Assembly (NCBI GenBank): GCA_037190965.1 | Contig: JBBCKI010000058.1 | Span: 1-26,752, forward strand | Length of the DNA: 26,752 nucleotides | Source of the DNA: Chthoniobacteraceae bacterium | Lineage (GTDB): Bacteria > Verrucomicrobiota > Verrucomicrobiia > Chthoniobacterales > Chthoniobacteraceae | Reading direction: 5' to 3' | Shown here: in pieces, positions 1 through 26,752 of the stretch | Position numbering within the stretch: position 1 is the first letter of the stretch | Layout of the letters: the number at the start of each line of letters is the position of its first letter | Notes under the pieces: generated by a model | What the model was told of the DNA's origin: nothing | The model's input: the letters and a program-made list of their open reading frames with translations, nothing else | Databases searched by the model: none | Position numbers and translations under genes: made by a program

Positions 1-113
1 CGGCGTCGCGGAGCTCCGCCCTCCCTCTACCGCGCGGCAAGCGCGCGCAGGATGAAAGCTTCTTGACCGATGTGGCAACACCCTCCAACGGAGGGCGGAG
101 CTCCGCGACGCCG
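1..113. repeat. Perfect 24-bp inverted repeat pair, REP-like (GGAGGGCGGAGCTCCGCGACGCCG)
   Basis: 1-24 (CGGCGTCGCGGAGCTCCGCCCTCC) is the exact reverse complement of 90-113. Each unit contains the palindrome GCGGAGCTCCGC. Lies just downstream of the ABC ATPase stop and may extend beyond the window start. Confidence 0.8.
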
Positions 114-134
114 CACCCCTTGCAGCCGAAGGCT

Positions 135-887
135 TCAGCGCATTTCCCGATGCTCCTGGGCGGCTTGCTCGGAGTCGATCAAGGCCAGGAAGATGCGTTC
201 CAGGCCGCCGGATTCTTCCGCCTGTTTGCGAAGGTCGTCCACGGAGCCACCCGCGATCAGCCGCCCGCGGTGGATGATGCCGATCCGGTCGGCGATTTCC
301 TCGGCGATGTTCAAGGTGTGCGTTGAGAGGAAAATGGTGGTTCCGGCGCGGCTCCGGGCCTTGAGCTCGTTCTTGACGATGCGCGCGTGTTGCGGGTCGA
401 GCCCCACCATCGGCTCGTCGATGATGATGACGCGCGGTTCGTGCAACAGGGCGGAGGAGATGACGAGCCGCTGGCGGGTGCCGTGGCTCAGGTTCTCGGT
501 CAGCTCGTTGCGGTAATCGTCGAGATGGAATTTTTCAAACAGGGCATCGGTTCGCCGGGCGGCTTCGCGCGGTTCGATGCCGAAGAGATCACCGGTGAAC
601 TGCATGAACTCGCGCGAGGTGAGCTTGTCGTAGAGGAAGGGGAAATCGGGCACATACGCCATCTGCGCCTTGGCGGCCTCGGGCTGGTTTTGCACATGGC
701 ACCCGCCGACGATGCAATGGCCCGATGTCGGGCGCAGCAGCCCCGCGAGCATTTTGATGGTGGTCGTCTTCCCTGCGGCGTTGGGGCCCAGAAACGCGAA
801 GAACTCCCCCTGTTTGATGTCGAGGTTCAGGTTGTTGACCGCGCGCAGGTCGCCGAAGTGCTTGCAGAGAGAATGGGTCTGGATCAC
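135..887 (-). CDS. ABC transporter ATP-binding protein (ABC-2/exporter type)
   Basis: Walker A GPNAAGKT, signature LSHGTRQ, Walker B IIIDEP, H-loop STH. Start moved to GTG at 887 (VIQTHSL), 5 nt after the upstream stop; the longer ORF extension overlaps the upstream gene. Confidence 0.93.
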   Translation of the reverse strand: MIQTHSLCKHFGDLRAVNNLNLDIKQGEFFAFLGPNAAGKTTTIKMLAGLLRPTSGHCIVGGCHVQNQPEAAKAQMAYVPDFPFLYDKLTSREFMQFTGDLFGIEPREAARRTDALFEKFHLDDYRNELTENLSHGTRQRLVISSALLHEPRVIIIDEPMVGLDPQHARIVKNELKARSRAGTTIFLSTHTLNIAEEIADRIGIIHRGRLIAGGSVDDLRKQAEESGGLERIFLALIDSEQAAQEHREMR

Positions 888-892
888 GGGCT

Positions 893-1645
893 TTAATCGT
901 CGGGGGAAAAGGTGAAACCGAAAATGGTCTTGATGCTCAGGATCTGGCCGAGATGGCTGATGTCGGCCTCGACCATCGGCGAACTGCTCTGGCGCGCAGA
1001 GAGCCGGTAGGTCTGAACCCGTTCGCCCTGGATCTGGGTTTCGGACTGGCGCGCGGTAAAGGTCAGGGAACCGCTGGAATCGGCGGCGCTCTTGGCGCTG
1101 AGCGCGACCTGGGTCAGAATCGAGGGGTCGAGGCCGAGCCCTTCGAGGGCGTCCTGCGCGCCTTTCCGGTCGAGCGTGAGCGTGGTTTCCACGGGGTCCT
1201 CGTCCTCGTGCCGGATGGTGTAGATTGCCTTGTTTTGCCCAGGGTCGATCTCGATATCGGTCGAGATCTTCGGGCCAAGGGCGTCGATGTGAACTTTCAG
1301 GTTTCGCAGCGCGAAGGAGCGGTCCATCTCCGCCGTGCCTCGCCAACTGAAGGGTTGTTCCGCCATGAACGGGAGTTCCACCAAGATGTTGCCAGTGAAA
1401 TCAACCATGCAAATGCCGTCGGAATCGAAACGGCGGGGTTGAAGCGACAAGGCGCCGATCCGTTTATTGCCCTGAAAGACCGCGAGGTTCGAGGTCTGCT
1501 CGTGCGTGAACATCTGCCGGACGACATGCACCACCGGGACTGCCAGAATCTCACTGGTAGCCGGGTTGACCCAGAGCTGGACGAGCGCGCCGGTCATCAA
1601 CAACCAGAAGAAGACGACCCCGGCGATGAGCAAGCGTTGGAACAT
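893..1645 (-). CDS. Hypothetical protein with N-terminal membrane anchor and beta-rich exported domain
   Basis: 250 aa ORF, hydrophobic N-terminus (LLIAGVVFFWLLMTGALVQLWV), tight co-directional spacing with folE2 (27 nt) and the ATPase (5 nt). Confidence 0.75.
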   Translation of the reverse strand: MFQRLLIAGVVFFWLLMTGALVQLWVNPATSEILAVPVVHVVRQMFTHEQTSNLAVFQGNKRIGALSLQPRRFDSDGICMVDFTGNILVELPFMAEQPFSWRGTAEMDRSFALRNLKVHIDALGPKISTDIEIDPGQNKAIYTIRHEDEDPVETTLTLDRKGAQDALEGLGLDPSILTQVALSAKSAADSSGSLTFTARQSETQIQGERVQTYRLSARQSSSPMVEADISHLGQILSIKTIFGFTFSPDD

Positions 1646-1672
1646 GGTGTCAGGGCGTGGCAGGCCGTCGCC

Positions 1673-2473
1673 TTATGAAGCGCGGCTCTTTTCCAGCATG
1701 GCGTACGCGTTGTGGTTGTGGATCGACTCGAAGTTCTCCGCTTCCACCTTGTACCACCGGATGTTGGGCTCCCTGTCGGACCGGGCCGCGACATTGCGCA
1801 CGAGGTCTTCCACGAATACCGGGTTCTGATAGGCGCGTTCGGTCACTTCCTTTTCATCGGGACGTTTGAGGAGCGAGTAAAGCTCGCTGCTCGCGCAGCT
1901 TTCTACAAGCTGGATGAGGTCTTCGATCCAGATCGGCTTATGAAAACGCACGGAATACGTCACCTGCCCCCGCTGGTTATGCGCCCCAAACTGGCTGATC
2001 GCCTTGGAGCAGGGGCAGAGAGTGGTTACCGGGACAATCACAGTCAAAATGAAATCGGAGCCATTCGCATTGCTGGTTGCGGAGAAGCGGACGGTATAGT
2101 CCATCAACCCCACGGCCTTGGTCGCGGGAGCCTTTTTTTCCAGAAAGAAGGGAAACTCGAAATCGACGTGGGCGGTGTCGGAGTGGAGTTTCTTGCGCAG
2201 GTTCACCAGAATTTCGTGGATGTTGTCCACATGCAGCACCGGGCCATGTTCGTTGAGCACCTCGATGAAGCGGCTCATGTGAGTCCCTTTGTAGTGGTGC
2301 GGGAGGTCCACGGTCAGGGCGACATTGGCCACCGTGCTCTGGAGCGCATGGGCCTTGTCACGAATCTGGATCGGGAACCGGAGGTTCTTTACCCCCACGC
2401 GATCGATCGCGATCTGGCGGTGATCCGGTTCGTTTTGGGTATCTTTAAGGTGTTGAATCGGCTGAGGCTCCAT
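1673..2473 (-). CDS. folE2: GTP cyclohydrolase I type 2 (FolE2)
   Basis: Motifs IDRVGV, KGTHMSRF, TTLCPCSK, GAHNQRG, LLKRPDE, PVFVEDLVR, ESIHNHNAYA. Start set at ATG 2473 (MEPQPIQHLKDTQ). Confidence 0.95.
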   Translation of the reverse strand: MEPQPIQHLKDTQNEPDHRQIAIDRVGVKNLRFPIQIRDKAHALQSTVANVALTVDLPHHYKGTHMSRFIEVLNEHGPVLHVDNIHEILVNLRKKLHSDTAHVDFEFPFFLEKKAPATKAVGLMDYTVRFSATSNANGSDFILTVIVPVTTLCPCSKAISQFGAHNQRGQVTYSVRFHKPIWIEDLIQLVESCASSELYSLLKRPDEKEVTERAYQNPVFVEDLVRNVAARSDREPNIRWYKVEAENFESIHNHNAYAMLEKSRAS

Positions 2474-2582
2474 TGAACAGGTTCTCTGGATAGCACAGAA
2501 AACGGGGGTTCGGCAAAAGAGATGCGCTCTTTTTCGCAAAGTAACGCCGAATGGAGCCTCAAGCCAGGCGGCGGAGCGCCCT

Positions 2583-2728
2583 GGTAGCACGCTCGCGCCG
2601 TCGAGCGCGAGGTTCGGCCCAGTGACTTCATGAGGGCCGCATCCAAATACCGGTAAGCCGTCCTGCGGGGATGGGCGCCAAACGCGACTCTTCATCCATC
2701 CCGCGCTCGACGGCGCGAGCGGACTACC
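2583..2728 (-). repeat. GTAG-ended REPIN/MITE-like element, copy 1 (opposite orientation to copies 2 and 3)
   Basis: Arms GGTAGCACGCTCGCGCCGTCGAGCGCG ... CGCGCTCGACGGCGCGAGCGGACTACC. The reverse complement shares the interior (CATCCCCGCAGGACG...ATGAAG) with 10715-10861 and 23273-23421. Confidence 0.9.
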
Positions 2729-2762
2729 TCGCTTGCTCCAGGCCTTTGCGCAATCCTGAACG

Positions 2763-2800
2763 AAAAATGGCTCTCCGATTGTCACGGAGAGCCATCTTTT
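2763..2800 (-). terminator. Rho-independent terminator of the oxidoreductase pair (possibly bidirectional)
   Basis: 11-bp stem ATGGCTCTCCG/CGGAGAGCCAT (2767-2777/2785-2795) flanked by AAAA and TTTT, just past the stop at 2812. Confidence 0.8.
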
Positions 2801-2811
2801 ATGAGCGTGGG

Positions 2812-3810
2812 TTAAACGCCGCACGATTCCACCCAGCCTCCGCTTGCGGCGGAACGGTAGGCGGCTTCCATGATCGTGACGGCATCGAGGGTCGCCTCGA
2901 GATCGGCGCGACGTTCCTCGTGGCCGATTTCCCCCTGGATAATTTTTACGAGGCGGTCCACGCGGTTGGCGATCTCGTTGGCGGGGACAATTTTCTCGGG
3001 AGCGGAGCCCGGCGCGCCGATCACGTACCCCTCCGGCGTGTTCCAGAGGGACGCCTTGCTGCCGATAATGGCCAGACCGCCGATTCCGCCGGTTTGGGTC
3101 CACCCGGCTTCCACGCTCCCCACGACTCCGGAGGCGAACCGAAGGTGCGCCACGCCGTAATCGTCCACTTTCGGATAGATGCCCGCGTGATTGCCGATGT
3201 CGGCCCAAACCTGCCGCACCGGGCCGAACAGGGTTCGCAACAGGTGGACGGCGTGCGTTCCCATGTCCATGAATGCGCCGCCGCCGGAAAGCTCCGGCTG
3301 GCAGAACCAGGCCAGGTCGGGGTGGTCAAACCAACGGGCATAAACGCCGTGATGCGCGTTGACGAAGCTCACGCGGGTGATTTCGCCAAACGCCTCTTCC
3401 TTCAGGAGCCGGGTGATCGCCTGCATTTCGGCGGTGAACGGCAGGAAGTAACCGCAGAACAGGGGGGCGGATCCCGTCAGCAGCGCGCGAACGGCGGCGA
3501 GTTCCTCCGAGTTGGTCACCAGCGGTTTCTCGCAAAAGACCGGTTTGCCCACCGGGAGCGCCTTTTGGAGAAGCGGCAGGTGCCGGGCGTTCTCCGCGCA
3601 AATGATGAACCCATCCACCCCGGGGTCCCCGAGGACCTCATCGAGCTGATCGACGAAGGGAGCCTGCGCGAGGGCGGCATATCTCCGGCCGCGTTCGCGA
3701 ACGTCGTCCCAGACGGCGGCGACTCGCCGCCCGTCGTTACCGGCGAGGATGTTCTCGATGAAGCTCTTGGTATGGATGTGAGCCGTGGAAAGAATGGCGA
3801 TGTTTGGCAT
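2812..3810 (-). CDS. Gfo/Idh/MocA family oxidoreductase
   Basis: VFCEKP motif, GGGAFMDMGTH, VDDYG. Start at ATG 3810 (MPNIAILSTAHIH), 5 nt after the upstream stop. Confidence 0.9.
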   Translation of the reverse strand: MPNIAILSTAHIHTKSFIENILAGNDGRRVAAVWDDVRERGRRYAALAQAPFVDQLDEVLGDPGVDGFIICAENARHLPLLQKALPVGKPVFCEKPLVTNSEELAAVRALLTGSAPLFCGYFLPFTAEMQAITRLLKEEAFGEITRVSFVNAHHGVYARWFDHPDLAWFCQPELSGGGAFMDMGTHAVHLLRTLFGPVRQVWADIGNHAGIYPKVDDYGVAHLRFASGVVGSVEAGWTQTGGIGGLAIIGSKASLWNTPEGYVIGAPGSAPEKIVPANEIANRVDRLVKIIQGEIGHEERRADLEATLDAVTIMEAAYRSAASGGWVESCGV

Positions 3811-3815
3811 AGGGC

Positions 3816-4871
3816 TTACAGGGAGATCTCCACTTCGCGGCCCAGCTTTGACGAGGTTTCGATGGCCTCCAGGGTGGCAATGACGCGGATGGTTTCCGTC
3901 CACGGCACGGGCGAGGGCTCATTGTCGGCCACGCATTTGAAAAACGCGCGGAGTTCCTCGTGGTGCGCTACGACGTCGTTCCTTGCCGGGGCAAGCGAGC
4001 CCTGGCAGAAAACGCCGTTGACGGCGGAGGCATACTGTCCGGAAGGCCATTGAACCCCCGCGCCTTTGCCAAAGAGCTGGAAGCTGACATCCTCGTCTTC
4101 TTCCTGATGCCCGAGCCACGAGGCTTCAAGCGTCATCGTCGCTCCGTTTTCAAAATGAATGAATCCGGCGGCGAAGTCTTCCACGTCGAAGCGCGCGCGG
4201 TCCCACTCTCCCCACTTGCCGGGAATGGTGTGGCCTTTCGCAAAATTGGTTTTCATCGTGCCGGTCACCCGGACCGGTTTCGGGAATTCCATGATCCAGA
4301 GGCAGGTATCGAGCGCGTGCACGCCGATATCCATGCACGGGCCGCCGCCGGAGAGTCGGCTGTCGATGAACCCCGGCGATGGGGGGAGCCACGCGCGGCG
4401 CATCGCGCGCACACGGGCGTGGTAAACTTCCCCGAGCGCGCCAGTTGCCACCCATTGTTTGATGGCGGTGGAGTCTGGCCGAAAACGCTGATGTTGGGCG
4501 GTCATCAGTTTGAGCCCCTTGCGATCCGCCAGTTCGCCCATTTGGCGGACTTCCGCGGTCGTCACGGCGAGCGGCTTTTCGCAAATGACATGGCGGCCGG
4601 TTTCCAGCGCGGCGAGTGTCACCGGAGTGTGTTGCAGGTTGGGAATGCAAATGTCGACGATGTCGATCTCCTCTCGCTTCAGCATCTCGCGGTAATCGGT
4701 GTAAACCTGCGGAATGCAGAACTGGGTCGCGGCGGCCTTGGCGGCGTCCAGGTTGATATCTGTAATGGCAACAACTTCCGCCTCAGTGATATTTTTCCAG
4801 CCAGGAAGGTGCACGGCTTTGGAGATTCCGCCGGCGCCGACAACGGCGACTTTCAGTTTTTTGGAGTTCAT
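3816..4871 (-). CDS. Gfo/Idh/MocA family oxidoreductase
   Basis: Rossmann VAVVGAGGI, HVICEKP, GGGPCMDIGVH, DVEDFA. Start at ATG 4871 (MNSKKLKV). Confidence 0.93.
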   Translation of the reverse strand: MNSKKLKVAVVGAGGISKAVHLPGWKNITEAEVVAITDINLDAAKAAATQFCIPQVYTDYREMLKREEIDIVDICIPNLQHTPVTLAALETGRHVICEKPLAVTTAEVRQMGELADRKGLKLMTAQHQRFRPDSTAIKQWVATGALGEVYHARVRAMRRAWLPPSPGFIDSRLSGGGPCMDIGVHALDTCLWIMEFPKPVRVTGTMKTNFAKGHTIPGKWGEWDRARFDVEDFAAGFIHFENGATMTLEASWLGHQEEDEDVSFQLFGKGAGVQWPSGQYASAVNGVFCQGSLAPARNDVVAHHEELRAFFKCVADNEPSPVPWTETIRVIATLEAIETSSKLGREVEISL

Positions 4872-4944
4872 ATGATGAAACAAGCGATAGCAGAGCCTTC
4901 CCGGAATATCTTGCGGCCGGCTGACAAATTATTACGGTGGATTG

Positions 4945-5805
4945 ATGCCGTGCCTGCATCTCAATCTTCCCCCCGAGGCATGTTGTTCGCTGGTGGTCTG
5001 GAACTACCGCTCTCCTAAAGAACCGTCCGCGCCTCATACCCATACCTTTTATGAACTCTTTTGGGTGGAGAGCGGGGAGGGGTGTCACTGGATTTTTGGC
5101 GAACGGCGGGTGATGAAGCCCGGCTTTCTGGCGCTGGTGCGGCCCGAGGATTCCCATGCGTTTTCGGTGCTCGAGGAGGGCGGGGAGGTCAGCTTCAGCA
5201 ATTTCGCCTGTTATCCTTCCACCTGGGAGCGTGTGCGGAGGCGGTTTTTTGGGAATCAGCCTGTCTTTTTCGCCGAGCCGGATTATCGGCGGCGCGAGTG
5301 GATGCTGGATGGAGCGGAGTTGGAACGGGTGCGACTGCTTGCCGCCGATCTCCACACCGGCTCCAGCGACTCCCTGACGGCGGAGGCGTTTCTCGTGGGC
5401 CTTTTCTCTTTACTGGAGAACCGGAAGAAACGCCTGAGCCGGGCGTTAACGGCCCCCGCATGGCTGGCCGCGGCGTGCGAGTCGATCCGCGTTTATCCGC
5501 ATTTCAAGGAGGGAGTCGACGCCTTCGTGAAACGCGCCGGTCGTTCCCCCGAGCATGTCGCGCGGGAATGCAGGAGGCATTTTGGAAAGACGCCGCGCGA
5601 TTTCGTCAACGAAGCCCGGCTTGAATACGCCGCCGCGCAACTCTGCACTTCCAACCACCCCATCCTCGACATCGTTTTTGAGGCGGGTTTCGAAAACGTC
5701 GGCCATTTCTACCAACTCTTTCGCCGCCGCTATGGACAATCCCCCCGGCAATACCGGCTGCACTATGCGGCGAAGGAAAGAGCCAAACCTGGCGAGGAGC
5801 CCTGA
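4945..5805 (+). CDS. AraC family transcriptional regulator (cupin + double HTH, ChbR/RhaS-like)
   Basis: Cupin HTHTFYELFWV...H..., C-terminal RLEYAAAQL...ILDIVFEAGFENVGHFYQLFRRRYGQSPRQYR. Divergent from the oxidoreductases. Confidence 0.92.
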   Translation: MPCLHLNLPPEACCSLVVWNYRSPKEPSAPHTHTFYELFWVESGEGCHWIFGERRVMKPGFLALVRPEDSHAFSVLEEGGEVSFSNFACYPSTWERVRRRFFGNQPVFFAEPDYRRREWMLDGAELERVRLLAADLHTGSSDSLTAEAFLVGLFSLLENRKKRLSRALTAPAWLAAACESIRVYPHFKEGVDAFVKRAGRSPEHVARECRRHFGKTPRDFVNEARLEYAAAQLCTSNHPILDIVFEAGFENVGHFYQLFRRRYGQSPRQYRLHYAAKERAKPGEEP

Positions 5806-5880
5806 ATCCTGAGTTGACCTCGATTGCTGATTGCCTTCGGCCGAACATGCAGTTCAATGGACGTTCAGCTCAAATTCTCC

Positions 5881-6606
5881 ATGCAAAAAGAGAAAATCAC
5901 CGCGCTGTTTGATCAGCAGGCGTCATCGTACGATCAAAAATGGAGCGAGTTGGCTCCCATCAACGCTTGCTTGCATTTGCTTGCGGCTACGGTGCTTTCG
6001 GAACTTCCCTCGAAGGCTAATATTCTTTGCGTTGGAGCCGGAACCGGCACTGAAATTCTTTACCTGGCCAAAAGATTTCCTGATTGGCGCTTCACGGCCG
6101 TAGAGCCGTCCAGCGCGATGTTGGACATTTGTCGACGCCGGGCCATGGAGCATGGAATTTCTGCGCGATGTGTCTTTCATCTCGGCTATCTCGAATCTCT
6201 TCCATCTTTTCCTTTAGGCAGATCATTTGATGCCGCGACTGTCTTCCTGGTCTCTCAGTTCATACAGGATCGCACCCTTCGTTCCCGGTTCTTCAAAGAC
6301 ATTGCCGACCGTCTTTGCCCGGAAGGTCTCTTAATCAGCTCCGACTTGGCGGGCGACCTGGCGGCTGCGGATCAGAGTTTGCTGAGGGTTTGGTTTCATC
6401 TGATGAAAGGCATTGGCATTTCTCTCGAGGAGATGGAGAGGATGCGCGAAGCCTACGTCCGGGACGTCGCCGTCTTACCGCCTCAAGACGTCCGCGATAT
6501 TATCCTGCTCGGGGGCTTTGCGTCGCCCGTTCATTTTTTCCAAGCCGGATTGATTCATGCTTGGTATGCGAAACGCTCCTCTCAGTCTCAGGCGGCGGGT
6601 GGCTAA
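5881..6606 (+). CDS. Class I SAM-dependent methyltransferase
   Basis: SAM motif ILCVGAGTGTE, AVEPSSAML, FDAAT. Start uncertain (5857 or 5881). Confidence 0.88.
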   Translation: MQKEKITALFDQQASSYDQKWSELAPINACLHLLAATVLSELPSKANILCVGAGTGTEILYLAKRFPDWRFTAVEPSSAMLDICRRRAMEHGISARCVFHLGYLESLPSFPLGRSFDAATVFLVSQFIQDRTLRSRFFKDIADRLCPEGLLISSDLAGDLAAADQSLLRVWFHLMKGIGISLEEMERMREAYVRDVAVLPPQDVRDIILLGGFASPVHFFQAGLIHAWYAKRSSQSQAAGG

Positions 6607-8306
6607 ACCTTGAACAGCGCCCCCATCTTCCTTCCGAGGATGCGGCTTGCACCGAAGAGGGTGATGCCGAGGAAGACCATCGCCCAGACGCCAAGGGCTG
6701 CGGCGATAAAACGGCCTTCGCCCAGTAGCTGGAAGAGTTCGTAAATCGCCTTGGTAATCGGGAAGTCGGCCCGGCGCTGCGCGAGGATGAGCGAGTCGGA
6801 GACCTCCAGCATGGCGAAGGAGAAGGCGAGGAGCCCTCCGGCGATGAGGTTCGCGCCGATCAACGGCAGGGTGATGCGGCGCAGGGCGCGCAGCGGCGTC
6901 GCGCCGAGGTTCTGCGCGGCTTCCTCCAGCGTGACGCTGGTTTGCTGCAACCCGGCGACCGCCGAGCGGACCACATACGGCAGCCGCCGGACGGAATAGG
7001 CGATCACCAGCAGCGCGGTGGGATCGTGTAACGGGTTGAGGAACGCGAAAACGCGACCCTCCTGGGTCATCGCAAGGTAGCCGAAGGCGAGGACGAGGCC
7101 CGGAACGGCAAGGGGCAGCATCGAGAGGGTGTCGAGCAGCGCGCGGCCCGGCAGCGTGGTGCGGACCACCACATAGGCGATGCCGATGCCCAGCAGAAGA
7201 TCCACCCCGGTGGCCAGCCCCGCGTATTTGACGCTGTTCATGATGGCGGGAACCGTCAATTCATGGCTCAGCGCGGCTTGATAGTGGGCGAGCGTCCATG
7301 TCTCCGGGAGCACGGAGGCATACCAATCCTTGGCAAAGGAGACAAGGATCACCCCCGCGTGAGGCAGCAGCGCGACGGCGATCACTCCCGCGAACAGCGC
7401 CGAGCAGAGCAACCCACGTCCCCAGCCGAGCGGACGGGCGGTGGCGGCGCGGGTCGCCTTCGGAAGAATGGCGAAGGCGCGCCCGCCGAAACCCCATTTG
7501 CCGAGGGCATAGAGAAGCAGGGTCGCCACGAGAGTCACTACCACCAGTGCGTAGGGGAAGGGATTGCCCGAGAGCTCCCGCAGGCCTCGGAAGATTTGGA
7601 CGGGGGTGACGCGGGAATAGTCGAACATGAGCGGCACGCCGAGTTCCGTGAACGCCCAGATGAAGACCAGCGTACCGCCCGCGAAGATGCCGGGAGCCGC
7701 CAGCGGCAGGGTGATACGGCGGAATTTTCGCCAGCCGGTGCAGCCGAGGTTTTCCGCGGCCTCATCCATGGCGGGGTCGAGGTTTGCCAATGCCGCCGAG
7801 ACGTTGAGGTAAAAAATCGGGTAAAGGTGCAGAGCGTTCATCAGGACGATTCCCCAGAATCGCCCGCCGGGGAAGCCGCCAAGCCAGTCAATCGTCTCGC
7901 CGCCGGAGAGCAGGCCCAGATGCGTCAGGAGCGCGTTGAACGCGCCGTATTGCCCGAGTATCTGCTTCATCCCGATGGCTCCGACGAACGGGGGAAGCAC
8001 CATCGGGACGAGAAGAAGCGCGAGGAGCGCCGGCTTGCCGGGGAAGGTGTAGCGTCCGCCTACCCAGGCCAGCGGGATGGCGATGCAGGCGGTCAGAGCG
8101 GTGCTCGCCACGGCGAGGCGGAAGGCGTTCCAGAGCCCCTCCAGATAAACGCGGTTGCGAAAGACCTCCGCGATGTAGTCGAAGGTCCAGTTCCCGGAGG
8201 CGTCGATGAACGCCCCCTGCACTGTCTGCGCGACCGGCCACGCCAGGAACGCGGCGAAGAAGAGCGCGGTGAGAAGGGCAACCAGCGTGGCGAAGGCGCG
8301 GGACAT
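6603..8306 (-). CDS. ABC transporter permease, FbpB/iron(III)-type (duplicated TM modules)
   Basis: Two EAA loops (MDEAAENLG, LEEAAQNLGA), PPFVGA, PGLVLAFG, many TM segments. Start at ATG 8306 (MSRAFATL). Confidence 0.9.
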   Translation of the reverse strand: MSRAFATLVALLTALFFAAFLAWPVAQTVQGAFIDASGNWTFDYIAEVFRNRVYLEGLWNAFRLAVASTALTACIAIPLAWVGGRYTFPGKPALLALLLVPMVLPPFVGAIGMKQILGQYGAFNALLTHLGLLSGGETIDWLGGFPGGRFWGIVLMNALHLYPIFYLNVSAALANLDPAMDEAAENLGCTGWRKFRRITLPLAAPGIFAGGTLVFIWAFTELGVPLMFDYSRVTPVQIFRGLRELSGNPFPYALVVVTLVATLLLYALGKWGFGGRAFAILPKATRAATARPLGWGRGLLCSALFAGVIAVALLPHAGVILVSFAKDWYASVLPETWTLAHYQAALSHELTVPAIMNSVKYAGLATGVDLLLGIGIAYVVVRTTLPGRALLDTLSMLPLAVPGLVLAFGYLAMTQEGRVFAFLNPLHDPTALLVIAYSVRRLPYVVRSAVAGLQQTSVTLEEAAQNLGATPLRALRRITLPLIGANLIAGGLLAFSFAMLEVSDSLILAQRRADFPITKAIYELFQLLGEGRFIAAALGVWAMVFLGITLFGASRILGRKMGALFKV

Positions 8307-8358
8307 TGGTTTTTGCCGGTTACGAGGTGCGGCTCTCCATAACCATCTCGTTGACCAT

Positions 8359-8554
8359 CTCGTTACCAATCTCCAGATTGGTAACGCCCTTGTCTGCGAA
8401 TCTTCGATTCGTCATCGTGCGAGTTCTTTCTCCAGCGTTGGAGAAAGAAAAGGGGCGCGAGCACTGAGTCTGCCGGGGGTGTGCGCGCGACGGGAGGCTG
8501 CGAAACTGGAGTTTCGAAGACAGGGGCATTCCCAATCTGGAGATTGGGAACGAG
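8359..8554. repeat. CTCGTT-ended palindromic repeat element (REP doublet/MITE-like)
   Basis: Left arm 8359-8411 (CTCGTTACCAATCTCCAGATTGGTAACGCCCTTGTCTGCGAATCTTCGATTCG) is an imperfect inverted copy of right arm 8501-8554 (...TTCCCAATCTGGAGATTGGGAACGAG). Internal 11-bp stem at 8424-8449. Confidence 0.85.
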
Positions 8555-8699
8555 AGGCAAAACGCCGCGAAAAAAAGGCCTTCCGACGTTTCAGTGCGCA
8601 ACGCCCAAGCGGCGCTGTTCCGCCGCTTTGAAGTTGCGCCTGGCTGCCTCAAGACGAATCCATTTCGAACCCCTCTTGAAGGCTCGCAATGCATGGCTC

Positions 8700-10157
8700 T
8701 TACTCCGCCAGCTTCTTCGCCAGGACGTCGCCCACGAGCGCCGGGTTGGCCTTCCCCTGCGAGAGCCGGATGACCTGGCCCTTGAGGAAGTTGATCGAGC
8801 CGAGCTTGCCGCCTTTGTACTCGGCAACCGCCTTCGGGTTCGCGGCGATGGCCTGGTCGCAAAGCGCTTCGATGGCGCCGAGGTCACTTTCCTGTTTAAG
8901 CCCTTTCTCTTCGACGATGACGCCTGCGGCTTTGCCGGTGGCGAACATCTCCGTGAAGACCTCCTTGCCCTGCTTGCCGCTGATGGTTCCGGCGTCAATC
9001 AGGTTGACCAGTTCATCGAGGCTGCTCGAGGAGACGGGGCATTCCTCGATGCTGAGGCTGGCCGCGCCCAGCGCGCTGGAGAGATCGTTCAAAATCCAGT
9101 TGGCCACGTTTTTGGGCTTCTTCGCGTTGGCGGCGGCCTCCTCGAAGTAACGGGCAAGGGCGAGGTCGTTCGCCAGCACCCCGGCATCGTAGGCGCTGAC
9201 GCCGTATTGCTCCATGAAGCGGGCGCGCTTTTGCGTGGGAAGCTCCGGCACGCGGTTGCGGACTTCCGCCACGATGTCGCCGGTCTGCACGGGGAGGAGG
9301 TCGGGATCGGGGAAATAGCGGTAGTCGTGCGCGCTCTCCTTGATGCGCATGAGCGAGGTCTGCCCGGTCACGTCGTCCCAACGGCGGGTTTCCTGAAGCA
9401 GCGTCACGCCTTTATCCACCAATTCGATCTGCCGGGCGATCTCGTAGGTCAGCGCGCGGCGCACGCCGGAGATCGTGTTCATGTTCTTGATCTCGATCTT
9501 GGTGCCGAATTCCGCCTGCCCCTCGGGCCGGACGGAGACGTTGCAGTCGCAACGGAGCTGCCCTTTTTCCATGTCGGCATCGCTGACGCCGCCATAGACG
9601 AGGATCTGTTTGAGCGCCGTAAGGTAGGCGAAGGCCTCTTCCGGCGAGCCGATCTCGGGTTCGCTCACGATCTCCATCAACGGGGTGCCTGCGCGGTTGA
9701 AGTCGATGCCGCTGCTGGTCTCGAAGTGAAAGCTCTTGGCGACGTCCTCCTCCAGGTGAATACGGGTGAGGTGGACCGTCTTGTCAGGGTGCTCGATCGA
9801 CTTCTGGTGGTCCTTCGGGTAGGCGAGATCGTGCAGCAACACGCCGCCGCCGAGGCAGAGGGGGAGGTCGTACTGCGAGATCTGGTAGTTCTTCGGCATG
9901 TCCGGGTAGAAGTACTGCTTGCGGTCGAACTTGCAGACCTCCGGGATCTCGCACCCGAGCATCAGGCCGGTGAGGGCCGTCATCTTGAGCGCCCCGTGGT
10001 TCATCACCGGCATGGCGCCCGGCAGGCCGAGGCAGACGGGGCAGGTGTGCGTGTTGGGCTCCGCACCGAACTCGACGGGGCAGCCGCAGAACATCTTGCT
10101 GCGCGTCTTGAGCTGGACGTGAACTTCAAGGCCGATGGTGACGAGATACTTCTTCAT
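8700..10157 (-). CDS. gatB: Asp-tRNA(Asn)/Glu-tRNA(Gln) amidotransferase subunit B
   Basis: IGLEVHVQL, CPVCLGLPG, FDRKQYFYPD, HLEEDVAK, FNRAGTPLMEIVSEP, LRCDCNVS, YRYFPDPDL, C-terminal YqeY-like domain. Confidence 0.98.
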   Translation of the reverse strand: MKKYLVTIGLEVHVQLKTRSKMFCGCPVEFGAEPNTHTCPVCLGLPGAMPVMNHGALKMTALTGLMLGCEIPEVCKFDRKQYFYPDMPKNYQISQYDLPLCLGGGVLLHDLAYPKDHQKSIEHPDKTVHLTRIHLEEDVAKSFHFETSSGIDFNRAGTPLMEIVSEPEIGSPEEAFAYLTALKQILVYGGVSDADMEKGQLRCDCNVSVRPEGQAEFGTKIEIKNMNTISGVRRALTYEIARQIELVDKGVTLLQETRRWDDVTGQTSLMRIKESAHDYRYFPDPDLLPVQTGDIVAEVRNRVPELPTQKRARFMEQYGVSAYDAGVLANDLALARYFEEAAANAKKPKNVANWILNDLSSALGAASLSIEECPVSSSSLDELVNLIDAGTISGKQGKEVFTEMFATGKAAGVIVEEKGLKQESDLGAIEALCDQAIAANPKAVAEYKGGKLGSINFLKGQVIRLSQGKANPALVGDVLAKKLAE

Positions 10158-10240
10158 GTGGAAAAAACGGGAATCGGAGATTGAGAAGGGAGGAAGCCGG
10201 GTTGAAAAGGATTAAATTTCGCGGTCCGCCCGCCATGGGG

Positions 10241-10582
10241 TCAACTCCGGAAAATGAAATAAACCGCCCCCACTAGACAGAGCCCGGCGTAAAGGTAGTC
10301 CATCTTCAGGGGCTCGTTCATGTAAAAGACGGCAAACGGAACGAAAACTGTCAGGGTGATCACCTCCTGCATGATCTTGAGCTGCGCAAGGCTCATCACG
10401 GTATAACCGATCCGGTTGCCGGGAACCTGGAAGGCATACTCCGCCCCCGCGATCAGCCAACTGATCAGCGCGGCGATGTACCACGGTTTGGCGGAGAGAT
10501 TCTTCAGGTGGCCGTACCAGGCAAACGTCATGAAGAGGTTGGAGCAGACCAGAAGGAGCGGGCTGAGAATCAGCGGTTTCAT
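10241..10582 (-). CDS. DMT superfamily membrane protein (DUF486-type)
   Basis: SNLFMTFAWYGHLK, EYAFQVPGNRIG, QLKIMQEVITL motifs; 113 aa, hydrophobic. Confidence 0.9.
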   Translation of the reverse strand: MKPLILSPLLLVCSNLFMTFAWYGHLKNLSAKPWYIAALISWLIAGAEYAFQVPGNRIGYTVMSLAQLKIMQEVITLTVFVPFAVFYMNEPLKMDYLYAGLCLVGAVYFIFRS

Positions 10583-10714
10583 TCAGAGAAGATGCGCGAA
10601 AGATGGGCGTGAGAATACCGGCAAACCGGGGCGGCGCAAGAACGACCGTGATGGTCGAAGGGTTTCGCGCCAAGCACGCCAGGGACGCCAAGTTATCGAT
10701 TTGGAGGGCTGGCA

Positions 10715-10861
10715 GGTAGACCGCTCTCGCCGAGAGCGCGGGATCGGTGAAAGGATCGAGTTTGGCGTTCATCCCCGCAGGACGGATTTCCGGTATTGGG
10801 CTGCAGCCGTGATGAAGCCACGGGAGCCGAACCCCGCGCTCGACGGCGCGAGCGGTCTACC
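10715..10861 (+). repeat. GTAG-ended REPIN/MITE-like element, copy 2
   Basis: GGTAGACCGCTCTCGCCGAGAGCGCG ... CGCGCTCGACGGCGCGAGCGGTCTACC, followed by GGTGCTGCCGCCACC. Confidence 0.9.
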
Positions 10862-10940
10862 GGTGCTGCCGCCACCCTTCGGGCCTTTCCCTCGCTGTTT
10901 CGCCTTGCGAAAAAACCCGGGAGGCTTCCTCTTTAGGACT

Positions 10941-11972
10941 GTGTTGACCACTCTCAAACTCCGCGATTTCCGCTGTTTCCCGATTTGGGAAGGCGAGTTC
11001 GCGCCCGGGGTCAACGCCATCGTTGGGCCAAACGCACAGGGGAAGACCTCGTTGCTGGAAGCGGCGTGCGTTCTCCTGCGGCTGCAATCCCCGCGTGCGG
11101 CTTCGCTTGCCCCGCTGGTGCGGATCGGCGCGCTGGGGTTTGTGGTGGACGGGTTCTATTCCGGCACGCACCTTCAATTTTATTTCTCCCCCCGTCGCAA
11201 GAAACTGGCGCTCGACTCCGTAGTACAGAGTACGGCGGCCCAATATCTGGAAGTGGGGCGTGTCGTTTGGTTTTCCAACGGCGACATGGTGATCGCCAAC
11301 GGCCCTGCGGACGAGCGGCGGCGGTATCTCGATTTTGTGGCGGCGCAGATCGACGCATCCTATCGGCGACACCTTCGCGCTTATGAGAAGGCGCTTCGTT
11401 CCCGGAATTATCTGCTCAAGGCGGCCACCGTGCGCTGGCGGGAGGTGGCGGCGTTCGACGAACCGCTGCTCGCGGCGGGCAACGCCTTGAGCGCGGCTCG
11501 CGCCGCGTTGGTCATTGCGCTCCAGCCTTATGCGGCGGAAGCCCACAAGGCCATCAGCGCGGCGGCGGGCGAGGCGCTTTCTTTGGACTATGAACCGGGG
11601 GCGGGGGAAGACTTCGCGCAACGCCTTGCCGACACGCGGGACGAAAGCCTTCGGCTGCGGCAGACGCTGGTGGGGCCGCACCGCGATGAGCTCGCGCTCC
11701 AGTTGAATGGCCGCCCGCTTAATCTAGCGAGCGAAGGACAGCAGCGCACCGTCGCGCTGGCGTTGCGGCTTGCTCAGGCGCGATTGATTGCGGCGCAAGG
11801 GGGACGGCTCCCGCTGCTGCTGCTCGACGATATCTTCGGCGAACTCGACCCTGCCCGGCGCAATGCGCTCCTGCGGCACCTGCCCGAGGGCGCGCAGCAG
11901 ATCTTCACTACCACGCATCTCGACTGGATGGATCGCGAGGTCGGGCAGGTGTTTCGATTGGGGAACGGATAA
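10941..11972 (+). CDS. recF: DNA replication/repair protein RecF
   Basis: LKLRDFR, Walker A GPNAQGKTSLLEA, RRRYLD, GPHRDEL, ASEGQQR, LLLLDDIFGELD. Start at GTG 10941 (or TTG 10944). Confidence 0.93.
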   Translation: MLTTLKLRDFRCFPIWEGEFAPGVNAIVGPNAQGKTSLLEAACVLLRLQSPRAASLAPLVRIGALGFVVDGFYSGTHLQFYFSPRRKKLALDSVVQSTAAQYLEVGRVVWFSNGDMVIANGPADERRRYLDFVAAQIDASYRRHLRAYEKALRSRNYLLKAATVRWREVAAFDEPLLAAGNALSAARAALVIALQPYAAEAHKAISAAAGEALSLDYEPGAGEDFAQRLADTRDESLRLRQTLVGPHRDELALQLNGRPLNLASEGQQRTVALALRLAQARLIAAQGGRLPLLLLDDIFGELDPARRNALLRHLPEGAQQIFTTTHLDWMDREVGQVFRLGNG

Positions 11973-12136
11973 ATGGCTGGCATCGGTCTACCTTTTGTAT
12001 TCAGGCTCTAACTCGAATTCCGAACTTGGACGCAGCGATCCCCTCTGCGCCTACGATCTTTAAAGCCCCCATCCTATCCAAAATTAACACCCACAGAATC
12101 AAGCTGTTGAAGATGACAACGGAAAATGGAAATTTG

Positions 12137-12195
12137 TTTGACAGCCTCCGAAGGCGACCTTTATTTTTTGCCGGAACAAGGCGGGCGCTGTCAAA
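12137..12195 (+). promoter_or_regulatory. Candidate sigma70 promoter inside a TTTGACAGC...GCTGTCAAA inverted repeat upstream of the island genes
   Basis: TTGACA at 12138-12143, TATTTT at 12162-12167 (18-nt spacer); 9-bp inverted repeat 12137-12145/12187-12195. Confidence 0.35.
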
Positions 12196-12457
12196 GGCAA
12201 TTAAGAAATAAAGGAATTTAGAAAGGCATGAATAACCGAAAAGCATTAGTGGGACTAGGAGTATTTGTGATTTGTCTTTGGGTCGTGGTCGTGACGACGT
12301 ATGCCGCACAAATCGCGCGAAAAGGCGACGGAATCGAGCCAATGAATGCACCGGTAGGCTGTTCATCAACGTCTAGCGATCCGGGTGGTGGCGCCTAGAG
12401 ATTCTTCGATTACCAAGGATGATGCTGTTGGTTCCGATTCTAAACCGGAAGCTCAGG

Positions 12458-14164
12458 ATGGCGACGAGAAGGTGTATAGCCAGCAGAGTTAGTGCCCTAT
12501 CCATTGTTGCGGCGATCTGCGCATCTGTTTTACTTGCGACGGAACAGGGGCAAGCCTGTGGTATGTCTTGGAGCGAGCCTAGGAGCCATTTTGAGGGGGT
12601 TGATTATCAAGGCAATGTCATGCTGGTGGAGCGATTTGGGGAGATCGATGCTGGCGAAGGCTTAAAGTTTCCTTTTTTTGCCGTCTTCGGCTCCAATAGC
12701 GGCAACAATTCGCCTTATGCGGGCTACGGATGGACCGTGCCGCTTTTGGAGGCGAAGATCACTCAGGTGAACGAAAACACGTTCAAGCTCGACCAGCCTG
12801 ATGGGTGGTTTCGAATGTTCTGGCGGAGTAAAAATAACCCGAACACTCTTGAAGGTCAAGGGGGATGGAAAGCCGAAATCCGCGGTGATGCCATTACGGC
12901 ATGGGCAGATTGCGGCAGTAAGCTTGTTTTCAGCAAGGGAAGGCTCATTTTGATGCAGCTCCAAGAGCGGAAATTCGATTTCGTCTATGACCTGAGCCGA
13001 GTTGTCGAAATCAAAGAAAACGGCGCAGTCATTTTGAAAATTGAGCAGGATGCAATTAAGAGAGAGGTAACGGGATTTCGGTTTTCAAATAATCGGCGGA
13101 TTGGACTCGAGCGAGCCAAGCGTCCACGAGTGCAAGTCATTAATAATCAGAATCTGATCGCCGGGATGGATCAGAGTCTAAGCAAGATTTTTCTGGATGG
13201 CCGGACTATTTGCTCAATTGCGTACGCAGTCGACTCGAATTGCAACCCAATGTTGAATGAGGACAATAGACAGATCGTTTGGAGTGCGGCAACCAAGAAG
13301 GTAATCAAGGATAGGGGGTGGACCTACAGCGTGACGCCAGGTTCAAACGAATATGCTAGCGCAGCTATTGGTCGTAAAGGCGCCCAGGGTCAAAGTGAGT
13401 TCTGGCATAATGATTCCTCAAGGGGAACAGAAACAATTCAGCAGAAAGATGGAGCAAGGAGAACAATTTCACGCTTTACAAGCGGAGCATTGAACGGACG
13501 GATACGCAAAATCGAGGAAGTTCAGGGTGGTAGATCTAAGCTTATTTACCAAGCCTTTTACGACGAAAACGGAAAATTAATTCGCGAGATTGATAATAAT
13601 GGATGTTTAACAGAGTTTTTGATGGAGAATTCCGAAGCCGGAACGGTTTTACGTGCAATCAAAGAGGGGAAAGAGCTATGGTCTGAGATTTCCAATCGTG
13701 ATGGGAAAGTTGTGAAAAAAACATATGCTTCGGGCCTGATTACAGAGACGATAAAAGAAAACAATGGAAATGTAATAATTCATACGAAACAACCCAGTGG
13801 GCTTGACCAAAAAGTCGAAATATTTCCAAACAGGGAGCGCAAAGTGACCTCGAATGGATCTGGAATTGAATGTTACGACCATGAAAATAAGCTGATTCGA
13901 CGAATCGATCGTGACGGTGTTGTTACAAAGTTTTCTTACGATTTAGCTGCAGGTCGGATTGAAATAAAGAATGCCTTCAGAGGTGAACGCCTTATCTTTC
14001 GCGAGATTGCAAGGAAGGATAAAAGTCTCCATCTTAGGGCAAAGTACTCCCTGGATGGCGCTCTTAATCTGATTGACGATATCACACAGGGCGTTTCGAT
14101 TGACGTCGACGTGCTCCCAAGGGAAATTGTGGAGCTTTTATTATTGCGTGACGGTGGGTTGTAA
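12458..14164 (+). CDS. Secreted DUF6531-like / YD (RHS)-repeat protein without RHS core
   Basis: Signal-like N-terminus ending GQA|CG; SPYAGYGWTVPLL...QPDGWFRMF resembles DUF6531; YD-type repeats YDENGKLIREIDNNG and YDHENKLIRRIDRDGVVTKFSYD. Start 12419 or 12458. Confidence 0.7.
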   Translation: MATRRCIASRVSALSIVAAICASVLLATEQGQACGMSWSEPRSHFEGVDYQGNVMLVERFGEIDAGEGLKFPFFAVFGSNSGNNSPYAGYGWTVPLLEAKITQVNENTFKLDQPDGWFRMFWRSKNNPNTLEGQGGWKAEIRGDAITAWADCGSKLVFSKGRLILMQLQERKFDFVYDLSRVVEIKENGAVILKIEQDAIKREVTGFRFSNNRRIGLERAKRPRVQVINNQNLIAGMDQSLSKIFLDGRTICSIAYAVDSNCNPMLNEDNRQIVWSAATKKVIKDRGWTYSVTPGSNEYASAAIGRKGAQGQSEFWHNDSSRGTETIQQKDGARRTISRFTSGALNGRIRKIEEVQGGRSKLIYQAFYDENGKLIREIDNNGCLTEFLMENSEAGTVLRAIKEGKELWSEISNRDGKVVKKTYASGLITETIKENNGNVIIHTKQPSGLDQKVEIFPNRERKVTSNGSGIECYDHENKLIRRIDRDGVVTKFSYDLAAGRIEIKNAFRGERLIFREIARKDKSLHLRAKYSLDGALNLIDDITQGVSIDVDVLPREIVELLLLRDGGL

Positions 14165-14217
14165 GAAGAGCTTGAGTTGCGCAAACCTGAATTTTACAAA
14201 GATAGCTATAGTTTATT

Positions 14218-15516
14218 ATGTATAATGCATTCCAAAGGATTTGTGGATTCTATATTGCCCTGATTGCCGCTGCTTACACAGCGTCGGGAGATATTTCCGT
14301 TAGTGTTTCAGCCGATAAAACGGATATATGGAAGGGGAAGGAGGTGGAGTTTACAGCGAGTGTTACCGGGCAGGATGGAACTGTGGAATACAAATGGACG
14401 CTCCCTGACGGGGCTACAAGCCCCACCGATACAGATTCTACCGTGAAAGTCACCTTTAATAAAGAAGGTGAAGCGCAAAGCTGTTCTGTTTCGGTGAAAG
14501 ATAAATGCGGTCAAGCAGACGACTCGAAAAGCGTGAATGTCTTTACCTTGAGTTATAATCCCAATTCAATAAAGGTAGGCGTGGGAGGTAGCGAGGCCTT
14601 GATAGCAACAGTTAAACCGGAGAGTCTGAAGAGTAGTGTCACTTTTACTTCCGAGAATGATGCCGTGGCAACCGTGAGTGGAAATGCGCCAAATCTCTCG
14701 GTGGGGGGGGTAAGTGTCGGCTCAACGAGCATAGTTGGAGAACTCAATCAGGTGAAGGGAGCCAAGGTCCCGGTGACGGCAGAATGTAAATTGGTGCACA
14801 AGATATTGAAACATATATGTACAGCTCCGTTGAAATATTCGAATCGATACGTCGAAAGCCCTGTTAATCTTGCTAAAGTTTGGTTTGTTCAGGCGCCGTG
14901 CGGATATAATTATGGCAAATTTCAAAATGTGTCAGTGCTCAAAATAACTATAGATTACATTGACGGCAGCCAAAGTCACTGTGTTTCGACTGGCCGCCTT
15001 CGAGATATCTATACTCAAACTGAAGATAATCCTCCACCCTCTCATGTGATTGAGATAACTAGTGGTGGGTGGGTGCGGGTTCCGAATACACAATGGGAGT
15101 ACTTTGAGCATGATGACCCTCCCGGTTTCCCTCTGGGGAGAAACGAAGTTACTAAAATATCTAAATACACAGAAGAATGTGAATATAAATTTTATTTCCT
15201 TTCAAAGCCAGCGCAAGCTCCGGAGTCGGATTGGGAAACTGCATTGATCGGAGTGTGGGGATACACGAACGTGTTGGTTCGCAAGGAATTGAAGGATCCA
15301 AGTACGGGGGAGGTGACGGGGTATGACTTAGAAGTTGACACTGCTAACAGTACTGCTAACCCTGCATTTGGTGACGCGACAGGGGTTGCTGGTACTCCCG
15401 GATCGGAGCTTCCGCTTCTGACGGGGCAGGTTGCGATTCCCTTCATGAATTTTCATTGGACAGTTGTAACAGGTGGCACAAATAGTTATGCGGTAGAATT
15501 TCTTCGGAAACGCTAA
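14218..15516 (+). CDS. Secreted protein with PKD-like and Big_2 Ig-like domains plus unknown C-terminal domain
   Basis: Signal peptide (FYIALIAAAYTASG), PKD-like GKEVEFTASV...YKWTLPDG, Big_2-like ATVKPE...VTFTSENDAVATVS...GSTSI. Confidence 0.75.
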   Translation: MYNAFQRICGFYIALIAAAYTASGDISVSVSADKTDIWKGKEVEFTASVTGQDGTVEYKWTLPDGATSPTDTDSTVKVTFNKEGEAQSCSVSVKDKCGQADDSKSVNVFTLSYNPNSIKVGVGGSEALIATVKPESLKSSVTFTSENDAVATVSGNAPNLSVGGVSVGSTSIVGELNQVKGAKVPVTAECKLVHKILKHICTAPLKYSNRYVESPVNLAKVWFVQAPCGYNYGKFQNVSVLKITIDYIDGSQSHCVSTGRLRDIYTQTEDNPPPSHVIEITSGGWVRVPNTQWEYFEHDDPPGFPLGRNEVTKISKYTEECEYKFYFLSKPAQAPESDWETALIGVWGYTNVLVRKELKDPSTGEVTGYDLEVDTANSTANPAFGDATGVAGTPGSELPLLTGQVAIPFMNFHWTVVTGGTNSYAVEFLRKR

Positions 15517-15521
15517 ATTAA

Positions 15522-16106
15522 ATGAAAAAATTTAAAATTTCATTATCTATATTTGCACTATTGATTGCTTGTTGCGCAGGCGCTCAGATGGATATTGCTG
15601 TCAGTTCGATCGAGGAATATGATGCGCTTCCTGAAAAGGACCAAGCTAGAGTTGATCTCTTAAAGAGTGCAAGCTCGGTTAGGAAGATAGTGCGGGAACG
15701 GTTCTTAAGCGAAATGGAGATCAAGAACAAGGAATGGTTCGAAAAAAAGGTTAGGCGGCACGAGTTGATTCAACAAGGTGAAGCAAAACTAAGGGTTTAC
15801 TTCTTGATGCGGAAAATGTTTCTCGACAAGGCTGTCAGTTTGAAATTTCCGGACCTTAAAGCTCCAGAACTCCAGAGGCTCATGGATATGAATCCCGATA
15901 GCACTAAAGTGCTTGATCAAGTGCCACCTGAAGAGAGTGTTCGACTATGGAAAAAGTACAAATCCACCCTTGAAGATTTGGTCGGCAAATTTTCATTGGA
16001 CAGCGCTGATTTGAAAGCCATTTCTGATATGGAAGCTGCTTTTGCGCCACTGCTTCTTGAAATCGAGGAGGTCCGAGCTGTGCAGACAAAGAAAACGATA
16101 GATTAG
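15522..16106 (+). CDS. Exported hypothetical protein (possible lipoprotein), helical
   Basis: MKKFKISLSIFALLIAC fits a lipobox (LIAC), with alternative SPI site AGA|Q. Starts 5 nt after the upstream stop. Confidence 0.72.
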   Translation: MKKFKISLSIFALLIACCAGAQMDIAVSSIEEYDALPEKDQARVDLLKSASSVRKIVRERFLSEMEIKNKEWFEKKVRRHELIQQGEAKLRVYFLMRKMFLDKAVSLKFPDLKAPELQRLMDMNPDSTKVLDQVPPEESVRLWKKYKSTLEDLVGKFSLDSADLKAISDMEAAFAPLLLEIEEVRAVQTKKTID

Positions 16107-16419
16107 GAGAGAGTGGCTTCTAAACGCCATTCGAGTCAGTCATCAGTTCTAGATAAGATGGCCAGTTGAAACATCCAGTTCAGGAAAGGCGTGGCTCGCT
16201 CGGTATATTTGTCCCTAATGAGGGCCGGTAAAATTTGAGAGCGGTTTTTCCGAGATACTCCAAATAGCACTGGCAGAAAGCTGATTCCATCATTCTTCTG
16301 CAACTGCGATTGAAACTTTGGCATTAGCCGGTGGGGCGCTACATTTCTAGGGGGTTAGATCGTTGATCCCTCCGAATTGGTGACCAAACGTAAGCTTCTG
16401 TGAGCGCCGTGAGATGGGC

Positions 16420-17793
16420 CTAATCTCTCTCCGCGCCCGTCGATTTCGCGGGAACTGCCACCGCGTCCACGATTCGAAGTTGGGTGCAGAGTGTGTATCT
16501 CTCCCCGTTTCCGCCATTGGACTCGTATTCAAGCGCTGCGTAAAAGGCGATGGACCCGGTTGCGGGGCGATCCACAAGACCGAGGATCGCTTCTCCTTCC
16601 TGGCTCACCGGGCGTTTTTCCCACTTCGCTTCCCGGAAGTCATGCGTGGGGGATGCTGCGACCCAGAGGCTGGCCTCTTTCGGAGCGGGGGAGGAAACAA
16701 CGGAAAGGCGCGCGTTGCCCTCGGGTGTGTCCTCATGTTTCCAGGTGATCTTGGGGAAGGTCTTCCCGTTCAGTTCGGCGCGGACAAACGCGGCGATCGC
16801 GCCGATGGCGGCGTAAGGCGGCATTTTGGGTCCGTCGCCGAGTTGGACCAAATTATGGCCCGCATTGGGGACATAGTGAATCCACTTATCGCCTTTCAAG
16901 CCGTCCCAATACAGGTTAAGCGCGTCGGAGGCCCAGAAGGGGTCGTTGTTTCCGAGGACGATCAGTTTGGGCTGCGTGGTTTTTTCACGCAGCGAATAGG
17001 GATCGATCATTCTGAAAAGGTTCGATCTCTCTTCACTGGGCGGCAGGCTCAGGAGGGCGTGATAGTCTTTGGTGGCTGCACTCCAGCCGCCGCTTAGCGC
17101 GGTCTTCTGGTGCTTCATCTGGGCCTCGGTGTTGAGAATATCGATCACCATCGGCGCCAGCGCGACAACGCGGGAGTCGCTTCCCGCCGTAAGCCAGGTT
17201 GTCCATCCTCGCTTGGAGGCCCCGGTGACCACGAACTTGTCGATGCGGCCTCCCAGCTTTTGTTCGGAAAATTCGCCGACGGCGTCCATGGCCCGGACGG
17301 CGGCCTTCGTCATCGGGAAAAGGAGCGGCCAGGTGGCATCCTTGGTTTCCAAAAAGCGGTGGAGCGTATGAGCAATGAGCGCGTCCTCCCTGCGACCCTC
17401 CATGAGCGGCTGGTTGGGGACTTGCTTGAGAATGACGCATGGAACGCCGACGCTCTGCGCGAGCATTGTGCTGTAGAGAAGAGTGGCCGTTCCCGGTTTC
17501 TTGTCGAGGCTCCCCTGGCTTCCTCCGTCAATCAAAAGCAGCGCTGCGCCCGCCGGGGAGGGATTGGCCGGAGTGACAATGTAGAGGTTATGCTGCCATT
17601 GGACGCCCTGCCAGGTTTGCGAATGAAGCCGCAGTTCGTAAAGGGTGGCATCGGTCAGCTTGGTTTCGCCGAGCAGTTCCCAGCGATAGGAGGAATCCGG
17701 CTGCGCGAGGTACGCGGGCAAGTCGGCCCGCAAATGCGGGGCGACCCCCGAAAATAGCATGATAAGAAGAAAAGCCAGGAAGAGGGGGCGCAT
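16420..17793 (-). CDS. PhoPQ-activated pathogenicity-related protein PqaA family (alpha/beta hydrolase fold), secreted
   Basis: SQTWQG, QVPNQP, REDALIA, PMTKAAVRAMD, GASKRGWTTW, IDPYS, PNAGH. Signal peptide MRPLFLAFLL; start 17793 or 17802. Confidence 0.88.
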   Translation of the reverse strand: MRPLFLAFLLIMLFSGVAPHLRADLPAYLAQPDSSYRWELLGETKLTDATLYELRLHSQTWQGVQWQHNLYIVTPANPSPAGAALLLIDGGSQGSLDKKPGTATLLYSTMLAQSVGVPCVILKQVPNQPLMEGRREDALIAHTLHRFLETKDATWPLLFPMTKAAVRAMDAVGEFSEQKLGGRIDKFVVTGASKRGWTTWLTAGSDSRVVALAPMVIDILNTEAQMKHQKTALSGGWSAATKDYHALLSLPPSEERSNLFRMIDPYSLREKTTQPKLIVLGNNDPFWASDALNLYWDGLKGDKWIHYVPNAGHNLVQLGDGPKMPPYAAIGAIAAFVRAELNGKTFPKITWKHEDTPEGNARLSVVSSPAPKEASLWVAASPTHDFREAKWEKRPVSQEGEAILGLVDRPATGSIAFYAALEYESNGGNGERYTLCTQLRIVDAVAVPAKSTGAERD

Positions 17794-17959
17794 GGTTCTC
17801 ATATAAGGAAAATCGATCTTAAATTCAATCATGTCGGGCTTCCATTATACGCATGATTTGGGATGAAAGGTGGCATGGGATGAAGGACCCCGTTCCAGAC
17901 GGCTCGAGGAGATGTAAAATCCTCGCTTTCCGGGAGTTCCGCTGTTAGAGCCTCGATTT

Positions 17960-18979
17960 ATGCGATTGTTGATTACAGGGGGCTGCGGCTTCATCGGTTC
18001 CAATTTCATCCGTTACATCCTGGAGCATTACGGCCCTGCATTTGTGACAAACGTGGACGCCCTGACCTACGCGGGTTCTCTTTCGAATGTGACGGGTCTC
18101 GCGGAGAAGTACGGGGAGCGGTACGAGTTCTTCCATGCGGACATTGCCAGCGCCCAGCAGATGGAGGCGCTCATGCAGAAGCACCAGTTCTACGCGGTCG
18201 TCAATTTTGCCGCCGAGAGTCATGTGGATCGCTCGATCAACTCGCCGCAGAACTTCATCCACTCCAACGTCGCCGGGATGAGCGTGATCCTCGATCTGGC
18301 CCGTCGCCATGGCATCAAGCGCTTTGTGCAGATCTCCACCGACGAGGTCTATGGATCGCTGGGGCCGGAGGGGCGTTTCACCGAAACGACGACGCTCGAC
18401 CCGAGTTCCCCATATTCGGCCAGCAAGGCCGGGGCCGATCTTCTCGCCCTCGCGTTCCAGAGAACGTTCGGGCAGGAGGTGGTCATCGTTCGCTCGTCCA
18501 ATAACTACGGCCCATACCAGTTCCCGGAGAAATTGATCCCCCTGATGATCATCAAGGCGCTGCGCGGGGAACGCCTGCCGGTTTACGGGGATGGGCTCAA
18601 CGTGCGCGACTGGATTCACGTGGAGGATTTCTGCCGCGCCGTCTTCGCAGTGCTGCTGGAGGGAAAACCGGGCGAAATTTATAACGTCGGCGGCGATGGC
18701 GAGATGCGAAATATCGACGTCGTGAAAATGATTCTCGCGCATTTGAAGCAGCCGGAGAGTTTGATCGAGTATGTCCCCGATCGTCCCGGGCATGACCGGC
18801 GCTATGCCATGGACTGGGGCAAGATTCACCGCGAACTCGGCTGGAAGCCGCTGCACCGGCCCGCGGGAGGGATTGGCTCGACCATCGACTGGTATGTGCG
18901 CAATCAGGCGTGGTGGGAGGCGCTTCTGAAACCGGGAAGCGGAGACCGAAGACCGGAGAGAAAGGAGACCGATCTTTGA
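17960..18979 (+). CDS. rfbB: dTDP-glucose 4,6-dehydratase
   Basis: TGGCGFIGSNF, NFAAESHVDRSI, STDEVYG, PYSASKA, NNYGPYQFPEKLIP, DRPGHDRRY. Confidence 0.97.
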   Translation: MRLLITGGCGFIGSNFIRYILEHYGPAFVTNVDALTYAGSLSNVTGLAEKYGERYEFFHADIASAQQMEALMQKHQFYAVVNFAAESHVDRSINSPQNFIHSNVAGMSVILDLARRHGIKRFVQISTDEVYGSLGPEGRFTETTTLDPSSPYSASKAGADLLALAFQRTFGQEVVIVRSSNNYGPYQFPEKLIPLMIIKALRGERLPVYGDGLNVRDWIHVEDFCRAVFAVLLEGKPGEIYNVGGDGEMRNIDVVKMILAHLKQPESLIEYVPDRPGHDRRYAMDWGKIHRELGWKPLHRPAGGIGSTIDWYVRNQAWWEALLKPGSGDRRPERKETDL

Positions 18980-19869
18980 GGCTGGTGGTTCTCGGGAGTG
19001 GCGGCCGGGTGGGCGCGGCGATGGCGCGCGTCTATGCCGGGGAGATGGAGGTCTTCGCGTTCAGCCGGCAACAGCTTGATCTTGCTTCGGAGGCTGCCTT
19101 GGAAACGACGCTGGGCGAGCTTGAATTTGAGGCACTGGTCAATTGCGCGGCCTCGACCAGCCCGGACTATTGCGAGACGCACGAAGAGGAGGCCTTCGCC
19201 GTCAACGCCCGCGCCGTTCGCAGGATCGCCGAAATTTGCAGCCGCAAGCGGGCCCGATGCATTCATTTGAGCACCGATTACGTTTTCGACGGAATCAAGT
19301 CGTGCGACTATACCGAGGAGGATGCCGCCACGCCGATCAATGTCTACGGACGGTCCAAACGGCAGGGCGAACTGGAGCTTTTGTCGGTCTCCGAAGATCA
19401 TCTGGCGGTGCGCGTTTCGTGGGTCTTCGGCCCGGATCGCCCCGGGTTTGTGGAGCAGTTGCTCAAGCGCGCCATTGAGGGAACTGGGGGTGCGGGGCCT
19501 CTTGCCGCCGTGGGGGACAAATGGTCGGTGCCGACCTCCGTTTTCGACATAATCGCGGGGGTGCGCCCGTTCCTGCGGGAAATTCCTGTCGGTGGCGTGT
19601 TGCACCTGACACAAGGCGGTGGCGCGTGTACCTGGCAGGAATACGGGCAATTTGCGCTCGACTGCGCCGCGCGCGCCGGAGTGCCGTTAAAGGCGGACAA
19701 GGTCGCCAGGCAGTCCCTTGACGAGATCGCCGCGTTTGTCGCCAAGCGGCCTGTCTATACGGCGATGGCGACGAATCGGATCACGGCTCTCACGGGACGC
19801 CCCATGCGCTCGTGGCAGGAGGCGTTGGAAGAATACGTGCGCCGGTATTACGGAGCGGCTTACGCCTGA
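18976..19869 (+). CDS. rfbD: dTDP-4-dehydrorhamnose reductase
   Basis: LGSGGRVG, NCAA, HLSTDYVFDG, YGRSK. TTG start overlaps the rfbB TGA, with AAGGAG RBS at 18962-18967. Confidence 0.9.
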   Translation: MRLVVLGSGGRVGAAMARVYAGEMEVFAFSRQQLDLASEAALETTLGELEFEALVNCAASTSPDYCETHEEEAFAVNARAVRRIAEICSRKRARCIHLSTDYVFDGIKSCDYTEEDAATPINVYGRSKRQGELELLSVSEDHLAVRVSWVFGPDRPGFVEQLLKRAIEGTGGAGPLAAVGDKWSVPTSVFDIIAGVRPFLREIPVGGVLHLTQGGGACTWQEYGQFALDCAARAGVPLKADKVARQSLDEIAAFVAKRPVYTAMATNRITALTGRPMRSWQEALEEYVRRYYGAAYA

Positions 19870-20240
19870 TTGGGCGCCGGATTGCCTGTTTTTTCCTCCG
19901 GCAGCGGCAGGCGGGGAGCATCGCCCCAGAAGTTTTCCAGGCTGTAGAACTCCCGCTTCGACTGGTGGAAGATGTGGACCACGACGCTGCCGTAGTCGAT
20001 CACGATCCATTGGCTCAGCGGGCGGCCATCCACGGCATTGGGCCGGACATCCTTCTCCTTGCGGACGGTGTCCTCGATCTCCCCGGCAATCGCCTTGAGT
20101 TGCGGCTCCGAAGTGGCCGAGCAGATGACGAAAAAGTCGGTGAATGTCGAGATGCCACGCATGTCGAGCGCCACAATGTCCACGGCTTGTTTCGAGGCGG
20201 CGGCTTTGGCGCAAAGCGCTGCTAATTCTTCGGAGGTCAT
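19860..20240 (-). CDS. rsfS: Ribosome silencing factor (Iojap/RsfS)
   Basis: K.A.DIVALD, DFFVICS, WIVIDYGSVVVHIF...REFYSLENFW. Confidence 0.95.
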   Translation of the reverse strand: MTSEELAALCAKAAASKQAVDIVALDMRGISTFTDFFVICSATSEPQLKAIAGEIEDTVRKEKDVRPNAVDGRPLSQWIVIDYGSVVVHIFHQSKREFYSLENFWGDAPRLPLPEEKTGNPAPNQA

Positions 20241-20797
20241 GATTGATAAAGTTGGTGGCGGATCAACAGGTCGTGGACTTGCTCCGGGACGAAATAACGG
20301 ATCGAAGAGCCGTTGGCAATGCGGTTGCGTACCTCCGTGGCGGAAATGTCGACGCGCCGCCGGAGCGTGATGTAGGGCAGGGGGGCCTCCTGCTCATGCC
20401 GCGCGAGGACGACGAAGGTGACGAGGTGGTGCAACTCGTCGATGCGCCGCCAGGTGTGCAGTTCCTGCACGTTGTCCTGGCCGATCAGGTAATAAAACGC
20501 GGTGCCCGCGCCGTAGCGCTCCCGCATCGCGAGGATGGTGTCGATGGTGTAGGAGGTGCCCGAACGCTCAAGCTCGGACTCCTCGATGTCGAAGCGGGGC
20601 TCATCCGCGATGGCGGCCCGGATCATCTCCGCGCGAAGGCGCGGCGGCGCGGGCTGCGTGGCGATTTTGTGCGGGGAGATGGCGTTGGGGATGAAGAAAA
20701 GACGATCCAGCCCGAGCGACTCCACGGCATCCCGCGCGAGGATCAGGTGCCCGTTGTGAATCGGGTCGAAGGTGCCTCCGTAAAATCCGAGCTTCAT
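20237..20797 (-). CDS. nadD: Nicotinate-nucleotide adenylyltransferase
   Basis: GFYGGTFDPIHNGH, SPHK, SYTIDT, LIGQD, ISATEVR; ATGA overlap with rsfS. Confidence 0.96.
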   Translation of the reverse strand: MKLGFYGGTFDPIHNGHLILARDAVESLGLDRLFFIPNAISPHKIATQPAPPRLRAEMIRAAIADEPRFDIEESELERSGTSYTIDTILAMRERYGAGTAFYYLIGQDNVQELHTWRRIDELHHLVTFVVLARHEQEAPLPYITLRRRVDISATEVRNRIANGSSIRYFVPEQVHDLLIRHQLYQS

Positions 20798-20816
20798 GAG
20801 ATGGGGGATGGTGCGG

Positions 20817-22019
20817 TCAGTAGAGAAGGAACGGCTTCCGTTCAGCCGAGAACCGGGTGTTATGGATCGCCCAGGCCCCGATGATCCGGCTTGGCGGGGT
20901 GCCCTTTTCGATGGCCGCGCGGATCGAATCGCTCCCGTAGCATTTGTAGAAGATGTCGTACCGGGCCGGGGGATGGGCGAAAAGGCTGCGCGGGGCGGCC
21001 TTCTGGGCGGCGGACAGGACGTAAACGTTCAAGGCGCTCAGCGGGGTGACATGGTTGGGCTCAATGTGGAAGGTGGCTCCCTGGAAGCCATCTTTGGCAT
21101 ACGGCGAGAACGTCACGCCGGGCAGGTCGAGCGAGGTGAGGTAATTCGTGAAGCCCGCGGCTCGCAAATGCTTTGTCGCCGCATACTGGAACGGCTTGGG
21201 ACCGCCGCAACCGAGATCGAACCCGGGAATCGCCCCGGCAAGCCCGGTGGCCGCGTAGTAGAAGGGCGAGTTTGAATAGGGAATGTTGGGAGAGGTGGCG
21301 ATCCAGCGCAGCCCCGTCTGGTTCCAGGTCATGTTGCGCCGCCAGCCGCGCATGTTGACCACCGTGAGCCGGCAACGCGGCTGCGTCCACCCTTTGGCGT
21401 TGGCCATCTGGGCCAGTTCCCCCGCCGTCATGCCGTGGCAGTACGGCACGGGGAGTTGCCCGACAAAGGAAATCCAGCGGTTTTCAATGGGAGGGCCTTC
21501 CACGCGGAGACCGCCGAGCGGGTTGGGGCGGTCGAGCACGACGAACGCGATGCCGTTCTCCCCGGCGGCTTCCATGCACTTGGCCATGGTGGAGATGTAG
21601 GTGTAGGAACGGCTGCCGATATCCTGCATGTCGTAGACAAGAGTATCGATGCCCTGAAGCATTTCGGGCGTCGGCTTGCGGGTGGGGCCGTAGAGGGAGT
21701 GGACCGTCAACCCGGTCAGCGGGTCTTTGCGGCTGGGGACGTATTTCCCGGCAAGGATGGTGCCGTCGAGCCCGTGTTCAGGGGCGAAAAGGGCGACCAG
21801 GCGGACGTTTTTGGCGTCGTGCAGGAGCTTGCGGGTCTTGATCCCCCGGGAGTTGATGCCGGTGTGATTGGTCACCAGCCCCACCCGTTTCCCCTTGAGA
21901 ATTGCGAAGCCGTCGCGTTCGAGCACGTCGATCCCGAGTTCCACCTGGGCTTTGGCCACTGGGGACACCAGGGCTGTGAACACGAAAAGGAGCAGCGCAA
22001 GAAGAGCGGAGGATTTCAT
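20817..22019 (-). CDS. namZ: Exo-beta-N-acetylmuramidase NamZ family (DUF1343/YbbC), secreted
   Basis: GKRVGLVTNHTG, LFAPEHG, SLYG, DMQDIGSRSYTYISTM, LDRPNP, HGMTAGELA, TSPNIP; signal peptide MKSSALLALL. Confidence 0.9.
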   Translation of the reverse strand: MKSSALLALLLFVFTALVSPVAKAQVELGIDVLERDGFAILKGKRVGLVTNHTGINSRGIKTRKLLHDAKNVRLVALFAPEHGLDGTILAGKYVPSRKDPLTGLTVHSLYGPTRKPTPEMLQGIDTLVYDMQDIGSRSYTYISTMAKCMEAAGENGIAFVVLDRPNPLGGLRVEGPPIENRWISFVGQLPVPYCHGMTAGELAQMANAKGWTQPRCRLTVVNMRGWRRNMTWNQTGLRWIATSPNIPYSNSPFYYAATGLAGAIPGFDLGCGGPKPFQYAATKHLRAAGFTNYLTSLDLPGVTFSPYAKDGFQGATFHIEPNHVTPLSALNVYVLSAAQKAAPRSLFAHPPARYDIFYKCYGSDSIRAAIEKGTPPSRIIGAWAIHNTRFSAERKPFLLY

Positions 22020-22074
22020 GGAATTCGTTAATTTCGTTTGATTCAAAGGCGCAAAATCTTAGCGTATCGATGGT

Positions 22075-23175
22075 ATGGAGCCATCAACTATCGGTCAACT
22101 CCTGCTCTCGGGCGTTCCCGGCCCGGAGCTGGACTCGGAGAGCGCAGCCCTGTTTCGGCGGGTGCAACCGGGCGGGTTTATTTTGTTCGGGCGCAACATT
22201 AAATCGCCCGCGCAACTTCGCAAGTTGATCGATGATTTGCGGGATCTTTCCCCTATGGAGCCGATCATCACCATCGACCAGGAGGGAGGGCGCGTTTCCC
22301 GGCTCCGGGAGATCGGCTCCGAACCGCCCAACGCCCAGCAGCTTCGGGACAAGGGGGATCGCGAGTTGATTCTTCGCCACGGGCACATCACCGGGCGGCT
22401 GCTACGGCTCTTTGGCTTCAATCTCGACCTCTGCCCCGTGCTCGACATCTCCTTCGACGATGAGGCCGACAATTCCCTGCGGGGCCGCTGCTACGGGAAG
22501 AACGTGGCGCAGGTGATCGACTTTGCCGGGGCCTTCAACGAAGGGCTGCGCGCGGAGGGGATCGCCAGTTGCGGCAAGCACTTCCCCGGCTATTCGCGTT
22601 GCCCGGTGGACGCCCACCATGAGCTTCCGCAGGTCAACCTCACCCGCGCCGAACTCGATGAGCACGAACTCGCCGTCTTCCGCCATTTTGCCGACAAGGT
22701 CGACAGCATGATGATCGGTCATGCATTTTACCCGTCTCTGGTCAGCGAACGTATCCCGACGTCTCTCTCCCCACGGATCATCTCCGGCATCCTGCGCGAG
22801 GAATTCAAGTTCCGCGGCCTTGTCATGACCGACGACCTCGACATGGGCGCGATCCTCAACGACTTCGGGCTTGAAGAGACGATCCGCATGGCGATCACCG
22901 CCGGGAACGATCTCGCCATGATTTGTCACCGCCTCCAGTGCGTGGAGGAAGCGCACGGGTATCTCGGGAAATTGCCGAAAGCCGATCTCGACCGCGCGCT
23001 GGAATCGGTCGCACGATTCAAGTCACGCCTCACGCCGCCGGATGCATTCAGCGAAGAGGAATTCCGGAAGCGCGATGCGGAGGTGTATCAACTGCGTGTT
23101 GATACTCTCGGGGAAGAAGAGGCCAAAAAGCGCAGCCCGGAGAACGGGAAACGGTCGCCGGTGGAGACGTATTAG
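22075..23175 (+). CDS. nagZ: GH3 beta-N-acetylhexosaminidase
   Basis: GGFILFGRN, IDQEGGRVSRL, PVLD, KHFPG...DAH, MTDDLDMGAI. Confidence 0.9.
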   Translation: MEPSTIGQLLLSGVPGPELDSESAALFRRVQPGGFILFGRNIKSPAQLRKLIDDLRDLSPMEPIITIDQEGGRVSRLREIGSEPPNAQQLRDKGDRELILRHGHITGRLLRLFGFNLDLCPVLDISFDDEADNSLRGRCYGKNVAQVIDFAGAFNEGLRAEGIASCGKHFPGYSRCPVDAHHELPQVNLTRAELDEHELAVFRHFADKVDSMMIGHAFYPSLVSERIPTSLSPRIISGILREEFKFRGLVMTDDLDMGAILNDFGLEETIRMAITAGNDLAMICHRLQCVEEAHGYLGKLPKADLDRALESVARFKSRLTPPDAFSEEEFRKRDAEVYQLRVDTLGEEEAKKRSPENGKRSPVETY

Positions 23176-23272
23176 GCGGTGATAGCTTCTCGGGGGCTGT
23201 TTGGTTCCTCGCTGTTTCCAGTGGATAGGTCCGAGCTGGAAATTTGACTAACCACCGACTGTGGACGCCCGG

Positions 23273-23421
23273 GGTAGACCGCTCTCGCCGAGAGCGCGGG
23301 ATCGGTGACGAGTCGCATTCGGCGTCCATCCCCGCAGGACGACGGGCTGCTTGTATTGGGATGAGGCCTTCATGAAGCTACGGGAGTCTAACCCCGCGCT
23401 CGACGGCGCGAGCGTGCTACC
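23273..23421 (+). repeat. GTAG-ended REPIN/MITE-like element, copy 3
   Basis: GGTAGACCGCTCTCGCCGAGAGCGCG ... CGCGCTCGACGGCGCGAGCGTGCTACC, followed by hairpin GGTGC-TGCC-GCACC. Confidence 0.9.
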
Positions 23422-23597
23422 GGTGCTGCCGCACCATTCTTCGTTTTGTAACTTCCCCGTCATGCACCCCGTGTGATCCACCATCGAGCTATTGCTGACG
23501 CCCTTGGATTCCACCGAGAACAGCGAAGAACCGTTGCCGATTTGACCGGTGATCTCTGACTCCCATTTTTCTGCTTGTTGACGAAAAGCGCTCGTTT

Positions 23598-23614
23598 ATA
23601 TCGTATCGCGATAT
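23598..23614. promoter_or_regulatory. Candidate MarR operator ATATCG-N5-CGATAT overlapping a likely -10 element
   Basis: ATATCGTATCGCGATAT about 50 nt upstream of the marR ATG; TTGTTG/TTGACG at 23575-23583 and TATCGT at 23599-23604. Confidence 0.6.
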
Positions 23615-23663
23615 TTCTACGCTTCTCTCGGCACTCCCGCCTTGAGTTTGGTGGGACATTTGC

Positions 23664-24122
23664 ATGAGAAAAAATTCTTCTTCATCGCGCCTCCGTAAGG
23701 AGGACTACGAGCTCCTGGCGGAGTTCCGCTATACCTTGCGCCGTTTTCTACGGTTCAGCGAACAGGCGGCTGCGGAGCATGATCTGACGCCGCAACAATA
23801 TCAGGCGCTCCTTGCCATCGAGGGGTTTCCCGGTCGCAATCACGTCACGGTGGGCGAACTGGCGGAGCGCTTGCAGGTTGAGCATCATAGCACCGTGGGG
23901 CTGGTGGACCGGCTGGAGAATGCGGGGCTGGTGCGCCGCACGCCGTCCCCTGAGGACGGGCGGAAGGTATCGGTATCGCTTCTGCCGCGAGGGCTTCGCC
24001 TGCTGGAGAAGGTCTACCGCCTGCATCGCAATGAGTTGAAATCTGTCGGCCCGCATCTTACCACGCTCCTCCGCAAGGCTGCCGAAGCAATTCCAGGAGA
24101 AACAGAATCGGAGGAAGAATGA
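23664..24122 (+). CDS. MarR family transcriptional regulator
   Basis: LTPQQYQALL, TVGELAERL, LVDRLENAGLVRR...DGRKV winged HTH. Confidence 0.93.
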   Translation: MRKNSSSSRLRKEDYELLAEFRYTLRRFLRFSEQAAAEHDLTPQQYQALLAIEGFPGRNHVTVGELAERLQVEHHSTVGLVDRLENAGLVRRTPSPEDGRKVSVSLLPRGLRLLEKVYRLHRNELKSVGPHLTTLLRKAAEAIPGETESEEE

Positions 24123-25900
24123 GCCGAGGCCAAACACAACGGTTGATCCTCATTTCCCTGGCTGCCATTCCTCTGGGAGTGGCGATGTCGGGTGTGGCGG
24201 TGCTGTTAACGCACTTGATCGACTTTTTTACCAACCTGTTCTTCTTCGGGAAGCTCTCGCTCACGCCTGCTTCCCCGGCCGCCAACCAGCTTGGTCCGTG
24301 GGTTGTTTTTATCCCGGCGGTGGGCGGGTTAATCGTGGGAGTGATGGCCCGGTTCGGTTCCAAGGCGATCCGGGGGCACGGCATCCCGGAGGCGATGGAG
24401 CAGATTCTTGAAAACAAAAGCCGGATTCCGGCTCGCATGACCTGGCTCAAGCCGCTTTCCGCCGCTGTTTCCATCGGGACGGGCGGTCCCTTCGGCGCGG
24501 AGGGACCGATCATCGCGACCGGTGGGGCGGGCGGGTCGCTGCTTGGGCAACTCTTCAGCACAACGGCATCGGAGCGGAAAACGCTCCTGGCCGTTGGGGC
24601 GGCGGCGGGAATGTCGGCGACTTTCAACTGCCCGGTAGCCTCCGTGCTGCTGGCAATCGAGTTATTGCTCTTCGAGTTCAAACCGCGCTCGTTCATTCCC
24701 GTGGCGTTGGCGAGTGTAGTGGCCGCCAGCAGCCGAAGCTTTTGGGGCCTTTCCCAGACGGTTTTTGCCATGCCACCCATTGCGCCCGTGAGCCTCGGGG
24801 AACTCTCCTTTTATCTCGGGTTGGGGGTGGCCGTGGGAGCGCTCGCGGTGGCGATCACCAAGGCGGTTTACTATGTCGAGGACAAGTTCGAACATCTCCC
24901 TGTTCACTGGATGTGGTGGCCCGCCATCGGTGCGTTGGGGGTTGGGGCTGTCGGGTTTTTCGAGCCACGCACGCTCGGTGTCGGCTATTCGAACATTGGC
25001 GATATCCTCAATGTTTCGCTTCCGCTGGCGGTCGTCGCCGCGCTCTGCACTTTGAAGTTTCTCTCCTGGTCAATCGCCCTGGGAAGCGGCACGTCAGGCG
25101 GCACGCTGGCGCCGCTTCTGACCTTCGGGAGCGGAACGGGCTTGCTTCTGGGCGCTGCGGCCTCCGGCGTGATGCCGTTCCTGCATATCCAGCCACATCT
25201 CGCCGCTCTTGTCGGGATGGCCGCTCTTTTTGCGGGCGCTTCCCAGGCATTGCTCGCTTCTGTCGTGTTTGCCTGCGAAACGACGGGTCATGTGCAGGCG
25301 CTCCTGCCATTGTTGGGAGGCTGCTCCGTGGCATTGATGACGGCGCGGTTGCTTTCGAAGAACTCCATCATGTCGGAAAAAATCGTCCGGCGCGGAGTCT
25401 CCGTTCCTTCCCAGTATGAGGCGGATGTCTATGCGCACATGACGGTCGGCCAGGTGATGGAAACCGACGCGCAGGTGATTTCCGCCGAAACGCCCGCGAG
25501 GGAACTGCTGGCGAGAATTGCCGCCCACGATCCCACGGTCTCTCGCCGCCATGCTTATCTTTTGACTGACGCCGCCGGAAACCTGACAGGAATTGTCACC
25601 CGGGGCGATCTTATCAAGGCGGCGGAATCCCTGGCGTTGGATGGGGCGGTGCTTGCGCTTGGAAATGCAAACCTCGTCGTGACGTATCCCGATGAAACGC
25701 TGCACACCGCCATCGAGAAGCTCTTGCAGCATGAAATCGGACGTCTTCCCGTGGTTCGACGCGATGCGCCGACCCGTTTGATCGGCTATTTAAGCCGGGC
25801 TGCGATTCTCTCTGCCCGTGGAAAGGTGATCCGGGAGGAATCGCATCGGGAGCCGGGGTGGCTGGAATCCAAATTTGAGGAGACTGCAAAGTCTGGATAA
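24119..25900 (+). CDS. CLC-family chloride channel/transporter with two CBS domains
   Basis: GHGIPE, GGPFGAEGP, GAAAGMSATFNCP, GTSGGTLAP; CBS segments TGIVTRGDL and GRLPVV. ATGA overlap with marR. Confidence 0.93.
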   Translation: MSRGQTQRLILISLAAIPLGVAMSGVAVLLTHLIDFFTNLFFFGKLSLTPASPAANQLGPWVVFIPAVGGLIVGVMARFGSKAIRGHGIPEAMEQILENKSRIPARMTWLKPLSAAVSIGTGGPFGAEGPIIATGGAGGSLLGQLFSTTASERKTLLAVGAAAGMSATFNCPVASVLLAIELLLFEFKPRSFIPVALASVVAASSRSFWGLSQTVFAMPPIAPVSLGELSFYLGLGVAVGALAVAITKAVYYVEDKFEHLPVHWMWWPAIGALGVGAVGFFEPRTLGVGYSNIGDILNVSLPLAVVAALCTLKFLSWSIALGSGTSGGTLAPLLTFGSGTGLLLGAAASGVMPFLHIQPHLAALVGMAALFAGASQALLASVVFACETTGHVQALLPLLGGCSVALMTARLLSKNSIMSEKIVRRGVSVPSQYEADVYAHMTVGQVMETDAQVISAETPARELLARIAAHDPTVSRRHAYLLTDAAGNLTGIVTRGDLIKAAESLALDGAVLALGNANLVVTYPDETLHTAIEKLLQHEIGRLPVVRRDAPTRLIGYLSRAAILSARGKVIREESHREPGWLESKFEETAKSG

Positions 25901-25903
25901 CTT

Positions 25904-26395
25904 ATGGAGAATATGATGCTGACTACCTATCGGTATGGTTCCCCAAGATCCCGGGACGAACTGTTACGAATCGGAGTTGCCCGCCAGGTTCCCCGAGGCG
26001 TTCGGCGCGAGGAGTGGCAGTGTCGGGGACACTTCGATGTCTGGATGCCGCTCCTGGCTCCCAGCGCGGAGCTTGTTGCGGAATACCGGCACGGAAAGAT
26101 CTCCTTCGCGAGTTTTACCAAACGCTACAAGACAGAGATGAAGTGTCGCGAAAGCCGTCAGGTGATTGAACTGCTGGCTGCGATGCTTCCTTTTCAACCG
26201 ATCAGCATAGGCTGTTATTGCGAGGATGAGACGCATTGCCACCGTTCGCTTCTGCGCGAGTTGATTGAAGAGGAAGCGAAAGCGCGGGGAATGGCTTTTG
26301 CGGCTGAGGGGAAAGAAAGCGAAGAAGCGATTCGGTATGCAAGCCCGGTCTGTTATCTGAATCAGATCAGCGAAGCAGGTTCTGAAGACGCTTGA
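25904..26395 (+). CDS. DUF488 family protein
   Basis: R.PRGVR, LAPSAEL, F..RY..EM, CYCEDETHCHRSLL. Confidence 0.85.
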   Translation: MENMMLTTYRYGSPRSRDELLRIGVARQVPRGVRREEWQCRGHFDVWMPLLAPSAELVAEYRHGKISFASFTKRYKTEMKCRESRQVIELLAAMLPFQPISIGCYCEDETHCHRSLLRELIEEEAKARGMAFAAEGKESEEAIRYASPVCYLNQISEAGSEDA

Positions 26396-26645
26396 GTATC
26401 GCCCCTCCGGGCTTTCTTTGCCCATAGAAGATAACCAATGGCAATGATGAGTCCCACGAGTCCGCAGAGATAACCGGCGTTATGGATGTGGGCAACTTGG
26501 ACGAATACTCCGGCGAAATGGAGTAGGTGATTTGATCGTGAAGAATCCCGTAAACACCTGCGATCAAAGCTCCGAGTAAAATATACCCGGTGATGAGGCC
26601 GTATTTTTGCACGATGTTTGGTTTCAAAGAACTGACTTCAGCCAT
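26362..26645 (-). pseudogene. Membrane-protein gene with out-of-frame internal deletion
   Basis: Frame A: MAEVSS...GVYGILHDQITYSISPEY. At ~26505 the protein-like sequence continues in another frame: FVQVAHIHNAGYLCGLVGLIIAIGYLLWAKKARR...* (stop 26364-26362). Confidence 0.65.
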
Positions 26646-26687
26646 CGTGGGGTTGATTGGATTTTTCCAAACTGGTGCGGGAGCACC

Positions 26688-26752
26688 GGTAGTCCGCTCG
26701 CGCTGCCGAGCGCGGGTATCGGCTCCCGTTTCTCTTTCAGGTCGCATCCCAT
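26688..26752 (-). repeat. GTAG-ended REPIN/MITE-like element, copy 4 (cut by window end)
   Basis: GGTAGTCCGCTCGCGCTGCCGAGCGCGGGTATCGGCTCCCGT...CATCCCA matches the reverse complement of the right half of copy 3; preceded by hairpin GGTGC-GGGA-GCACC (26674-26687). Confidence 0.85.

What the first reader, a model, noticed from the sequence alone, without database searches (positions are those of the whole stretch)
11973..16350. Candidate novel system: three-gene exported split-RHS cassette (YD carrier + Ig-stalked cargo + possible immunity lipoprotein)
Seen: an AT-richer block between recF and pqaA with three co-oriented genes (gaps 53 and 5 nt), each with its own N-terminal export signal, and no T6SS (VgrG/PAAR), TcA/TcB or T9SS-type features. 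Established: RHS/YD proteins normally carry DUF6531 + YD repeats + a PxxxxDPxG core + a toxin tip, followed by an immunity gene. Inference: here carrier and cargo are separate Sec-exported polypeptides, which suggests an undescribed polymorphic toxin or adhesion/surface assembly.
Basis: partly seen in the sequence, partly recalled or inferred. Interest (0 to 1): 0.75.

Follow-up and report, generated by a model that had tools for sequence, protein, structure and literature searches.

The report
Split, secreted RHS toxin-like cassette
Three genes in a soil bacterium encode a cut-down piece of an RHS toxin shell, a separate swappable secreted protein and a matched partner, and likely form a bacterial toxin-antidote weapon whose parts are exported separately instead of as one chain.

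Summary
In detail: a 46% GC insertion (60.8% elsewhere) holds three co-oriented genes with signal-peptide-like starts.

Gene 1 belongs to a large, unnamed Verrucomicrobiota family (237 clusters at 50% identity). Its model matches only the first third of an RHS shell, and 0 of 149 members have PxxxxDPxG.

A secreted-looking gene follows it in 44 of 48 loci and 17 of 22 further loci (background 20%). These second genes fall into 38 C-terminal families among 46. Near-identical gene 1 copies carry unrelated genes 2 and 3, switching inside gene 1. Gene 2 tips and gene 3 co-vary: 6 of 9 pairs sharing a tip share gene 3, against 2 of 894 others.

Relatives show a literal split: a core-less shell, then separate signal peptide + RHS core + tip genes.

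Best reading: a Sec-exported polymorphic effector-immunity cassette with a truncated RHS partner in trans. Toxicity and binding are untested.

Corrections: gene 1 is too short to enclose cargo alone, gene 3 is probably not a lipoprotein, and one gene 2-3 pair occurs without gene 1. Seven literature searches found no description.

The parts
11973..16350 (.). Low-GC inserted block between recF and pqaA
   Evidence: 46.0% vs 60.8% GC; recF-rmlB adjacent in G004
12419..14164 (+). Gene 1: truncated RHS/YD protein ('bowl'), 581 aa; the start may be Met14 (12458)
12419..12556 (+). Gene 1 predicted Sec/SPI leader; mature chain predicted to start at Cys47
   Evidence: heuristic; lipobox in only 6 of 119 members with the CG start; Cys47 and Cys165 both present in 140 of 149, both absent in 6
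12557..13591 (+). Gene 1 conserved core (aa 47 to about 391): RHS N-terminal cap plus first YD turn
   Evidence: model residues 59-444 align to Rhs core 8qjb 360-728, Z 19.9, rmsd 7.3 A, 336 aligned; pLDDT 95-98 in aa 51-400
13592..14164 (+). Gene 1 variable tail (lower GC), exchanged in relatives together with the downstream genes; holds the one Pfam YD repeat (13874-13957)
14218..15516 (+). Gene 2: signal-peptide-like leader + PKD (14302-14541) + Big_2 (14557-14751) + variable C-terminal domain; candidate effector
14785..15513 (+). Gene 2 C-terminal domain (aa 190-432), no known family; homologues only at G000:C53 (46%) and, remotely, G484:C612
15522..16106 (+). Gene 3: secreted-looking 194-aa protein, cognate partner of the gene 2 tip; candidate periplasmic immunity protein
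   Evidence: homologues sit directly behind both gene 2 tip homologues

Best explanation
This is likely a Sec-exported polymorphic toxin-immunity cassette in which the RHS part and the effector are separate proteins. Shown: gene 1 is a conserved, stand-alone cap-plus-first-turn piece of an RHS shell without the core protease; gene 2 is an Ig-stalked protein whose tip is swapped between loci; gene 3 changes with that tip. Inferred: all three enter the periplasm by Sec. Gene 1 would bind gene 2 (likely its variable tail against the first Ig domain) and help display or deliver it at the cell surface, probably leaving through a general route such as type II secretion. The gene 2 tip would attack an envelope target of neighbouring cells, and gene 3 would neutralise it in the producer's periplasm. 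New weapons would arise by recombination at two points: inside gene 1 after about residue 390, and inside gene 2 after the stalk.
For: Family size and constant short length: 237 clusters at E<=1e-30; 384-595 aa in 149 aligned members, chosen from full-length hits. Fold: all top hits are Rhs, teneurin-like or Tc shells. Context: all 4 paralogues in the own genome have the same three-gene layout; the next gene is SP-like in 44 of 48 loci against 20% of 2833 background ORFs, and in 17 of 22 further loci. Swapping: three G502 copies, nearest kin of gene 1 with its C53 paralogue (clade support 95/88), are 77-100% identical per 40 aa over the conserved core, fall to 2-37% in the tail, and carry unrelated genes 2 and 3. 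Tips: 38 families among 46. Cognate pairing: 6 of 9 pairs sharing a tip share gene 3, against 2 of 894; these are four independent families. The window's own pair recurs in another family's genome (E 2.8e-5 and 8.9e-5; best non-self hits among 1818 ORFs). Enzyme-like tips: DUF922 above cut-off in L046, HExxH in 4 aligned tips; HExxH peptidases are known RHS toxin tips (PMC3482391 passages). Literal split in relatives: a core-less shell followed by SP + TIGR03696 positions 12-76 + tip genes. Tail and cargo N-terminus co-vary: 9 of 33 pairs sharing a tail share the cargo N-terminus, against 12 of 432 (pairs not independent).
Against: The window's own tip has no family, fold or recognisable catalytic motif. 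Only one tip in the whole set passes a Pfam cut-off; my 3D-like, transglutaminase-like and lysozyme-like labels are read by eye, and none scored. The gene 2-3 pair in G484:C612 follows a TPR-like gene, not a gene 1 homologue. Some gene 1 homologues have no cargo behind them (L028, L123, L124). No cargo tip convincingly matched any of 14 RHS-core tips (best E 0.002). Many loci carry small Cys-rich proteins with DUF1573, C39 peptidase and MauE genes, which need not be toxins. Co-variation can come from linkage alone.
Confidence: 0.5

Rival explanations
1. Genes 2-3 are an effector-immunity pair exported on their own. Gene 1 is an island accessory (surface or export factor) and a recombination anchor that never binds the cargo.
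For: A gene 2-3 pair occurs without gene 1. Gene 1 precedes cargos from about 90 to 1860 aa with no shared motif. It sits in islands with recurring Wzy_C (18 genomes), hydrolase-like (14), MauE (11) and ABC-2/other ABC (8) genes.
Against: Tail type tracks cargo N-terminus across cores only 23-40% identical (six helical-tail loci in five genomes all carry Ig-like stalks). Full RHS, shell-only and short forms occupy the same slot and share the cap.
Confidence: 0.23
2. A non-toxic polymorphic surface assembly (adhesin or kin recognition): gene 1 is a scaffold, gene 2 a variable Ig-stalked adhesin, and gene 3 its folding chaperone or binding partner.
For: PKD and Big_2 stalks are typical of adhesins (established knowledge). 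The window's tip lacks enzyme motifs. Teneurins use this fold for adhesion (PMC13018210 passages).
Against: HExxH/DUF922 tips, arrays of spare third genes without cargo (L025, L021), and RHS core-tip cassettes each followed by its own partner are typical toxin-immunity patterns.
Confidence: 0.2
3. Decayed remains of a full-length RHS toxin.
For: Some homologues carry stops or IS insertions.
Against: Hundreds of intact members end near the same length and keep the leader and a co-conserved Cys pair. Genes 2 and 3 have their own leaders and an intact paralogous copy.
Confidence: 0.07

Closest known systems
Canonical RHS/YD polymorphic toxins (T6SS RhsA, RhsP, Tse5, Tse15; Sec-exported RHS of Zhang et al. 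2012)
   Same: N-terminal cap and YD fold; variable tip plus matched downstream gene; swap point within the YD gene. Signal-peptide RHS toxins with Ig domains are already described (PMC3482391 passages).
   Different: About one third of a shell, no core protease, tip on a separate protein with its own leader, secreted third gene, no VgrG or TssC found.
Tc toxin B/C shell (TcB-TcC, YenB-YenC)
   Same: Known case of an RHS shell built from two chains; gene 1's cap resembles the SpvB N-terminal domain (Z 11.3).
   Different: Gene 2 has no YD repeats or core, so it cannot complete a shell. The split in relatives falls at the core's first motif, and each piece has a Sec-like leader.
Bacterial teneurin-like proteins (PMC13018210)
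   Same: Signal-peptide YD-shell toxins with variable tips and immunity genes (passages); Z 17.2 to 9ifo.
   Different: Those are single chains with an NHL propeller and a closed shell; 'verrucomicro' does not occur in that paper's main text.
Orphan rhs-CT/immunity cassettes (recalled)
   Same: Arrays of core fragment + tip + partner behind a shell gene (L082, L094, L095).
   Different: Here each cassette starts with a hydrophobic leader and a shared short motif, so it could be exported without recombining into the shell gene (inference).

Membership tests
Canonical RHS toxin | YD repeats / RHS fold | tested here: met
   PF05593 E 4e-7, TIGR01643, Z 19.9
Canonical RHS toxin | DUF6531-type N-terminal cap | tested here: inconclusive
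   No Pfam hit at E 0.1; the structure aligns from the start of the Rhs core; Atlas neighbours include DUF6531 clusters
Canonical RHS toxin | Complete shell of about 1000 residues in one chain | tested here: not met
   581 aa; aligns to 360-728 of a 1037-residue core
Canonical RHS toxin | RHS-associated core (PxxxxDPxG protease) | tested here: not met
   0 of 149; no TIGR03696 in genes 1-3
Canonical RHS toxin | Toxin tip in the same polypeptide | tested here: not met
   The model is beta-meander almost to the end; the variable domain lies in gene 2
T6SS-delivered RHS | VgrG/TssC in the genome | tested here: not met
   0 matches in a 97%-complete genome; PAAR not searched
Tc B/C split shell | Second chain supplies YD repeats and core | tested here: not met
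   Gene 2 has PKD and Big_2 only
Tc B/C split shell | TcA partner | not tested
   None among the 24 window ORFs scanned; genome not searched
Teneurin-like protein | NHL propeller and full shell | tested here: not met
   261 residues aligned across 717-1471 of 9ifo; the protein is too short
Polymorphic toxin system (general) | Constant trafficking part with exchangeable C-terminal domains | tested here: met
   In split form:
Polymorphic toxin system (general) | Adjacent cognate gene co-varying with the tip | tested here: met
   6 of 9 vs 2 of 894 pairs
Polymorphic toxin system (general) | Tip is a known toxin domain | tested here: inconclusive
   None for the window's tip; DUF922/HExxH in relatives
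Polymorphic toxin system (general) | Toxicity and rescue by the third gene | not testable with these tools
   Needs a bench assay
Lipoprotein (gene 3) | Conserved lipobox Cys | tested here: not met
   Cys17 fits the pattern, but both homologues lack it and all three share an AQ mature start

The most novel reading that the evidence does not exclude
Verrucomicrobiota have turned RHS into a trans-loaded platform: a constant Sec-exported shell or shell cap assembles in the periplasm with any of several separately exported effectors, chosen through an exchangeable tail-to-Ig code. One scaffold gene could then arm several toxins at once without recombination or autoproteolysis, using a delivery route that is neither T6SS, Tc nor T9SS.
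Probability: 0.35. Interest if true: 0.88.

Novelty: new variant of a known kind. Interest (0 to 1): 0.72.

Why it matters
RHS toxins are understood as one chain: shell, self-cutting core, enclosed toxin. This family separates those parts and keeps, in its commonest form, only the cap. It offers a natural dissection of what the cap does. It bears on how Sec-exported RHS toxins of Gram-negative bacteria without T6SS reach their targets. It also supplies about 38 mostly unnamed candidate envelope-acting effector families with matched partners from an abundant soil phylum.

Tried and rejected
Complex prediction (gene 1 aa 47-420, gene 3, gene 2 as partner) returned 'no answer', score 0.00, controls not run. 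It left out most of gene 1's tail, which later looked the likeliest interface, and genes 2 and 3 had 3-row alignments.

Single-sequence folding of gene 2 failed (pLDDT 34), so no fold search was run on it.

Searches for the gene 2 tip found only the window's protein and the C53 paralogue; Atlas, Pfam, PDB-sequence and PHROGs gave nothing. A likeness by eye to the L122 tip was not supported.

The search for related loci rejected alignments A1 and A2 and found nothing with single proteins, so contexts come from GTDB-type genomes only. A motif scan of the public collections was not run.

The idea of a dedicated export gene (the 650-710 aa neighbour) was weakened: it is near-core in the family (133 of 151 genomes). 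The three best-scoring copies are in gene 1-carrying genomes, but the own genome has only the ordinary copy.

No terminal repeats bound the block. Promoter-like sites: 9 against 5.9 +/- 2.3 by chance. No RNA holder was listed. Three look-ups of earlier findings were empty.
Full report
OBSERVATION. The window is a whole contig (C58) of a 4.2-Mb, 59% GC, 97%-complete genome. Named relatives of gene 1 are Chthoniobacterales and other Verrucomicrobiota, and the DNA is held by soil-metagenome runs. The block is 46.0% GC against 60.8%. It is an insertion: recF is followed almost directly by rmlB in 1 of 5 same-genus genomes (G004), by one small gene and then an rml gene in 2 more, and by other genes in 2.

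GENE 1. phmmer over 1.84 billion representatives gives 237 clusters at E<=1e-30. I aligned 149 near-full-length hits (A1): 384-595 aa, 117 with a hydrophobic leader by my heuristic, none with PxxxxDPxG. Cys47 and Cys165 are both present in 140, both absent in 6, and Cys165 alone in 3 (two of those lack the N-terminus); a lipobox precedes the Cys in only 6 of 119. This suggests an SPI leader and a disulfide (inference). The model (pLDDT 88) matches only Rhs, teneurin and Tc shells at the top: residues 59-444 align to the first 369 residues of a 1037-residue Rhs core (Z 19.9, rmsd 7.3 A). Gene 1 is thus the cap and first turn of a shell, an open bowl. The family is patchy: 7 of 151 genomes of the family, 33 of 401 of the order, 16 of 301 of the class and 10 of 401 of the phylum, at different E cut-offs, own genome included, and with weaker hits being full-length RHS.

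WHAT FOLLOWS IT. All four copies in the own genome are followed by a leader + Ig-like stalk + distinct tip and then a third secreted-looking gene. Of 49 short forms in 21 genomes, 48 had a downstream ORF. In 44 it has an SP-like start, against 20% of 2833 background ORFs; third genes 38 of 45. In 7 loci my gene picker skipped a 90-160 aa leader-bearing Cys-rich ORF directly behind gene 1. In a second set (28 regions plus L091), 22 short forms had enough downstream DNA. The heuristic flagged 18, of which one is a transposase fragment; the four misses include two orphans followed by a housekeeping gene. One locus of this set is again from G502.

SWAPPING. On a tree of 57 cap regions, gene 1 and its C53 paralogue group with three G502 copies (95/88; midpoint root, so no order of events is claimed). 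Those three are 77-100% identical per 40 aa over the core and 2-37% in the tail, and their genes 2 and 3 give no BLAST hit to each other. L033 and L037 share tail, cargo (49.5%) and third gene (25%), while L038, equally close in the core, has another tail and other genes. Gene 1's GC falls from about 0.50 to 0.41 at the same place. Forty-six cargos form 38 tip families. Left out by hand were 12 loci without a recognisable cargo, the gap-hidden peptides and 3 full RHS cargos.

COGNATE PAIRS. Among 43 loci with both genes, 6 of 9 pairs sharing a tip share the third gene, against 2 of 894 other pairs; the six belong to four families, each with members in different genomes. The window's own tip was found in 2 of 401 genomes. 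The remote copy (G484:C612; E 2.8e-5) is directly followed by a gene 3 homologue (E 8.9e-5); both are the best non-self hits among 1818 ORFs. Against my reading, that pair follows a TPR-like gene and not a gene 1 homologue. All three gene 3 proteins share an AQ mature start and the two homologues lack the Cys, so a soluble periplasmic protein is more likely than a lipoprotein.

WHAT THE TIPS ARE. The window's tip has no family or structure match and did not fold. Of 103 downstream proteins scanned, one tip passes a Pfam cut-off (DUF922, E 3e-9) and a second hits it below cut-off; four aligned tips share HExxH. Labels such as 3D-like (C43) and transglutaminase-like (C30, L024) are my reading of motifs from recall and scored nothing. 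A large class are small Cys-rich proteins lying with DUF1573, C39 peptidase, MauE and rhodanese genes and with LolA-like proteins (recalled likeness; best Pfam E 0.011). Three loci put a complete 1650-1860 aa RHS behind the bowl. No cargo convincingly matched 14 RHS-core tips.

A LITERAL SPLIT IN RELATIVES. The same cap begins full RHS toxins with core and tip (L074, L076). In family f16 it begins shells that stop at the first motif of the core. L082 is intact (1147 aa); L078, L079 and L094 are in pieces. These shells are followed by 200-350 aa genes carrying TIGR03696 from position 12-13 on (over the cut-off in 3 of 5 scanned) and a variable tip. Five of six aligned core genes show a hydrophobic leader (the sixth ORF call starts after it) and all six share a short motif before the core; each is followed by its own partner gene, with two cassettes in L082 and L094. 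L094 and L095 share tip and, by eye, partner. L042 has such a shell followed by a leader + tip gene with no core. A dedicated leader makes an assembly frameshift an unlikely cause.

TAIL AND STALK. Among 31 loci, 9 of 33 pairs with homologous gene 1 tails share the cargo N-terminus, against 12 of 432 (different genomes only: 6 of 28 against 9 of 417). Six loci in five genomes share a helical-looking tail although most of their cores are only 23-40% identical. All six carry Ig-like stalks, and L044b and L112 share tail and first Ig but not the tip. A module spanning the gene 1/gene 2 boundary is kept while both sides change. This fits a tail-Ig contact but also plain linkage, and the pairs are not independent.

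MECHANISM. Shown: anatomy, family, swapping, pairing. Inferred: Sec export of all three; gene 1 as display or delivery partner of gene 2 rather than a container; an envelope target, since the matched third genes are secreted; outer-membrane passage by a general route (five secretin matches; no VgrG or TssC). I put about 0.7 on effector-immunity for genes 2-3, and 0.5 on the full model including the gene 1 partnership.

KNOWN WORK. Zhang 2012 (PMC3482391; passages only) lists signal-peptide RHS toxins, Ig-adjacent forms, HExxH tips and secreted immunity proteins. The teneurin-like paper (PMC13018210; passages) covers single-chain shells. Seven full-text searches (listings and abstract starts only) found no description of a truncated stand-alone cap family or of signal-peptide core-tip cassettes. 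The library lacks most subscription papers, and I did not open supplements; Zhang's architecture tables could hold such cases.

VERDICT. Real, not a canonical RHS, works like a polymorphic toxin system, and built in an undescribed split form. New variant of a known kind; interest 0.72.

Noticed in passing
L082 (G521:C112), L078 (G545:C11), L079 (G575:C1), L081/L095 (G506), L094 (G458:C4): Core-less YD shell genes with separate signal peptide + RHS core + tip cassettes, often in arrays, each with its own partner gene. This is the cleanest split RHS and deserves its own study.
   Followed up: partly
L045, L046, L048, L049, L059, L063, L064 and others: Recurring island around the YD slot: Wzy_C-like membrane protein (18 genomes), two hydrolase-like genes (14), MauE (11), rhodanese, DUF1573, fused ABC-2 transporter, unnamed 150-200 aa and 650-710 aa genes.
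   Followed up: partly
L047:1748-3700 family; G000:C45 11536-13221: An unnamed protein of about 650 aa is near-core in this family (133 of 151 genomes) with no Pfam or NCBIfam hit.
   Followed up: partly
L108 (G911:C28): Gene 1 homologue followed by a radical-SAM/SPASM-looking gene and a 390-aa protein with 34 Cys and a twin-arginine-like leader (by eye).
   Followed up: no
L068 (G451:C10), L070 and L071 (G564:C11): Short YD gene directly followed by a complete 1650-1860 aa signal-peptide RHS toxin; one further copy in L070 ends in a rhodanese-like tail.
   Followed up: partly
L088 64-3718 (G000:C7): Large Ig-repeat protein with a lysozyme-like-looking tip (unscored), followed by a secreted FG-GAP-like gene similar in kind to those arrayed behind the cargo-less gene 1 homologue in L025.
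   Followed up: no
window 12210-12343: The non-coding stretch upstream of gene 1 is about 86% matched by another contig of the same sequencing runs that also matches near the gene 1 start; it has no second copy in the own genome. Possibly a conserved leader.
   Followed up: partly
window 16420-17832: pqaA has host-like GC but was found in only 1 of 5 same-genus genomes, elsewhere in the genome.
   Followed up: partly
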